Source: Patescibacteria group bacterium (lineage in GTDB: Bacteria; Patescibacteriota; Minisyncoccia; UBA6257; GWB1-50-10). From it: a stretch of DNA of 64,000 nt. The notes under the pieces were generated by a model. That model did not search any database. It was not told the DNA's origin and saw only the letters and a list, made by a program, of their open reading frames with translations. The DNA is taken from NCBI GenBank assembly GCA_040757555.1, contig JBFLWN010000005.1:8045-72044 (forward strand), in the 5' to 3' direction. A program made the position numbers and the translations under genes. Positions 1 to 64,000 of this stretch are shown here, piece after piece. Position 1 is the first letter of the stretch; every line of letters begins with the position of its first letter.

Positions 1-2098
1 CATTCCCCTCCCTTTTTATTGTCACTTCCACGGTTCCATTTTCTCCGGTATATTTTACCGCGTTTGAAATGAGATTTTGAAAAATAATTCTTGTAAGGCC
101 TTGGTCAAGAAGGAGAACCGGAATGGTGTTATCGTAAAATTCTTTTACCTTTAATTTCTTTTCTTCTATTTTTTGTGAAAGTTCTTTTATGATCTCCTGA
201 GAAATTTCTATAATATTTGTCGGTTGTGGATCAATCGCAAATGTACCCAGATCGATTCGAGAAACATTTAAAAGCGCTGTCACAAGTTGACCCATTCGTT
301 TACTCCCTCGATATACTTCGCCAAGATAGTCTTTTTGTTTTTTATTTAATTTTCCCACATCGCCGTCAAGTAACATCTCGGTGTACCAATTCATTGTAGA
401 AAGCGGAGTTCTTAATTGATGTGATGCAATAGAAACAAATTCTGTTTTTGCTCGATCAATCTTTTTATGCTCAGTGATATCTCTTTCAACTCCGACAAAA
501 AACGCAATTTCTCCAACTTTATTAAGAACGGGTGAAACAGAAATTACCGCGTCATATAATTCTCCATTTTTTCTTTTGTTTCTTATTTCTCCGATGAATG
601 TCTGTTTCTTGTTTTTTATAGTGTCCCAAAAATTTTTATAAAATTCGTCTGACATTGGTGCCTTCCATAAAGTCCCCGCCTTTTTTCCAATTGCTTCTTC
701 TGGATCATAACCCGTAATTCTTTTTATGGCTTTATTTCCGTATAACACAATTCCTTCTTGGTCGGTGATAACAATATGATCAGATACGCTATCTACCGCC
801 AATTTGAACTTCTGGAGGTCGCTTGCGAGGTTTTCGGCTCGTTGCTTTTCGATATCAATATCCTCTAAAATATTTGCAAGTGATTTTCGTTGTTCTTCCA
901 AATACTTGTCTCTTTCTACCAACTCTTTTGTTTTTTCTATAACCTCCCGCTTGGTGTTATTATCCGATTCTTTTATTTTCTTTATCATTATATTTATAGC
1001 GCTATCGAGATTATTGAATTCTTTTATATTTGTTTCTATTTTTGTGTCTACAGAATAATTACCGTTGCCAATTTCCTCAATTTTTTTATTTATTTTTCCA
1101 AAGGGTTTTAAAATTCTTCTTACCACAAGAAAAATAATCAATACGGAAAGCACCGTTGTTGCCAAAACAAAAAGACCGAGATTTGTAGTAAGATCTGTTA
1201 TTGGTTGCATCGCCTCGTTGAGTTTTTTCTCAAACACTATATAAAATGGAAATCCATCTATCTTAGAAACGTTTAAATATTCCAATGCCTTATCTTCATC
1301 ATCGTAGATTTCCTTTTCCCATATTCCTTGTATGTCGAACAAATTATTCTGGATATCATCATATCCCAATGCATCAACCACCTTCCCCCCATAGCGTTCT
1401 TTATTCGCAGTCTCTTTTTTTATTTCACTTATTGACCCGATACTCTTAAACAGATCCTCATTATTAGTCGAATAAAACACAATGCCGAAATTATCAATAA
1501 GCATCACCTCAAGATCCTTCGTAATATTGCTGAAGTTTAGAAGCTCCGAAAGATAGGTGGGATCAATTTTTATTACTGCAACACTAAAAATTTCACCTTC
1601 TTTGTTTTTTATTGGCTTGGAAAAATAAAGACCCAACTCATTGGTAACTGCCCCAAATGCAACATCAATCCCATGCTTCCCGGAAATTGCATCAACGAAA
1701 TAATTTCTGTATGAAAAGTCCTTTTGTAGCAACCGTTCATCTGTGGTGCTAATGACAAGACCAGTCTTGTCCATGATATAGACCGCCAAAAAGTGATCAT
1801 TGTGCTGATATCCCTTCAATACACTTACCATATCTCCATATTTGTACTTTTTCGGTTCCTCAATATATGACACTATCATTTCATCTCCGGCAAGTTTGGT
1901 TATGGTGTACTGAATATCCTTTAAAGCCGCATCTAGATCCCTGGATTTATCGATAATTAAACTTTTTGAGTTTTCTTCAAGATTATTTTTTAAAATATCT
2001 CCCGCATAATAAAAAACAAAAAGTGATGCCACTGTTCCAAAGAATATAACAATAAGGGTGGAAAAAATAAGTATCCTGTTACTGATCGTCGTTTTCAT
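1..2098 (-). CDS. Sensor histidine kinase (TM, Cache-like periplasmic domain, HAMP, PAS, HisKA, HATPase_c); 3' end runs off window start
   Basis: Manual translation from ATG at 2096-2098 gives an uninterrupted minus-strand frame to position 1 (MKTTISNRILIFSTLIVIF...). HisKA H-box SHQLRTPLST and a HATPase region are present. Absent from the ORF track because there is no stop in the window. Confidence 0.7.
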   Translation of the reverse strand, partial: MKTTISNRILIFSTLIVIFFGTVASLFVFYYAGDILKNNLEENSKSLIIDKSRDLDAALKDIQYTITKLAGDEMIVSYIEEPKKYKYGDMVSVLKGYQHNDHFLAVYIMDKTGLVISTTDERLLQKDFSYRNYFVDAISGKHGIDVAFGAVTNELGLYFSKPIKNKEGEIFSVAVIKIDPTYLSELLNFSNITKDLEVMLIDNFGIVFYSTNNEDLFKSIGSISEIKKETANKERYGGKVVDALGYDDIQNNLFDIQGIWEKEIYDDEDKALEYLNVSKIDGFPFYIVFEKKLNEAMQPITDLTTNLGLFVLATTVLSVLIIFLVVRRILKPFGKINKKIEEIGNGNYSVDTKIETNIKEFNNLDSAINIMIKKIKESDNNTKREVIEKTKELVERDKYLEEQRKSLANILEDIDIEKQRAENLASDLQKFKLAVDSVSDHIVITDQEGIVLYGNKAIKRITGYDPEEAIGKKAGTLWKAPMSDEFYKNFWDTIKNKKQTFIGEIRNKRKNGELYDAVISVSPVLNKVGEIAFFVGVERDITEHKKIDRAKTEFVSIASHQLRTPLSTMNWYTEMLLDGDVGKLNKKQKDYLGEVYRGSKRMGQLVTALLNVSRIDLGTFAIDPQPTNIIEISQEIIKELSQKIEEKKLKVKEFYDNTIPVLLLDQGLTRIIFQNLISNAVKYTGENGTVEVTIKREGN

Positions 2099-2112
2099 TA
2101 TATTTTTTAAAA

Positions 2113-2502
2113 TTATCTTATATATTTTTTTACTCTTTCAATCATCTCTTGTATCGAAATATTCGCTTTAATAAGATAATCGGACGCGCCAAGTTTTTTA
2201 GCTTTACTCACATCTTCATCTTGGCCAAGATTAGAGACCATGATAACGGGGATATGCAGAAGGTCTGGATCTGACTTAAGTATTTTCAATGTATCAAAAC
2301 CATTCTGGATCGGCATGATAATATCCAGAAGAATTAATTGTGGATCTTTTTGTTTTGCAATTTCGAGAACTTCTCTCCCATTACTCGCCAAAAACACAAC
2401 ATATCCCTCTTTTTCTAACTTGAGACGAAAAATATTCGCATAATTTTTATCATCTTCACCTACCAATATTTTATTTTTTTTAGGAACTATTTTGTTTTCC
2501 AT
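2113..2502 (-). CDS. Response regulator, receiver domain only (CheY-like)
   Basis: 129 aa; ILVGEDD...LLDIIMP...SNLGQDED...KLGASDYLIK receiver motifs; no output domain. Confidence 0.85.
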   Translation of the reverse strand: MENKIVPKKNKILVGEDDKNYANIFRLKLEKEGYVVFLASNGREVLEIAKQKDPQLILLDIIMPIQNGFDTLKILKSDPDLLHIPVIMVSNLGQDEDVSKAKKLGASDYLIKANISIQEMIERVKKYIR

Positions 2503-2505
2503 ATA

Positions 2506-3870
2506 TTATTTAAGAATAGGAATCGAGAAATAAAATGTTGAACCTTTATTTTCTACACTTTCAAACCATATGCGCCCCCCCCATCTCTCTATATATGATC
2601 TTACAATAAAAAGACCGAGACCTGAACCATCGGGAACACTCAAAATTGCACGAGATCCCCTAAAAAATCGGGAAAAGACCTTTTCTTTCTCGTTATCGGG
2701 GATACCCATTCCAGTATCAGAAACAGATATAATAATTTCGTTTTTTCTGTCTTCTATAATAATGGAAATTGAACCACGAGAAACATTATAACGAATCGCA
2801 TTTCCAATTATATTTTGAATAACATCGCGAAATCGTCTTGGATCAACAATAACATCGATGAGGATATATTTTTTTACATCAAAAGAAACAGAGATCTCCA
2901 TTTTTTCGATTTCTGAAATATATTCTTGAATGACCGATTGAATAATCGGTCCCAAAAGAACGTGTTCTGGACGATCGTCGAATCTCCCCTCTTCAATATG
3001 AGAAATGTTTAAGAGGTCATTTACGAGTCCAATTGCTCGTTTATTTGTTTCATATATGTTTTGGATGATCGATTTCACTGCTTCGGGAAATGAGGTGCCC
3101 ATTTCTTCCATGAGAAGTTCGATATTCCACCGAATTGATCCGAGAGGAGTTCTTAATTGATGTGCTGCCACCGATATGAAACCGCTTTTCATCTCATCTA
3201 TCTCCTTTTCTTTAGTGATATCTCTCAGTGCAATAACCGTCCCATGAAGTACTCCCTGAATAATTACGGGAGAGATATTTAAAGACACGGGAATTTTCTT
3301 CTGAGATCCTTCCTTCTTGAGGTAAAAAAATCCCTTTGGTTTGGTAAGAAATGGAACCGCATCTTCTTTTAAGAAAAATAATTTTTGTAAAGGATGGGTA
3401 CTTTTTGAAATTTTCTTTTCTCTTTCGTCGTACAATCCAATAAATTCAAATATATTCTTCCTCTTCCATTCGTTTTCTTCACACATAAGAATGTGCTCAG
3501 CCTGCGGATTCAAAAAAACAATAATCCCTTTCTCATCGGTCGCAATAATTCCATCTGCAATACTCTTTAATAGCGCCTCGTCTAACTTTTGTTTTTCCTC
3601 AACAGATTCTTTCTCATGACGTACAATGAGAAACGCCTGTACGGTAAGCAACATACTTCCTACAAAAACAAAGATCCCCGAAATACTAGAAAGAAGTTCT
3701 GAAGTAAGATCAGGATTAAAATAAATAAGAAAACGAATTGTGCGTTCCGCAAAACCCGAGACTCCCCATAACCCAAGAAATATCATAAGAAAAGACACCG
3801 TCATGAGTCCTGCGTGTTGACGGGAAACTTCTGAATTAGAAAAGAATCTCCTTTTTGTTAAACGTCGCAT
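2506..3870 (-). CDS. Sensor histidine kinase (2 TM, PAS, HisKA, HATPase_c)
   Basis: 454 aa; H-box VAAHQLRTPLGSI; N/G boxes (GNAIRYN, DTGMGIP, GSGLGL). Confidence 0.85.
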   Translation of the reverse strand: MRRLTKRRFFSNSEVSRQHAGLMTVSFLMIFLGLWGVSGFAERTIRFLIYFNPDLTSELLSSISGIFVFVGSMLLTVQAFLIVRHEKESVEEKQKLDEALLKSIADGIIATDEKGIIVFLNPQAEHILMCEENEWKRKNIFEFIGLYDEREKKISKSTHPLQKLFFLKEDAVPFLTKPKGFFYLKKEGSQKKIPVSLNISPVIIQGVLHGTVIALRDITKEKEIDEMKSGFISVAAHQLRTPLGSIRWNIELLMEEMGTSFPEAVKSIIQNIYETNKRAIGLVNDLLNISHIEEGRFDDRPEHVLLGPIIQSVIQEYISEIEKMEISVSFDVKKYILIDVIVDPRRFRDVIQNIIGNAIRYNVSRGSISIIIEDRKNEIIISVSDTGMGIPDNEKEKVFSRFFRGSRAILSVPDGSGLGLFIVRSYIERWGGRIWFESVENKGSTFYFSIPILK

Positions 3871-3876
3871 TTATTA

Positions 3877-4338
3877 TTAGCGAGTAGCATTAATAACGGC
3901 CCCTTGCTCAGCACGTGGTGCACATACCGTCACACGATTTGTTGCATCCTTCGAGATGCTATATCCGGTACCATATGTCGAAGTCGAACCTGTTGGATCT
4001 ATGGGAATTGATACAAGGTATTTTTTACTGTTGGTAAGAACTGAAAGATCAACAAGATTTGTGCAAATTCCATCCATCTTACAAATTTCCGTTGTCGCGG
4101 CTATTCCACAATCTGAGTTAAGAGGGATTGTTGAGGGAATTGTTCCCGAGTTATCGATTGCATATTGATATACCGCGTTCAATATTGTATTCACGTCAGC
4201 CTTCCGCTGTGTATTTTTTGTATCTGCAAGTTGTTTTCCAGGATTGATGGCAAGGATGATAATACCGGCGAGAATCGCGATGATTGCAACAACTAATAAT
4301 ACTTCGAGAAGTGTGAATCCATCTTGTTTTTTGTTCAT
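3877..4338 (-). CDS. Type IV pilin (class III signal peptide, G|FTLLE)
   Basis: Internal start MNKKQDGFTLLEVLLVVAIIAILAGII at 4338; prepilin cleavage motif; Cys pairs in the C-terminal half. Confidence 0.8.
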   Translation of the reverse strand: MNKKQDGFTLLEVLLVVAIIAILAGIIILAINPGKQLADTKNTQRKADVNTILNAVYQYAIDNSGTIPSTIPLNSDCGIAATTEICKMDGICTNLVDLSVLTNSKKYLVSIPIDPTGSTSTYGTGYSISKDATNRVTVCAPRAEQGAVINATR

Positions 4339-4445
4339 AATAATAGAATCTTCTGCGACTTGTCCTTTTATTTTACCATATTCTGCGCTAAAAAACGGAA
4401 AAACCCACATATATTATGCAGGTTTCTTCGTATTATTATGTATCC

Positions 4446-4904
4446 TTATCGAGTAACTGTTATGGTTTGAGAATTTTCTGCGTGGGGAGCGGTGACAGTG
4501 ATTCTTGAATTTGCTGTCTTCAAAATACTGTATCCGGTACCCACAGTGGATGTCGATTGTGGGTCGACTGGAATTGCAGTCAAATATTTTTCATTGAGTG
4601 CGAGTGTATCAGTCAGATTTACTAGAGATGTACAAGATGAAGTTGCAATCGTGCTTCTACAGATTTCTGTGGTGGTGGTAGTCACTGTTGAGGGAATTGT
4701 TCCTGAATTATCGATCGCATATTGATATACGGCATTCAATATCGTATTTACATCTGCTTTTCTCTGGGTATTCCTTGCATCCGCAAGTTGTTTTCCGGGA
4801 TTGATTGCGAGAATCACGATACCCGCAAGAATTGCGATAATTGCAACGACTAATAATACTTCGAGTAAGGTAAACCCATTTTGTTTTTTGTTGTATGTTT
4901 TCAT
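4446..4904 (-). CDS. Type IV pilin paralog (tandem duplicate of 3877..4338)
   Basis: MKTYNKKQNGFTLLEVLLVVAIIAILAGIV; N-terminal ~70 aa nearly identical to the neighbouring pilin; C-terminus divergent and Thr-rich. Alternative start at 4928. Confidence 0.8.
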   Translation of the reverse strand: MKTYNKKQNGFTLLEVLLVVAIIAILAGIVILAINPGKQLADARNTQRKADVNTILNAVYQYAIDNSGTIPSTVTTTTTEICRSTIATSSCTSLVNLTDTLALNEKYLTAIPVDPQSTSTVGTGYSILKTANSRITVTAPHAENSQTITVTR

Positions 4905-4912
4905 TTTTAATT

Positions 4913-5329
4913 TTAATTTTCCTGCCACGACAAAATTTGAATTGTAGGACTTATTTGATTAATTTGAATATTTATTTTTCGAACAATGGTTCCTACAGTG
5001 CTTGATGAAATAATAGTACGATTTGATCCCCCACCATTCGTTACTGAATATCCACACGTCCCCTGTCCCAAAGTAAGTGTGCCCGAACTCGCAAAAGAGG
5101 GAGAATCATGTATCTGCTGAAGCGCTTCCTCAGCACATGCGTTTGCCAATCCTTTTGCTTGATTCGACTTTTCATTTGCAAAACTTGTTTGCGATGACCC
5201 CACACCAAGCAATATGACAGAAACAGCAATTGCGACACCAATAGCCCCCGCCACCAAAACACTCACTAATGTAATATATCCACCTACTCCGTCATTATAA
5301 CAAATATTATCTTTAAAATTAAAATGCAT
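4913..5329 (-). CDS. Pilus-associated protein with prepilin-like hydrophobic N-terminus lacking Glu5 (minor pilin / assembly component)
   Basis: 138 aa; GGYITLVSVLVAGAIGVAIAV N-terminal segment; sits inside the pilus operon. Confidence 0.35.
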   Translation of the reverse strand: MHFNFKDNICYNDGVGGYITLVSVLVAGAIGVAIAVSVILLGVGSSQTSFANEKSNQAKGLANACAEEALQQIHDSPSFASSGTLTLGQGTCGYSVTNGGGSNRTIISSSTVGTIVRKINIQINQISPTIQILSWQEN

Positions 5330-5343
5330 AATGTTTTTTGTGT

Positions 5344-5886
5344 TTATCGAAGTGTTCCCGATGCGATAAATGTTTTTTGAAAATCATACTCGTTTACGTT
5401 ATTTGGATTCTTGTAGGAAAGGGTAAATTGGATACGGAGAGTTCCAGGAGTGCTTGGACGGGAAAGATTTTGAAATGTGAGATTGGAAGCGGTGATACGG
5501 GAATTGGTAAGTGAAACAGCTGCACCCGCGCCTTCAGTAAGGCGAATTGCTCCTCCAGAGAGATCAAAGATTGTTGGATTATTTGAGGGGACCGTAGTAT
5601 TTAAAGAAAGAGAAGGTGCATTTGTGCCTATACTTGGAGAATTAATGAGATCAGCGTTTCGAATGGTCTGCGTTATAATTTGCATTACTTGCAATCCCTG
5701 TTGCTCAACCTCTCCGATGGCTTGATTTTTAATGCGTGACCCCAGCAACATAGAGAGGAAAACAGATACCGCAACAACCAACACTGCGGAAAGCCCTACG
5801 TACAACAATAACTCAACGAGTGTAAACCCTCGATTGTTTTTTGAGTTTGTGCTGAAAAATTTCTTTGGATTAATATTTTTTTTCAT
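5344..5886 (-). CDS. Minor (pseudo)pilin, prepilin-type N-terminus
   Basis: RGFTLVELLLYVGLSAVLVV motif; 180 aa. Confidence 0.7.
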   Translation of the reverse strand: MKKNINPKKFFSTNSKNNRGFTLVELLLYVGLSAVLVVAVSVFLSMLLGSRIKNQAIGEVEQQGLQVMQIITQTIRNADLINSPSIGTNAPSLSLNTTVPSNNPTIFDLSGGAIRLTEGAGAAVSLTNSRITASNLTFQNLSRPSTPGTLRIQFTLSYKNPNNVNEYDFQKTFIASGTLR

Positions 5887-5888
5887 AG

Positions 5889-7280
5889 TTATGGTGCAAT
5901 CACACTAAGTTCCGCATTGTCGGTTATACCGACACAATATGCACGATCAGATATTTCGTCATACGCAACCCCATTGAATGTCGCACCATTGTATACTCCA
6001 ACTTGTATTGGAACACTCGGAATAGATATGTCGACTATTTCCAATTCACTTGGACCATTTGATTCGGCGAGAAACGCATATGCATTACCGTTTCCCATTG
6101 AAATATCATTAATGACAGCTCCTCCGGTAAACGATGCGACAAGTAGAGGACTCGTTGGAGTCGATATATCTACTATTCTAAGTGACGATCCTTGCCCAAC
6201 TAACAATGTTGAGCTCGCAAGGGCAATAGTTGTTGCATTCGTATTGCCGGCAAAATTTAATCCACTGAGATTAACCGGAGCTGATGGGACTGAAATATCT
6301 ATTATTTCTAACTCTTGCGCATTATCACCCGAAGCAAGATAGGCATAGTTTCCCGAAATAACTATTTCATATTCCGTTTGGCCGAGACTAAGCGATCCAA
6401 TGAGAGATGGCGTACCCGGATTGGAAACATCTATAACTATAAATGTGTCACCCCCTCCCGTATCACGACCAAGATATGCAGTCGAACCAACTACATAAAT
6501 TCCTACTCCATTTCCATTTCCTGGAGCATTATATGTTCCCACAACACTTGGAGAAACTGGGTTTGATATATCGATGATTTGCAATTCTTGGGCATTATCA
6601 TTATTTGTCACATATGCATAATTTCCCAAGACAAAAATATTATTCGGTGTTCCGGGAAGCGTGAGTGATCCGGCAAGTGATGGAAGAGAGGGGGTGCTGA
6701 TATCCACCACAATAAAATCCGGCGTACCGCCATTTCGTACAATATATGCATAATTACCTTGTACGGCTATTTTAAGACCATCATTTGTACCACTCGCATC
6801 ATATGTACCGACAAGCGTATTTGGATTTGCCCAATTTCCAATAACTATCGCCATCCAATTCGTAAGACGTGAAACAAGTGAAACCGAACCCGATCGTTGT
6901 TGATTTTGTTGCCAGGAGACATTTGAGGTAATCAATTTTCTTTTTGCATCAACGGTTGCAATGGTTATTTGGCGAGTGAAACCACCTATCGTATCCTGCG
7001 AACCCGAAAATATCCATTGATTACTTGACGTCGCAAGTCCATATGTTCCATCGACAAGATTTACGTACGATGCATCACGGATATTACGAACCACTTCCAA
7101 GCCCTCTTCTGCGAGTATCGTCGCTCGCACACGACTCCCTGAAAGTGCGGTTGACTCTTGACCATATAAATATGCACCAACAAGTCCGGTTACCAACAAT
7201 CCAAAAATTGTGGCCGCAAGAAGTGCTTCAATGGAAATAAAACCTCTTTTCAAATTAATAACTGACCATTCCTTTTGCAT
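5889..7280 (-). CDS. Prepilin-like protein fused to LVIVD-repeat beta-propeller domain (candidate pilus tip adhesin)
   Basis: Start MQKEWSVINLKRGFISIEALLAATIFGL at 7280 (26-nt overlap with upstream gene). About 6-7 tandem ~44-aa repeats GNYAY..NAQEL.IIDIS.P..P (LVIVD repeat signature). Confidence 0.7.
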   Translation of the reverse strand: MQKEWSVINLKRGFISIEALLAATIFGLLVTGLVGAYLYGQESTALSGSRVRATILAEEGLEVVRNIRDASYVNLVDGTYGLATSSNQWIFSGSQDTIGGFTRQITIATVDAKRKLITSNVSWQQNQQRSGSVSLVSRLTNWMAIVIGNWANPNTLVGTYDASGTNDGLKIAVQGNYAYIVRNGGTPDFIVVDISTPSLPSLAGSLTLPGTPNNIFVLGNYAYVTNNDNAQELQIIDISNPVSPSVVGTYNAPGNGNGVGIYVVGSTAYLGRDTGGGDTFIVIDVSNPGTPSLIGSLSLGQTEYEIVISGNYAYLASGDNAQELEIIDISVPSAPVNLSGLNFAGNTNATTIALASSTLLVGQGSSLRIVDISTPTSPLLVASFTGGAVINDISMGNGNAYAFLAESNGPSELEIVDISIPSVPIQVGVYNGATFNGVAYDEISDRAYCVGITDNAELSVIAP

Positions 7281-7698
7281 TAGTGATGATTGTTCTTGTT
7301 TCATTATTAATTGATGTAAATGTGAGTGTCCCCGTGCTTTGTGGGAGACCCGTGAAACGGCTGAATACATATTCCTGAGTTCCTGATGCAATAATATTTG
7401 TCGGAATAGTAAACACTTCATCAAATGTGGAATCACGACCCACGTAGTTTGGACCCTTAAAAAGAGTAATACTCCCGGATTGCGTGTGTGTACCCCAACT
7501 TGTATCGCCATCGGAAGCCTGGGCTAACAATTGGGCTCGCCGTAAACTTTGTGCAAGGGTCACTGTGGCAATATCGAGTTCATTTCTATTTTGAAACGAT
7601 TGAAAAATCGGAATTCCTGTCGCAACAATAACAGAAATAATCGCAAGCGAAAGTAATATTTCAATAAGGGTGAACCCTCTATTATGTGAAAAATACAT
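7255..7698 (-). CDS. Minor pilin (GspH/FimT-like prepilin)
   Basis: MYFSHNRGFTLIEILLSLAIISVIVA; 147 aa. Confidence 0.7.
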   Translation of the reverse strand: MYFSHNRGFTLIEILLSLAIISVIVATGIPIFQSFQNRNELDIATVTLAQSLRRAQLLAQASDGDTSWGTHTQSGSITLFKGPNYVGRDSTFDEVFTIPTNIIASGTQEYVFSRFTGLPQSTGTLTFTSINNETRTIITNAKGMVSY

Positions 7699-7710
7699 AC
7701 AATGGAAATC

Positions 7711-8811
7711 TTACGGATTTAGTCCTCCAAGGAGAGAATATAATGGCAATATCACTGCGAGAGCAATTCCCGCAACACCAATCCACACAATCACAAGAAG
7801 TATTGGCTCAAGAATTACAGAAAGATTTTTTGTCGTAATCTCGGTTTTTTCTTCAAAAATACTTCCGATGGTGGTAAATATTTTCGCCAAGTTTCCCGAT
7901 TGTTCTCCCGCAACAATCATTTGTTGTATGGGAACCGGAATTAATCTTTTTGTGTAGGGGAATGTAGAAAAACTTTTTTTGAAAGAATTCCCCTCCTCAA
8001 TTTCTTTTCGAATATAATCGAAAAACATTTGATACCTTCGAAATCCCGTCACTTCACTCAATGAACTTAACGCGTCAGTTAAGGATAGTCCGGCATTTAA
8101 AAGTGTTCCAAGCATATATCCAAAACGTGCGATTTCGATTTCTTTCACCAATTTTCCGATTGCAGGAAAAAGAAATAATACATCCTGTCCAATATGTTTT
8201 GTTTTTTTGAATATAAAGAGAAAAAACCAAAGAATGAATAACACAGCAACAAAAATGGGTATCACAATATATCCATATGTTCCCAAATAGGTTCCTACAT
8301 TAATAAGCATGCGGGTAAGAACCGGAAGATCCAAACGTAATCCTGAGAATACGGAAGCAAGTTTAGGAAGTATAAACCACGTGATCCCAATACCGATCAC
8401 GACAGTGAGAGAAAATACGATTCCCGGGTAAAGCATCGCTGAGCGTATTTTTGATTTAAACACGCGATCTTTTCGTTCTTGAGAAATTATCACTTTGAAA
8501 TTTTCTGATAATCTTCCCGTTTCTTCCCCGATGCGGAGAAGAGCAATCACATTTGTGGAAAATATATTGGTATGGTCGAGTACTTTCCATAATGAAACCC
8601 CCGCATCAATCTCCTCTTTCATAAAGTCTATCATCTCTTTCATGGCTTTTGACTTACTTTCCGATTTAATTGCTTCAAGCGCAACCATAATATTCATTCC
8701 GGAAGAAATGAGGAGAGAAATATTCTCTATAAAATAGGCCCGCTCATCCTTGGTGATGCGTGCAAGCGAAAAGAAAGAGAAAAAATTTTTTTGTTTTCTG
8801 TTTTTTTCCAT
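7711..8811 (-). CDS. pilC: Type IV pilus inner-membrane platform protein PilC (T2SS-F family)
   Basis: 366 aa; two GspF-type repeats; polytopic membrane protein. Confidence 0.85.
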   Translation of the reverse strand: MEKNRKQKNFFSFFSLARITKDERAYFIENISLLISSGMNIMVALEAIKSESKSKAMKEMIDFMKEEIDAGVSLWKVLDHTNIFSTNVIALLRIGEETGRLSENFKVIISQERKDRVFKSKIRSAMLYPGIVFSLTVVIGIGITWFILPKLASVFSGLRLDLPVLTRMLINVGTYLGTYGYIVIPIFVAVLFILWFFLFIFKKTKHIGQDVLFLFPAIGKLVKEIEIARFGYMLGTLLNAGLSLTDALSSLSEVTGFRRYQMFFDYIRKEIEEGNSFKKSFSTFPYTKRLIPVPIQQMIVAGEQSGNLAKIFTTIGSIFEEKTEITTKNLSVILEPILLVIVWIGVAGIALAVILPLYSLLGGLNP

Positions 8812-8814
8812 TAT

Positions 8815-10464
8815 TTATTCTTTTGAAGGAGACGAAACACGCAATAATTCTTCTACGGTAGTAATCCCCGCTTTTACTTTCTCTATTCCATCTTCAAACA
8901 AAGACTTCGATCCTTGTGTGCGAGCAAGAGACCATATGTCTTGAGCCGATGGATTTTTCATTACCAAGTCTTTTATTTCAGGTGTCACGTGGATAAACTC
9001 AAATATTCCTGTTCTTCCTTTGTATCCGGTGAAATTACACACCGGACATCCCTTTCCTTTGTATAAAGTAGTTTTTTCTTCAAAGTGTTTGGAAATAAGT
9101 GGAGATATTTTTTCCAATACGGACCGATCCACCGGAATACTGAAACGGCATGCCTCACAGATTTTTCTCACCAACCGTTGTGCAATAATCAACTCAAGCG
9201 TCGAGGCGAGTAAAAATGGTTCTACTTTCATATCAAACAGACGAGGAATTGCGGTTGCGGCATCGTTTGCGTGAAATGTAGAAAATAATAAATGCCCGGT
9301 AAGTGCGGCATTTACCGCAATATCGGCAGTTTCGTTATCACGGATTTCTCCCACCAGAATAATATCGGGATCCTGTCTCACGATCGAACGAAGCCCCTCG
9401 GAAAATGTGAGATTGGTCTGTTCATTCACCTGAATCTGATTGATTCCGGTTATTTTATATTCAATAGGATCTTCGATGGTGGTGATATTTTTTTCCGGGG
9501 TATTAAAAGTTTTGATTAGCGAATACAGTGTTGTGGTTTTTCCGGATCCCGTTGGTCCTGTCACAAGAATCATTCCGAATGGTTTTTGCGCTGCCTTTAC
9601 GAGCATATTCTGATGTTCCTCGGAAAGACCTAAATCACCTAGGGTAAATCCCCTCACATATTCCGAAAGTAAACGTATTGCTATTTTTTCGCCATCCATG
9701 ATTGGAATAACGGAAATTCTCATATCGATATTCTCAGTCCCATTTTTATATCGAAGCGAACCATCCTGCGCGGAAAAATGTTCATCCGTTCTCATGTGTC
9801 CCTGTATCTTTATTCTGTTTAAAATATTCTCGTAATATTCCTTCGGGATTCTCCCCGCTTCCTGTAACACTCCATCGATTCTGAAACGAATCACCACTTC
9901 CTGCTCCTGTGGTTCGAAATGTATATCGGATGCTCGATAGGTCGCAGCATCTTCGATAATTTCTCCGATTATTTCGGGAGCCACTTTTACATTCTGTTTA
10001 ATGATTGATGCAAATCGCGTTTCAAGCGCTTTTTTGTAATACACAAAAGAAGCATTAATATCATCGGGAAGTGAATATGCAAGTGTAATTTTTTTCTCAA
10101 CCCCAAATACCATTTTAAGGCTCTCCCCCAATCCCACTTGGGAAGGATCATCAGTACTTATGAGAAATTCGTCTTTTGTCTCTTTAAACAGCACAACTCT
10201 GAATTTTCTCGCGATATCTTCCGGAATACGAAGTGCTTGTTCGCGAGACGGTTGATGGGAATTAAGGTCCGCATATTGAACAAAAAATGATTCGGCAATC
10301 GCCTGTCCAATCAAATCCCTTGTGATAAGTTCTTTTGATATAAGATAATCGATCGCGGTTATATTTCCCGTCTGTGCGACGATCTCCGCCTTTTTCATGT
10401 CAGCGGGATCAATATAATTACGCTCAATCAATATTTCTTTCACCTTTGGGTCGTATAGGTTCAT
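8815..10464 (-). CDS. pilB: Type IV pilus assembly ATPase PilB (GspE family)
   Basis: Walker A GPTGSGKTT; Asp box; tetracysteine CEAC...CPVC; N-terminal GSPII_E_N-like region. Confidence 0.9.
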   Translation of the reverse strand: MNLYDPKVKEILIERNYIDPADMKKAEIVAQTGNITAIDYLISKELITRDLIGQAIAESFFVQYADLNSHQPSREQALRIPEDIARKFRVVLFKETKDEFLISTDDPSQVGLGESLKMVFGVEKKITLAYSLPDDINASFVYYKKALETRFASIIKQNVKVAPEIIGEIIEDAATYRASDIHFEPQEQEVVIRFRIDGVLQEAGRIPKEYYENILNRIKIQGHMRTDEHFSAQDGSLRYKNGTENIDMRISVIPIMDGEKIAIRLLSEYVRGFTLGDLGLSEEHQNMLVKAAQKPFGMILVTGPTGSGKTTTLYSLIKTFNTPEKNITTIEDPIEYKITGINQIQVNEQTNLTFSEGLRSIVRQDPDIILVGEIRDNETADIAVNAALTGHLLFSTFHANDAATAIPRLFDMKVEPFLLASTLELIIAQRLVRKICEACRFSIPVDRSVLEKISPLISKHFEEKTTLYKGKGCPVCNFTGYKGRTGIFEFIHVTPEIKDLVMKNPSAQDIWSLARTQGSKSLFEDGIEKVKAGITTVEELLRVSSPSKE

Positions 10465-10829
10465 GAAATTATTTTTTGTATTCGTTGTATTATTTCTGCA
10501 ATTGGCGTATCGGATTTCACAAAATAATCCTTCGCTCCGAGTTCAAGCGCAGTTTTAATATCATTATCTTGCCCAAGATTTGAAGAAACAACCACAGGAA
10601 CGGTATTTCCTCTTTTTCTCAATTCTTCAAGTACATCAAACCCATTCTTTTTTGGCATCATCAAATCGAGAATAATGAGATTGTATGTATCGTTTTTCAG
10701 CAAAAGAAGCGCCTGGTCACCATTTTCAGCGATTGTTACTTCATATCCAGATCGTAAAAGTTTTGCCTCAAGTGCTCGCGCCATTGCTTTCTCGTCTTCC
10801 GCCACTAGAATTTTCTTTTTATTATCCAT
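10461..10829 (-). CDS. Response regulator, receiver domain only
   Basis: 122 aa; ILVAEDE...ILDLMMP...KDYFVK; overlaps the pilB start (operon). Confidence 0.85.
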   Translation of the reverse strand: MDNKKKILVAEDEKAMARALEAKLLRSGYEVTIAENGDQALLLLKNDTYNLIILDLMMPKKNGFDVLEELRKRGNTVPVVVSSNLGQDNDIKTALELGAKDYFVKSDTPIAEIIQRIQKIIS

Positions 10830-10860
10830 CTTTTATCAGTATACCATATAAAATAAAATT

Positions 10861-10895
10861 AATTATAAATAAAAAAAATCTCCACCATGGTGAAG
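10861..10895 (-). terminator. Rho-independent terminator downstream of tRNA-His/hisS
   Basis: Minus-strand hairpin AAATCTTCACC/GGTGGAGATTT followed by T8. Confidence 0.6.
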
Positions 10896-10925
10896 ATTTT
10901 CATATAAAAAGCCGTAAAAACGGCG

Positions 10926-11000
10926 GGGGCGCAACGGGGCTTGAACCCGTCGCCTCCTGATCCACAGTCAGGCGCTCTAACCACATGAGCTATGCGTCCC
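10926..11000 (-). tRNA. tRNA-His (anticodon GTG) with encoded G-1
   Basis: Cloverleaf folded by hand: G-1:C73 pair, D-stem GCTC/GAGC, anticodon loop CUGUGGA, T-arm ACGGG-TTCAAGC-CCCGT. One A:C mismatch at 3:70. CCA not encoded. Confidence 0.75.
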
Positions 11001-11007
11001 GTGAAAC

Positions 11008-12345
11008 TTAAGATGAAATGACTGACCTTACCTTATCAACAATTTCAGATTTGTCAACTTCCTGTTGTGTGCGATTCACTGTGTCTTTGAATTGAACAAC
11101 ATTTTTTTCAACTTCGGACATTCCCGCAATAATGGCATATTGCATTTCCAATTTTTCCGCGTATTTCAGTTGCCCACCCATTCCTTTTTCTTTTCCAAGA
11201 TAAAGTTCGGTCGGGATATTGTTCGCGCGAAGCAAAGAAGTGATTTCTTGCACATAGATGCGTGCTTTTGGATTATTTTCAAAGTTAAGCACCAATATTT
11301 TTGCGATACTCTTTTCTTTCTTTGTCATTCGAAGTTCTTTCAACGCGTCAAACAAACGATCTACTCCGATTGATGCACCTACCGCAGGGACAGATATTGT
11401 ACTAAATTTACTTACCAAATCATCATACCTTCCTCCGGAAAATACACTGCCAATAGACGGAAGTTTGGTGAGCATTGTTTCAAACACTGGACCGGTATAA
11501 TATCCGAGTCCGCGAGCAACTGAAAAATCGAATGCCCATTTTTCTTTTGGTACGCCGAGAGCAGTTAGATTTTCAGCAATTTCACGAAGCTCTTTTATTC
11601 CTTGGAGGGCATTTTCCGAATCTTTCACAAGATCAAATACTGCATCCAATGCCTCTTCATTGCCGCGTGGAATATCCAAGAATCTTTTAATTGCCCCAAC
11701 CGCATCAATTGAAATCCCCATTGTGGTAAGCTCTCCAGACACCGAATCCCATGATTGTTTGTCGAGTTTATCTATCACTCGCAATACATCGGTGTTTAGA
11801 TCATTTTCGAACCCAGCAAATTCAGGAAGTGCATTTAGAATTTTTCGATTATTAATCTTAATAATGAAGTCATCAACACCAAGTTTTGTCATAGTGCTGT
11901 AAATCACTGCGACAATCTCGGCATCTGCGGTCATATCTTTCGATCCAACGGTATCAATATCAAATTGATAAAATCCATTGAATCTTCCTTTTTGGGGGCG
12001 TTCTCCACGAAACACTCTTCCGAGTTGATAGCGTTTAAACAAGCCGCCAATTTCATTTCGATATTGGGCATATGCTCTTGCAAGTGCAACCGTAAGATCA
12101 AAACGAAGTGCGATGTCTGTTTCTTCTTTACTTCCACTTTTTTTTACTAAATAAATCTGTTTGGTGAAATTCGGATCGCCTCCAGTTAGAATTTCTAGAC
12201 GTTCTACTTCGGGTGTTTCAAGCGGTAAGAATCCAAACAATTCAAAAGATGCTCGAATTGTATCGAGAATTTTATTTCTCAAAATCATCTCATCTGGGAG
12301 ATAATCTTTAAATCCGCTAGGCAATTGTGGTTTTATCATTTGCAT
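11008..12345 (-). CDS. hisS: Histidyl-tRNA synthetase
   Basis: 445 aa; class II aaRS motifs (FRGERPQKGRFNGFYQFDIDTVG); C-terminal anticodon-binding domain. Confidence 0.9.
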   Translation of the reverse strand: MQMIKPQLPSGFKDYLPDEMILRNKILDTIRASFELFGFLPLETPEVERLEILTGGDPNFTKQIYLVKKSGSKEETDIALRFDLTVALARAYAQYRNEIGGLFKRYQLGRVFRGERPQKGRFNGFYQFDIDTVGSKDMTADAEIVAVIYSTMTKLGVDDFIIKINNRKILNALPEFAGFENDLNTDVLRVIDKLDKQSWDSVSGELTTMGISIDAVGAIKRFLDIPRGNEEALDAVFDLVKDSENALQGIKELREIAENLTALGVPKEKWAFDFSVARGLGYYTGPVFETMLTKLPSIGSVFSGGRYDDLVSKFSTISVPAVGASIGVDRLFDALKELRMTKKEKSIAKILVLNFENNPKARIYVQEITSLLRANNIPTELYLGKEKGMGGQLKYAEKLEMQYAIIAGMSEVEKNVVQFKDTVNRTQQEVDKSEIVDKVRSVISS

Positions 12346-12420
12346 ACCTCTTTATTGTAATAAAAGTTTATTAATAATACTACCATAACAATAAAACTAA
12401 ATCAATGTATTGTCAAATAT

Positions 12421-12450
12421 AAAAACCGCCATTACTTGGCGGTTTATTTT
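12421..12450 (-). terminator. Rho-independent terminator
   Basis: AAACCGCCAAGTAATGGCGGTTTTT on the minus strand. Confidence 0.6.
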
Positions 12451-13275
12451 CTAATTAATTTTTTCTTTCCCCATGATAAACGCTTCTTTGTTGGGATCCT
12501 TACAATTTCTCGCAAAAATAATTACCCCATCAAATGGTGCAAACACAGGAGTTTGCCCATCATATCCAAGAAATTTACCTTTCATCACCGGCTCAAAATC
12601 GGAAAATTCACGATCAATCGTAAAATTCCTTTTTGTCTTATAAATATAACTTGCATATATTTCCCGCTGATTCTTTGTTTCTTTCAATTCTTCCTTTCCC
12701 GAAATAATATCCATTATTTTCAAGAATGTAATAATTGAATCATATGCACGTTTTGGTGCCTCCGGATCTTGATGATATCCGCATTCCACACAGATTCCAT
12801 TTCCTTTGTGTGGATTGTTGTTCACGAAATAATCCGTTCCTCCCCTTTCGATATAATCCCACCCGTGAGAACGGATTGGAAATGGAAGCATCTGTGCTAT
12901 ATGAAATGAATGTGGTTCACAGATAATAAATGGTGTACTTTCTTTTGACATACTTGAATGCACATCAAGAAGCGCAACACTTTCATTCAAAAAAGGCATA
13001 ATTGCTTTTGCGCGTTTCAGTTCATACGAACTTTTTTCTTGTTCTGATAATTCTTCAAATGGACGAAATACTCGATTCATATTCACATCCACCTGGCGCA
13101 CCCCCCGTTCAATCGCTTCTAAGTTGGCAAGTATAAAATAGACCCGCCCCCTTTCTATGGAAAGAGACTCAATTGCTTTCTCAACAGCTTGAACACCGCA
13201 TATTTCATCTCCGTGAACACCGCCCATAATAGTGACGGTATTTCCGGGTTTTTCTCCTTCTTTCACAAAAATCAT
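12451..13275 (-). CDS. Succinylglutamate desuccinylase/aspartoacylase (AstE/AspA) family zinc deacylase
   Basis: IMGGVHGDEICG zinc-binding motif; 274 aa. Confidence 0.65.
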   Translation of the reverse strand: MIFVKEGEKPGNTVTIMGGVHGDEICGVQAVEKAIESLSIERGRVYFILANLEAIERGVRQVDVNMNRVFRPFEELSEQEKSSYELKRAKAIMPFLNESVALLDVHSSMSKESTPFIICEPHSFHIAQMLPFPIRSHGWDYIERGGTDYFVNNNPHKGNGICVECGYHQDPEAPKRAYDSIITFLKIMDIISGKEELKETKNQREIYASYIYKTKRNFTIDREFSDFEPVMKGKFLGYDGQTPVFAPFDGVIIFARNCKDPNKEAFIMGKEKIN

Positions 13276-13367
13276 AGGATTATCCTCCTTGTTTGTTTTT
13301 AAATATTCTGCCTATAGCATCCACAAAAATTGATCATTAGTCAAATTCCATCACTATTCTTTATCGA

Positions 13368-14075
13368 ATGCCCAAAATACCATATAATTTCTATGCGCTT
13401 TTTATGAACAAATTTGGAAACATACTTACATATCAGGAACTTCTCACAGTACCACTTGGAGAAAACAATGAACCTCTTGTTTCGCTTAATTTAATTTGTC
13501 CCGATATAATTTGCGAGTATGAAAAAACCGATATGATTCCTCTCACCGGAAATAATATTTATGTCCGAAAAACGGTAGCCGAGAAACTATGTCGCGTACA
13601 AGAACATATAAAAAAAATATCACCCGAATTTCAATTGCGAGTCGTCTACGGGTATCGACATCCCGACATTCAGAAAAAATACTTTGAACAAAAAAAACAA
13701 GAGTTATTGAACAAGGAAAATATTTCCGATGAAAATATAAACACCGCGGTTCACAGTTTTGTCGCAGTTCCCGAGGTCGCAGGACATCCCACGGGAGGCG
13801 CATTGGATCTCACGATTATAGAAGATGGAAAGGAAATTGATATGGGAACTGGAATCGCCGACTATTCCGACGAAGAAAAAATAAAAACAAACTCAGGAGA
13901 TATAACTCCAAAACAAATGCAAAATCGCATGATACTTCACGATGCCATGCTCAGAGAAGAATTTGCCCCTTTCTATGGTGAGTGGTGGCATTATTCTTAT
14001 GGAGATCGAGAATGGGCTTATTTTTACGGGAAAGAAACATCACTTTATTCCCCTTTGTTCTTCGAAAAGAAATAA
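13368..14075 (+). CDS. D-Ala-D-Ala dipeptidase (VanX/DdpX, M15 family)
   Basis: HPTGGALDLT and GEWWHYSYG motifs characteristic of VanX. Confidence 0.75.
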   Translation: MPKIPYNFYALFMNKFGNILTYQELLTVPLGENNEPLVSLNLICPDIICEYEKTDMIPLTGNNIYVRKTVAEKLCRVQEHIKKISPEFQLRVVYGYRHPDIQKKYFEQKKQELLNKENISDENINTAVHSFVAVPEVAGHPTGGALDLTIIEDGKEIDMGTGIADYSDEEKIKTNSGDITPKQMQNRMILHDAMLREEFAPFYGEWWHYSYGDREWAYFYGKETSLYSPLFFEKK

Positions 14076-14102
14076 AAAACCCCGCTATTGGCGGGGTTTT
14101 TG
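14075..14102. terminator. Bidirectional rho-independent terminator between convergent genes
   Basis: AAAAACCCCGCTATTGGCGGGGTTTTTG. Confidence 0.75.
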
Positions 14103-14105
14103 TAT

Positions 14106-14674
14106 TTAACAATTTCCGTAAAGATACATTCGGAATTCACTTTTTGAAGATACTTCTTTCGCGTGTTCAGAAACATTCTGAATAAGTCCTTCGATAATTT
14201 TTGCGCCGAAGTTCTCATACATATTTTTTGAGTTAGATCCTTCAAGAGCGGTTCTCATAACATAAGTATCGAAGCCATTTTTCTTCGCACACTCAACTCT
14301 CGCTTGTATAAGACTGGTTCCAATACCTCTCTTCCTATAATCAGCATGAACGCCAATTTCTGACATATAACATGCTGTCTCTAATTCAAATGGAAGTCTG
14401 TGTCTATTTTCTTCAAGAAATTCACCGGATTCCCATGATTTTTTTGCCGGAAGTACGCATCCAAATCCTATAACAGATCCATCGGGTGCGAGTGCAAGAA
14501 ATATCTGTCCATCGTTTTCGAGATGTTTATTCCACACTTCGTGTTCAACATATTCATCTGTATAAGATTCAAAATATGGTGGACCTGCAAATACTTCTTT
14601 ATATAAGTTAATGAAATCCTGTTTTTTTCCGAGTTGTTATTTACGTGAACGATTTTGATTCCATCAGGTCTCAT
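14106..14674 (-). pseudogene. GNAT N-acetyltransferase with apparent frameshift in an A7 homopolymer (~14625-14631)
   Basis: ORF 14468..14674 (MRPDGIKIVHVNN...) and ORF 14106..14537 together give a canonical GNAT fold only after a 1-nt shift at GGAAAAAAAC; the downstream half has no ATG of its own. Confidence 0.5.
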
Positions 14675-15428
14675 GGATCACCTCCATGACACTTCGAAGA
14701 ACAACCATTTGATCTCCGAAAAATATCGCCTCAATCGTTCCTCCTGACGGCTGAACAATAAAACGCTCACCGGTAACTTTTCCTACTGCAATTGTCCCCG
14801 ATCCGCAAGAAGATTCGTAGAAAAACGTATCGATCGAACGCACCCATACCACCGGATGCATAATAATCGATTTTCCTTCTTTTTGAATCCACACAACACC
14901 GACTGCGTCTCTTTTCTCAAGACTAAGTTCTTTTGTGATGGCCCGATGAATTTCTTCATAATTCTTTGGAAATGGGGCATCAATAACAAAATGCACAATT
15001 CCTCCAAGATCAACGAGAACACCGGAATAACCCTGAGCCTGTTTTTTCTCTGAGGAAAGTTTCATTCCTGGAAAAATACATCGTACATCAAATTTACTTT
15101 TATCCGCCGTTTCAACTATTTCTCCCGAAACTTCTCCGGAAAAACCCGACATCGTAAAAGAAACCTGGTTTAAATTTTGAATCTTTGAAAATAATAATGC
15201 TGCTGCTCGCGCTGCGTTTCCGCAGAACTCTCCTCCCGCCATTTCAAAATGGCTTTCTGAGGGTATAAGAAATCCGCACTGCTCCGCACCGAATTTTTCG
15301 GTTTCGGCCATAAGTTGTTTTCCCTTTTCTTCATATTCTGCCCTGGGGAGGGCGTGCTCGAGTATGCGGATTGCGGTAGCGTTTCCACCTGCCGCAGAAA
15401 TTACATAAAGATGATTATTTAGTTCCAT
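14664..15428 (-). CDS. DapF-like (diaminopimelate-epimerase fold) two-cysteine epimerase
   Basis: Start MELNNH at 15428 with AAAGGAG RBS. GNAARA region around Cys (FCGNAARA) and second catalytic Cys in SSCGSGT. Confidence 0.55.
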   Translation of the reverse strand: MELNNHLYVISAAGGNATAIRILEHALPRAEYEEKGKQLMAETEKFGAEQCGFLIPSESHFEMAGGEFCGNAARAAALLFSKIQNLNQVSFTMSGFSGEVSGEIVETADKSKFDVRCIFPGMKLSSEKKQAQGYSGVLVDLGGIVHFVIDAPFPKNYEEIHRAITKELSLEKRDAVGVVWIQKEGKSIIMHPVVWVRSIDTFFYESSCGSGTIAVGKVTGERFIVQPSGGTIEAIFFGDQMVVLRSVMEVIHET

Positions 15429-15512
15429 AAGATAGTACTCCTTTTGATTAGTGAAAATTGACAATTTCCTAAGCTCATTATAGGCACCACCCACATGAAC
15501 TGTCAAAAGCAG

Positions 15513-17033
15513 TTATTTCAACAAATCAATAACCTTTTTGAACACATCATCGCGCATCACTTGTATGTCTTTCGATAGAATTCTGTCATTTTCAATATGT
15601 TTCACATATTTTCGTATCATCAAATATGTCCTTTTTGTCCCCTTTCCGAGTTTCTGTGTATCCCGAAAATCAATTGCTTGCGCTGAATTCATATATTCAA
15701 TCGCTAAAACATTTTCGGTATTTTTCACGATATTCCACGCCTTTCGCGCGGCAATTGTTCCCATACTCACATGATCTTCCTGGTTCACCGACGTGGGAAT
15801 TGAGTCAACTGAGGCAGGATGGGCAAGTACTTTATTTTCCGAAACAAGAGACGCGGCAACGTATTGAGGAATCATAAGTCCACTATGGAGTCCCCCTTTC
15901 TTTTCATCAATAAGAAAAATGGGTAAACCTGCATTCATTGATGGATCAATAAGTTTTGCGGTTCTTCGCTCTGAGATATCGGCAAGCTCGGCAATTGCAA
16001 TTCCAAGGGTATCCATTGCAATGGCGATTGGTTCGCCATGAAAATTTCCTCCTGAAACGGCATGGTCTGGATTGGTAAAAATAATTGGATTATCGGTTAC
16101 TGAATTTAATTCGCATTCAACCACCGAATGCACATAATTCACCGCATCGCGAATTGCTCCATGTACTTGTGGTGAACATCGGAGAGAATATGAATCCTGA
16201 ACTCTTCCCTTTATTGAATTTACTAATTTAGATCCGGAAATATATTTCTTTATATTTTTTGCCACAATTGCCTGCCCAGGATGCGGGCGAACGGCTTGCA
16301 CATGCGGGTCAAACGCGTTCGTCACCCCACATACCGCTTCAAGTGTAAGCGCAACCCCCATGTCGGCAATTTCAATAAGTTGTTCCGCTTTATGAAGTGC
16401 GAGTGCTGCAATTCCCGTCATCACTGAGGTTCCATTATTGAATGCAAGCCCTTCTTTTTCCAAAAATCCCGGAGGAATTAATCTCGCTTTTTTAAGCGCC
16501 ACTGCGGTTTTCATTTTTTTTCCCTGATACCACACATCTCCTTCTCCCATCATCGCAAGTCCAATATGGGAAAGTGGGGCGAGATCACCAGATGATCCAA
16601 CAGACCCCTGAGATGGCACAAGTGGAATAATATCTTTTGAAATAAGAGCTGAGAGGAATTCCAAAAATTCAAATCTCACACCCGAATATCCTTGTGTCAA
16701 TGAATTTAAACGCACAAGCATTGCCGCGCGTACCGCTTCCCTTGAAAATAACTCGCCAACACCCGACGAATGACTGCGAATAAGATTTCGCTGTAATTCT
16801 TTTACAAATTCCTTTTCAATAAATTTATCCTTAAAACTTCCAAACCCAGTCGTAACTCCGTAAACAACTTGTTTTTTTTCAACAATGCGTTCAACCACTT
16901 TCCGCGATGCAATTATTTTCTTTTTTGCATGTGGAGAAAGAACAATCTTAATTCCCGGACGATGCGCAACCTCCCAGACGACGTCCGGGGTGAGATGATG
17001 GTCCGGCCCCACCTCAACGATTGATGTTTTCAT
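15513..17033 (-). CDS. hutH: Histidine ammonia-lyase family (MIO-dependent aromatic amino acid lyase)
   Basis: 506 aa; GSVGSSGDLAPLSH region, a Ser-Ser-Gly variant of the Ala-Ser-Gly MIO triad; full lyase fold. Confidence 0.8.
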   Translation of the reverse strand: MKTSIVEVGPDHHLTPDVVWEVAHRPGIKIVLSPHAKKKIIASRKVVERIVEKKQVVYGVTTGFGSFKDKFIEKEFVKELQRNLIRSHSSGVGELFSREAVRAAMLVRLNSLTQGYSGVRFEFLEFLSALISKDIIPLVPSQGSVGSSGDLAPLSHIGLAMMGEGDVWYQGKKMKTAVALKKARLIPPGFLEKEGLAFNNGTSVMTGIAALALHKAEQLIEIADMGVALTLEAVCGVTNAFDPHVQAVRPHPGQAIVAKNIKKYISGSKLVNSIKGRVQDSYSLRCSPQVHGAIRDAVNYVHSVVECELNSVTDNPIIFTNPDHAVSGGNFHGEPIAIAMDTLGIAIAELADISERRTAKLIDPSMNAGLPIFLIDEKKGGLHSGLMIPQYVAASLVSENKVLAHPASVDSIPTSVNQEDHVSMGTIAARKAWNIVKNTENVLAIEYMNSAQAIDFRDTQKLGKGTKRTYLMIRKYVKHIENDRILSKDIQVMRDDVFKKVIDLLK

Positions 17034-17107
17034 GTTTTTATTCTACCCCGTTAAAAATAGAATTCCAGTATTTTATTACTTGAAAAACTAAGGATAGATA
17101 AAAGAAA

Positions 17108-17134
17108 AATCCGAGCATTATATGCTCGGATTTT
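17108..17134 (-). terminator. Rho-independent terminator
   Basis: Palindrome TCCGAGCAT-TAT-ATGCTCGGA followed by a T-run on the minus strand. Confidence 0.6.
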
Positions 17135-17141
17135 ATATTTG

Positions 17142-17657
17142 TTACATTTTTACTTCTTCAAATTCGATTTTTGTGTGCTCGGTATTTGCAAACTTTGCAT
17201 AGAAAAGCCTCAATTCTTTTTTGAGATTTGCTGCTTTTATAATAGCACTTGCTACCTTCTGCAAATCGAACTTCTGTCGCGTCACCATATCAGAGAAATT
17301 TTTGAGGAAAGATCTTCCAAGAGCGGACTTCATTGCCTCATATTTTTTACAATCTTCGTGATTGATCAAGATAATTGTCTTAATTGTTTCATGACGATCG
17401 AGAAATAATGTGAGGATGTCGTTTACCACCTTGAATTCTTTTGGAAAACTTGATGGCTCGGTAAGAGAAGCTATAGCACCTGAAATAGCAATGGGTACAT
17501 ATTCTCCTGTCGAAAGATTAAGTTCGTTCTTCAAAAATTCTTGAAAAGCTCTTTGAAATCTTGGATCAGCGCAGTGTATAACAATTGCTTTTGGATGACC
17601 CGAAAGCACGTCATATAACTTCTGCATCTCTTTTTCTCCGTTCATGAGTTGCCTCAC
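17142..17657 (-). CDS. Hypothetical protein with beta-carbonic-anhydrase-like zinc ligand motifs (CxDxR...HxxC)
   Basis: HCADPRF and INHEDC motifs; 171 aa; weak assignment. Confidence 0.35.
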   Translation of the reverse strand: MRQLMNGEKEMQKLYDVLSGHPKAIVIHCADPRFQRAFQEFLKNELNLSTGEYVPIAISGAIASLTEPSSFPKEFKVVNDILTLFLDRHETIKTIILINHEDCKKYEAMKSALGRSFLKNFSDMVTRQKFDLQKVASAIIKAANLKKELRLFYAKFANTEHTKIEFEEVKM

Positions 17658-19367
17658 TTAAGAAGATTTTTCGGTATTGTCGTCTTTTTTATCGCCAACC
17701 ATACCGATGAGTTCACTGATGTTTATTCCTACTTTGTTTCCAAGATCTTCAAGATCAATACCCATAACCTTCAAGTTTTTAAGAACATTAAAAACGGTTT
17801 CAGGAACAACATTTCCGAGTTTATTCAAACCATTTCCATTTCCACCCATATCAACGATCTTTATCTGATCGATTGAACCGAATGGTTGTGCAACTGACTT
17901 AAATATTGCTTCGGCAATTTTACTTCCTGCATCACCGAATTTATCAACGAGACCCGGCAAACGATCAAGAACGAGAATAAATCTTGCTTTGTCGTCCATT
18001 TCTTTCAATGAAGCAGCCATTGCACTCGTACCTGCGGCATCAGCAAGAAGATATTTTTCCTTACCAAGAGCTTCGGCAAGAAGATTCTTTTCCTTACCAA
18101 GAGCTTCGGCAAGAAGATTCTTTTCCTTACCAAGAGCTTCGGCAAGAAGATTTCTTTCTTTACCTTCAGCATTAGCAAAAGCAATTGCTTTTGTTTTTGA
18201 GCTTTCGCCTTCGCCTTCCAATACTTGCGCCTGCTTTTTCGCAGTTGCCTCTTTTGTAATTTTTATTGCGGTAGCATCAGCGTCAATTTCTGCTTTTTGC
18301 TTGTTAACATTTGCTTCAATAAGTGTTTTTTCTTTTGCGGCTTCCGCTGGTTTAATAACTGTAGCAACAAGCTGTTTTTCCATTCTTAATGCTTCTTTTT
18401 CTTGAACACTAATCTGAGCTTCTTTTTCAGCGCTATCGCGTTCGGCCTGTTTTACCTTGAGAACCTTATCCTGTTCCGCAAGTTGAATATCCATCGCTTT
18501 TTCAGCTTTTGCCTTTGCAGTATCAGTAACCACCTTCATGTCCGCAATTTTTACATCGCGGTCTTTTTCGGCATCGGCAACTTTTATTGCGTTTCCGGCT
18601 TTTACCACATCAGCTTCCATGAGAGCATTTGAAACTTTTATTTCGGTATCTCTTTTTGCTTCAGCAACCTTGATATCTCTTTCTTTTGTTGCTTCTGCAA
18701 CAGTAATATCGGCATCTCTTTTTACGAATGCCACTGCCTTTTTGCCCATTGCATCAATGTATCCTTCCTTGTCATCAATTTCCTGTATAACAAGAGTCAT
18801 GAGTTGAACCCCAAGGTTCTTTAACTCATTACCGGATTCATCAATCACTGTTTGATTGAACTTATCGCGTTCTCGTAATAGCGAATCAATATCAAGTTTA
18901 CCAACGATCGAACGCAAGTGGCCCTTCAGGATATTTTGAACAAAAAGATCTCTTTCTTCCTCAGTCTTCCCGAGAAAGTTCTGGGCCGCATTAATCAAAT
19001 CTTCTTCATTTGTACTAATTTTACACGTCGCCACACCCTTCACATTGATTTTTACCGTATCTTTGTTTGGGATGCTGGTTTCGTCGATATCAACCTGAAA
19101 TGCCGTGGTCGACATCTCCTGCACACTTTCAACAAATGGCATAAGAATTCGTCCGCCACCATTTAAGACCTTGAACCCGAGAGTTACGGGTTTCCCTTCT
19201 TTATCATGGTGTACATATTTACGACCATAAAAGATAAGCGCTTTATCGGGCGCACACTTTTTATAGCGACTGCCAATGAACTTTATTGCGAGAATAAATA
19301 CAATTGCCACGAGCAAAATCATTCCCGGAATAAACAAATGCTGAAAGAAATTTGATGCTGATTCCAT
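17658..19367 (-). CDS. Flotillin / SPFH (band 7) family protein
   Basis: 569 aa; N-terminal TM, SPFH domain, long Ala/Glu/Lys-rich helical region with a 3x EKNLLAEALGK repeat. Confidence 0.8.
   Translation of the reverse strand: MESASNFFQHLFIPGMILLVAIVFILAIKFIGSRYKKCAPDKALIFYGRKYVHHDKEGKPVTLGFKVLNGGGRILMPFVESVQEMSTTAFQVDIDETSIPNKDTVKINVKGVATCKISTNEEDLINAAQNFLGKTEEERDLFVQNILKGHLRSIVGKLDIDSLLRERDKFNQTVIDESGNELKNLGVQLMTLVIQEIDDKEGYIDAMGKKAVAFVKRDADITVAEATKERDIKVAEAKRDTEIKVSNALMEADVVKAGNAIKVADAEKDRDVKIADMKVVTDTAKAKAEKAMDIQLAEQDKVLKVKQAERDSAEKEAQISVQEKEALRMEKQLVATVIKPAEAAKEKTLIEANVNKQKAEIDADATAIKITKEATAKKQAQVLEGEGESSKTKAIAFANAEGKERNLLAEALGKEKNLLAEALGKEKNLLAEALGKEKYLLADAAGTSAMAASLKEMDDKARFILVLDRLPGLVDKFGDAGSKIAEAIFKSVAQPFGSIDQIKIVDMGGNGNGLNKLGNVVPETVFNVLKNLKVMGIDLEDLGNKVGINISELIGMVGDKKDDNTEKSS
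18049..18165. repeat. 33-bp perfect tandem repeat (3 copies plus degenerate flanks) inside the flotillin CDS
   Basis: TTACCAAGAGCTTCGGCAAGAAGATTCTTTTCC x3; encodes LAEALGKEKNL repeats. Confidence 0.8.
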
Positions 19368-19432
19368 GTGGAACCTCCTTAAGTTAAATGAAAGAAATAA
19401 TTACCTTTTTACTTTTCCTATGTGATACAAAA

Positions 19433-19984
19433 TCATTTTTGTTCAACATATAATTTACCACCCACTACATCTACCACAACAATGGACGATCCTTTTTGAA
19501 TTAGGTTTCCATTTTTTGAATATGCGAAGTATGTTTGTGACTGTCCCTTTACAAGAATTGATACTTCGCCCATTCCCTTTTCTGAGATGGTTGTGGTAAC
19601 TACTCCATTTTGTCCAATACAGGTATTTGGGTTGAGAATTGACGTCGATTGCTGAGAATACAGTATGCGCATAATGCCATACATAAGCCCAGCAGCCAGA
19701 ACACCAACGCCAACGCCGATAACCGAGGCAAGTTCATATGATGCATTGAGATGACGCGCAATAGCGCCCGCCGCACCAAATGCAGTAACAAACGAGCTTA
19801 ACACCTTCATTGAAAAAATACTGATAGTTGGCTCATCACTTATTTCGCCGTGATCGGCATCATGATCAAGATGAACATCATGATCATGATCAAATGCGCC
19901 TTCGTGTTCATCCCCCCCACCAAAAATGTGAGAGCCGATGAGAAAAAGTGCACCTGTAATCGCGATTGAAACAAACACTAACAT
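19433..19984 (-). CDS. NfeD-like membrane protein (flotillin partner, YuaF/YqiJ type)
   Basis: Start MLVFVSIAITG at 19984 preceded by GGAGG. His/Asp-rich loop, TM segments, C-terminal OB-fold-like region. Directly upstream of flotillin. Confidence 0.65.
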   Translation of the reverse strand: MLVFVSIAITGALFLIGSHIFGGGDEHEGAFDHDHDVHLDHDADHGEISDEPTISIFSMKVLSSFVTAFGAAGAIARHLNASYELASVIGVGVGVLAAGLMYGIMRILYSQQSTSILNPNTCIGQNGVVTTTISEKGMGEVSILVKGQSQTYFAYSKNGNLIQKGSSIVVVDVVGGKLYVEQK

Positions 19985-20169
19985 TTTTTCCTCCTTCTTT
20001 GATTTGTGAATTCTGTATATAGATTTGTCAATTTGTATTGCTGGCAGTATTCTAACATTTATAATATAAATGTCAATACCTAGTAGATTTGACAAATACA
20101 CGCAAAATATTTATTGTATCTCAAGCACTATTAAATAAATATTTCTAATAAAAGGAATGGAGGTATCAT

Positions 20170-21333
20170 ATGGAATCAGGAATTTTAGTTGCTTTCATTA
20201 TTGTTTTTTTGATTGGTCTCGGTATTGGATTTGCTTGGGGGAAAAAAACAAGAAAAGAAGAGAGAGAAGATAATCTTCGTTTTCAACAATCGCCATCACA
20301 ATTTGTATCTCCCCCACCACGAAGAAAAAGTCCTATTGAGGAGTTTGGCGATAGACTGAATGAATTACTGAGAACAAATGATCTAAAAACTGCATTTTTT
20401 TCTGCATTCAATGAAGTGAGTAATAAGTTTTCTGACGGTGATAGGTTAAATTTTGCAGAAGCATTAGAAGAGACGGCAAAAAACAGTAAGTATAATCCGT
20501 CAGATCTTGTGACAATAATGGCGGAAGAGAACTACTCACTTGGGAAAATTGCAAACTTTTTGAACGATAACACAAATCTTGAGGTGAAAGAGTTTACTGA
20601 AGCACTTGTTCCATTTGCAAAAGGAGATACTCCAAAACTCAAGGCGGCGGAACTATTAAGCGCCATAGAAAACATCTTTGATCTTAATGATGAGGGTGAA
20701 AATCTTATTCCTTCGCTCATCACATTAGGATGCTCGCCGAACGAAATTGCCGAATCATTGTACGAGAATACATCAATGGACCTTCTGGATGTAATAAAAG
20801 CAATGAAGTGGGAAAATTCTCCTTTGGATATTATCGCACTCGCAAAGAAATTGAAAACCGACCTCACGGATAGCGATGAGTATAAATCACTTCGGGACAC
20901 CGAAGGTATCGATTTTAAAACCGCCGCAAAAATTCTTAAAGAATGTGGAAGTACGGCACTTGATATCCTAAATACCGAAGAAGAATATGACACTATCCCT
21001 GATGATGATACGGATGAAATGAAAAATGTTATTGAGATACTCTCTGCAGCTGAATTTTCAAGAAGCGAAATTCTTGATGCAATATGGGAATCCAATTTTA
21101 TGCAAAATAAAAATGGCGGAGAAATTGTCGATTCGCTTTATGATGCTGGTGTTCCTATGAATGAAATCAATGAACTGCTTATTGCAAAAAATTATGATCT
21201 GGACGATCTCGATCAAGAATTACGTGATAATACAGGCATGGAGTTGAAAACTCGCATAGAGCTCATGCACATGTTTTTGAACACAGATAAGAAAAACCCG
21301 GTAGAAGAAAAGAAGGATGGGGAGAAATCGTAA
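20170..21333 (+). CDS. Hypothetical membrane-anchored acidic protein with internal helical repeats
   Basis: N-terminal TM (ILVAFIIVFLIGLGIGFAWG); repeated ~35-aa units containing xPxEIxxSLYE-like motifs. Confidence 0.5.
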   Translation: MESGILVAFIIVFLIGLGIGFAWGKKTRKEEREDNLRFQQSPSQFVSPPPRRKSPIEEFGDRLNELLRTNDLKTAFFSAFNEVSNKFSDGDRLNFAEALEETAKNSKYNPSDLVTIMAEENYSLGKIANFLNDNTNLEVKEFTEALVPFAKGDTPKLKAAELLSAIENIFDLNDEGENLIPSLITLGCSPNEIAESLYENTSMDLLDVIKAMKWENSPLDIIALAKKLKTDLTDSDEYKSLRDTEGIDFKTAAKILKECGSTALDILNTEEEYDTIPDDDTDEMKNVIEILSAAEFSRSEILDAIWESNFMQNKNGGEIVDSLYDAGVPMNEINELLIAKNYDLDDLDQELRDNTGMELKTRIELMHMFLNTDKKNPVEEKKDGEKS

Positions 21334-21346
21334 CCATTCCAAAATA

Positions 21347-21377
21347 TAAAAACCACCAAATATATCGGTGGTTTTTT
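21347..21377 (+). terminator. Rho-independent terminator
   Basis: AAAAACCACCAAATATATCGGTGGTTTTTT. Confidence 0.7.
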
Positions 21378-21446
21378 AATGGCAAGAAGATATTATATCT
21401 TAAGTAATATTTCATTTAATCCAAAAACAGAGTAAATTTACGATAT

Positions 21447-22160
21447 ATGCCACCAGAATTTACCATAGTAATCCCCGCAAAAAATGAGGAACACTATATA
21501 GGAAAGCTACTCGAATCAATCAGGGATCAGGATTATCAAAATATAAAAGATGTGCCGATTTTTGTTGCGGACGCTGAATCAACCGACCACACACGCGCGG
21601 TTGTCGAAACATTTTCTAATATACTGAACATCGCCATCATCAAAGGTGGTCCTGTTGCAGTCGGAAGAAACAATGGCGCTGAATATGCAAATACAAAGTA
21701 TCTTTTGTTTATCGATGCCGATGTTGAATTGAAAGATAAAACAATACTACGGCGAACGATAGAAATAATGGAGAAAAAGAAACTTCATTGTGTAGGTGCA
21801 TATATACAATGCAGTAATGGAACAATACCTGATCATTTCACTTATTTTTTGAACAACCTTGTCCAATTTTTCGCTCGGTTTTCTTCCCCGTTCGCAGTGG
21901 GGGCGTTTATGTGCATACGAAAAGACATTTTTGAAACATTAGGAAAATTCAATACAAACATACACTTTGCCGAGGATTATTTCCTTTCAAAAGATATTTC
22001 CCCAAGAAAATTCAGAATAATTGGAAGTGTATTTACCGATAATAGAAGGTTTAAAAAGGTGGGTCACTGGAATATGGTAAAAAAATTTGTGAGAGTCGCC
22101 TTGAACGCAAAAAATCAATCTTATTTCTTCAAACACAAGCCCGAAGATTATTGGGATTAA
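21447..22160 (+). CDS. Family 2 glycosyltransferase
   Basis: FTIVIPAKNEE...DAESTD...FIDADVEL (GT-A DxD region). Confidence 0.75.
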   Translation: MPPEFTIVIPAKNEEHYIGKLLESIRDQDYQNIKDVPIFVADAESTDHTRAVVETFSNILNIAIIKGGPVAVGRNNGAEYANTKYLLFIDADVELKDKTILRRTIEIMEKKKLHCVGAYIQCSNGTIPDHFTYFLNNLVQFFARFSSPFAVGAFMCIRKDIFETLGKFNTNIHFAEDYFLSKDISPRKFRIIGSVFTDNRRFKKVGHWNMVKKFVRVALNAKNQSYFFKHKPEDYWD

Positions 22161-22166
22161 AAACGT

Positions 22167-22194
22167 CTAGGAAAGTACGATCGTACTTTCCTAG
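22167..22194. repeat. Perfect 28-bp palindrome CTAGGAAAGTACGATCGTACTTTCCTAG
   Basis: Read directly from sequence; sits just after the GT2 stop. Confidence 0.9.
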
Positions 22195-22221
22195 ACACTG
22201 TGTTCTCTAGTGTAAAGAAAA

Positions 22222-22249
22222 ATCCCGCCGTTCCATGGAACGGCGGGAT
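22222..22249. terminator. Perfect 28-bp palindrome ATCCCGCCGTTCCATGGAACGGCGGGAT; terminator for the minus-strand gene
   Basis: Flanked by an A-run (T-run on the minus strand). Confidence 0.6.
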
Positions 22250-22257
22250 AAATGGTG

Positions 22258-22485
22258 TTATTTCGGCTGACTTTCTTGTTTTAGAAGATAAATTTGCCGT
22301 TCAAAATTCATAAGTTGTTTGTTCAATGTTTGTATGGTTTCCACATTTTTCCCGATAAGCACATCAGTGATATACACTTGCCACCAATACATCACACCAA
22401 CCGCAATGATAATAATCACGGTTTGCCCAATAATAAAATATAAAATACTTTTCCCCCCAGTTTTCTTCTGATTCATAGAATACAC
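22258..22485 (-). CDS. Small single-TM protein with C-terminal coiled coil (FtsL/DivIC-like architecture)
   Basis: 75 aa; TM followed by a heptad-like segment. Confidence 0.35.
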   Translation of the reverse strand: MYSMNQKKTGGKSILYFIIGQTVIIIIAVGVMYWWQVYITDVLIGKNVETIQTLNKQLMNFERQIYLLKQESQPK

Positions 22486-22607
22486 AAGATTCTGATGACC
22501 TTTCTTTGATTATACCATACTGAAAACCCGGAGAACCCAAGAAATTGACTAAATCTTGTTTTTCTATCACTATAGTACAAGCTCATAAAAATAAAGAGGT
22601 GTGTGAA

Positions 22608-22964
22608 ATGACAACAGAAACAAGGAGTTTTCTCCAAAGTGTCCTAAAAAATGAATTTGATCCCATTCAAGATGAAATTTATGCTATCGTTCCAGAAGGT
22701 AAAAAAAATATCGCTGTTGCCCGCGCATGGCTTGAAAGTAAGGGAAAAACAATTCTTTTTCTTGTATGGAAAAGAAATTCCGGTCGCATGAAGTATATGC
22801 AAATCAAGAAAGTTGCCAATAGAGAAGAACTTCACGTAGACCAAATTGTTGTTCAAAATGGGATGGTAATTATCTCAATTGACGCAGGTGAAGGATATGG
22901 AAAAAGACATCTCATGGAAAAAAGAGAAATCCCCTTATCTGAACTAAAGGGACTAAAGAAATAA
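22608..22964 (+). CDS. Hypothetical protein
   Basis: Start MTTETRSF preceded by AAAGAGGTG; 118 aa. Confidence 0.4.
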   Translation: MTTETRSFLQSVLKNEFDPIQDEIYAIVPEGKKNIAVARAWLESKGKTILFLVWKRNSGRMKYMQIKKVANREELHVDQIVVQNGMVIISIDAGEGYGKRHLMEKREIPLSELKGLKK

Positions 22965-22968
22965 AATA

Positions 22969-23000
22969 AAAATCCCCCGCTAAACGCGAGGGATTTTTTT
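22969..23000. terminator. Bidirectional terminator
   Basis: AAATCCCCCGCTAAACGCGAGGGATTTTTTTG between convergent genes. Confidence 0.65.
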
Positions 23001-23007
23001 GTCGGTA

Positions 23008-23313
23008 TTAAAACCTTCGTGGAGGTCTTCGATCTCTATCATAATCTCTCCTTGGAGGCCTATCTCCCATTGGTTTTGCTTCATTAACCACCAATGTGCG
23101 TCCGCCAAATTCTTTTCCGTTCCATGTTTCTATCGCTTTTTCCGCTTCATCGTCATTTGCCATTTCGACAAATCCGAATCCACGTGAGCGTCCGGTCATT
23201 TTATCAGTGATGATTGATGCTCCGGTCACTTCTCCAGTTTGTGCAAACACTCCTTTCAATTCGTCCTCGGTAGTGGAATATGGTAATCCTCCGACATATA
23301 GTCTCTTTGACAT
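23008..23313 (-). CDS. RRM-type RNA-binding protein
   Basis: RNP-2 LYVGGL and RNP-1 RGFGFVEM; Arg/Asp-rich tail. Confidence 0.85.
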   Translation of the reverse strand: MSKRLYVGGLPYSTTEDELKGVFAQTGEVTGASIITDKMTGRSRGFGFVEMANDDEAEKAIETWNGKEFGGRTLVVNEAKPMGDRPPRRDYDRDRRPPRRF

Positions 23314-23473
23314 ATATTTATGTGAATTTAAATTACTGTAGGACGACCCTCTTCTCTCCCGCCGCCCTCAAGTGATGAGAACCATATCTCACAAACTAAA
23401 GAAACAAAGCGTCTGAGACCCTACAGGTATGATAGTACAACTATTCTCCGTAATGTAAAGGCTGTGTATATCT

Positions 23474-24787
23474 CTAAAATGAGAACCTCTCATAATGGAC
23501 ACGTCTTCTCGGAATACCTATCTCTTTGAGTGCATCCAATACTCCCTTCATCATAGGCGATGGACCACAGAGATAGATATCGCGCTCTTTCACATCGGGA
23601 ACAAGCCGAAGAATTTTTTCCTTATCAATAAATCCTTTTTCTCCGTTCCATTTTTCATCGTTACTCAACACGTGATACACACGAAATCCGTCCTTCAAAA
23701 AAGAATTTAACTCCTCTTTAAAAATAATATCTTTCTCTTCTCTGTTTCCCCAGAGAAGAACTTCATCTTTCTTTCCTGAAAAATATTCTATGAGTGATCG
23801 TATGGGAGTGATTCCAATACCTCCCGCGATATGAAGAACCTTTTTTTCTTCGCTTACTTTATGGGTAAATATGCCGTGGGGACCATCAATAAGAACCGGA
23901 GTACCAATCGGAATACGGGAAATCTTTTCACTGAAATCTCCAAGACTCTTCACGGTGATTCTGATAAAAGTGCCATTCGGGGCAACGGAAAGAGAATACG
24001 GATGTGCATCAAAGAAAAAGTTTTTATGCAAAAAACGAAATATAAAAAATTGACCCGGATCAAGATGGAACTTCTCCATATGTTTTCCCGAAATGTAAAT
24101 CGAAACACATTCATTATTTTCGTGTACCACCCGGTCAACAAAAAACCGATGTTTCCAGAAATTATACAATGGGGTGAAAAAACGATAAAAAAGCAAATTT
24201 CCAAAAACGAATATATACAGTACATACCAATACACCACGAAGGGAGTATTATTTTGGAAATCTCCCCCATTTTCTATCTGATGTCCGAATGCAAGCGCAA
24301 TTGCGACATACATCCCAAGATGCATTACATACCACCATTCATATTTCAATTTTTTCTTTATGAGAGAAAACGAAATAACAATGAGGAAAATAAAAATGAG
24401 GAACGCCGCATATGCCTGAAGCATATCACTCCAATTGAATAGAAATAGTTTTGTTTGTTCAATATACGATACCTCACTAAATCCCTTATATGCGGTAGTG
24501 ATAAAAAATGGATGTAAAAAAACAAAGAAAAGAGTGGCCACTCCATTTATGTGGTGAATGCGAAATAATTTATCCAACCCAAAAAGAGATTCAACCCACT
24601 TTACTCGCCCAATAAGCACTAACTGAAAAAGAGATGCAAATGCAGCGAGGAGACCCGCAAGGCGCCCAAGCGACAATACCACTTGCCGTATATCACCGAA
24701 AAGCAAAGCGCCCGATTTTTGAAACCAAAAAAACAAAAGGAGTCCAAAAACAAGAACGCATAAAATAAATAAAAATAATTTTTTCAT
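23474..24787 (-). CDS. Ferric-reductase-like transmembrane domain fused to FAD/NAD(P)-binding FNR-like domain (NOX/Fre-like membrane oxidoreductase)
   Basis: 6 TM with conserved His; HPYSLS flavin motif; GGIGITP NAD(P) motif. Confidence 0.75.
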   Translation of the reverse strand: MKKLFLFILCVLVFGLLLFFWFQKSGALLFGDIRQVVLSLGRLAGLLAAFASLFQLVLIGRVKWVESLFGLDKLFRIHHINGVATLFFVFLHPFFITTAYKGFSEVSYIEQTKLFLFNWSDMLQAYAAFLIFIFLIVISFSLIKKKLKYEWWYVMHLGMYVAIALAFGHQIENGGDFQNNTPFVVYWYVLYIFVFGNLLFYRFFTPLYNFWKHRFFVDRVVHENNECVSIYISGKHMEKFHLDPGQFFIFRFLHKNFFFDAHPYSLSVAPNGTFIRITVKSLGDFSEKISRIPIGTPVLIDGPHGIFTHKVSEEKKVLHIAGGIGITPIRSLIEYFSGKKDEVLLWGNREEKDIIFKEELNSFLKDGFRVYHVLSNDEKWNGEKGFIDKEKILRLVPDVKERDIYLCGPSPMMKGVLDALKEIGIPRRRVHYERFSF

Positions 24788-26508
24788 TATTCCCCCTTAC
24801 ATTTTTTACATAAATCTTTCACTGCGGCTGGCACCATTTCACACGAAGGAGCCATCATAAAATTCCTACACATATCTTCACTCAAAGCACCCTGGGGCGT
24901 ACCCATGGGAATTCCCTGAGGAGATACCATTCCACTTGGAATATTTTGGGGAATAACTCCCCTCATTTCTTCCTCAATAAGTTTTTTTGCTTCCTCTGGA
25001 CTCCGTATCTCTCCTTGTCGTATTTTCTCTTGTATACCGCTCGACCCAATCTTTTCTTCTATTATTCCCCTCATTTCCTGTGGAACCTGATTCAAACCCT
25101 CTTGCATCTTCTGTTGCATCATTCCCTGCATAACACCGGCACATCCCTCAAATACACCGGCGATTTCTGGTCCAATTTCAACATCTTCTCCACGTTTTAT
25201 TTTTTCTATTGTTTCTTTTCCAATTTTTTCTTCAACACAACCCATCATTTCTGGAGGCATTGTCTCAAGCGCATCTCTCATTTTTTTTATTCCCTCTTCC
25301 TTCATTTTTGAAAAACAATTTTTCATGACATCGCCCATTTCTGGGGTTGGCGCATCCCCGTTTTTTATCGCATTAAGCTTGTCTGAACCACCCAATCCTT
25401 GTTCTAAGCATTGAATAGTTTCAGGGGTTGCAATCTTCAATCCTTCATTTATTTTTTGCTTTATTTTTGGCAAAAATGCATCAACACATTTTTTTACCTG
25501 GTCTCCAAGTAATGGACCAGGAACCAATGTTCCTCCCTCTATTTTCTGAACAACATCATCTCCAAGATTATTTTTCAAACACCCGACCATCTCTTCTGGC
25601 ATCTGTCGTATCCCAGATCGAAGTCTTCCCATCCCCTCTTCAATTTCTTTTAATTTTTCCTCTGGAATAATGTTATGTTCTTTTGCAAATGCAAAACATA
25701 CCCCTTGGTTTTCTGGTGTATTACAATACGCATCACACGATTCTTTTGATCGACATCCCCCAGGACCCTTTCCCCCAGTTTTCTTTGCCATTTCAATTTC
25801 TTCAGCACTCACAATCCCAGTTTTTTCTGCAAATGAGATACACTCATTGAAATGTGTATCTGCCTCACAATACAATTCACACTCTGCCTTCGTTTTGCAT
25901 TTTCCAGGAGATTCCCCCCGTGTAATATAAGGAAGCACTTTTTTTGCCTGTTCGATTTCTTCTTTTGAAAAAAATCCTGCTTTTTCCCCAAACGCGAGAC
26001 ATTCGTCAACATGTGCTGTGTCCGCACAATATTGTTCACAACTTGACTTGTCCTTACATTGTCCAGGCAATGTTCCTCCTTCTTTTAAAGCTTTAGCAAC
26101 TTGTTTTGCCTGTGCTAAATCTTCAAGTTTTATGAAATTGTGTTTTTCCGCAAAGGCAATACACTCATCTGCGTGCGCAATGTCATTACAATATACTTCA
26201 CAATCAACTTTGTTCCTGCATTGTCCCGGCCCTTCTCCTTTCAATACATCTGCAAATTCTCTTGCCCTCTCCGCATCGTCTTTTGAAATAAGATTATGTT
26301 CTGTTCCAAACGCAGTGCATTCCGTTATATGATCCGGTTGGTTGCAGTATGTCTTACAAGTTTCTTGATTCGTACAGTTTCCCAATTCTTTTACCGGAAA
26401 CACAATTGTGGATACCTGTGCGTCCACAATAATCCAAAAACTTACAAAGATACCTAAAAAAATGATACCAACGGAAAAAAGAAAACGTTTCATATTATTT
26501 ATTTTCAA
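24787..26508 (-). CDS. Secreted/anchored cysteine-rich repeat protein (novel)
   Basis: N-terminal signal/TM; five ~48-aa repeats with C-x5-C-x3-C-x8-C spacing; then four ~45-aa PEEM.GC..EKIG repeats; Cys-rich tail. ATGA overlap with the upstream oxidoreductase. Confidence 0.6.
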   Translation of the reverse strand: MKINNMKRFLFSVGIIFLGIFVSFWIIVDAQVSTIVFPVKELGNCTNQETCKTYCNQPDHITECTAFGTEHNLISKDDAERAREFADVLKGEGPGQCRNKVDCEVYCNDIAHADECIAFAEKHNFIKLEDLAQAKQVAKALKEGGTLPGQCKDKSSCEQYCADTAHVDECLAFGEKAGFFSKEEIEQAKKVLPYITRGESPGKCKTKAECELYCEADTHFNECISFAEKTGIVSAEEIEMAKKTGGKGPGGCRSKESCDAYCNTPENQGVCFAFAKEHNIIPEEKLKEIEEGMGRLRSGIRQMPEEMVGCLKNNLGDDVVQKIEGGTLVPGPLLGDQVKKCVDAFLPKIKQKINEGLKIATPETIQCLEQGLGGSDKLNAIKNGDAPTPEMGDVMKNCFSKMKEEGIKKMRDALETMPPEMMGCVEEKIGKETIEKIKRGEDVEIGPEIAGVFEGCAGVMQGMMQQKMQEGLNQVPQEMRGIIEEKIGSSGIQEKIRQGEIRSPEEAKKLIEEEMRGVIPQNIPSGMVSPQGIPMGTPQGALSEDMCRNFMMAPSCEMVPAAVKDLCKKCKGE

Positions 26509-26761
26509 ATGGGTTTATGTACGCGCCTTTATATGGATTTACTTCCACCTTAAATGGATTTGTCTCCGGAATTTTTTCTGCGGGATTTTTCGGAATCGCA
26601 TCGTAAATTGTTCCTCCCAGCGTGTTTTCCTGTATTAATTTTTGTTTTTGTATGGCTTGATTATCCTGAGTGTCTTTATTTTTGCCAAAAACAAAAAATA
26701 AGACCACGACGATAACAACAAGAACCAACACAACGATAATGTTTTTTATTTTTGTGTCCAT
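26495..26761 (-). CDS. Small N-terminally anchored protein
   Basis: 88 aa; TM IIVVLVLVVIVVVLFFVF; 14-nt overlap with the next gene. Confidence 0.4.
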   Translation of the reverse strand: MDTKIKNIIVVLVLVVIVVVLFFVFGKNKDTQDNQAIQKQKLIQENTLGGTIYDAIPKNPAEKIPETNPFKVEVNPYKGAYINPFENK

Positions 26762-26829
26762 AAAATGGCTATGAATATTTTTAAAGACTTTTATTTACAA
26801 ATTCAGTATACCATAGACACAAGGCAAAA

Positions 26830-27675
26830 CTATGTGGAATGCATAACGATATTTCCCGCCTCCTGTAAAACTTTCTTTAATTTTGATTCCGGTAAATTAA
26901 ATTCTTTCAGTGTTGAGGGATCGTCTTTTACTTGTTTGCACAATACGATATTTTTTTGCAAAAGCACATGCTGTTGTCCGGGTCGTAAATTTGAAAGACA
27001 CGTTACCGGATGCAATCCCGAAGACTCAATAAGATCCTGAAGACTTCCATTGTCCGGATAACTCCACCCAATCGCTTTCATTCCCACACATTCCGCATAC
27101 TGAATTGCATCGCTCGTAAGTTTTGTATTGGTAACAAGCCATATCTCCTGAAATTCACAAAGTCCTCCTTTTTCTGCAATACACTTTCGTTTTATATCCT
27201 CAAAACGTGCCTGTACATATAATGCAGTTTTTACATCCGATTTCATCCCCTGCTGGTTATGAAATTTACACTCTACAAGAATTCTTTTTCCATCCTTTTC
27301 GGCTACCACATCAACCTCATGGGTCACACACGCCCCTTGTACAATCTGAGCTATTTTGACGGCATATCCCTTAGCACGAAGCAATTCTCCCACAAAATGC
27401 TCAAACGGATGTCCACTCGGTCCCATGTCCATCACAGCTTTTTTCAAATGATATCGCGTTGCCACCATGCGCTCTTCCCGACGTAAAAGAGAAAACGCCT
27501 GTTTATAGATATCCGATGTGGAAAGCACCGCGCCGTCTTTTAAAAGACGCTCTATGTCGACTACGACACGATCAATGAGCTGGGAGGAAGCTCCCGAACG
27601 CATAAGCGAATTTCTTAACTTTTCCTCGGAAAATAACTCTTTTTGCCCGGATGCTTTTGTAATGAATAAATCCAT
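26830..27675 (-). CDS. ATP-cone domain fused to Mrr-like PD-(D/E)xK restriction-endonuclease domain
   Basis: N-terminal ATP-cone (ITKASGQKELFSEEKLRNSL); C-terminal EVDVVAEKDGKRILVECKFH nuclease motif. Confidence 0.6.
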   Translation of the reverse strand: MDLFITKASGQKELFSEEKLRNSLMRSGASSQLIDRVVVDIERLLKDGAVLSTSDIYKQAFSLLRREERMVATRYHLKKAVMDMGPSGHPFEHFVGELLRAKGYAVKIAQIVQGACVTHEVDVVAEKDGKRILVECKFHNQQGMKSDVKTALYVQARFEDIKRKCIAEKGGLCEFQEIWLVTNTKLTSDAIQYAECVGMKAIGWSYPDNGSLQDLIESSGLHPVTCLSNLRPGQQHVLLQKNIVLCKQVKDDPSTLKEFNLPESKLKKVLQEAGNIVMHST

Positions 27676-27744
27676 AGATATCTCTAATTATACATACGAT
27701 TGCAGAATATAAAAACTTGATGTAGTGTGAGAGAAAACAAAAAT

Positions 27745-28857
27745 ATGGAAGAACAAAATAAAAGTTACCAAAACATCAAAGTATCGGGGGTGAAACATTC
27801 GATGATTGAAATTGAAGGTGAAATCACCGCAGAGGCACTGGAAACACATCGAAAAAAGGCGCTTGCAAAAATAAAGAAAGATTTTGAAATGCCAGGATTT
27901 CGAAAAGGAAATGTTCCTGAACACATCCTTGAAAAAAATATCGACAGCAAACATCTTCTTGAAGATGCCGCATACACTGCACTTGAAGAAGCATATCCAA
28001 ATATCGTAGTGGAAAAAAATATTAAGGTATTTACAATTCCAACGATCTCCATCACAAAACTCGCATTCGGAAATCCCGTCTCGTTTAAAATATCCGTTGG
28101 GGTCGTTCCGGAATTCAAACTTCCGAATTACAAAAAAATTGCGGAGGGAATAATGAAGAAAGAAGATGTGGTTACTGTCGAAGACGATGAAATAGAAGGA
28201 GTAATACGTCAGATACAAGTGATGCGCGCACCATTAAAGCCAAAAGAAAAAGAAACTGATGGAGATGAGGTGGCACATCCTGAATTTACCGATGAATTTG
28301 TAAAAACACTTGGGGATTTCAAGGACGTGGATGATTTTAAGAAAAAAGTAAGAGAAAATATTCTCGAAGAAAAGAAATTTGAGGCAAGAAAACAAAAACG
28401 CGAATTACTTGCAAAGAAACTTGTGGAAGAAACCTCGATAGAAATCCCCGCTTCGCTTATTGAGGATGAAGTATCGCGCATAAAAGAACGACTGGAAGAA
28501 GAAATGAAAAAATATAATCTCACAAAAGAAGAATATTTCAAAAAAATCAATAAAACCGAAGAACAATTAATCCAAGAACAACGGGAATACATCACTAATC
28601 AGCACAAAACAAAACTCATTTTAAAGAAAATCGCTGAAGAGGAAAAAATAGTACCGACAAAAGAAGAACTCGAGCACGAATTCAATCATTTAATCGAACA
28701 CTATAAGGATGTTGATCCCTATCGCGCCTACGGATACATCGAAGGGATGCTCACAAACGAAAAAACACTAAGATTTCTCGAGGGAGAAGAAAAAGAAACA
28801 AAAGAAAAAGAGAAAAAGGGAGAAAAAGAAGAAGACACACATTTGCATAGTCATTAA
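27745..28857 (+). CDS. tig: Trigger factor (no PPIase domain evident)
   Basis: N-terminal ribosome-binding signature PGFRKGNVP; length and charge pattern fit TF N+C domains. Confidence 0.65.
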   Translation: MEEQNKSYQNIKVSGVKHSMIEIEGEITAEALETHRKKALAKIKKDFEMPGFRKGNVPEHILEKNIDSKHLLEDAAYTALEEAYPNIVVEKNIKVFTIPTISITKLAFGNPVSFKISVGVVPEFKLPNYKKIAEGIMKKEDVVTVEDDEIEGVIRQIQVMRAPLKPKEKETDGDEVAHPEFTDEFVKTLGDFKDVDDFKKKVRENILEEKKFEARKQKRELLAKKLVEETSIEIPASLIEDEVSRIKERLEEEMKKYNLTKEEYFKKINKTEEQLIQEQREYITNQHKTKLILKKIAEEEKIVPTKEELEHEFNHLIEHYKDVDPYRAYGYIEGMLTNEKTLRFLEGEEKETKEKEKKGEKEEDTHLHSH

Positions 28858-29038
28858 AAACTGTGTTTTAAGCTGGGCTGTGCATAAATCCCTTTGACCA
28901 CACATCGAAACGTTGTTAATATATAAATATCCACAGGAAAGAACGCCACTTGAGATTTTTTCTCCGGTGGTGTTTTTTAATCAAAAAGAAGAACCGCTTT
29001 GTGGGCGGCTCATTTTTTAATGGTGTATATCACTAAAG

Positions 29039-29419
29039 TCAAGAAAAATTAAAATCTCTGATGTGTTTTCTCATTTCTTTCATAGTCTGCTCCACTAATC
29101 GGTAAAATTCATCTGAAGGAAGATTTAATTCACGCATGGTGTCCTCGGGAGACCTATCTTCAAACAAATATAAGTCAAAAAGTTTCCGTTGTTCTCCGGT
29201 AAATTCTCCATTTGTGCGAAGAAGCACCTCCCTTACCATATCATTTCTCCTTGTTCGGATGGTTTCTGCACGAGAGAGATTCTTTTGGCGCTCAATATCG
29301 ATTTTGGACAAAACTTTTGGAGCCTCCTGCACTCCTGGTGCCATCTCTGTTTTTTTCTGTTCTTGCGCTTTTTCCCTCTCTCTCTTTTCCTTCCTTTCCT
29401 TCTTTTTACTCGACGACAT
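29039..29419 (-). CDS. Small protein with sigma-70 region-4-like HTH and Lys/Glu-rich N-terminus
   Basis: EQRKLFDLYLFEDRSPEDTMRELNLPSDEFYRLVEQTMKEMRKHI resembles the Sigma70_r4_2 consensus. Confidence 0.45.
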   Translation of the reverse strand: MSSSKKKERKEKREREKAQEQKKTEMAPGVQEAPKVLSKIDIERQKNLSRAETIRTRRNDMVREVLLRTNGEFTGEQRKLFDLYLFEDRSPEDTMRELNLPSDEFYRLVEQTMKEMRKHIRDFNFS

Positions 29420-29514
29420 AGGATGCCTCGCGTTTTTTAATTTTTAAATGAGTGAGTTAACTGAAACTAAATTTAGAATAGAAAAAAATAAGCCCCTTGT
29501 CCAGGGGTTATTTT

Positions 29515-29901
29515 TTAGTTTTTCTGTTCGTCTTTTAACGTGGTAAGTTTTTTGTGTCTTATACTTCTCTCATTTATGAAAGTGGAGATGAGGTCACGGA
29601 TGTGATTTTGTTCCCGAAGAACCTCCGAGAGGTGAAACTTTGATGAAGCAATGGTATCTTTCACTCGATTTATAACCTGGTAATCATTTTTATTTGCTTC
29701 CCCTTTTGATGCAAGTTCTATAAGCTCTCCCCAAAAAACCTTATCTTTTTCCAACCCACTTTTTATGTCGGCAATATACACTTCGTTTCTATCGAATTCA
29801 TTTTGTAATCCATCAAGTACCTCCTCAAATGTCTGTTCGTGTTCTTTTTGATTTTCCGGTAGGGTATCCCCCACAAAAATTTCGTTTTTATTTATATCCA
29901 T
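29515..29901 (-). CDS. Hypothetical protein
   Basis: 128-aa ORF; no recognisable motif. Confidence 0.4.
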   Translation of the reverse strand: MDINKNEIFVGDTLPENQKEHEQTFEEVLDGLQNEFDRNEVYIADIKSGLEKDKVFWGELIELASKGEANKNDYQVINRVKDTIASSKFHLSEVLREQNHIRDLISTFINERSIRHKKLTTLKDEQKN

Positions 29902-29913
29902 ATATTGATTATA

Positions 29914-30654
29914 TCAAGGTTTCTGTATTTTATTCAATTGTTCAGAAAAATTTTCCCGCTCCCGAAGATGAGCCCGAATGTCGAGAAACATTTTAAGTGC
30001 CCAAAACACAATGAGGAAACCAACCGAGTTATTTCCAAGAAGAAAAAATATCACTGCACCAATGAGAAGAGTAATATGCATCACTACAATCCGCTTATAG
30101 GGCTGAAACATTTGTACGAAGGGACTTATCTGTTCGCATTCTTTGTTTCCGATAAAATTCTGAACATATGAAAATCCGTGACTTATAAAAAGTGACAACG
30201 CGGCAATCCAAAATCCATGAATATCGGAAAATGCAGAAATTGGTCCCGAATAAGAAACGGTGTAAGAAACGGAAGACCCGGAGGAGATAATAGTGGGAAG
30301 AATATTTCGTAATGCAATCTCACGAAAACCAAGGAGAAATCCCAAGTGTGCAAGCATAAAAACTCCATAATGAAATGTGAAGAATGGGATGAGAAAAAAG
30401 CGGGATAGTATACTTGAAATTCGATAACTTATACGTATTCTTACGTCTGAAATAGATGGAATATACTTCGAAAGTCCGCCCGACGCCTTGGTCATTTTTG
30501 GTATGTTCCATATCCCGATAATAAGACTCTCAATCCAGTAGAGAACGAGCATTGAAAATATATCCCACCCCCAGAACAACACTCCAAAAAGTGGTATAAG
30601 GTTTGCGAGAATAAGGGAAATAAGTGATTTGTATTTAAAGATTGTATTTATCAT
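29914..30654 (-). CDS. Hypothetical polytopic membrane protein
   Basis: 246 aa; about 6 hydrophobic segments. Confidence 0.45.
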   Translation of the reverse strand: MINTIFKYKSLISLILANLIPLFGVLFWGWDIFSMLVLYWIESLIIGIWNIPKMTKASGGLSKYIPSISDVRIRISYRISSILSRFFLIPFFTFHYGVFMLAHLGFLLGFREIALRNILPTIISSGSSVSYTVSYSGPISAFSDIHGFWIAALSLFISHGFSYVQNFIGNKECEQISPFVQMFQPYKRIVVMHITLLIGAVIFFLLGNNSVGFLIVFWALKMFLDIRAHLRERENFSEQLNKIQKP

Positions 30655-30664
30655 CTATAAAAAA

Positions 30665-31477
30665 CTAATCCTGGGTGAGGGTGTAAATTTCAATATCCGG
30701 TAGGCAGGGATAGTTATAAAAAAACACCTTCCTATTATCAGGATCGAAACCCGTGACCGTTCCATTCACCAAAACCGTTCCTGAATATTGCTCTCCCCTT
30801 TTATCTTTCCAATGTATATACGCATAGGGATGTTTTTCGTCTTTTGGAATGCGTTCAATAACATACCAACTTCCGTCCATCGCATTAAAATACACTTTTC
30901 CTTGCCACGAGACTTCATCTCCAATTTTTATTCCGGTTGCGATTTCACATTTTTCAAAATCTTTCACCACACCGTGAGTTACCGGGATAATTTCTTGTGG
31001 AATACGATTAAGTTGCCATATGGAAAAATTTAACACGGATGCAAATGATACCCATAACAAATAAGGAATGAAAAGAATTCCCGCGATCTTTTTGATGCGG
31101 AAAAAAAGAAACGCGGTAACGAGTATCGAAAGCCACAGTATTATGATTTCAATAAATGCAAAAAACGGATTATTGAGTCCAAAGAAAATTATTGACCAAA
31201 GTGTATTGAGTACCAGATGCCCAAAAAACACCACCATCGCAACTCTTTTTTTATTTTTATCACTATCACTCTTCCATACAATAAAAAGAGAGACCCCCAT
31301 CAAAATATAAAGAAGGGTCCATACGGGACCAAAAATCCAATTGGGAGGACTAAAAGACGGCCTTATAAGCGTGGCATACCACGAATTGATCGCCGGCGTT
31401 GTAAAGAAAGACCCAATAAACCCTGCCGCGAGTGGCAAGACCAAAGAAACAATAAATTTTATTTGTTTTGAAAGCAT
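30665..31477 (-). CDS. TspO/MBR (tryptophan-rich sensory protein) fused to a C-terminal ~110-aa soluble domain
   Basis: TspO signature (SWYATLIRPSFSPPNWIFGPVWTLLYILMG); extra C-terminal domain of unknown function. Confidence 0.7.
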   Translation of the reverse strand: MLSKQIKFIVSLVLPLAAGFIGSFFTTPAINSWYATLIRPSFSPPNWIFGPVWTLLYILMGVSLFIVWKSDSDKNKKRVAMVVFFGHLVLNTLWSIIFFGLNNPFFAFIEIIILWLSILVTAFLFFRIKKIAGILFIPYLLWVSFASVLNFSIWQLNRIPQEIIPVTHGVVKDFEKCEIATGIKIGDEVSWQGKVYFNAMDGSWYVIERIPKDEKHPYAYIHWKDKRGEQYSGTVLVNGTVTGFDPDNRKVFFYNYPCLPDIEIYTLTQD

Positions 31478-31499
31478 GGGGATAGTATTAAAATTTTCC

Positions 31500-31673
31500 C
31501 TACATCGTTTTTCTCACTCCCTTAAATAAGGTTCTCTTTTTCTTCATTTGATCCAAAAATCTTTTCTTATCGTCACGCTTCGTCCAGCGTTTTAATTTCG
31601 GATTCCATACCTGATCTCTCTTCTTTATTGCGCCAGTTCTTTTCCCGTCTTTTGGTAAATTTGTTGCCATATT
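31500..31673 (-). CDS. Small basic protein (57 aa)
   Basis: MATNLPKDGKRTGAIKKRDQ...; TATAAT box upstream; the upstream part of the ORF-track ORF is probably artefactual. Confidence 0.3.
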   Translation of the reverse strand, partial: NMATNLPKDGKRTGAIKKRDQVWNPKLKRWTKRDDKKRFLDQMKKKRTLFKGVRKTM

Positions 31674-31726
31674 GTGTGTATGAATATATATGACCTTTCC
31701 TTTATTATATACTTTTATGCCAAAGA

Positions 31727-31756
31727 AAAATCCCCAACATCTGAGGGGATTTTTTA
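31727..31756 (-). terminator. Rho-independent terminator
   Basis: AATCCCCAACATCTGAGGGGATTTTTT. Confidence 0.65.
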
Positions 31757-32146
31757 TTAATTTGTAAATAACGTGCCATTTCTTATTCCCTGAATTATTC
31801 CGCCGACAATGTACGCGACAAGAAACCAGAGACCGAAAAAACAAAATGTGACAAGAAGGGCCATTATTAACGTCAACGAATCGGAAATTATAAAAGATAT
31901 AAGAAAATATCCAATCAAAAACAAGAAAAGGCAAACAAGAGCATATCCGGTAATCTCCTTATTTTTCGGCGCCATAGAAATATTCATGAGATACACAGGA
32001 AACGAAAGCGTTATCAAGATGTGCCATCCAAGTCTTTGCCACCCTGTTTTTTTCCCTTCACCTTTTTCACAGGCCATCAGATAAACATGTGCGAACAATT
32101 GCGTCATGAAAAAAATAACTCCGACGATAAACATTATTTTTTGCAT
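31757..32146 (-). CDS. Hypothetical membrane protein
   Basis: 129 aa; 4 TM. Confidence 0.4.
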   Translation of the reverse strand: MQKIMFIVGVIFFMTQLFAHVYLMACEKGEGKKTGWQRLGWHILITLSFPVYLMNISMAPKNKEITGYALVCLFLFLIGYFLISFIISDSLTLIMALLVTFCFFGLWFLVAYIVGGIIQGIRNGTLFTN

Positions 32147-32427
32147 TCCTCTTCCTCCTCTATTATTACTTCTATATTATTTTCCTCTACCCAGTTACCA
32201 AAAACAATTTTTGAACTCTGATATCCATTACCAAATCCAAATCGTAGAGGTTCATTTGTTGGGTTTGGATCGGGATATCCTTTTGCAAGTTTCAATCTCT
32301 CGAACGGAACATGAATTTTTTCACAACTGGAAACAAATTCTTCCCATTTCTTTCGAGAGTCAATGAAACCAAATACTCCACATGCATCAAAATAAAAAGG
32401 TATCCATTTTCCTGATTTTCCTTTCAT
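32134..32427 (-). CDS. Hypothetical protein
   Basis: 97 aa; 13-nt overlap with the downstream gene. Confidence 0.4.
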   Translation of the reverse strand: MKGKSGKWIPFYFDACGVFGFIDSRKKWEEFVSSCEKIHVPFERLKLAKGYPDPNPTNEPLRFGFGNGYQSSKIVFGNWVEENNIEVIIEEEEECKK

Positions 32428-32602
32428 ATTTTTCTCCGATATACGTTATTAAAAATGCTAGCTATAAAATAACAGAAATATAGATATTCAGTCAAGCTAA
32501 AACATTTCCCTTGTTTAGCTCTTTACAAAACAAAATATATGTAATATAATATATACAGAAACTTACTAAATATATAACCACTTAAACACAGAGGAGATTT
32601 CC

Positions 32603-33058
32603 ATGACGCGAGTACTTACCATTAAAGAAGCAACTCTTCTACTTCAAAAAGTAAAAGAGCTGAAATCAATCACACGTCCGATGGTAGAAAACATCCCCGG
32701 TCTCATCGCATCACGTGATAAAAATGCCGCGGATTCACTTGAAAACGAATTAGATGTTCTCGGAGCACAGATTAAATCACTGGAAACGGATTTAAAAAAT
32801 GCCCGTTTTATATTTCCAGAAAAACAAGATAAAGAAGTATGGATGGGAAATATCATTCTTGCCTCATTTGATGGAAATCCATCATCTGAGTTTATAATGT
32901 CTGATCTCGTTGAAAGAAATGACGGAAGAATGGCGATTTCTTCATCGTCACCAGTAGGAAAGGCGATACTCGGAAAAAGCATGGGAAGATATGAAATACA
33001 ATTACCAAAGAAAAAGATGGTCATGGAAATTCATAAAATACTTCCCCCAGAAGATTAA
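32603..33058 (+). CDS. greA: Transcription elongation factor GreA
   Basis: C-terminal ISSSSPVGKAILGKSMGRYEIQLP matches the Gre C-domain; N-terminal coiled coil. Confidence 0.7.
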   Translation: MTRVLTIKEATLLLQKVKELKSITRPMVENIPGLIASRDKNAADSLENELDVLGAQIKSLETDLKNARFIFPEKQDKEVWMGNIILASFDGNPSSEFIMSDLVERNDGRMAISSSSPVGKAILGKSMGRYEIQLPKKKMVMEIHKILPPED

Positions 33059-33063
33059 AAAGA

Positions 33064-33090
33064 AAAAAACCCCAATATACGGGGTTTTTT
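33064..33090. terminator. Bidirectional terminator
   Basis: AAAAACCCCAATATACGGGGTTTTTT. Confidence 0.7.
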
Positions 33091-33097
33091 ATATTTT

Positions 33098-33994
33098 CTA
33101 TTTCTCTTTCTTTTCTTTTAGTACCTCAAGATATTTTAGAAGTTCATTATATCTTTGAAATAAGTGGTCGAAAATAATTCGCTCAATTGCTTCAGTATCA
33201 TTAAGATCCCAGATACACTGCAATAGTCGTTCTATTGGCTCATCTTTTGCTCGGGCAATGAGCACTTCACGTATTAATTTCTGAGCATCTTCTACCTTAT
33301 CCGCCTTCCATGCATTATTCAAAAATACTATCAGTGAATCGAATGTGAAATCATATATTTTATTTACAATTTCATCATATGCTCGCATCACAAGTTCGTT
33401 TGAACATGCAACTACTATCCTCTCAAATTCTTTTGGAAGAAGGTCCGGAAGTTCGAGGTTCAACCGATCGAGATAGTTTCGTTCAAGCATATCCTGCATG
33501 TCATCTTCCATGGACTCAATAACCTCCTCTCGAGAGACAAGTTTCAGCGCCTCCTGAAACTCTTCAAGAATAATGTCGGTGGCGTCGAGATAAAAATCCG
33601 CTTTTTTGAAAAGAATAATTAGTTCTTTTACCGGCCTTCCTTCGATGGCATCGGCAAGTCCCGCAGAAAGACATGTGCATGTTTCTATATTCTGTATGAT
33701 AGGAAAATACGGCAAAAAATCCTCTGGAGACATTGATTTCATCCTCTCAAGAAGAACAAACTCAACAATTTTATTTACATCCTCATATTTCTCACTTTCC
33801 TTTTCTTCTATTCCTATATCTCCGTCCTTAAGAAGAAAAAGAACCTTTAATCGTTCTTCACCGAGTTTGCTGTGAAGAATAATAAGTTCGTGTGTCGAAA
33901 GTTTCTCTACGTGCCCCTTAAATTCTTCAGAGGTTATCTTTCCTATTTGATATAACGCAAGAGAGACTACTGCCCTTAATTCAGATGCTTTCAT
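33098..33994 (-). CDS. Hypothetical protein
   Basis: 298 aa; acidic, helical. Confidence 0.45.
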   Translation of the reverse strand: MKASELRAVVSLALYQIGKITSEEFKGHVEKLSTHELIILHSKLGEERLKVLFLLKDGDIGIEEKESEKYEDVNKIVEFVLLERMKSMSPEDFLPYFPIIQNIETCTCLSAGLADAIEGRPVKELIILFKKADFYLDATDIILEEFQEALKLVSREEVIESMEDDMQDMLERNYLDRLNLELPDLLPKEFERIVVACSNELVMRAYDEIVNKIYDFTFDSLIVFLNNAWKADKVEDAQKLIREVLIARAKDEPIERLLQCIWDLNDTEAIERIIFDHLFQRYNELLKYLEVLKEKKEK

Positions 33995-34089
33995 TTCAAT
34001 CCCCTTTTTAGTTTTTAGTTTCTATTTATAAGGTCGTACAAACATGGGCGGATGTCAAATAAAACTCCCCAAATATCTGGGGAGTTTTC

Positions 34090-34440
34090 TTATATCTTCG
34101 AACCGATAAATTTCTGAACATCGGATGAATCACCAATACATTCTTCGCACATACACGACTTATGGGTCCTTACACCATCTACTGTTACCTCTTTGTGCTC
34201 ACAATGATGTTCGTTGTGCGAATCGGTTTTACATCCGTCACAGATTACTTCAAGCGGAAGTAAATTTGTTGTTTTTCCAAAATAGCGTTCGCGGATAATA
34301 AAACAATCCTGGCAAGTAAAAAGTTCTTTACCTTCCGGACTGAACTTAGGAAGATATTTAATCGTGGCCGGTTTTCCACAATCAAAACAAATTTTATCCT
34401 TAAATGGGATAATTTGTACAAGTCCTGAATTTTCAGCCAT
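34090..34440 (-). CDS. Cys-rich zinc-ribbon protein
   Basis: Start MAENSG at 34440; multiple CxxC pairs (CFDCG, CQDCF, CDGC, CEEC). Confidence 0.45.
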   Translation of the reverse strand: MAENSGLVQIIPFKDKICFDCGKPATIKYLPKFSPEGKELFTCQDCFIIRERYFGKTTNLLPLEVICDGCKTDSHNEHHCEHKEVTVDGVRTHKSCMCEECIGDSSDVQKFIGSKI

Positions 34441-34582
34441 TTTTCTATTCCTTATATGAATTAATAAAAACTGAGAATATGGTACATATAAAAACATACC
34501 TGGTCAACCAGTGTTGCGAATAGTTAATTTTTTCTTTACCCTAAAAAAATGCCCCGCTGGATTAACCATATGGGGCGAATAA

Positions 34583-34816
34583 TTACCTTAAAAATCCGGA
34601 ATATACAACCACAAAGAAAAGAGTAAGAAGAGAATAAACAAAAACCTCAATCCACATCAGTGGAAGAACTTTTCTTTTTAGGTAGTTCTTATAGTCTTCT
34701 GCTTTTAAAACTATAGATTTCGATCTCTTTGTATTTACAAGAGTTAAAATCGAAACCAATAGAAGCCCTCCGGAAAACGCTAAGGCAACGCTAGCTATCG
34801 CTGCTGATATGTACAT
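34583..34816 (-). CDS. Small membrane protein
   Basis: 77 aa; 2 TM. Confidence 0.35.
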   Translation of the reverse strand: MYISAAIASVALAFSGGLLLVSILTLVNTKRSKSIVLKAEDYKNYLKRKVLPLMWIEVFVYSLLTLFFVVVYSGFLR

Positions 34817-34866
34817 AATTTAACTCCTTTAATGTTCTGTGTCTATTATAGCATATACAAATAATA

Positions 34867-35526
34867 ATGTCAATATCTCCAATTTTACCTGAAAACATCA
34901 TACTTATCGATAAACCAAAGGGAATCACCTCTTTTGACGTGATTCGTGCACTCAGAAGAAAAATGAATATACGAAAAATGGGACACGCGGGCACACTCGA
35001 TCCCCTTGCAACTGGCCTTATGATTATCGGAATAAATGAAGGGACAAAAAAGCTGAGTGATTATTTGAAACTTCCAAAAACATACGACGCGGAAATACTC
35101 TTCGGTATAAAAACGGACAGTGGTGATGTTGACGGAAAAATTATCGAAGAAAAAACTATTCCCCCATTTGAGAAAGAAAAAATTGAAGATGCACTGCACC
35201 AAATGATTGGCAAAAGAAAAATACAGGCACCGATGTATTCGGCATTAAAAGTTGCGGGAAAACCGTTATACAAATATGCCCGTGCAGGAGATACATCCGT
35301 TGTTGCACCGGAAAAAGAAATGGAAGTCCGTGGAATTGAATTCCTCGGTGAACGATGTGAAAACCAACGCCAAATCATTTCGGCTCGTATAGACGTTTCG
35401 AGTGGAACATATATTAGATCTCTTGCGGAAGAAATCGGAAAATTACTTGGTGTTCCCGCTACAATAAAAAACCTTCGCCGCATTCGCATTGGAGAGTTCA
35501 CTATTGAGCAAGCGGAAACGATATAG
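34867..35526 (+). CDS. truB: tRNA pseudouridine(55) synthase TruB
   Basis: LIDKPKGITSFDV...GHAGTLDPLATG catalytic Asp motif. Confidence 0.85.
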   Translation: MSISPILPENIILIDKPKGITSFDVIRALRRKMNIRKMGHAGTLDPLATGLMIIGINEGTKKLSDYLKLPKTYDAEILFGIKTDSGDVDGKIIEEKTIPPFEKEKIEDALHQMIGKRKIQAPMYSALKVAGKPLYKYARAGDTSVVAPEKEMEVRGIEFLGERCENQRQIISARIDVSSGTYIRSLAEEIGKLLGVPATIKNLRRIRIGEFTIEQAETI

Positions 35527-35557
35527 AAAAAATCCCCATCATTGTGTGGGGATTTTT
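35527..35557. terminator. Bidirectional terminator
   Basis: AAAAAATCCCCATCATTGTGTGGGGATTTTT. Confidence 0.7.
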
Positions 35558-35558
35558 A

Positions 35559-36545
35559 TTAATATGCTATCGTTCGTGTTCGATGGAATGGCTCTTTGAA
35601 CTTCATTTTCCGAGTCATGCCCCAAAGCACAGAATCTATCTGCGCAGGAGTATATTTCCCGTTATGAAGCTCACGAATCAATTCGACCGCACGCACCGTC
35701 GCAGCACGGATCTGCACTTCAGCCGGATCATCTCTTTCTATCAATTCATTCTTGCGAATTTTTTCAGCAAGATATGGGGAATATTCCAACACCCCGAATT
35801 CTCTGAGTACCTGAGGCACTCGATAGTCGGCAAATGCAGTTAATTCGGAAATATTCTTTAGTCCACTTTCTCCGTAACGTCGAAGCACTTTATGGGTGTG
35901 ATATGCACATAACTGTGCGCGCTTCAAAAATGGAACACGCATACTTCGAAACCGTGATGTATCAAAATATGAAGAAAAGTTTTCCGCAATAAGATCCACT
36001 AATGCAACCGCATCGTAATCCGCCTCTTCAACGACATTCTGATACTTCCCCCTGAATTTACCGATGAGAACGAATCCAATATTTTTTAAACACAACAATC
36101 GTTCGTGAACCATCGGAATTTCTGTTCCAAGAAACCCACGAAACAAGTATTTCACCTGTTCCTCAGTGAGAGTGTTCAAAAAATTTGGAGAAAGTACTTT
36201 CGTCCCACTCTTGAGTGCTCGATCAAGGGAGATGCTCAACGCATCGGCACCCCACCTTGTATGGCGAGATTCACCCTCTTTTTCCTCAATCACCCATTGC
36301 CGTTTTGACACATCGGGCCAAAACGAAAAATTCACGGCATTCTTTATAAAAATGAGTTGCAGATCATTTTTCAATTCATCTCCGATAATTTTCAACGGAG
36401 CGTGAGAGGTATTCGAAAATTCAGGAATTTTACGGGCAAGTGTCAGTACCTGTTCATTGTTTATTTTTACACACGATGCCCGTTGCATCACTTTTTCTGT
36501 TGAGGGGAGAAGATCTCTTAACCCAACTTTTTTTACTTCTATCAT
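35559..36545 (-). CDS. Putative queuosine-salvage family protein (DUF2419/Qng1-like)
   Basis: 328 aa; C-terminal FHRTRTIAY-type motif recalled for this family; assignment tentative. Confidence 0.4.
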   Translation of the reverse strand: MIEVKKVGLRDLLPSTEKVMQRASCVKINNEQVLTLARKIPEFSNTSHAPLKIIGDELKNDLQLIFIKNAVNFSFWPDVSKRQWVIEEKEGESRHTRWGADALSISLDRALKSGTKVLSPNFLNTLTEEQVKYLFRGFLGTEIPMVHERLLCLKNIGFVLIGKFRGKYQNVVEEADYDAVALVDLIAENFSSYFDTSRFRSMRVPFLKRAQLCAYHTHKVLRRYGESGLKNISELTAFADYRVPQVLREFGVLEYSPYLAEKIRKNELIERDDPAEVQIRAATVRAVELIRELHNGKYTPAQIDSVLWGMTRKMKFKEPFHRTRTIAY

Positions 36546-36654
36546 TACTTCCTCTGTTTGTTATATAAATATGCTGTGCATATTTTGTCATATAAACCGT
36601 AATATGTCAAAAATTTCTTTTCATATAAGAAAAAAGTGGTTACAATAAAAGGAA

Positions 36655-37353
36655 ATGAGAGAAGAAAAAGAATTCGTAGACACGCTTATCATCTCTGACA
36701 TACATCTTGGATCAAAAGTGAGTCGTGCACATGAGGCACTTACCATGCTCAAAAAATATTCATGCAATCGTCTGATTCTCCTCGGCGATATTTTTGACGA
36801 TCTGAATTTTGAACGTCTCAATAACGATCATTGGGCATTCATCTCATATATACGTGACCTTTCGGCGCAGGATCAAAAAACTGAAGTGGTCTGGGTCATT
36901 GGAAATCACGACGAACTATTAATGAAAGTGATGTCCCACTTAATGAATATGGAAGCGCACCGATTTTATGAATGGGAGTATTTGGGAAAAAAATATCTTG
37001 CCATACACGGACATCAGTTCGACCGCTTTCTTTCCGAAAACATCATTTTGAGCGCCATTGCATCCTCAATTTACTTTTTTATTCAGCGTATCGATACAAA
37101 AAAACAGCGTATCAGTAGGGCGATAAAACGAATGAGTAAATCATGGCTTCGTCTTTCCGAAAAGATTGCAAAGTCGGCTTCGCTTTTTGGAATGTTCCGG
37201 AAAGCAAATTATGTATTTTGCGGACACACACACCAAGCGATGAAAAAAGAATTCAAGAAAAATAAATACTATAATAGCGGATGTTGGACCGATATCCCTT
37301 CTAACTACATCACCATACTGGAAGATAAAATAACCATCCACGACGTAGCATAA
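36655..37353 (+). CDS. Calcineurin-like metallophosphoesterase (LpxH/YbbF-like)
   Basis: DIHLG...LGDIFDD...GNHDE...HGHQFD...GHTHQ. Confidence 0.65.
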   Translation: MREEKEFVDTLIISDIHLGSKVSRAHEALTMLKKYSCNRLILLGDIFDDLNFERLNNDHWAFISYIRDLSAQDQKTEVVWVIGNHDELLMKVMSHLMNMEAHRFYEWEYLGKKYLAIHGHQFDRFLSENIILSAIASSIYFFIQRIDTKKQRISRAIKRMSKSWLRLSEKIAKSASLFGMFRKANYVFCGHTHQAMKKEFKKNKYYNSGCWTDIPSNYITILEDKITIHDVA

Positions 37354-37395
37354 TTCCTCCGTTTCACGGAGGAATTTCTTAATTACTCCAAAAAA

Positions 37396-37863
37396 TTAAT
37401 AATGGTATGTTTTGCCATTCATGATTGTTACCGCTCTATATATCTGCTCGAGAAGTACTACACGTGCAAGTTCGTGTGGAAATGTGAAAGATGAAAGTGC
37501 AATCTTTTTATGTGGAAGCGAAAGAACCTCTTCGCTCATTCCCAGTGATCCGCCAATTACAAATATGGTTGGTTTTAACGTTGTTTCGAGTGCGCCCGCA
37601 AATTGCTCCGATGTATACTCCTTTCCCCGCTCATCGAGAATGAATACCTCACATTCTCCCCTTTTTTCTAAAAATCTTTTAATTCGTTCCCCCTCTTTTT
37701 GTTTTACCTTATTCTTTTCTCCCTCGTGACGAAATGGTTCATACGGAATTTCCTCAACTGAAATCCGAGCATAGAGAGAGAGACGTTTCGTATATTCTTC
37801 ACACGCTTTTTTGAAATACTCTTCTTTTATTTTCCCAACCGTAAGAATGGTGATATCTAACAT
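37396..37863 (-). CDS. rlmH: 23S rRNA (pseudouridine1915-N3)-methyltransferase RlmH (SPOUT)
   Basis: MLDITILTVGKIK...FVIGGSLGMSEEV; typical RlmH length and motifs. Confidence 0.8.
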   Translation of the reverse strand: MLDITILTVGKIKEEYFKKACEEYTKRLSLYARISVEEIPYEPFRHEGEKNKVKQKEGERIKRFLEKRGECEVFILDERGKEYTSEQFAGALETTLKPTIFVIGGSLGMSEEVLSLPHKKIALSSFTFPHELARVVLLEQIYRAVTIMNGKTYHY

Positions 37864-37968
37864 TTTTCCATTATCACGCACTTTTCTTATTAAAGAAAGT
37901 TAAGAAATGAGATTGACTAAATATAAATAAAATATTAAAATATAAAACAGATATTTAACTCATTAAAT

Positions 37969-38385
37969 GTGGAGAGGCTAATGAAGAATGAAAAAGTGGT
38001 AAAAGCAATTGCACATCAACTCTTTCAATCAGAAAAAAAAGAGAGTGAAAGCGGAAGTCTTGATATTCCGATAAAGAAAGTGTCACGACACATGCATTAT
38101 AAAATAGGAATGAATAGCTCAAAAAATATCGTCTATTTTTCCATTTTCTATCCTTTTTTTTCCCGCACGAATAAAACAGTAATAAAACATTTTATTGCAA
38201 AAAAAATGGAAGAAGTGAAAAAGGAACCATTTTCTTCAATTCAAATGATGTATCTCAGTAAAGACACGGGAAATCTCGGCATCACCCAAACTATTTCGAT
38301 AGAAAAGGTGACAAAAAAGGAACTTACAGAAAAAATTTCATTTCTTCTTGAGCAAGTCGAAAAATTTTGGCCATTTAAATATTAA
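37969..38385 (+). CDS. Hypothetical protein
   Basis: 138-aa ORF. Confidence 0.4.
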   Translation: MERLMKNEKVVKAIAHQLFQSEKKESESGSLDIPIKKVSRHMHYKIGMNSSKNIVYFSIFYPFFSRTNKTVIKHFIAKKMEEVKKEPFSSIQMMYLSKDTGNLGITQTISIEKVTKKELTEKISFLLEQVEKFWPFKY

Positions 38386-38413
38386 AAAAAGCCCCGAACA
38401 TATCGGGGCTTTT
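38385..38413. terminator. Bidirectional terminator
   Basis: AAAAAAGCCCCGAACATATCGGGGCTTTT. Confidence 0.65.
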
Positions 38414-38507
38414 ATCCAAGTTCTTCGTCGATCATCTCCATCACAAACGCTGCGGGAATAAGTATGACGCCGAGAAAAAGTTTTGTATACTCTAATGCTT
38501 TTTTCAT
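38412..38507 (-). CDS. Possible 31-aa hydrophobic peptide (below ORF-track threshold)
   Basis: MKKALEYTKLFLGVILIPAAFVMEMIDEELG with AAGGAAAA RBS. Confidence 0.25.
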   Translation of the reverse strand: MKKALEYTKLFLGVILIPAAFVMEMIDEELG

Positions 38508-38555
38508 ATCTATTTTCCTTTATCCTACCAGACATCAAACAAAATGCAACAGAAT

Positions 38556-38735
38556 TTATTCACAGATAAATGCGGGAGGTATTGGATCTAATGGTTTTCC
38601 GTGTGCTTCCCATTTTCCATTCACACAAATCCATTCGTCTTCATTCCCTCCGAAGAAAAATCGAACAGTAAACACACCGACAATCACTATAAGCACGAGA
38701 AAAATACCTACATATATTTTTTTCTTCTTTTCCAT
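38556..38735 (-). CDS. Small membrane-anchored protein
   Basis: MEKKKKIYVGIFLVLIVIVGVFTV... Confidence 0.35.
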   Translation of the reverse strand: MEKKKKIYVGIFLVLIVIVGVFTVRFFFGGNEDEWICVNGKWEAHGKPLDPIPPAFICE

Positions 38736-38740
38736 ATACA

Positions 38741-39235
38741 TTAAAATGCCCGCTCCGTGTATCCTTCGCACTCAGGAGGAACAATGCACGTATCCTCACG
38801 TCCACTTGGCCCAATTTTGGGCATACAATCCACCCATTTTGGACATCCCGCATATTTCTTCTCATTGGGAATTTGCACCGGATTTTCCCCAAACCCCGGC
38901 ATTTGTTCTAATTCTCCACCCTTTTTGTCTTTTCCACATTCATTTCTAAAAAATTGCCACTCCTCACATTCCTTCCCATCCGGAAATACACAATATCCAA
39001 CTTCACCTCCACTTTCATCTTTTCGTATTTCAAGTTTATATCCATACGCTACACACACCTGAGATGCGGGATTCGCAATACCAACATTACTTGATGTGGT
39101 ATTTCCGCTTGAGGGAATAGTTTCATTCTTTTGAATATCTTTTTTTTGCAATGAAGGAGCATATACAATACTTGCGACTACAATGATTAGCCCCACCGCC
39201 GTTAGTATATTTTCTTTCGTAAATACATTTTTCAT
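38741..39235 (-). CDS. Secreted DUF333-domain protein (putative hemolysin-like)
   Basis: NPASQVCVAYGYKLEIRKDESGGEVGYCVFPDGKECEEWQFFRNEC matches the DUF333 consensus; N-terminal signal/TM. Confidence 0.55.
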   Translation of the reverse strand: MKNVFTKENILTAVGLIIVVASIVYAPSLQKKDIQKNETIPSSGNTTSSNVGIANPASQVCVAYGYKLEIRKDESGGEVGYCVFPDGKECEEWQFFRNECGKDKKGGELEQMPGFGENPVQIPNEKKYAGCPKWVDCMPKIGPSGREDTCIVPPECEGYTERAF

Positions 39236-39252
39236 ATATTTATATTACCACA

Positions 39253-39966
39253 TTATATTTGTCCCTTGAGATACTTCTTTCGTAACGCCTCTGGAAATCG
39301 TTCAATCGCATAGCGAAGTGCGGTCCTCGGCATATTTTTATAATGCTTTCTAAGAAACTCTTCTTCTTTTTTAAAATCCCGTTTTCCCACTTCACGAAGC
39401 ATCCATCCAACTGCTTTATGTATTAAATCATGTTCATCATCCAACAATATCTCTGCGAGACGACACGTATCATCAAATGCATTGTTTCGGATACAGGTGA
39501 GTGTGGAAATAATTGCAATTCGTTTTTTCCAAAGATGTCTAGATCGCGCAAAATTGTACAATATTTTTTTTGGTCTGTGTAATAGATAATCACCAATAAT
39601 GGATGGCGCGCTGATATCAACCAAATCCCAATTATTTACGTTCTTATAGTTTTTTAAATAAAGTTTGAATATCCTCTCTTTTCCTTTTATATCCGAACGT
39701 TTGTACTGCTCCATTAATATAACCAGAGCAACAAGACGATATTCATGAATATTACTTTTCAAGAGGACTTCTACATCTTTGTGAGATAGTTCTGTATATT
39801 TTTTTGCAACAACCCTTTGTACGGGAACTTTAATTCCTAAAAACACATCACCCTCTCCATATTCCCCTCTTCCTGTTTTAAAAAAACGTTTCAATACCTC
39901 TGCTTGTTTTTTATCTTGCAACTTGTTCAATTCTTTTTTTAAATTCATCAGATTCATATACCCCAT
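39253..39966 (-). CDS. DNA alkylation repair protein (AlkD-like HEAT-repeat glycosylase family)
   Basis: FFKTGRGEYGEGDVFLGIKVP N-terminal signature. Confidence 0.65.
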   Translation of the reverse strand: MGYMNLMNLKKELNKLQDKKQAEVLKRFFKTGRGEYGEGDVFLGIKVPVQRVVAKKYTELSHKDVEVLLKSNIHEYRLVALVILMEQYKRSDIKGKERIFKLYLKNYKNVNNWDLVDISAPSIIGDYLLHRPKKILYNFARSRHLWKKRIAIISTLTCIRNNAFDDTCRLAEILLDDEHDLIHKAVGWMLREVGKRDFKKEEEFLRKHYKNMPRTALRYAIERFPEALRKKYLKGQI

Positions 39967-40022
39967 TGTATCAAAAATCCCGCCAATCCGAAGATGGGCG
40001 AGATTTTACGAATCATAACACA

Positions 40023-40217
40023 CTAAACAGTGGTGGTTGGTTTGCTGAAGGCAATAACCAATTGGTATAACGCGGAAAGACCAACAAGAACATAAACAAT
40101 ACGCGAAACAACTGCGGCCTGTCCTCCAAAAATTTCTCCGATATCCCAGCCAAATAACCCAACAAGTAACCAATTTAATCCGCCTACAATAAGAAGAATA
40201 AGAGTTATTAATTTCAT
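40023..40217 (-). CDS. DUF378 small membrane protein
   Basis: LIVGGLNWLLVGLF...VYVLVGLSALY. Confidence 0.55.
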   Translation of the reverse strand: MKLITLILLIVGGLNWLLVGLFGWDIGEIFGGQAAVVSRIVYVLVGLSALYQLVIAFSKPTTTV

Positions 40218-40273
40218 AATATATATAAATTCTATTCGACCTTTCCTATATACATATATATTACCATATCGCC

Positions 40274-41860
40274 CTAATTTATATCTTCCTTTTTCTGCCG
40301 AACAAATCCATTGAAATTCTCGAGAAATTCAACAAACATTTGAAACGGGAGCTCAATCAAAAGATTAATAAAAATAACAATCGGGTTAAAACGCGCAAGT
40401 CCGTCGATCACCCATCGTCCTACAGTTACAAATGGCATACTTAACAAATCAAATATAAAGGTGAGTACGTTTGTTTTTTTCTTTTCGAGATTCATCTCGT
40501 TTGCACGATTGTGAATTCGTACCCCCGCAGCAGCAACGAGAGAAACAAAAAATATAAATACAAGTACGTTTGCTATATTGAAACGAAGTGGGGTGAGTAA
40601 TTCATAAAAAAGATAGAATACTGCAAGAACGGTAAAAAGATAGAATAGATTTGAAACAATTTCCGTTATGATTTTTTTCTTTTTTGGAATGGATAACACA
40701 TATTTATGTCCATCCTCTCCGGGAAATACTACGGCATGAATTTGATCGGAAACAAGGTGAAAATTAATGGGACGAGGCATTTTTATACTGAGTACAATAA
40801 GAAACATCAATAGGGGCGGAACAAAAATATTTAATGTGGTATTCAGCACCGAAAATGTTCCCGTAAGATGGGTTTCTATCGGAACTTCAATCAAGAGAAC
40901 AATCAAAATCTTGGAAAGAAGAAAAGAAAGAACGCTCAAAAAACCAATGCGCTTTAACTTTTTCTTTGCGGCAACAAAACGAATATCATAGACTTCCCTG
41001 GTTTCTTTCTCAAAAAGCGTCGGATCTGAAATTATCTTTTCAAATGTTTCATAATCTTTTGATCGATCAATTACATCTCCTAAAATATTAAACACAATCG
41101 CATATCGCGCACATAGTTTTGTAAATGGTTTTTTGAGTGGATGAGTCAATACTTTTCTAATGTGCCTTCGAATCGCTGGAATATACGCTCCCACACGTGG
41201 ACATTCATCCATACTAATATCCTCCCAGTCGGGATATAAAAATTTTAATAACTGATACTGTAATTGTTCTTCATCTGCCTTCAGAAGTGTTTTATAAATC
41301 GCCGCAAAAAGCTGAGTATTTATATCGTCCTCGGAAACACTTCCTCCTCGCACCACAAGACGAGCTTTTAGTGTTTGGAACATGATATTCACCAGCGTAT
41401 CTTCCCGATAAGAAGGAAATAATTTTTCTTCTACTGAACTTGCGGTAATTGAAAAAAGCCAATCCAGACGATTTTTATACTTTTTCTTATCTTGTGACGG
41501 AATAAATCCGCTTAATGCTACGTGTTTATCGATAATTTTTTGAATTTCATCGATCGTACTTTCGGGAATTTTATCATTCGGGAGATATCCCGCCCGGATA
41601 ATTTCCTTAATTAATACTTCCCCAATACCACTCCCGTCCTGCTTGAGGAGGAGACGACGATGCAACACCCGATCGATAAATCCCCTGCGGATAAGATGCT
41701 CTTCTTTGTAATCAATAACATTCCTAGCCTTTTCATAAAATGCCGCAACCTGCGAAGCTACCTCGTCCGTATGGATACGCGGAACATCTTCGGGAAGATC
41801 CTGTTTCTCGATGGCTTTTTTGTAGTATATTACTCCATTGGTGACTATCTCTGATATCAT
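40274..41860 (-). CDS. Hypothetical protein with C-terminal multi-TM region
   Basis: 528 aa; soluble N-terminal half, about 6 TM in the C-terminal half. Confidence 0.45.
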   Translation of the reverse strand: MISEIVTNGVIYYKKAIEKQDLPEDVPRIHTDEVASQVAAFYEKARNVIDYKEEHLIRRGFIDRVLHRRLLLKQDGSGIGEVLIKEIIRAGYLPNDKIPESTIDEIQKIIDKHVALSGFIPSQDKKKYKNRLDWLFSITASSVEEKLFPSYREDTLVNIMFQTLKARLVVRGGSVSEDDINTQLFAAIYKTLLKADEEQLQYQLLKFLYPDWEDISMDECPRVGAYIPAIRRHIRKVLTHPLKKPFTKLCARYAIVFNILGDVIDRSKDYETFEKIISDPTLFEKETREVYDIRFVAAKKKLKRIGFLSVLSFLLSKILIVLLIEVPIETHLTGTFSVLNTTLNIFVPPLLMFLIVLSIKMPRPINFHLVSDQIHAVVFPGEDGHKYVLSIPKKKKIITEIVSNLFYLFTVLAVFYLFYELLTPLRFNIANVLVFIFFVSLVAAAGVRIHNRANEMNLEKKKTNVLTFIFDLLSMPFVTVGRWVIDGLARFNPIVIFINLLIELPFQMFVEFLENFNGFVRQKKEDIN

Positions 41861-41994
41861 AATTAATCAAAAAAGGGTTGTTTTTACCCCTTTTCTTACT
41901 TTCTTATCATAGCACCCAAAAACACATTTTCCAATCAAAATGCTACAATTACTATTAGTTCCAACAAATTTCATAGGAGAGGAGGAATGATGAG

Positions 41995-42393
41995 GTGAAA
42001 AAAAAGAAAAAGACGAAAAAAATAACCCTCGCGGAGATTCGAGAATTGGTACGCACAAAAGCGTCAAAGGATTCTATATATTCGATAAATAAGGGATTAT
42101 ACAGAGAAGATCTTGTTATGTTGACACTTATCGAGATGAAGAAAAAGAAAGAAATCTTTGATTATATAAAAAGTGGACGATTTGGCAGAATGGATTTGAA
42201 AGGAATTGATTTTGTCGTGATAGTCATAAGAAAAGCAAAATATGAACCCATACGAATATCAATAACTGGACCACAGTGGATCTCGTATCACAAAGAAAAA
42301 CATCCCAATATCCCAATTCTTTGCGTGGAAGACGGAGATGATATAAATAGAATAAAAGAAAAGCTATTGAAGGTTATAAACCCGGCCCAATAA
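41995..42393 (+). CDS. Hypothetical basic protein (GTG start)
   Basis: GGAGG RBS then GTG; 132 aa. Confidence 0.4.
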   Translation: MKKKKKTKKITLAEIRELVRTKASKDSIYSINKGLYREDLVMLTLIEMKKKKEIFDYIKSGRFGRMDLKGIDFVVIVIRKAKYEPIRISITGPQWISYHKEKHPNIPILCVEDGDDINRIKEKLLKVINPAQ

Positions 42394-42503
42394 TTAATAT
42401 GTACGGCCGGTTTTTTGTATTAAAAACCTTGTAAAAAATACCGAATTTGGTAGTATTACTTTGTTATCTTTTTTGGAGATAATATATTGAGAATTTAATA
42501 GAT

Positions 42504-42578
42504 TCCGGAGTAGCTCAGCGGTAGAGCAGGTGCCTGTTAAGCACTTGGTCGTAGGTTCGAATCCTACCTCCGGAGCCA
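42504..42578 (+). tRNA. tRNA-Asn (anticodon GTT), CCA encoded
   Basis: Acceptor TCCGGAG/CTCCGGA, D-arm GCTC-AGCGGTA-GAGC, anticodon loop CUGUUAA, T-arm GTAGG-TTCGAAT-CCTAC, GCCA 3' end. Confidence 0.85.
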
Positions 42579-44066
42579 AGTAGGACTACTAGCTAGTTCT
42601 AGTACTAAGTTGAAGGGAGAACGCAAGGTAAAATCTAGCGTTCTTTCATTTACGGTCGGGTTCTGAAGCAGATAATTCAAAAATACTCGTTTTTCTTCTG
42701 GTTCAGAACTTTCGAAAATTTGTTTGGCCCTGCGAGCGACAGAAAGTACCATAGATACAGTCGTTTGATAGTCGTAGTCGGCTTTTGTGTGTTCTTCTAG
42801 TTCAATGTTTAAGAGTTGAAGCCTGTCGTGGTATTCTTGATGTTTCTTGTCATAGATATTCTTAGTAATACTCTGTTGTGGATCTAGATAAACCTCAAGA
42901 AGTCGATTGTCCTTCTCTTTGGTTCGTTCATATTCATTGCGTATTCGAGCTATTTGAGCTTTATGAAAAACAATCTCGCTTTCTGTATCTTTTCTCAACT
43001 CTTCTACGAGATAATCTTGAGTTGCTTGTATAATACTCTCAAATCGGCCAAAAACCTCGTATACGGGCTTTAAGAGGTCTTTCTCGGGTATATAAAGCCT
43101 TTTACATATTCTTTTTGCATTTGTGCAGGAATAGTAATTTATTCCTTTATGAAACTCTCCAGACATAGAGCAACCACAGTTACTACATTTAAGTAAGCAA
43201 TTTCCAAATACATATTTTTTCTTCGTAAGTAATTTTGATCTGCGTTTGTTACGTTTTGCACGTACTTGTTGGCACATATCAAAGAGTTCCTTAGTAATTA
43301 ATCTAGGGTATTTGTGAGGGTACGGTCCATATTTTTTTGATATAGCTATTCCACAATAAAAGCTATCTTTTAAGATATGTTCAACTCCACTTTTTGATAG
43401 CTTGTTTTCTTTTAAGGTTCTTAAACCAAGTTCAGTTATTGTATTTCGAATAGTTTCAAGTGAATATTGTCCCGTTGCATATAATTCAAACATTTTTTTT
43501 ATTAAATATTCCCGTTCAGGATCAAGAATAATATCCTTACGCAATCTTTTTTCTGCATCAAGTTGAACATTTAAATAACCTAAACGTACTACTCCTGTCC
43601 ATTCTCCATTCCTACGCTTTTGTTCAAATGCCCGTTTTACATTATCGCTAATAGCGTCTGAATAATACTTAGAAAGACCAAGTTTCATTCCAAACGCAAA
43701 CTTATCCCCGGCAGACATTTTGTTGTTGATTACTTGTCCATCTGAAACAAAATGAAGTTCAATTTTATCATCAACAGCTCGCTCATAAAGTAACGCAACT
43801 CGCTTATCAAAGATATTTCGAGATAAACGATCTACCTTATCAAAACAAACCGCAATTTTTTCTTTAGAATTGTTTACACATTCAATGATTTTGTCGAATT
43901 CGTCTCTTTTGGTTTTATATGCACTTTCATCAAAACTGAACTCTTGAGTAACAATATAATCATTTCGTTCACAATAATCACGCATACGATTAAGCTGAGC
44001 GGGTAAGGAATTATTAGCCTCTCTTTGCTCTTCAGTTGACACTCTTGCTACGATTACTGCTTTCAT
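42564..44066 (-). CDS. Large serine recombinase (integrase)
   Basis: N-terminal resolvase catalytic domain AVIVARVSTEEQ (Ser nucleophile); recombinase domain; Cys-rich zinc ribbon (CSNCGC...C..C); C-terminal coiled coil. Confidence 0.85.
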   Translation of the reverse strand: MKAVIVARVSTEEQREANNSLPAQLNRMRDYCERNDYIVTQEFSFDESAYKTKRDEFDKIIECVNNSKEKIAVCFDKVDRLSRNIFDKRVALLYERAVDDKIELHFVSDGQVINNKMSAGDKFAFGMKLGLSKYYSDAISDNVKRAFEQKRRNGEWTGVVRLGYLNVQLDAEKRLRKDIILDPEREYLIKKMFELYATGQYSLETIRNTITELGLRTLKENKLSKSGVEHILKDSFYCGIAISKKYGPYPHKYPRLITKELFDMCQQVRAKRNKRRSKLLTKKKYVFGNCLLKCSNCGCSMSGEFHKGINYYSCTNAKRICKRLYIPEKDLLKPVYEVFGRFESIIQATQDYLVEELRKDTESEIVFHKAQIARIRNEYERTKEKDNRLLEVYLDPQQSITKNIYDKKHQEYHDRLQLLNIELEEHTKADYDYQTTVSMVLSVARRAKQIFESSEPEEKRVFLNYLLQNPTVNERTLDFTLRSPFNLVLELASSPTWLRR

Positions 44067-44072
44067 AGTTAA

Positions 44073-45038
44073 TTATAAATTTGGTGAATAAGAAATAGAT
44101 TTTATATAATCCTCCATAAATTGCCAATCAAGTTGACCATCGTTAGTAACTGGAAATTTTACCTTCAATGCAGAAAGTCTCTCCTTTGTCGCTCCTCTGC
44201 CATAGTTAAATTTCTTTGCAATTTCCAAATTTAATAGAGGGAGAATAAATTGTGAATTATATCTATTAAGATTCTTATTCCTAAATATATTTACTTTATT
44301 TCCTGTTATGAACGGTGTGGGCTGATAAAATGCCTTAAATCCTTCAGCTCCGATTGTTATGCACCCCCCTTTTTCGGTCGGTATTGATGTTTCATTTTTA
44401 ATGAACAATTCAACTCCATTGTTCTCTGTTGTTCTTGTGACATATGCTATCTTCCCAACTTCTTCGTTTTCAATCTCTTCTCTATGAATTGGCTTACCAA
44501 GTGAAGGCTCAAATATTTCGTCTAGTTTGAAATACTTCCATTTGTCTATATTTAATTTTTTATCTTTTATAGATAATGCTTTTTTTTCTAAAGAATTTAG
44601 TTTATCTAAATCGAGGTCGGTCCATTCATTGGGTATTCTTTCTGGAATTAAAATATCCTTCAATGTTTTGTTTGCCTGCCTACCATAATTATATCTATAT
44701 TTATTCTTACGAATGCAATAACAATAAAAAATCATCTCAATTTCAGATGGTTGTTTTTTGGGTATTAAAATATAAATATCTCTCCCACTATAATATTGCT
44801 CGTGTTGAAAAAAGGTGGCTAAAACAGAACCGCCACCCGCAACTGAAATGGTATGGGCTGGATTCGGCTGAATTTCATTTATTTTTTGTACATAGGCAGA
44901 CACCCCATTGTTTTTGTCGGTTCTAGAAACAAAGTTAACAGAATTCCTGTCTTGTTTCGAACATTCCTCCAAACTAATAAGTTCTAAGTTCACCCCATAC
45001 TTAACTTCAAATAGATCACTAACTTTTACCAACTTCAT
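44073..45038 (-). CDS. Restriction-modification specificity subunit (two target-recognition domains; HsdS/BcgIB-like)
   Basis: Two half-repeats beginning VKVSDLFEVKYG and FKLDEIFEPSLGK; 4-nt overlap with the MTase gene. Confidence 0.6.
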   Translation of the reverse strand: MKLVKVSDLFEVKYGVNLELISLEECSKQDRNSVNFVSRTDKNNGVSAYVQKINEIQPNPAHTISVAGGGSVLATFFQHEQYYSGRDIYILIPKKQPSEIEMIFYCYCIRKNKYRYNYGRQANKTLKDILIPERIPNEWTDLDLDKLNSLEKKALSIKDKKLNIDKWKYFKLDEIFEPSLGKPIHREEIENEEVGKIAYVTRTTENNGVELFIKNETSIPTEKGGCITIGAEGFKAFYQPTPFITGNKVNIFRNKNLNRYNSQFILPLLNLEIAKKFNYGRGATKERLSALKVKFPVTNDGQLDWQFMEDYIKSISYSPNL

Positions 45039-46843
45039 AAATATAGTTCTTTAAAATAAACAAAATCTTTGACCGACTTTACGAAATCTTCTTTAGATAA
45101 ACCCGAATAGTCTGTTTCCATATAAGCCTCAGCACACCACTCATCATCGGCAGAGACAACTTTAGTGACACTAAAACCGGGTCTCTCTTCTTTATTTAGA
45201 TATGAGGTTATCCAATCTTCTTTTATCTCTTTCTCAAATTTCTGATACAAATCAATCCTTCCTTTCATTTTTCGTTTTACAAAACCATCATTTTTATAGT
45301 AACCGAAGTAAACCTTTTTATTTTTAGGATGAGGTCTTTTGGCTGTAAAAACCATAATACAAGAAACGACTCCAACCTTTGAGTTAAAAAATAATTCGTC
45401 AGGCATAGAAAAAACTGCTTCCAGAGTGTGTTGTTCTAGTACCCTTTTTTTATATTCATAAACCTTACCAGTTTGAGCTAGTGCAGATTGCATAGGAATA
45501 ATAGCAACACATTTCCCGCCTTGTTCTAAAGAATCCAGATTGTTTAATATAAATTCATATTCATCTACATCATTTTTCTTGTCTGCTTTATAGGGTGGAT
45601 TCAGAAGCCCTACTGTGGGTTTAAATTTTTTGGCTTTTTTTATAATATCTTCATCAAAACAACTCCCATTCAGAATATTAGTTTTGCCATCTTGATGGAT
45701 AAACATATTTGAACAAGCAAGTGCAAATATATGTGCCTGATATTCGACACCAACTAACTGATTCTTCTTTATATTTTTTATTTTTTCTTGGTCTCCTTTT
45801 GCATCTTTTATCATTAAGTTCATAGCACTAACTAAAAATCCTCCGGTGCCAGCACAATTATCATATACCGTGCTATCCTTATTTACCTCGGCTAATTCCG
45901 ACATAAACTCTGTGATATGCGGAGGCGTAAGAACTATCCCCAAACCTTTGTCACTATTAGCATATCTCAGAAATTCAATATAAAGCTGTCCAAGAACATC
46001 AAAATATTCGTGAGTTTTTATAAAGTCTTTTATATTTTCATTTATATCGGAAATAATATCTCGCAAAACATTGTTTTTCTTTGATAGTGATGTGTCTGTT
46101 TTTATAAATTCAAAGCGACTAGTTAAAATTGCTAACTTAATTTCCCCAATGTTCGCATTTTGAAATTCATTTTTAACCGTGGTGACTAAATATTCAGCTA
46201 ATTGTTTTGGATCTGAATAATCTTTATAAGATTTGGAAAAGGCCTTGTTTTCGAGCGCAATCAAAATACAACTTATAAGTAATCCTCTATCACTTTCAAC
46301 TATTTTTTGTCCGTGTAATTTTTCATTTAATTCCTTAGAAAATATCAATAATTTTTCGTAATCTTGTCTAAATTTTTCAGGACTTTTAATATAACCATCC
46401 AGATAATCATCCGGGGATAAAAGTTTATTACTAAATATTTCAATTGCCTTCCTATCTCCTTTTAGTTGAAGAAAATGTGATATTTTTTTGTTTTTATTCG
46501 TTTCACCACTAACAGCAATAGATAGTACATCAAATTCTTTTGAAAGATATGAACTATACAAAAGAACACCATCTACCGAAAAGTCTTTGTAATTTTCTCT
46601 ACTAGAACTTTCGTGCTTAGTAACATCGGCCTTACATTCAACAACAATAACGAAATCTGGGTTTTTCTTATATTGGATAATAAATTCAGGGAACCCAGTA
46701 CCTAAGCCACCTTTGGAAGCTGTTGCTAATAATTTTTTTATTTTTGGATTATCAGATGATTGTTCTTCTAAAACTATGTTCTTAGGGAATTTTTCGAAAT
46801 GACTTCTGACTATCGACTCGGTTTTCCGTTCGTTTTTTGACAT
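45035..46843 (-). CDS. BcgI-like RM subunit: N-terminal PD-(D/E)xK nuclease domain fused to gamma-class N6-adenine DNA methyltransferase
   Basis: NPDFVIVVECKAD nuclease motif; MTase motif I DNCAGTGGF; motif IV NPPY. Confidence 0.75.
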   Translation of the reverse strand: MSKNERKTESIVRSHFEKFPKNIVLEEQSSDNPKIKKLLATASKGGLGTGFPEFIIQYKKNPDFVIVVECKADVTKHESSSRENYKDFSVDGVLLYSSYLSKEFDVLSIAVSGETNKNKKISHFLQLKGDRKAIEIFSNKLLSPDDYLDGYIKSPEKFRQDYEKLLIFSKELNEKLHGQKIVESDRGLLISCILIALENKAFSKSYKDYSDPKQLAEYLVTTVKNEFQNANIGEIKLAILTSRFEFIKTDTSLSKKNNVLRDIISDINENIKDFIKTHEYFDVLGQLYIEFLRYANSDKGLGIVLTPPHITEFMSELAEVNKDSTVYDNCAGTGGFLVSAMNLMIKDAKGDQEKIKNIKKNQLVGVEYQAHIFALACSNMFIHQDGKTNILNGSCFDEDIIKKAKKFKPTVGLLNPPYKADKKNDVDEYEFILNNLDSLEQGGKCVAIIPMQSALAQTGKVYEYKKRVLEQHTLEAVFSMPDELFFNSKVGVVSCIMVFTAKRPHPKNKKVYFGYYKNDGFVKRKMKGRIDLYQKFEKEIKEDWITSYLNKEERPGFSVTKVVSADDEWCAEAYMETDYSGLSKEDFVKSVKDFVYFKELYL

Positions 46844-46847
46844 AAAA

Positions 46848-47030
46848 TTATTTTGTTTTCGTTTTATTTAAAAACTCCTCAAATTCGACTTTGTCTATCC
46901 GAAACTCTTTACCGATTTTATACGCTTTAAGTTTCTTTGCTTTGATGTATCGATAAATCGTCATAATATTTACCTCTAATTTTTCAGCCAAATTTTTTGC
47001 AGTATAAAATTGTTTTTCTCTATCTCCCAT
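46848..47030 (-). CDS. Excisionase/AlpA-family HTH DNA-binding protein
   Basis: 60 aa; NIMTIYRYIKAKKLKAYKIGKEFRI. Confidence 0.55.
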   Translation of the reverse strand: MGDREKQFYTAKNLAEKLEVNIMTIYRYIKAKKLKAYKIGKEFRIDKVEFEEFLNKTKTK

Positions 47031-47032
47031 AA

Positions 47033-47302
47033 TTAAGCTATTTTTTTAAAACTTGTTTCTTTTTTAATCCAAATATCAACCACATTTTTATTATCCGGAT
47101 TCTCTTTTTCATTGAGTTCTATGGTTTTAGTTAAGTATCCTTCTTTTTCAAGATCTTCTATATATTCTTTAAATCTAGGATTAGTCCTATTAAAATGCCC
47201 ATTGTATTTATATCCCATTGCCAGTAATTCACTGTGGTCATATTCTGGGTTAGGACCAGTACCACCTCCAGCAAATGCATCCTTGTATTTATTTATATCC
47301 AT
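47033..47302 (-). CDS. Hypothetical protein (island)
   Basis: 89-aa ORF. Confidence 0.35.
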   Translation of the reverse strand: MDINKYKDAFAGGGTGPNPEYDHSELLAMGYKYNGHFNRTNPRFKEYIEDLEKEGYLTKTIELNEKENPDNKNVVDIWIKKETSFKKIA

Positions 47303-47333
47303 AAAATAATTATACTTTACATTGCTTTACACA

Positions 47334-48440
47334 CTAAGTGGATAACTTTTTATATTTATATGGCTCAAATTCAGCAAGTGCTTCATCTATTTGGATCACC
47401 CAGTTTCTGATTTTATTATTGGTAATTATTTTATTTGCTGTTTGCACATCTCTCATAAATCTATACCAAGTGCGACAATTGGATTTTTTTGAAAGAATGG
47501 ATCGTAACATTCTAAATCCCCCGTCATCCTTAGCGAGTGTGGTTAATCCAATTAAATAAATCGCTTGTTTTGGTCTTATTTTTTTATTACCCACAAAAAG
47601 TATTCGCAAAGCATCCTTCATACTAAATGGCAATGCAAATAGTCCGAGACTTCTTTCTTTTATTAATCTATTCCAATAATAGATCATTACTTTCTGGCTA
47701 AGATCGGAATTAAATATATCTTTGAAGATTAGATTTTTTTGGTAACCTAGTTGTTCAAAGAGCTTATTCATCTTTTGTTTACTTCCTAATCGTATCTCAA
47801 AACGAATTATTTCAACTGATCCTTCTTTGAGATCTTCAAAAAGACTCCGCTGATATTTTGGTTGCTCTTTATCTATCGCTCGCTTATCTTCTTTTTTGAG
47901 ATCCGCGATTTTGTCATAGATAACAAGTTGATGAGAAGTAGTATGAGCATATAAACTCTCTCCACCGTTGATGTATCGAGTTTGTGCTAAATCAAAACAT
48001 TTTGTGATATTAACTTTATTTATTTCAGAAATTACATAACTTACTGTAAATCCATCCCTTAGTTGTATATTTTTAGAAAAATGAACCGAACTTACCGATG
48101 CATTCTCTAACACCTCCTTATCTGCTATAACTCCCATTGCGTTTAATCTTTCTTGCAACATATTGATCACTGATGGAAAATCACTCTGTTGGACCTCATC
48201 CAAATTATTAAGAAAAAGTAATTTCGGGATTGAAAACTCTATTCTTATATTCTTTTCCTTGCCCAACCCATTGCGTTTATAGCCCGTAAGACGGGGTAGA
48301 TAAGACCATTTCTCCAAATCATTTTTTGATGGATTTCTCACGAACTTTTGATATTGAGCAGTTTTTGAATTAAGATCCCAGGCCCCGACAGAAAACCTTA
48401 ACTTGTCCATTGGGATAAGCAGATTTATTGTATCAATCAT
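47334..48440 (-). CDS. Hypothetical protein, possible replication/mobilisation initiator of the element
   Basis: 368 aa; position between xis-like gene and an origin-like intergenic region; no firm motif. Confidence 0.3.
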   Translation of the reverse strand: MIDTINLLIPMDKLRFSVGAWDLNSKTAQYQKFVRNPSKNDLEKWSYLPRLTGYKRNGLGKEKNIRIEFSIPKLLFLNNLDEVQQSDFPSVINMLQERLNAMGVIADKEVLENASVSSVHFSKNIQLRDGFTVSYVISEINKVNITKCFDLAQTRYINGGESLYAHTTSHQLVIYDKIADLKKEDKRAIDKEQPKYQRSLFEDLKEGSVEIIRFEIRLGSKQKMNKLFEQLGYQKNLIFKDIFNSDLSQKVMIYYWNRLIKERSLGLFALPFSMKDALRILFVGNKKIRPKQAIYLIGLTTLAKDDGGFRMLRSILSKKSNCRTWYRFMRDVQTANKIITNNKIRNWVIQIDEALAEFEPYKYKKLST

Positions 48441-48657
48441 TGTTTTGTAATTGTTTTTTTACGTAAAGCGACGGGTTTATTCGCTTGTCGACTTTTATAA
48501 GTAATGCGAAAAAACCAACAAGATTATGTCTCTCTTCTGACGATAATTCATCTAACTTTCCACATTTTTTCTTATCAACTTCCTGCATAAATAATAATCC
48601 AGTGTTTATGCAACTAGGCTATTATTTACTTGAAATCTTATACAAGAATTTTGTGTA

Positions 48658-49485
48658 CTACACTTCTTTTCTTCTTTTTTTCTGAATGGAAATAATTTTT
48701 CCTATCATCCCCTCATCCACCGAAAGCTCGTCTGGAAAACGTTCAATGACTAGACTCATAATTTTTTTGTGTGGAAGTTGACGGCTATCATAGATAAATA
48801 GATCTCTTTGGACTATAGATTTCTTTTTTGTTTTTATTTTTCCAATTTTAACTTCGGTAATCTTATACCCATTTTGTAGTGGTTTGACCTCTGTTTTATA
48901 TGTTTTTTCGATAAAATCTAAAATATCTCTCTTGCTCATATACGGACTTATCTTAATTGCGATTGGATATGCCTTATTGTCATATTCCTCAAAACATTCG
49001 TAATCTTCTCCAAGGTCTTTTTTGTCTCGCAACAAATCTCTTACAACTGCAAGATTATAAGAATTAAAATCCACTGGCTCTACGAACTCGTCGTAAAAAA
49101 GATAATTAAGAAAAACTTCATACCATTCGAGATAATGTAGATAATATTTATCAAGAAGGGTCTTAATTTCCACACTCAAAACACCCCACTTTTTCTTGTT
49201 TCTTATATATTTCCATTTTCCTGGCATTATAAATCTGGATGACGGATTATATTCATCTCTTTTTTCTACTGGAGAAAATCCAGAATCGGGAATTTCAAGT
49301 TCTTTCCTAAGTTTTTTTATTTTTTCGTTCACAAAATCACTCTGTAAAATCACCTCTACATAATTCTTAAGTTTTTTATAAGACTGCGTCTTAATATTTG
49401 CACTCGTACGTTTTTTTGCGTTTTCTTCAAGAAACTGAAACATCGGAACAAATTCCCCGTTTTCATTCAGATTTGCCATATACAA
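48658..49485 (-). CDS. Hypothetical protein (island)
   Basis: 275-aa ORF; basic. Confidence 0.35.
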   Translation of the reverse strand: MYMANLNENGEFVPMFQFLEENAKKRTSANIKTQSYKKLKNYVEVILQSDFVNEKIKKLRKELEIPDSGFSPVEKRDEYNPSSRFIMPGKWKYIRNKKKWGVLSVEIKTLLDKYYLHYLEWYEVFLNYLFYDEFVEPVDFNSYNLAVVRDLLRDKKDLGEDYECFEEYDNKAYPIAIKISPYMSKRDILDFIEKTYKTEVKPLQNGYKITEVKIGKIKTKKKSIVQRDLFIYDSRQLPHKKIMSLVIERFPDELSVDEGMIGKIISIQKKRRKEV

Positions 49486-49589
49486 TAATTAAAACCTATT
49501 TAAAAACATTTCATAGTCTTCACGTAATTCTCAAAAAACGATAAAAGTGCTAACGTATAATCAACAACCAAATAAGAGACCTAACCCCA

Positions 49590-49815
49590 AGAAATTCCAA
49601 CATTTTCCGATATTTCCTGGGTAGGGTTTAAAACAAGCGCGACGAGCATAAAGATCCCATCATCAGGGTCGCTCGTCGCGTCATACAGGGAAACTTGTAT
49701 GTAGGTCGCAAGGCCTTACCTGGTGGTGGGTTTTTTGATTTTCTACCCCCCAGGTTTTCCTATATTTACCGAAGTCTTGTCCCCGATAGTTCCTTATATT
49801 TTCCGATATTTGTTT
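49590..49815. promoter_or_regulatory. Structured, GC-richer intergenic region with 10-bp perfect GC inverted repeat and three copies of TTTTCC(G/T)ATATTT (origin/oriT/att-like)
   Basis: CGCGACGAGC...GCTCGTCGCG hairpin at 49637..49680; iteron-like repeats at 49604, 49755, 49799; CCTGGGTAGG / CTACCCCCCAGG inverted motifs. Confidence 0.4.
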
Positions 49816-49859
49816 TTTAGAAATTTTATTAAAAGGTCAAAAAATAATGATAAATTCTT

Positions 49860-50048
49860 ATGAATTTAGATAAAAAGATTAAATTCAGTGATGTTTTGTG
49901 GTCAATTATTCCGGCAAGTATTTTGATTTCTGCGTTAAATGTGTTTTTGGGCGTAAGGGGTACATTAATTCCGATATTATCAGTTGCCTTTTTCACATAT
50001 CTAATAAGTAGGGTTAGGATTTGGAGAAACACACACAAATCTAAATAA
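49860..50048 (+). CDS. Small 2-TM protein
   Basis: 62-aa ORF. Confidence 0.3.
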   Translation: MNLDKKIKFSDVLWSIIPASILISALNVFLGVRGTLIPILSVAFFTYLISRVRIWRNTHKSK

Positions 50049-50143
50049 AATGGCCATAATTATTTGTAATACCATAAAAATTTGGATGTTTTATACCCCC
50101 ATTCTTCCTAGTTTTTCCTAGTTTTAAAAATCTTTAATTACAT

Positions 50144-50446
50144 ATGGATAACAATAAAAACACCATAGTTATTATATTCTTGACATATTGGATTGGAGCG
50201 ACCGCCACGTTGTTATTGCCAATAAAAAATTCCCCAAGGAATATATTTTTAGTCGCGATTATAGGAATTATTTGGTCATTTACTATTTTTATTTCCCTTT
50301 TTGACAAAAATAATTCTGGCAATTTATATCGATACACGAGAAATAGACCTAATATTCGGTTTAAAAATAAAAAGAAGGTTATACAAAAATCACTCGTTAG
50401 GTCATTACAAGAAGAAAAAGATCTAAATAATAAAGAGGATTTTTAG
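50144..50446 (+). CDS. Small membrane protein
   Basis: 100 aa; 2 TM plus basic tail. Confidence 0.35.
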   Translation: MDNNKNTIVIIFLTYWIGATATLLLPIKNSPRNIFLVAIIGIIWSFTIFISLFDKNNSGNLYRYTRNRPNIRFKNKKKVIQKSLVRSLQEEKDLNNKEDF

Positions 50447-50489
50447 CTCTTTACTTCAACTTGCACAATGGTATTGTTTCATACATAAA

Positions 50490-51263
50490 ATGGAAGTCCC
50501 AAATAATATAAGACACATTTTCGAGAAAATCGAAAAAAGCGAGGATGAATGGAAAGCTCTTTATATGGCTGTTTGGTATTATTCTTATTACATCAAAGAT
50601 GAATATATAGACAGTGGAAAAAATGACCCAGCAGAGAAATTATCTAGACTTATAAATGGCTCTGGAACAGCCTCCACTATTAAAGTGTTTGATTTTAAAA
50701 CAGGAACAGGGACTGCTAGTAGTGCCGTCATAGTGTTTCCAGATGAAAGTCCGGGTGAAGAGATAATTAATCTTGAATTACCAGCATCAAAAAAGGGGCA
50801 CTCTTACAAATGGAAGCCAAAAGAACTTTATTCTATTCTCACATCCCGGGATGGACAATTTACTCTCGGCCATCTACAAACACTCTTCTCATTATTTGAA
50901 GAGTTGTTATGTGAAACATCTAAGACGCTTTTTGATTTAGAAATAAATACCGGAAAATGGAAGGGAATAGAAACTTTCTTTAGCCAAAATAGTTTTAAAG
51001 ATATTCTTTTACCAGAAGAACTCGGGGAATTAAAATTAGCAAAAGAAACAAGAAATTGTTTTATTCATAACAACTCAAAAATAGATGATAAGTGGTTGTC
51101 TGCATATCAAGGCGTCAGAGAAACCAAAACATTACTCCCTGACTTAATAGGAGCAGATTTAGATAGTGGGCTACAAAATACATTCCACGAAATAGAAAAT
51201 TGGCACGATTTAATTGTCGATATCTCTAAAAGAATTGTGGAAAAAATCTCACGTATGAATTAA
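50490..51263 (+). CDS. Hypothetical protein with HEPN-like R-N-x3-H motif (Abi-like candidate)
   Basis: ELKLAKETRNCFIHNNSKIDD near the C-terminus. Confidence 0.4.
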   Translation: MEVPNNIRHIFEKIEKSEDEWKALYMAVWYYSYYIKDEYIDSGKNDPAEKLSRLINGSGTASTIKVFDFKTGTGTASSAVIVFPDESPGEEIINLELPASKKGHSYKWKPKELYSILTSRDGQFTLGHLQTLFSLFEELLCETSKTLFDLEINTGKWKGIETFFSQNSFKDILLPEELGELKLAKETRNCFIHNNSKIDDKWLSAYQGVRETKTLLPDLIGADLDSGLQNTFHEIENWHDLIVDISKRIVEKISRMN

Positions 51264-51265
51264 CT

Positions 51266-51766
51266 ATGATACCTATAAAAACGAAAATACGAAGGTTCTG
51301 TCTACTCTGCAAACATCATAAACTTTTTTCGTTTCTCTCTACTCGGTACAAATTAAAATTGAACTCTCTTCACGGGAAAAAACATTGGTCCCGCGTTGGG
51401 AAAATCGGAACTTATTTGTCTTATTATACCGGTGCTGATTGTGAGGTGGTGTTTTTATTCGCCTATTTACACGACATAGAGCGGAACAACGAAAATTATG
51501 ATCCAGAACACGGACAAAGATCGGCTGTATTTATAGAAAAATTATATAACGAAAAAAAGATTAAAATCTCACAAAACCAATTAGAGCTACTCACATTTGC
51601 CTGTCAACACCATAACAACTCTGATATGAAAAGTGATAATGTCACCATTCAAACTTGTTGGGATGCAGATAGACTAGATTTATGGCGCGCTGGCATCATT
51701 CCCGATCCATCTCTACTGAACACCGAGTTTAGCAAAACAGAAAACGCAATCAATTATCTAAGATAA
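51266..51766 (+). CDS. HD-domain phosphohydrolase
   Basis: H...HD...H...D pattern: LHGKKHW, YLHDIER, CQHH, DADRLDL. Confidence 0.5.
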   Translation: MIPIKTKIRRFCLLCKHHKLFSFLSTRYKLKLNSLHGKKHWSRVGKIGTYLSYYTGADCEVVFLFAYLHDIERNNENYDPEHGQRSAVFIEKLYNEKKIKISQNQLELLTFACQHHNNSDMKSDNVTIQTCWDADRLDLWRAGIIPDPSLLNTEFSKTENAINYLR

Positions 51767-51814
51767 GATCCCTATTTACCACAGTTTATAAAGTGATATT
51801 GTTCAATATATAAA

Positions 51815-52006
51815 ATGGATGTATTCGAAATAACACTAAACATAATCTGGAAGCCCATATATTTCGTATGGAGATTAATACGTTGGTTTTCTCTCCTTAT
51901 TTGGAAGTTTTTGAAGGATATAATGAACAGTCTTTATGGAAAAATAATAGCAATCTTAGCTACCGCCATTTTGACATATCTAATATCCCAACTATTGAAC
52001 AAATAG
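51815..52006 (+). CDS. Small membrane protein
   Basis: 63-aa ORF. Confidence 0.3.
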   Translation: MDVFEITLNIIWKPIYFVWRLIRWFSLLIWKFLKDIMNSLYGKIIAILATAILTYLISQLLNK

Positions 52007-52033
52007 ATCTACTAGCCTATCATCAGGATAAAA

Positions 52034-52291
52034 TTGTATAATAGAACTATGACTGATAAAGAAATAATTTTTAATACTCCAAAAAACCTCGATGAGTTTA
52101 CAGATCAATTTGTGATTTTCTTCTCAGAAGATGCAGAACCAAAAGTTTTGTTCAATTCTTTTATTGCGGAAGAGACCTACAAAAAAGCTGAAGAAATAAA
52201 AATAGAACAAAACAGGGAGCCTGTGGTAATTAGAGTTCAGAAAAGTAATATATCTAACAGCATCACACAAATGTTGTCGATGAGGTTTTAG
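52034..52291 (+). CDS. Hypothetical protein
   Basis: 85-aa ORF. Confidence 0.3.
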   Translation: MYNRTMTDKEIIFNTPKNLDEFTDQFVIFFSEDAEPKVLFNSFIAEETYKKAEEIKIEQNREPVVIRVQKSNISNSITQMLSMRF

Positions 52292-52295
52292 TTGT

Positions 52296-52967
52296 ATGTT
52301 CTGTAAGGTCCCATATACAGCAATAGGAGGAAGACACCGACCTTATCTCGAGGTTGTTTTTTCTAATAAACTGAAAAATAAAAACAGTAACAAAACATTT
52401 GCGATGGTTGATTCTGGTGCAGATCATACCGTTATCCCATTTTCAATAGGGGCATTTATAGGACTAACTGAGCCAACTCAAGAAGAAAAATTAGCAAACG
52501 TAAGTGGTGTTGGTGGTAATTTAAGTTACATAGAAAGAAAATGTAGAATTTATGTCGCTAATAGGATGAGAAACAAGACCTATGGGTTTGATGAAACTGT
52601 TTGGTGGATATATCCAGATGCCGACACACAAAAACAACAAGAATCTCTAGCAAAAACGCTTCAGGAACTACAAGTCCTTCAAGCTCAAAGTTATCCAGGT
52701 AGTGATCTTTTTAATCACTTCGAAAATCAAAAAAAGCAGACAATTGATAATTTTATAGCAATTGCCAATAAATTAGAAACTGGGGTTCTTTTAGGTCGTC
52801 CATTCTTCGATAATTTTGATTTTATCCAGTTCTTCCATAAGGATCGAAGTAGAGAAGACAGGTGTTTTTTTAATTATAAGGTCGCTAACAACAAAGCGGT
52901 TGAGGTATTACCAATTCAACAAACCGACTTTATAAACCAGATTCAAGCTACTAAGCAAGAAGGTTAG
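52296..52967 (+). CDS. Retropepsin-like (clan AA) aspartic protease domain protein
   Basis: AMVDSGADHTVIP (D-S-G-A active site) and LLGRPFF flap/C-terminal motif. Confidence 0.5.
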   Translation: MFCKVPYTAIGGRHRPYLEVVFSNKLKNKNSNKTFAMVDSGADHTVIPFSIGAFIGLTEPTQEEKLANVSGVGGNLSYIERKCRIYVANRMRNKTYGFDETVWWIYPDADTQKQQESLAKTLQELQVLQAQSYPGSDLFNHFENQKKQTIDNFIAIANKLETGVLLGRPFFDNFDFIQFFHKDRSREDRCFFNYKVANNKAVEVLPIQQTDFINQIQATKQEG

Positions 52968-53144
52968 TGTGGAAGGATTTTTTGGGATTTACAAAATCAA
53001 AGATTCCACTAAACTCAAGTTCCTGTTTTATTAACCCCCAATTAAGAGTTCTGAACTTGTTTACCATTGGGAGCAGAGTTGACAAATCTACTTTTATGCC
53101 TTATAATATGGGCAGTATTTTAATTCATAAAAAGGAGTATCAAA

Positions 53145-53585
53145 ATGATTGGTCAATACACCTTAAAACTCTCTGACGTTGTAGCATCCGAGAATTTATT
53201 CTCAGACAAGGAAAAAATTAATAACATTATCCGAGTCCTTACATTTGATTCAATTGAGGGCTTCCTATTCTGTCTCAAATTTAATTTCTTGCCAGGATGG
53301 ACACTTCCAGAAGATATCCAACAGCATCATGTCTTCTACAAAGTGAAAAGAGAAAACGGAGAACTCACTCCCCTCAGATGGGCTGACTCCATACAAGGAG
53401 AAACAGAAAAGATATTTGTCCTCGCCTTGAAAGATAGTACCTTCAGAATAATTCTTCGAGAGAATTATCAAATTCATTTCTCCGAAGTACATTCCGGAAA
53501 TCCAAAAATGATTTTAGGTGTCAGAGAAATTCCGGGTGGCTATGATATAGCTACTGATATCGGAAAATATAGTATACAGAATTAA
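53145..53585 (+). CDS. Hypothetical protein
   Basis: 146-aa ORF followed by a strong terminator. Confidence 0.4.
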   Translation: MIGQYTLKLSDVVASENLFSDKEKINNIIRVLTFDSIEGFLFCLKFNFLPGWTLPEDIQQHHVFYKVKRENGELTPLRWADSIQGETEKIFVLALKDSTFRIILRENYQIHFSEVHSGNPKMILGVREIPGGYDIATDIGKYSIQN

Positions 53586-53588
53586 AAA

Positions 53589-53616
53589 GAAACCCCGATC
53601 TATTTCGGGGTTTTTT
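53589..53616 (+). terminator. Rho-independent terminator (cassette boundary module)
   Basis: GAAACCCCGATCTATTTCGGGGTTTTTT. Confidence 0.75.
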
Positions 53617-53636
53617 CTTTATTCCACTTTAATCCT

Positions 53637-53706
53637 GGTTCTAATATCGTCTAGCACTGTGAGCAAACGTATTGACAAACGTAAATAACCGTGCTATAAT
53701 TAGCAC
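53637..53706 (+). promoter_or_regulatory. Cassette promoter-operator module copy 1
   Basis: GGTTCTAATATCGTCTAGCACTGTGAGCAAACGTA-TTGACA-17nt-TATAAT; palindrome GTGCTATAATTAGCAC overlaps the -10. Confidence 0.6.
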
Positions 53707-53736
53707 AGAAAATAAAAAACATCAAAGGAGTTTAGT

Positions 53737-54006
53737 ATGGGAACTACGGTATTGGATATTCTAAAAGCTGAACAAACAGCATTGGATATTGCAGCACAAA
53801 AAATTGACCTAACATACGAACAAGTATGTGGGAATTTAAAATTTTATTGTGGCTGGAATCCAAAAACAGAAGAAGGAATAAAAGAACAAATAACTTCTGG
53901 ACTACCGCAACTAAAAGACGTAAAGGTTAAAGTGTGGGGATTTTTTCACGTAAAAATAACTTTTACTATGCCAGACGGAACTCGTAGGAAATATGAGTAC
54001 AAATGA
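53737..54006 (+). CDS. Hypothetical small protein (cassette 1)
   Basis: AAAGGAG RBS; 89 aa. Confidence 0.45.
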   Translation: MGTTVLDILKAEQTALDIAAQKIDLTYEQVCGNLKFYCGWNPKTEEGIKEQITSGLPQLKDVKVKVWGFFHVKITFTMPDGTRRKYEYK

Positions 54007-54094
54007 ATTTTTAACTTAAGCCACCGAAATATATAGTAGGTGGCTTTTTTTCAAAACTCTACATCAATTCAAATTCATTTCGCATTCCTCACCT

Positions 54095-54163
54095 ATTCTC
54101 GTTCTAATATCGTCTAACACTGTGAGCAAACGTATTGACAATAGCACATCTCTGTGCTATTGT
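54095..54163 (+). promoter_or_regulatory. Cassette promoter-operator module copy 2
   Basis: TCTCGTTCTAATATCGTCTAACACTGTGAGCAAACGTA-TTGACA; palindrome ATAGCACATCTCTGTGCTAT in the spacer; TATTGT -10 candidate. Confidence 0.6.
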
Positions 54164-54190
54164 TTTTATAGTTCTATCACACAAATAAAT

Positions 54191-54427
54191 ATGGAAGAAA
54201 AGGCATTTTTAGTCGGAACGCACAGAGCAATGTTTCACGCTGGAGAACCAGCTGAAATTACTGAAGTTGTTTTTTCAACTCCAGAAGGACTTAAACCTCG
54301 TGCCTGTTATCGAGTTCGTTTTGAAAATGGAGATGAAGACCTTATACCGATTTCTGAATCTCATCATTTCGAAATAATATCGGAAAGTGATGTAAAATCA
54401 GAAAAAATACCTGAAGTTATTCATTGA
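54191..54427 (+). CDS. Hypothetical small protein (cassette 2)
   Basis: Start MEEKAFLVG downstream of the promoter module; the ORF-track start 54122 lies inside the promoter. Confidence 0.45.
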   Translation: MEEKAFLVGTHRAMFHAGEPAEITEVVFSTPEGLKPRACYRVRFENGDEDLIPISESHHFEIISESDVKSEKIPEVIH

Positions 54428-54439
54428 TCAATATTAGAA

Positions 54440-54466
54440 AGAAACCCCGAAATTCTCGGGGTTTTT
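54440..54466 (+). terminator. Rho-independent terminator (cassette boundary module)
   Basis: GAAACCCCGAAATTCTCGGGGTTTTT followed by GCTATTTTATATCCCCCAC. Confidence 0.75.
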
Positions 54467-54486
54467 GCTATTTTATATCCCCCACC

Positions 54487-54552
54487 CTCGTTCTAATATC
54501 ATCTAAAACTCTGAGCTAAAATTAAAAAAGATGATTTTGCGTCATCTTTTTT
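54487..54552 (+). promoter_or_regulatory. Degenerate module copy (no -35) plus hairpin terminator
   Basis: CTCGTTCTAATATCATCTAAAACTCTGAGCTAAAATT then AAGATGATTTTGCGTCATCTTTTTT. Confidence 0.45.
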
Positions 54553-54674
54553 AATTTCTGTTTTTTGACGGTAGGATTCGAACGGGAAAGGGGTCGGGAA
54601 AACGGAAGTTTTCCCGTGGTGGAAGTATTGAAACCGCAAGGTGTCAGAGAGCGAATAAAATGGGCGACGTGAGA

Positions 54675-54689
54675 TTCCTACCTCCGGAG
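54675..54689 (+). repeat. 15-bp exact direct repeat of tRNA-Asn 3' end (TCCTACCTCCGGAGC); candidate attR core
   Basis: Identical to 42562..42576; extended 17/18 match. Confidence 0.65.
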
Positions 54690-54694
54690 CATCC

Positions 54695-54723
54695 ATTGAC
54701 AATAGCATAGAAATATGCTATTT
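54695..54723 (+). promoter_or_regulatory. Cassette promoter-operator module copy 3
   Basis: TTGACA-ATAGCATAGAAATATGCTAT(palindrome)-TATTTT at 17-bp spacing; immediately follows the tRNA-fragment repeat. Confidence 0.55.
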
Positions 54724-54760
54724 TGTTTGTAGAAATTATTAACAAATTATAGGTGAAAGA

Positions 54761-55189
54761 ATGAAGGGAAAATTGCCGATCACAGAAAAAATTATCCTCG
54801 AAAGCAATGAGGATCAGTGGCGATTAAAAGTAAAAAAACTCATCACTGATTTCAAGACGTCTGGGATCATTGAAAAAGAACCTGGCACAAAAGTGCGAGT
54901 GCAACTTACAATAAACGAAATCATTCCTCCGGAAAGGGTCCGCTGGGAAAAAATACTGTCTCTCAAAACAGACAACCATGAGGAATATACGGAAAGTCTA
55001 AGAAAATCGCTTTTGTTTCTCTATGATTCGATGCTCAAGACAATCTGGACCTTTTATGGATACATAGAAGGAGAACAAAGAATCCCTATAATCATTATTT
55101 ACGTCGAATCCACGAATGTTGGTATATATACGCAAAAACTGAAAAGTGAATCGACAGAACATTTTTTCCCACCACATCTCTTGAATTAA
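54761..55189 (+). CDS. Hypothetical protein (cassette 3a)
   Basis: RBS AGGTGAAAG; 142 aa. Confidence 0.45.
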   Translation: MKGKLPITEKIILESNEDQWRLKVKKLITDFKTSGIIEKEPGTKVRVQLTINEIIPPERVRWEKILSLKTDNHEEYTESLRKSLLFLYDSMLKTIWTFYGYIEGEQRIPIIIIYVESTNVGIYTQKLKSESTEHFFPPHLLN

Positions 55190-55201
55190 AAGGAGGTAAC
55201 C

Positions 55202-55570
55202 ATGCCACTCGTACTTGTGCAGTATAAACAATTAGCATTCCTGGAAGAGGTTGTAGAAAAACTTTCAAAAGCGCTTCCAAAGATTGTAGCACCGAACCTT
55301 AATCTTTCTGAATATGAACGACTCGCGGGAGGTGTACTTCCAGAAGATATTATTGTTCGATGCACCAAGGGAGGGAAAATGGATACAAATGAAAAAGATA
55401 TTGGAATCATTATCTTTGCCCACGACTTCCCCGAGCGAAAAGAAAATCTCGAAGAACGCAAAGACGCTATCATAAAAGGCATTCATGAGTTTCTGGCTAC
55501 CAATTATGAACGCAACGTCTCTGGCTTCGTATGGATACTACTCGCACCGTCTGCATTTGGACAGTTATAA
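55202..55570 (+). CDS. Hypothetical protein (cassette 3b)
   Basis: AAAGGAGG RBS 12 nt after the previous stop; 122 aa. Confidence 0.45.
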   Translation: MPLVLVQYKQLAFLEEVVEKLSKALPKIVAPNLNLSEYERLAGGVLPEDIIVRCTKGGKMDTNEKDIGIIIFAHDFPERKENLEERKDAIIKGIHEFLATNYERNVSGFVWILLAPSAFGQL

Positions 55571-55576
55571 TTAATA

Positions 55577-55605
55577 TAAAACCCCGATCTATTTCGGGGT
55601 TTTTT
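55577..55605 (+). terminator. Rho-independent terminator (cassette boundary module)
   Basis: AAAACCCCGATCTATTTCGGGGTTTTTT followed by GCTATTTTATATCCCCCAC. Confidence 0.75.
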
Positions 55606-55623
55606 GCTATTTTATATCCCCCA

Positions 55624-55693
55624 CTCTCGTTCTAATATCGTCCAAAACGTTGAATAAATATATTGACTAACACCACCCGTAAGTGGTATTTTG
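55624..55693 (+). promoter_or_regulatory. Cassette promoter-operator module copy 4
   Basis: CTCGTTCTAATATCGTCCAAAACG...TTGACT-17nt-TATTTT with CCAC..GTGG inverted repeat in the spacer. Confidence 0.5.
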
Positions 55694-55730
55694 TTTTTAG
55701 TTGTTTATCAATATCATTTTGGAGGTTTCT

Positions 55731-56297
55731 ATGAGAATTACAGAACAAGTAAGAGAATTACTCGAAGAACTCATGGATAATAAATGGCACCTTCAACCGC
55801 CTCGTGGGGTTGGAAGGAAAACAGTAGATTTCTGGATTGAACGCAATTGGATCAAAACAAAAACCGTTCCAATCGCCAGCAAAAATAAAGTCCAATCCTT
55901 TTTTATGCCACTTCAAATTACAAAGAAGGGGCGAATTGTCTATCTGAATCAGAAATATCAAAACAAGAAACGTTTACCGAAAGAACTCATTGAATACCGA
56001 TTAAAACAACTTCGACAAGTGGTAGGCGTTCAGGTTGTCCGATCTCTTCAAACACGGAAATCATTTCTTTTTGAGTGGCGCCGTTCAACCCCCCACAACT
56101 GGTGGGTAGAGAACAGGAGGGGCAAAATGCTGTGGCATTCTTCTGACGATCGCAGTATACGACAAATCCCCGATTCGATGTTATTCGAAATAGTAAAACA
56201 CTCAAAAAATCTTATCATTACCGGTTCGTGGCTTGCAGGAAGAGATGAAGGAAGGCCCGAAGAAACAATATATCGACTTAAAAAGATTTATTCTTAA
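55731..56297 (+). CDS. Hypothetical basic protein (cassette 4)
   Basis: GGAGG RBS then ATG (MRITEQ); 188 aa; Trp/Arg-rich. Confidence 0.45.
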   Translation: MRITEQVRELLEELMDNKWHLQPPRGVGRKTVDFWIERNWIKTKTVPIASKNKVQSFFMPLQITKKGRIVYLNQKYQNKKRLPKELIEYRLKQLRQVVGVQVVRSLQTRKSFLFEWRRSTPHNWWVENRRGKMLWHSSDDRSIRQIPDSMLFEIVKHSKNLIITGSWLAGRDEGRPEETIYRLKKIYS

Positions 56298-56302
56298 AAA
56301 CA

Positions 56303-56328
56303 AAACCCCGATAACCATCGGGGTTTTT
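56303..56328. terminator. Terminator (partial boundary module)
   Basis: AAAACCCCGATAACCATCGGGGTTTTTGCTATA. Confidence 0.7.
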
Positions 56329-56350
56329 GCTATACTCTAAAACAAAATAT

Positions 56351-57628
56351 TTATTTCGATTCTTTGAGCTTATTAATTTCCTCCTTTAAGGCAACCATCT
56401 TAAGCTCCCGACCCACCATAAGTTGATTCAATCTTGTAAGCTCATTTACTTTTTCCGTAATCACAAGGTCGTTTTGTTTTCTTTTTGTGATATCAATAAT
56501 GGAACCAACCATTCGTATGGGCTTTTTTGTTTCATCATATTTTGTCACCCCTGTCGCCAAAAACCATTTATAATCCCCTCCTTTTGTCTTCAATCGATAT
56601 TCGGTTTCAAAAGGTTTTCCATCTTGGAAACATTGATTCACAATTGCAAAAGTTTTTTCCATGTCCTCGGGATGCAAAATAGCCTTAAACGCATCAAGAT
56701 TTTCTTTTAACTCACCCGATTCGTATCCAAGAAGCGCACACACTCGTGGAGACCAAAAAACATGATTCGTGAGCACATTCCAATCCCATATCCCCGCTCC
56801 CGTTCCGTTAACTGCCAACCTATATGTTTCTTCTGTCTCGCGCAATTTTTCTTCAAGATCTTTATATTTTTTAATCATCTCCTCAAGAGTAACTATTTTT
56901 GTTTCAAGATCAGAGCGAAAGTTTACTATTTCCCAAAAGTTTTTTGGTTTCTCTCGTTTTTCTTCAGAAAACCCTCCTGATTTCAAGAGATACGCAATAA
57001 GAGGCGCACCAATGAAAGACAATACCAAACGAGTTATAAGATTACTTTTTAACATCGAGGCATAGAGATCTGAATTCCAAAAGGCTCCCGTAGTAAACAC
57101 GAGAGCATCAAGTGCAAAAACTCCGAATATAATAATAAAAACACGAACAGGGAGAGGAAGAGATTTTACCTTCGAAAGAAGTTCCCACACAAATGCCAAA
57201 AAGAGAATATCAAGCACAATAGCGAGAATGGACCAAAAATAATACACTCCGCGCGTCAGATCAAACTGCACCCAATGAGTGACGTCTACCTGGAGATTTA
57301 AAAGATATACTATACCGATATAAAAAAATGAAGTAAATAATACCGTAAATAATCCGAATCTCCCTGCACGTGGCCCCTCGAAGAGATATAAAAAAAGTAT
57401 GGCAAACATAAGAGTAGTAAAAAAAGAGAATGATCCAATGAGGAAAAACCATTGATTCACTACAATTGAAAACCCAAGATCGGTGAGATTGTGAGTAAGG
57501 ATTGTTAACATCCCTATGTATGCATAGAACGGGATGAGTGTAATACGATTCCTCGTGCGATAAAGGATCCCAACAAAAAACCAAAGAAGAAGTGTCTGCA
57601 CGCACAAAATAAGAAAAGGAGTAATCAT
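56351..57628 (-). CDS. Membrane PAS-domain sensor protein (multi-TM N-terminus, PAS, coiled coil; no catalytic output)
   Basis: About 8 TM, then a PAS fold (GIWDWNVLTNHVFWSPR...KPFETEYRLKTKGGDYKWF). Confidence 0.6.
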   Translation of the reverse strand: MITPFLILCVQTLLLWFFVGILYRTRNRITLIPFYAYIGMLTILTHNLTDLGFSIVVNQWFFLIGSFSFFTTLMFAILFLYLFEGPRAGRFGLFTVLFTSFFYIGIVYLLNLQVDVTHWVQFDLTRGVYYFWSILAIVLDILFLAFVWELLSKVKSLPLPVRVFIIIFGVFALDALVFTTGAFWNSDLYASMLKSNLITRLVLSFIGAPLIAYLLKSGGFSEEKREKPKNFWEIVNFRSDLETKIVTLEEMIKKYKDLEEKLRETEETYRLAVNGTGAGIWDWNVLTNHVFWSPRVCALLGYESGELKENLDAFKAILHPEDMEKTFAIVNQCFQDGKPFETEYRLKTKGGDYKWFLATGVTKYDETKKPIRMVGSIIDITKRKQNDLVITEKVNELTRLNQLMVGRELKMVALKEEINKLKESK

Positions 57629-57637
57629 AATTATGTT

Positions 57638-58366
57638 CTATCTGTTTTTATTATACACTTTTTTAATAAATTTCTTTTCTTCCAAGAAGAAAAAGGAAAA
57701 AACCAAACATTGGTTTAGTGCCGCAACACACAAACCAGGAATAGAACCATACCATAGCGCAATTGCATACGACTGCAACTGTCCGATTCCATACATCGGA
57801 TTACTAAAATATTTATATGGGCCCATCACTATAAAGTCACGGATTTTTCTCCCTAAAAACATATCCTTCCAATAGTAAATATCAATTGATGCTACTTTCG
57901 CGGAAAGAATTTTTGTAATAAGACCGACGCTGGACATTATTAGTACTATTACAAATAAAATTCCCCTAGGAAAAAAATCAAATACATCCCCAGAGGTCGA
58001 CGAAGTGATATATGCGATACTTATCACGTTGTTTAAAAATAAAAATCCAAGAATTGCCTCAAACGCCAAATATCCCTTCTCTTCACTCCCCCATTTTTTG
58101 ATAAACCAATGACGACATCCATTCTCTGGCAACACAAGATATATAAACCCTATATATAAAATTTCGGCTACCAAAAAATAAATGAGGGCCAGCTGTGAGT
58201 TGAGGGGTTGAAATAAGGAAAGATAAAGTGAAAAAAAGAGTACAAAAGATATCGCAATGGTTCTGAGTATTGTGGCATGTTTCGGCACATATCCAGACAT
58301 TGAGAGAACAAGCACAATATAATCGCGCATTTCCCCTAAAAATTTTGAAAAGGCTTTTTTATACAT
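57638..58366 (-). CDS. Membrane methyltransferase, PEMT/ICMT (phospholipid/isoprenylcysteine) family-like
   Basis: GPYKYFSNPMYGIGQLQSYAIALWYGS resembles the family C-terminal motif. Confidence 0.45.
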   Translation of the reverse strand: MYKKAFSKFLGEMRDYIVLVLSMSGYVPKHATILRTIAISFVLFFSLYLSLFQPLNSQLALIYFLVAEILYIGFIYLVLPENGCRHWFIKKWGSEEKGYLAFEAILGFLFLNNVISIAYITSSTSGDVFDFFPRGILFVIVLIMSSVGLITKILSAKVASIDIYYWKDMFLGRKIRDFIVMGPYKYFSNPMYGIGQLQSYAIALWYGSIPGLCVAALNQCLVFSFFFLEEKKFIKKVYNKNR

Positions 58367-58424
58367 AATATTATTCTCACTAATTCGGGCAGTGGTAAAA
58401 GTATACCATAACTTAAAAACCCCG

Positions 58425-58445
58425 AATTAAATCGGGGTTTTTATT
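58425..58445 (-). terminator. Rho-independent terminator
   Basis: AAAACCCCGAATTAAATCGGGGTTTTT. Confidence 0.7.
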
Positions 58446-58461
58446 AATTAACTCTACATCA

Positions 58462-58764
58462 TCAGTCGGGACAGCAACTTGGCAAATCCTGTCCTGGGAA
58501 ATTTTTTTCATTCCATGAACCCCCATTCTCTTCCAACTCGAGAAGTTCGGATGTTTTTTCTAAACCCCACATAGTTCGGCGACCACGAAGATCGCGACAG
58601 GTAACATCAGAACAATAGAAATTGATGTAAGGATCTCCTGGAATGGGAATATCTTCCATTGCGAGACTTCCACAGGCAGGACAATGGCCAAATGGAGCGT
58701 TTTGATTCCAGTCTTTCTTCTCTACTCGAATATCAGATCCTGGGGTACGTAGATAATCACTCAC
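58462..58764 (-). CDS. Hypothetical Cys-containing protein
   Basis: 100 aa; HCPACG, CSDVTC, SCCPD. Confidence 0.35.
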   Translation of the reverse strand: MSDYLRTPGSDIRVEKKDWNQNAPFGHCPACGSLAMEDIPIPGDPYINFYCSDVTCRDLRGRRTMWGLEKTSELLELEENGGSWNEKNFPGQDLPSCCPD

Positions 58765-58918
58765 AGTTTTATTCTCCTTTTATTGTAAATATAACTATTC
58801 AATAGTATATACAACACTTCCTTTTTGTCGAATTACCCGTTTTTTTGATATTCCAAAGAAAAATTATACACAAACCGCAGATATAGTAATTTCGAATGAA
58901 ATCTTGTATAGTAAATCC

Positions 58919-59173
58919 ATGGCAAAAACCAATTCGGCGTTCATGAAGCCGATGAACGTCAGTGAAGAGTTAGCAGCGGTAGTCGGAAAGGGACCAATGC
59001 CACGGTCTGAGGTCGTCAAAAAGCTTTGGGTATACATCAAGGAGAAAGATCTCCAAGATCCAGCCAATAAGCGGAACATTAATGCCGACGAAAACTTAAA
59101 GAAAGTATTCGGTGGCAAAGCGGTAGTAAACATGTTCGAAATGACGAAACTCGTTTCAAAGCATCTTTCCTAA
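58919..59173 (+). CDS. SWIB/MDM2 domain protein
   Basis: ELAAVVGKGPMPRSEVVKKLWVYIKEKDLQDPANKRNINADENLKKVFG matches the SWIB consensus. Confidence 0.65.
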   Translation: MAKTNSAFMKPMNVSEELAAVVGKGPMPRSEVVKKLWVYIKEKDLQDPANKRNINADENLKKVFGGKAVVNMFEMTKLVSKHLS

Positions 59174-59283
59174 GATCCGACGATGAGTAAAGAAATGGCG
59201 TCGATACTCTCGGCGCTATTTTTTTGCTCTTATGAATAATCTCCATTCAAATAATTGCTATATTGTGACTTTTTTGACATAAT

Positions 59284-60768
59284 ATGCATCGCTACGGAAC
59301 ATACACATCTATGGCACATAATGAAGTTATATTAAGGTTTGACAAGGTATCCTTTGAATTCGGACACCACCACCCCATTTTGAATGAGGTTGATTTTGTA
59401 CTCCGCAATGGGTTGAAAATGACACTCATGGGACAAAATGGTGCAGGAAAGAGTACTATCTTTCAACTTATTACCGGCACTCTCCAGCCGGAATCCGGAT
59501 CGATCAGTATTGCCGATAAATTGAGTATTGCAACCGCGCGACAAGTAATTCCCCGCGGAGAAATGCATCTTACGGTGCGAGAATTTTTCGAAAAATGTTT
59601 TTCAAAAAAAATATACGATATTGATCCCCGTATCGACGAAGTGCTTGAAATCGTAAATCTCCAAGCACCCCACGATCGCACCGTGAAATCATTTTCAGGC
59701 GGACAACAGGCCAGACTCCTTCTTGCTTCCGCACTTATTCAGAAACCAGACATTCTCCTTCTTGACGAACCAACCAATAATCTCGACAAAGCAGGAATTG
59801 CACATCTCACCCAATTCCTTATCGATTACAAAAAAACCTGTGTGGTGATCTCACACGATGCCGATTTTTTGAATGCATTCACACAAGGGGTGCTCTATCT
59901 TGATGTCCATACCCGAAAAATTGAACAATACGTCGGAAATTATTCCGATGTGGTCGCACAAATTTCGTTGCGTATTGAAAAAGAAAACAGAAAAAATGCA
60001 CTCCTCGCAAAAGAGATTCAAGAGAACAAAGAAAAAGCAAACTTTTTTGCCCATAAGGGGGGACAAATGCGTTTAGTTGCAAAAAAAATGCGCGAAAAAG
60101 CGGAAGAAATGGAAGAAGCAATGGTGGATGTAAGAAAAGAAGATAAAACTATCCGACAATTTGTTATTCCTTCTCAACCCGAAATAACCGGAGAAATACT
60201 CCATATTTCTTCATACAGCGTATTCACTCATCACAAACCGGTAAATAAAAAGGTAAATATTTCCATTAAAAAAAATCAACACTTTCTATTACAGGGACCA
60301 AACGGCATCGGAAAAAGCACACTTCTTGAAGCGCTTACCCATAAGGAAAGAAAGGGTTCCACGATAGCAGAAGGAGTCCGTGTGGGATATTATCGACAAG
60401 ATTTTTCTACACTAAATTTTGACGATTCGGTATATCATGCCCTCTCATCGGTTGCCGATAAAATAACCGAAGAAGATATTCGTTCTACCGCTTCGGGATT
60501 TCTTATTAATGAACACGTGATGCGCGCAAAAATCGGAACCCTCTCAGAGGGACAAAAGGGATTAGTTGCATTCGCACAACTCGTATTGTTGCGTCCGGGA
60601 CTTCTTATCCTCGATGAACCTACCAATCACATGAATTTTCGTCATCTCCCAATAATTGCTGCCGCGCTCAATAAATACGACGGTGCAATGATTCTTGTGA
60701 GTCACGTACCCGAATTTATTAGTCAAATCCGTATTGATGAAATAATTGATCTAGAAAAAAACGCATAG
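59284..60768 (+). CDS. ABC-F family ATPase (tandem ABC domains, no TM; translation factor-like)
   Basis: Two Walker A sites (GQNGAGKST, GPNGIGKST), two signature-like motifs (SGGQQARL, SEGQKGLV), and an inter-domain linker. Confidence 0.8.
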   Translation: MHRYGTYTSMAHNEVILRFDKVSFEFGHHHPILNEVDFVLRNGLKMTLMGQNGAGKSTIFQLITGTLQPESGSISIADKLSIATARQVIPRGEMHLTVREFFEKCFSKKIYDIDPRIDEVLEIVNLQAPHDRTVKSFSGGQQARLLLASALIQKPDILLLDEPTNNLDKAGIAHLTQFLIDYKKTCVVISHDADFLNAFTQGVLYLDVHTRKIEQYVGNYSDVVAQISLRIEKENRKNALLAKEIQENKEKANFFAHKGGQMRLVAKKMREKAEEMEEAMVDVRKEDKTIRQFVIPSQPEITGEILHISSYSVFTHHKPVNKKVNISIKKNQHFLLQGPNGIGKSTLLEALTHKERKGSTIAEGVRVGYYRQDFSTLNFDDSVYHALSSVADKITEEDIRSTASGFLINEHVMRAKIGTLSEGQKGLVAFAQLVLLRPGLLILDEPTNHMNFRHLPIIAAALNKYDGAMILVSHVPEFISQIRIDEIIDLEKNA

Positions 60769-60787
60769 CATTACGTAATATTGAAAC

Positions 60788-60817
60788 AAAAAGCCGAGAT
60801 ATTATCTCGGCTTTTTG
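60788..60817. terminator. Bidirectional terminator
   Basis: AAAAAGCCGAGATATTATCTCGGCTTTTTG. Confidence 0.75.
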
Positions 60818-60841
60818 AGTAAATCTCGTTTTCAATGAGAT

Positions 60842-61054
60842 TTATTGTGTATCTTGAATAAGAGACACGTTTACTGCATTCGGTCCTTTCGGCGAATCGG
60901 CTTTTTCGAAAGATACTCGATCACCTTTTTTCAGCTCGTCAAAGGTAATTCCCTTGAGTTCATTGCTGTGAAAAAATAAATCTTTCTCTTCACCGTCAAC
61001 CGTGATGAATCCAAATCCCTTGTCAGTGACAAGATTCTTAATTGTTCCTTCCAT
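60842..61054 (-). CDS. Cold-shock protein (CspA family)
   Basis: KGFGFITV and FFH RNP motifs; 70 aa; ~140-nt 5' leader. Confidence 0.85.
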   Translation of the reverse strand: MEGTIKNLVTDKGFGFITVDGEEKDLFFHSNELKGITFDELKKGDRVSFEKADSPKGPNAVNVSLIQDTQ

Positions 61055-61195
61055 GTGTTAGGTTACTATAATTGTTATTTTAAGGTTTTGAGGTTTTATC
61101 CTAAAGTTTAGCTCCCTGAATAAACTCGACTAAATAAATATTAGGTAACTATCTTACCGTTGATAATATTAGCATCTAAAAATTAATTAGTCAAG

Positions 61196-61762
61196 TTACA
61201 ATAATTCTCCCAATAGTTCTTCAGTGCCAATATTTTTTTTAGCTGAATAAGGAATAATGAGGTGTGATCCAACGAGGTCTCTTATTTTTTTGAACTGTTT
61301 TTGATATTCGGATTTTTTTATCTTATCTATTTTATTTGCCACTACCACAATGTCTTTTTTATAATCCTCTAAGCTATGAAGCATATCCAGATCATCTTTC
61401 GTTGGGCCAATATTTGCGTCAATGATTATCACGACTTTTTTCTGATTATAGTGGGAAACAAAAAAATACCATTTAATCATTGCGGTAAGACTATTTCTTA
61501 TTTCACCCGGAACCTTTGCGTATCCATATCCCGGAAGATCGACAAAATATAGGGAATCATTTATCAAAAACAAATTTATCATCTGTGTGCGTCCGGGAAA
61601 AGAACTGGTGTTCGCCAAACCATCTTGATGTACAAGAGAGTTGATAACACTCGACTTCCCCACATTCGAACGACCAATAAATGCGACTTGAGGAATCCCA
61701 TTATCAAATATTCCATCACTCCCACGTACGCTTTTTATAAAACGAGCTGATGTTATTTTCAT
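61196..61762 (-). CDS. engB: Ribosome biogenesis GTPase EngB/YsxC
   Basis: AFIGRSNVGKSSVINSL (G1), DLPGYG (G3), NKIDK (G4). Confidence 0.85.
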   Translation of the reverse strand: MKITSARFIKSVRGSDGIFDNGIPQVAFIGRSNVGKSSVINSLVHQDGLANTSSFPGRTQMINLFLINDSLYFVDLPGYGYAKVPGEIRNSLTAMIKWYFFVSHYNQKKVVIIIDANIGPTKDDLDMLHSLEDYKKDIVVVANKIDKIKKSEYQKQFKKIRDLVGSHLIIPYSAKKNIGTEELLGELL

Positions 61763-61820
61763 ATATACAATAATTGTATGTTTGATGAAAAACCGATCAT
61801 GATAATCGGTTTTTATATTT

Positions 61821-62444
61821 TTACTTCTTCGCTTTTTTACCTTTTTCGGATGATTTTTTATTTAGAACCTTCTTTGATTTTTCTTTTTCTTCAATCACCA
61901 CTTCTTTCTTTTCTTCTTTTCCTCGATTCGACAGAGCTAGGATGTTTATAATTCTATCAAGTTTTGAATTTAACATATCAAACTGTTCTTTGTATTGACT
62001 TGTGGCTTTCTCATTACCCCTCCCCATAGAACCCCCGCTTTTTTCAAAACAATCGCTACAATATACCGGTTTATCTCCCGTTGGCCTAAATGGAATCTGA
62101 CATCGTTTTTTACAGTTGGCACACATCGCTTCGAACATCGGCTTATCTCTGAACGATTGTTCTTTTCTCCCCCCAAAACTCGGTTTTCTGAAATTACCTC
62201 CCGTGGATCTTGTTCCCCCTCCATCGCTATCATGATTTCTAAAACAATCACTACAATATACAGGCCTGTCTCCCGTTGGTTTAAATGGCACTTCACATTC
62301 ATTATTACAATCGCTACACACTGCTTTATTCAATGTCTGCCTTCTTTCACCACCGCCAAACCCACGCCCACCAGAATCGCGTCTACCAAATCCCCTTCCT
62401 CCCCCTCTTCCATTTGATTTATTATCTCTCTTAAAAAATGCCAT
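61821..62444 (-). CDS. RGG-rich protein with duplicated CxxC...CxxC zinc-ribbon modules
   Basis: Start MAFFKRDNKSNGRGGGRGFG; two copies of C..C...C..PF.PTGD.PVYCSDCF; Lys-rich tail. Confidence 0.45.
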   Translation of the reverse strand: MAFFKRDNKSNGRGGGRGFGRRDSGGRGFGGGERRQTLNKAVCSDCNNECEVPFKPTGDRPVYCSDCFRNHDSDGGGTRSTGGNFRKPSFGGRKEQSFRDKPMFEAMCANCKKRCQIPFRPTGDKPVYCSDCFEKSGGSMGRGNEKATSQYKEQFDMLNSKLDRIINILALSNRGKEEKKEVVIEEKEKSKKVLNKKSSEKGKKAKK

Positions 62445-62530
62445 ATATAAATAGACTCTATTCCTTTTTGAAAGAAACAGCAAATTGTGCTGAAAATCAA
62501 ATCCGAAGATATCGTGATATAATTATATAT

Positions 62531-63061
62531 ATGAAAAAAACAACGTGGGGAATCATCATTATAGTTTTAATGATTTTCGTCGGAATATTTGTATTGAGAA
62601 CGTATAACACGCCACTCGTTCAAGTAGACTCAAGAAATAGCACTTATATCATAGAAAACAAACCAGTCACATTAATAAATGGATTTGCTGAAGAAGAAAT
62701 CACTCCTGGATCGGCGTCAAAAATTATTACCCGCTATTTCGGCAATGAAGCGTTGGGAGATTTAAATAATGATAATCAAGAAGATGCCGCCTTCTTACTT
62801 TCACAAGATGGAGGAGGAAGTGGAACTTTTTATTATGTCGCGGCTCTTTTATACAAAAAGGATGGAACCCAAGGAACAAACGCAATATTTTTAGGTGATC
62901 GTATTGCTCCACAAGCTACGGAAATACGAGAAGGAAAAATTATTGTGAATTATGCCGATAGAAAACCTGGGGAACCAATGTCTGCACAACCATCAGTTGG
63001 CGTGTCAAAATATTTTAAAATTGAGGGGGGTATATTGGTAGAATTAAAAGAAAAAAATTAG
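62531..63061 (+). CDS. Hypothetical N-terminally anchored protein
   Basis: Start MKKTTWGIIIIVLMIFV; 176 aa. Confidence 0.45.
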   Translation: MKKTTWGIIIIVLMIFVGIFVLRTYNTPLVQVDSRNSTYIIENKPVTLINGFAEEEITPGSASKIITRYFGNEALGDLNNDNQEDAAFLLSQDGGGSGTFYYVAALLYKKDGTQGTNAIFLGDRIAPQATEIREGKIIVNYADRKPGEPMSAQPSVGVSKYFKIEGGILVELKEKN

Positions 63062-63074
63062 TAGAATTAACTAC

Positions 63075-63377
63075 ATGAAAGGATTTATTATTTTTATTCG
63101 CGAACAAGGAGTCGTGGGTTTGGCAGTTGGGTTTATTCTCGGAGGGGCAGTTTCTAAAGTGGTTTCCGCACTGGTCACCGATATCGTGAATCCAATCATC
63201 GGCATTGCACTCGGCGCAGCTGAGGGATTAAAAACCGCCTCAATTTCGATTGGATCAACCCATATTCTCTATGGCGATCTCATTAGTGTTCTGATTGATT
63301 TTGTTATTGTCGCACTCGTCGTGTATTACGGAGTTAAAATACTCGGGATTGATAAGTGGGATAAGAAGAAAGAATAA
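63075..63377 (+). CDS. mscL: Large-conductance mechanosensitive channel MscL
   Basis: FIREQGVVGLAVGFILGGA...NPIIGIALG signature. Confidence 0.85.
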   Translation: MKGFIIFIREQGVVGLAVGFILGGAVSKVVSALVTDIVNPIIGIALGAAEGLKTASISIGSTHILYGDLISVLIDFVIVALVVYYGVKILGIDKWDKKKE

Positions 63378-64000
63378 TGGAAATTATATTTTTTTCAGCG
63401 CTTCTTTTTTTATCGCTTTTTTTGGTTCTTAAAAGTGCGGATTTTGCTATCCGATACTCAACTCGACTTGCGGAGGGATTTCGTCTTCCAAGATATGTTG
63501 TTGGCTTTCTTGTTGTTGCGGTCATCTCAATCATGCCCGAAACATTTATTTCCATCACTTCGGCTATTGAAGGAACTCCCTCGTTGGGACTTGGAACGCT
63601 TTTTGGTTCAAACATCGCGGATCTCACTCTTGTCTTTGCATTCGTTATCTTTGTTTCCGGCCACCCCCTGAAAGTAGAGAGTAAATTAATAAAACACAGA
63701 TTTTCGTATATTTTCATCATGCTTATTCCGATCATTTTGGGCATGAATGGATATTATTCGAGAATTGAAGGACTTGCCCTCATCCTTATAGGACTACTCT
63801 TCTATATTTATATATTCAAAAGCAATCCAAAAAAAGAGGAGAAACAAAAAAAAGAATATTCTATAAAAACAATTTTTCTTCTTCTCCTGAGCATGGCGGT
63901 TCTTCTTTTGGGCGCGCACTTCACGGTCACTTTTGGTGTCGAGGTTGCGCATGAACTCTCATTAAGCCCTACCCTCATCGGACTCTTTATTATTGGGCTT
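63377..64000 (+). CDS. Na+/Ca2+ exchanger (CaCA/YrbG) family membrane protein, 3' end beyond window
   Basis: TAATG overlap with mscL; alpha-repeat motif GTLFGSNIADLTLV; open frame to the window end (absent from the ORF track). Confidence 0.65.
   Translation, partial: MEIIFFSALLFLSLFLVLKSADFAIRYSTRLAEGFRLPRYVVGFLVVAVISIMPETFISITSAIEGTPSLGLGTLFGSNIADLTLVFAFVIFVSGHPLKVESKLIKHRFSYIFIMLIPIILGMNGYYSRIEGLALILIGLLFYIYIFKSNPKKEEKQKKEYSIKTIFLLLLSMAVLLLGAHFTVTFGVEVAHELSLSPTLIGLFIIGL

Follow-up and report, generated by a model that had tools for sequence, protein, structure and literature searches.

Why the same boundary sequence returns between consecutive small genes of this Patescibacteria locus, and by which process it came to stand there, is the question addressed here. 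In the window, that is, the whole 64,000-nucleotide stretch of DNA that was analysed, a preliminary description had reported a recurring unit of terminator, promoter and palindromic operator, and our analysis confirmed the recurrence itself. A 27-nt motif, GTTCTAATATCnTCnAnnACnnTGAgc, is present four times in the interval of 53.6-55.7 kb (chance expectation 0), and a fifth, variant copy at 53048 lies beyond the region described before. The 22-mer TCGTTCTAATATCGTCTAACAC was found with up to three mismatches at 53636, 54099, 54488 and 55627, always on the forward strand, and gave 0 matches in 100 shuffles; likewise, a weight-matrix scan returned the four copies and the diverged fifth, with 0.05 matches expected in each shuffled window. 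Exact copies of the spacer GCTATTTTATATCCCCCAC occur only at 54467 and 55606. Each motif copy goes with one or two small ORFs, for which an intrinsic terminator and a strong sigma70-type promoter are predicted from the sequence. These ORFs are small as reported, although the size range of 79-190 aa and the single-gene layout had to be corrected to 146, 89, 78, 142+122 (a two-gene unit) and 188 aa. We propose, with a probability of roughly 0.7, that the region is the distal and older portion of an island that is hypervariable and anchored at tRNA-Asn(GTT), and that its boundaries are attR-type junctions composed of two unrelated halves, the P arm of a large serine recombinase (LSR) element and a copy of the native promoter (Table 1).

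Table 1. Features of the tRNA-Asn island and its distal cassette array (positions refer to the window)
Feature	Position	Strand	Description
tRNA-Asn(GTT)	42504..42578	+	ARAGORN; island anchor
LSR gene	42564..44066	-	Pfam Resolvase + Recombinase + Zn_ribbon_recom
Type I specificity subunit	44073-45038	-	resident LSR element backbone/cargo
N6 methylase	45035-46843	-	resident LSR element backbone/cargo
HTH_17 Xis-like protein	46848-47030	-	resident LSR element backbone/cargo (44073..47030)
Type-1 P arm (attR)	53005..53074	+	right end of resident LSR element; motif GTTCTGAACTTGTTTACCATTGGGAGC 53048-53074; reverse strand encodes LPMVNKFRTLNWGLIKQELEFS..., within minus-strand ORF 52951-53085
Cassette 0	53079..53585	+	promoter TTGACA-17-TATAAT 53079-53107; 146-aa ORF 53145-53585
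Junction 1, left half	53587..53664	+	bidirectional terminator 53587-53616; type-2 P arm, motif 53638-53664; reverse strand reads LTVLDDIRTRIKVE, then stop
Cassette 1	53672..54006	+	P1 53672-53700 (12/12, extended -10); GTGCTATAATTAGCAC; 89-aa ORF 53737-54006
Junction 2, left half	54020..54127	+	terminator GCCACC..GGTGGC + T-run 54020-54051; type-2 P arm, motif 54101-54127
Cassette 2	54135..54427	+	P2 54135-54163; 8-4-8 palindrome ATAGCACA TCTC TGTGCTAT 54141-54160; 78-aa ORF 54191-54427
Junction 3, left half	54440..54516	+	terminator 54440-54466; GCTATTTTATATCCCCCAC 54467-54485; motif 54490-54516; reverse strand reads LRVLDDIRTRVGDIK, then stop
Non-coding mini-element, 174 nt	54517..54690	+	inserted exactly at GAGC junction
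Cassette 3	54696..55570	+	native tRNA-adjacent promoter type P3 54696-54724; palindrome ATAGCATA GAAA TATGCTAT 54702-54721; ORF4 + ORF5
ORF4	54761-55189	+	142 aa; homologues found; cassette 3 syntenic in L071
ORF5	55202-55570	+	122 aa; second gene of P3 unit
Junction 4, left half	55578..55655	+	terminator 55578-55603; GCTATTTTATATCCCCCAC 55606-55624; motif 55629-55655; reverse strand reads FNVLDDIRTRVGDIK, then stop
Cassette 4	55663..56297	+	P4 55663-55692 (TTGACT); ORF6 55731-56297, 188 aa
Last terminator	56302..56334	+	terminator 56302-56327, then GCTAT 56330-56334; repeats junction start
PAS/VUPS sensor gene	56351-57628	-	convergent; array ends against it

Ends of the tRNA-anchored recombinase elements

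The preliminary description had linked the reiterated boundary to recombination, and this link was borne out, since in four loci LSR elements have the motif as their terminal arm. In the window, the resident element extends over about 10.5 kb from tRNA-Asn to the type-1 arm, and its recombinase shows the LSR domain set, with Pfam E-values of 1e-19, 9e-15 and 1.5e-5 for Resolvase, Recombinase and zinc ribbon, respectively; it has 2248 homologues with E<1e-30, the best 120 of which show 67% identity or more. The gene order of HTH_17, restriction-modification genes and LSR is identical in three further loci (L075-L077), and all four independent elements start at tRNA-Asn and end in the motif. At these far ends, including that of the window, the motif lies in tRNA orientation, and the homology covers at least 45 nt of the element interior and ceases right after GGGAGC. 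The reverse complement of the 3' end of tRNA-Asn (GGTTCGAATCCTACCTCCGGAGCCA) takes in the last five codons and the stop codon of the LSR gene, and this 3' end constitutes the chromosomal 'B arm' of the attachment site; the same overlap was found in L075 and L077, and in L076 it is located at the contig end. The attL sequence, GGAGCCA/AGTAGGAC..AGCTAGTTCTAG, is conserved in L075, L076 and L077, and attL as well as attR sequences are common to all four elements. In L078, whose left-flank genes are those of the window, the site is unoccupied, and TTGACAATAGCACAGAGATGTGCTAT follows 5 nt after tRNA-Asn, so that the native promoter adjoins the tRNA. Reproducible ends at one specific target in four elements, together with this unoccupied site in a relative, identify them as LSR elements, while serial integration anchored at the tRNA is indicated by the tRNA gene, a 15-nt copy of its 3' end at 54676-54690 and five P arms in the window, all of which are oriented as tRNA-Asn. 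No intact element ending in a type-2 arm, the kind found between cassettes, was recovered, and an LSR gene was linked to type-1 arms only.

On the reverse strand, all 23 of 23 motif copies translate into conserved peptides. Across the three codon positions, the variable sites number 11/6/16 in type 1 and 6/4/9 in type 2; synonymous differences affect codons for Pro, Thr, Leu, Asn and Ile. The conservation of the motif is therefore explained by recombinase coding sequence running on the opposite strand, which makes a protein-binding site for gene control an unneeded assumption. The LSR gene appears to read across the attachment site: in the integrated form it ends inside the tRNA (..W-L-R-R-stop), whereas in the excised circle it would run on into the P arm through the predicted junction ..ACCATTGGGAGC/CAAGTAGGACTAC... 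Because the gene crosses the attachment site, the bottom strand of the P arm holds 15-40 codons, a stop codon and a terminator, and the peptides encoded there read L.VLDDIRTR.G..K-stop or LPMVNKFRTLNW.... The left half of each boundary (bidirectional hairpin, GCTATTTTATATCCCCCAC and GTTCTAATATCGTCTA..GAGC) corresponds, in our reading, to the right terminal P arm of an LSR integrative element. Alignment of the motif to the tRNA-Asn 3' end scored better than shuffled versions (p<=0.01 in 9/18 copies), while alignment to the tRNA-His 3' end gave no match and no significant dyad symmetry was found between the arms.

The right half, with 4-7 nt, TTGACA, a palindromic spacer, TGCTATnnT and a YAG start site, is probably a copy of the B' arm promoter that natively lies 5 nt 3' of tRNA-Asn, and would drive the next small gene. 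The distance from GTTC to TTGACA is constant (33-34 nt) across eight promoters, since this fixed spacing is inherited from the junction of tRNA and promoter. A cassette would then begin with a B'-type promoter, continue through its one or two ORFs and close with the following P arm, the hairpin of which may also terminate the cassette transcript. Hairpin terminators of the type AAACCCCGA..TCGGGGTTT are located at 53587, 54440, 55578 and 56302, with a differing hairpin at 54020-54051, and the same type was also found outside the array at 14078 and 58418. One terminator-promoter-operator module under a single repressor is not supported, and the unit is a chimera of an LSR-element end and a native tRNA-adjacent promoter rather than one designed unit: the motif occurs without the promoter at 54490 in the window, at 695 in L002, at 3699, 9193 and 9820 in L056 and in L062, and the promoter occurs without the motif at 1620 in L071 and 9929 in L078.

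The copy at 54490, described earlier as having lost its -35 hexamer, is followed by the 174-nt mini-element, behind which comes a second junction, derived from the tRNA and equipped with a promoter of its own. This mini-element consists of a bidirectional terminator (54519-54557), a T-arm-like piece (54549-54564) and a conserved helix-rich core, and ends in the 15-nt tRNA-Asn 3' end copy TCCTACCTCCGGAGC. A counterpart, alignable at 87% nt identity, lies directly 3' of the true tRNA-Asn in L079, and a diverged copy lies behind the LSR attR in L076; in all three loci it sits at the GAGC edge. At the same edge, two stretches of L056 (8106-8195 and 9135-9224) that are 97% identical become unrelated, and phage-like DNA adjoins it in L062. 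At the L062 junction, DNA of 30% GC meets DNA of 50-57% GC, which could reflect an assembly chimera. Some homology breakpoints lie at a start codon, a -35 hexamer or a terminator instead of GAGC, indicating that general recombination contributes as well.

Cassette content and its exchange between genomes

None of the array ORFs matched a Pfam family, and the 146-aa ORF of cassette 0 also gave no match in PHROGs, PADLOC or NCBIfam. ORF6 has a predicted PadR/MarR-like winged HTH followed by a 100-aa domain that matched none of the solved structures. In the cassettes neither a P' arm nor a recombinase gene was found, only the P arm, with a B'-type promoter as the left end; lacking the P' arm, they are not self-sufficient substrates. 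Cassette content varies between the genomes compared, all of which are metagenome assemblies. L071, a close relative (PAS/VUPS sensor 88% identical at the aa level), is devoid of the ORF6 cassette, and the corresponding site is unoccupied, while the cassette is present in L002 and L056 and hence, including the window, in three arrays. In the comparison of the window with L002, identity amounts to 84% for ORF6 and to 55% for the core PAS/VUPS gene, a difference that shows an apparently recent transfer of the cassette between distant genomes. Moreover, an unrelated ORF in L002 stands behind the same P3 promoter and 5'UTR (91% nt), and in L056 a tRNA-Asn remnant is followed downstream by about 14 small genes with at least 10 motif copies between them.

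How the cassettes stack can be outlined as follows. Integration of the elements would take place at the tRNA or at an attR-like copy of its site, excision via an alternative downstream attR copy could take adjacent cassettes along into a new host, and a subsequent excision could leave these cassettes behind, with homologous recombination in shared promoter, 5'UTR and terminator sequences probably adding mosaicism. Canonical serine integrases recombine attP with attB only, so that stacking at attR-like sites would require either excision that uses alternative attR copies or non-canonical events; that the latter may occur is suggested by a tandem pair in L075.

Homologous recombination might instead account for most of this mobility, the conserved stretches serving as portable homology for RecA-type or short-homology swaps after DNA uptake, with site-specific recombination restricted to the initial integrations. 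Such swaps would fit the P3 promoter and 5'UTR that three unrelated genes (window ORF4, L002 X and L071 655) have in common as far as the ATG, the parting of modules 1 and 2 at the -35 hexamer, and the 37-nt direct repeats (terminator and GCTAT; 55569-55605 and the 56302-56334 copy) that flank the 724-nt ORF6 insertion, unoccupied in L071. However, they leave unexplained the element-end arm in tRNA orientation at every junction as well as the precise GAGC stop of the homology of independent elements, and the tracts of homology are short, at 30-90 nt, with identities of 70-90%, which makes this account unlikely. It is similarly improbable that the array is a passive accumulation of relics of successive tRNA-Asn integrations, in which the element bodies were deleted, the cassettes are immobile today and the ORFs are leftover cargo. 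Partial tRNA copies and P'-like remnants are indeed scattered in the window (54549-54564 and 54676-54690) and in L056 (9193 and 9820), and island growth of this kind was described for Prochlorococcus (10.1101/2020.12.28.424599). However, random deletions would each time have to end 4-7 nt before the -35 hexamer, the peptide-coding arms are intact and not decayed, and the ORF6 cassette appears to have moved recently.

Promoters and palindromes

The promoters at 53079 and 53672 match the consensus at 12/12 positions, those at 54135 and 54696 at 10/12 with an extended -10 TG, and that at 55663 at 9/12. The palindromes quoted in the preliminary description were all recovered, namely GTGCTATAATTAGCAC at 53691-53706, ATAGCACATCTCTGTGCTAT at 54141-54160 and ATAGCATAGAAATATGCTAT at 54702-54721, and had been taken as a shared operator through which one repressor controls all cassettes. 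In this case, the motif (about -69 to -42) would be a transcription-factor site or UP-like element, the palindromes would bind a repressor such as ORF6, and the repeats would be kept by selection for coordinated control. The constant GTTC-TTGACA distance agrees with this idea, as do the 8-4-8 palindromes, which P2, P3 and their orthologues keep through symmetric changes (GCACA/TGTGC versus GCATA/TATGC) and flipped spacers, and the predicted DNA-binding domain of ORF6 in three arrays. However, the 8-4-8 palindrome is common to P2 and P3 only, with none in P0, P1 and P4, in each palindrome the right arm coincides with the extended -10 element, and the half-site TAGCAYA is not enriched (14 in the window versus 20.6 expected). 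In addition, L071 has the promoters yet no ORF6, motif and promoter also occur apart, and both the motif conservation and the fixed spacing are accounted for by the recombinase reading frame and the tRNA-promoter junction. The suggestion that an HTH repressor might be among the small ORFs held as far as the winged HTH of ORF6 is concerned, but control of all cassettes by one repressor is not supported, and we consider a common regulon highly doubtful. Finally, that the modules are MITE copies, as the preliminary description had considered, or REP-like repeats unrelated to the genes is extremely improbable: although the modules are more similar than the genes they flank and the window holds one real miniature insertion (54517-54690), the modules are not framed by terminal inverted repeats or target-site duplications, every copy points the same way, and neither the remaining 60 kb of the window nor the flanking DNA of related loci contained any copy.

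Comparison with known systems

Similar to chromosomal integron arrays, the LSR-derived array combines co-oriented small orphan genes, a lineage-specific reiterated site of about 50-90 nt and strain-variable content. It is nevertheless not an integron, in line with the preliminary description. The only recombinase of the island is of the serine type, with no IntI-type tyrosine recombinase or attI; the motif has no inverted attC-type partner in the window modules, GTTCTAA does not fit GTTRRRY, and the palindromes there are plain terminator hairpins instead of attC-type imperfect palindromes. Rather than promoterless cassettes behind a common Pc, five consensus-like promoters are predicted, one per cassette, and the repeat is serine-recombinase coding sequence on the other strand.

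SCCmec, with its Ccr recombinases and the 3' end of rlmH as its site, exemplifies LSR integrative elements and composite arrays. Common features are a Resolvase, Recombinase and zinc-ribbon recombinase at the element end, integration at the 3' end of a conserved gene, repeated attachment-sequence copies between modules and some modules without recombinase. In contrast, the target here is tRNA-Asn, the host belongs to the Patescibacteria, the recombinase ORF crosses the attachment site, and each module amounts to one small gene (0.4-1.1 kb) preceded by a copy of the promoter that natively flanks the target. Phage 'morons' are genes with their own promoter and terminator inside a mobile element. 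Likewise, each cassette ORF appears to be bracketed by its own sigma70-type promoter and a factor-independent terminator in DNA derived from mobile elements; unlike morons, however, the cassettes are arrayed in tandem outside any phage, and their promoters and terminators are parts of the recombination junction. Integrase genes that span attP are known from Myxococcus phage Mx8 (intP/intX) and Sulfolobus SSV1 (int), where integration alters the integrase C-terminus. Here, too, the recombinase gene contains the attachment site within its 3' end, and the integrated and excised C-termini would differ, but the recombinase is of the serine type, the last 3-40 codons alone would change, and orphaned C-terminal pieces are reiterated along the array.

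The Prochlorococcus islands and their tycheposons are likewise tRNA-anchored and grown by repeated integration (10.1101/2020.12.28.424599). In both cases the island begins at a tRNA gene with the newest element beside it, partial att or tRNA copies lie further in, left-behind material accumulates, and close relatives are highly heterogeneous. The resident element is not a tycheposon, its recombinase being of the serine and not the tyrosine type, and tycheposon replication/integration module genes were not detected. In contrast to the Prochlorococcus islands, the repeats here are element P arms and not plain tRNA fragments, and the units are regular, with one gene, a promoter and a terminator; the locus would represent a form of tRNA-anchored island growth in an understudied phylum.

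Boundary motif, terminators and genes of the array

The source of the window is a Patescibacteria metagenome-assembled genome. The genes between 53.0 and 56.3 kb are small, all lie on the plus strand (146, 89, 78, 142+122 and 188 aa), and their six proteins gave no match in Pfam, PHROGs, PADLOC or NCBIfam. A reiterated boundary motif had been claimed in the preliminary description, and our analysis bears this out: the 22-mer TCGTTCTAATATCGTCTAACAC was matched at 53636, 54099, 54488 and 55627 and never in 100 shuffles. A weight matrix, for which 0.05 matches are expected per shuffled window, added a diverged copy at 53048. Terminator-like hairpins are enriched between 50 and 60 kb (20 vs 7.4 expected), and four of these terminators have a AAACCCCGA..TCGGGGTTT hairpin in common. 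Hairpins of this type are found at 14078 and 58418 too, where they terminate ordinary genes. The second gene of cassette 3, ORF5 (122 aa, beginning Met-Pro), always follows ORF4 after a short gap, is 84% identical in the related locus L071 and has no family match.

The tRNA-Asn recombinase element and its right arm

A 500-aa large serine recombinase (LSR) is encoded on the strand opposite tRNA-Asn, and its end falls within the tRNA 3' end. Next come the genes of a type I specificity subunit, an N6 methylase and an Xis-like protein of 60 aa (HTH_17), and GC content falls to 0.30-0.33 across the LSR/restriction-modification stretch. In three related loci (L075, L076 and L077) the overlap between LSR 3' end and tRNA-Asn is exactly that of the window, with a conserved post-tRNA sequence. 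In all four elements the far end, 5.9-10.5 kb off, is a motif copy of the GTTCTGAAC type in the same orientation as the tRNA. Conservation covers at least 45 nt on the element side of these ends, and the likeness breaks off directly after GGGAGC. The resident element of the window therefore spans about 42.58-53.07 kb, with the array just past its right end. Since a second recombinase gene adjoins the motif in L075, elements can sit in tandem. The LSR family, with more than 2000 homologues, many about 70% identical, is very large and highly conserved in Patescibacteria, and was absent from an IMG/VR search. Between the HTH_17 gene and the LSR, the window, L076 and L077 each have a different restriction-modification system; from these contents the slot looks like a position for exchangeable defence cargo.

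The reverse complement of every motif copy (23 of 23) translates into a conserved peptide if the frame is set by CTC, which pairs with the GAG of the GAGC edge. Type-1 arms, which end LSR elements, give LP(L/M)(V/L)(N/D)xFRT(L/V)(N/D)W..IK..L(E/Q)F, and type-2 arms, including the four copies of the array, give Lx(V/A)LDD(I/V)RT(R/C)xG..K-stop; GCTATTTTATATCCCCCAC is the complement of ..V-G-D-I-K-stop. Most variable sites are third positions (11/6/16 by codon position in type 1, 6/4/9 in type 2), with synonymous variation between copies in Pro, Thr, Leu, Asn and Ile codons. The conservation of this non-coding-looking repeat is explained by an origin as orphaned recombinase coding sequence. Interpretation of the motif as a T7-like phage promoter or an ECF-sigma promoter, based on sequence resemblance, was dropped given its identity with LSR ends.

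In integrated form the LSR has the C-terminus ..SP(T/N)W-L-R-R-stop, which lies inside the complement of the tRNA (42564-42578). Upon excision, the joined ends would lengthen it through the P arm, the right terminal arm of the element, in the window by about 41 residues (LPMVNKFRTLNWGLIKQELEFS...; minus-strand ORF 52951-53085, extension listed as 52951-53074), and this extension is conserved at the protein level in L075-L077. The excision junction (attP) is predicted as TTGTTTACCATTGGGAGC joined to CAAGTAGGACTACTAGC, and the junction of the LSR 3' end with a type-2 arm as ..CACTGTGAGC joined to CAAGTAGGAC... Read in this way, the LSR ORF is predicted to cross its own attachment site, with a C-terminus that depends on the integration state. 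Since the arm is coding on the opposite strand, the CCCCG hairpin beyond it would end both transcripts, that of the recombinase and that of the cassette, and terminator, spacer and motif are therefore one unit, the right arm of an element. The motif aligns to the tRNA-Asn 3' end better than shuffles, in an alignment that places about 5 additional bases between GGTTC.AA and GGAGC, and does not align to the tRNA-His 3' end. Dyad symmetry between P arm and post-tRNA sequence was not significant (p = 0.3-1.0).

Coordinates of features in the window and in related loci
Feature	Position	Remark
tRNA-Asn(GTT)	window 42504-42578	about 11 kb upstream of array
Element-end motif, GTTCTGAAC type	window 53048; L076 2900; L077 4696; L075 5620	
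HTH_17-LSR slot	window 44073-46843	type I S+M; no R subunit nearby
HTH_17-LSR slot	L076 7484-9994	MmeI-like gene
HTH_17-LSR slot	L077 8358-9999	N4/N6 methylase + EcoO109I-like enzyme
HTH_17-LSR slot	L075 9271-10032	253-aa gene, no family match
Mini-element, about 170 nt	window 54517-54690; L079 4973-5141; L076 2615-2765 (minus); L077 about 4481-4640 (minus)	
Palindrome centres	window 54149-54154 and 54710-54715; L078 about 6990; L079 about 5165	
Leader	window 54726-54763; L002 32-69; L071 620-657	GAAATTATTAACAAnnTAnAGGTGnAAAnATG
ORF5	window 55202-55570	
Split tRNA-Asn	L079 4540-4926	group I intron
Contig end	L062 14696-14819	
Motif-like pair	L073 2132-2158 (minus) and 2374-2400 (plus)	
Motif with inverted partial copy	L056 3699-3790, 9193-9275, 9820-9910	

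Promoters and the mini-element

The five cassette promoters (P0-P4) resemble one consensus: TTGAC(A/T), then an extended -10 (TGCTATnnT) after a 17-nt spacer, and YAG 5-6 nt further on. In L078, where the left-flank genes are as in the window (86% and 59% aa identity), the site is unoccupied, and tRNA-Asn is followed by 5 nt and then TTGACAATAGCACAGAGATGTGCTATTTTG. Remnants of the tRNA end also stand directly before the same promoter type in the window (54676-54690, before P3), L071, L056 and L079. The palindromic promoter is thus the native neighbour of tRNA-Asn, and the constant spacing of 33-34 nt is explained by a motif-promoter junction that reproduces the tRNA-promoter junction. Within the reach of sequence comparison, these data show that the cassette junctions join a P arm to the promoter side of tRNA-Asn (B') and are of the attR type, and we regard attR junctions as the probable explanation of the array (roughly 0.7). 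Of the reiterated terminator and promoter module proposed earlier, terminator, spacer and motif hold together as the right arm, whereas the promoter half belongs to the tRNA-Asn neighbourhood.

An 8-4-8 dyad, ATAGCA(C/T)A-N4-T(G/A)TGCTAT, lies between -35 and -10 in P2, P3 and orthologues, and its changes are symmetric, which suggests selection for symmetry, as operator or hairpin. The notion of one operator shared by all cassettes is limited by three findings: P0, P1 and P4 differ, the right arm of the dyad is the extended -10 element, and the half-site is not enriched within the window. Between orthologous promoters the palindrome centre occurs in both orientations (ATCTCT vs AGAGAT, AGAAAT vs ATTTCT, exact reverse complements), which looks like flip-flop inversion of a hairpin loop. 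Three unrelated genes are preceded by the same 35-nt sequence (in L071 without promoter and between two genes), which appears to be a portable, putatively ribosome-binding leader.

The copy that was said to have lost its -35 has not lost it: after the motif at 54490 a 174-nt non-coding insert intervenes, closing with a 15-nt copy of the tRNA end, and P3 follows. L079 carries an insert 87% identical in nt between the true tRNA-Asn and the promoter, and L076 a diverged copy with compensated helices after the LSR attR. From these positions, it is a miniature insertion at the same junction. An internal helix stays paired despite changed sequence (CGGGAAAAC/GTTTTCCCG vs CGGAAGGGA/TCCCTTCCG), and the left end bears a bidirectional terminator. 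The mini-element is a possible small-RNA gene, whose transcription might run leftwards from the palindromic promoter. Its stretch 54545-54690 had no match in Rfam, which otherwise gave only sub-threshold matches to terminator-like leaders, and single-sequence folding of this stretch was unexceptional (z = -1.9 and -1.5). Readings of the insert ends as a tRNA-like hairpin or as a riboswitch-like P1 stem were rejected, because L079 and L078 show an insertion flanked by tRNA-end repeats.

Cassette turnover and proposed mechanism

Judged by gene content across genomes, the cassettes demonstrably turn over. In L071, whose core genes are 82-96% aa identical to those of the window, P3-ORF4-ORF5-terminator lies directly against the PAS/VUPS sensor gene, without ORF6, whereas the window has 724 extra nt at this site, flanked by a repeat made up of the terminator and GCTAT. 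In L002, a 7.5-kb contig labelled Saccharibacteria, the P3 promoter and 5'UTR (91% nt) precede an unrelated 184-aa ORF, followed by CCCCCACCCTC with the motif and then by an ORF6 homologue. Since ORF6 is far more alike between window and L002 (84% aa, 83% nt) than the PAS/VUPS gene (55% aa, 65% nt), the comparison indicates that the ORF6 cassette was moved by horizontal transfer. The expected variation in cassette content is thus seen in ORF6, absent from L071 and present in L002. Homologues of ORF4 occur also in unrelated contexts (L068, L073), and L071, L078 and L079 each carry different small genes with 1-2 type-2 arms downstream of tRNA-Asn. L056, a distant genome whose ORF6 is 57% identical, contains about 14 small genes in one orientation and no fewer than 10 copies of the motif, written as GTTCYRAC.TCGTCCAG-N6-GGAGC; two of its modules are 97% identical over 90 nt and unrelated directly past GGGGGAGC.

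Three modules of L056 carry, 45-75 nt past the motif, an inverted partial copy of it (..GTTAGAAC), which also resembles the post-tRNA sequence CCAAGNAGGAC; from this arrangement, the modules may be scars with both arms of an attachment site. The idea of an attC-like long hairpin (GTTCTAAC...GTTAGAAC, in three L056 modules) was rejected as it fails for the window copies. L073 contains two diverged motif-like sequences (GTTCGGATTTCGTTCAGGGT.CGGAGC), inverted around GC-rich 190 nt within a 1.1-kb gene-free stretch upstream of its ORF4 homologue. The phage-like contig L062 (IMG/VR UViG_3300009529_003397; terminase, portal, capsid; 50-57% GC) closes in about 125 nt of AT-rich terminator and type-2 arm, with the changeover directly after GGAGC, and represents either a prophage at the junction or an assembly chimera. 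In L079, ARAGORN misses tRNA-Asn because its anticodon loop is split; the interrupting sequence is a group I intron (64 bits to Rfam RF00028), and such introns are already known from Patescibacteria tRNA-Asn (PMC13011429). Except for L002 and L062, exact-pattern scans for the window-type motif in genome, metagenome and viral collections gave single matches at chance level, and no DNA similarity to 53.0-56.4 kb was found in plasmid and phage collections.

Elements would integrate at the tRNA or, as the tandem pair of L075 suggests, at attR-like copies; excision with a more distal attR copy may take the intervening promoter-ORF-arm unit along, and this unit would stay behind at a new site once the element, having integrated there, excised at the proximal attR. 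L078, in which the tRNA-promoter junction is intact and has a single gene and a single arm after it, is in the state predicted by this excision model. To our knowledge, attL and attR do not serve canonical serine integrases as targets, so that integration into attR-like copies is a step that we infer. Active shuttling of cassettes by the LSR is doubtful in our judgement. Some breakpoints lie at the ATG, others at the -35 hexamer or within the terminator, evidence that homologous recombination also acts in the promoter, 5'UTR and terminator tracts that cassettes share. As a tentative model, and one we hold rather unlikely as a whole, the tRNA-Asn LSR with HTH_17 would excise at alternative junctions and shuttle single-gene, promoter-equipped cassettes, with the tRNA-Asn-promoter junction as docking site, every P arm-promoter junction as usable attR and the C-terminus switch as built-in direction control, forming an integron-like serine-recombinase capture platform of Patescibacteria.

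A large part of bacterial diversity lies within the Patescibacteria (CPR), whose genomes are tiny; we know of few mobile elements described in them, and no description of this locus type in CPR was found in the literature. Two things are indicated by the locus: a tRNA-Asn-specific serine-recombinase element, highly conserved and very widespread in Patescibacteria, and a defined hot spot for gain, loss and exchange of small orphan genes between distant lineages. Our findings provide exact attachment sequences, which are testable, and show a predicted LSR C-terminus that depends on the integrated vs excised state; the enzyme family is a candidate source of site-specific integration tools. If cassettes were moved by the recombinase, the system would be a serine-recombinase counterpart of the integron. 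In summary, the recombination-linked boundary and the varying cassettes of the preliminary interpretation stand, while a single operator is not supported and the -35 was not lost. The integron-like architecture noted there is a resemblance of layout only, as all three integron features tested were negative for the array, and the closest known systems are the SCC-type serine-recombinase composite islands and the tRNA-anchored islands of Prochlorococcus, which have grown by repeated integration.
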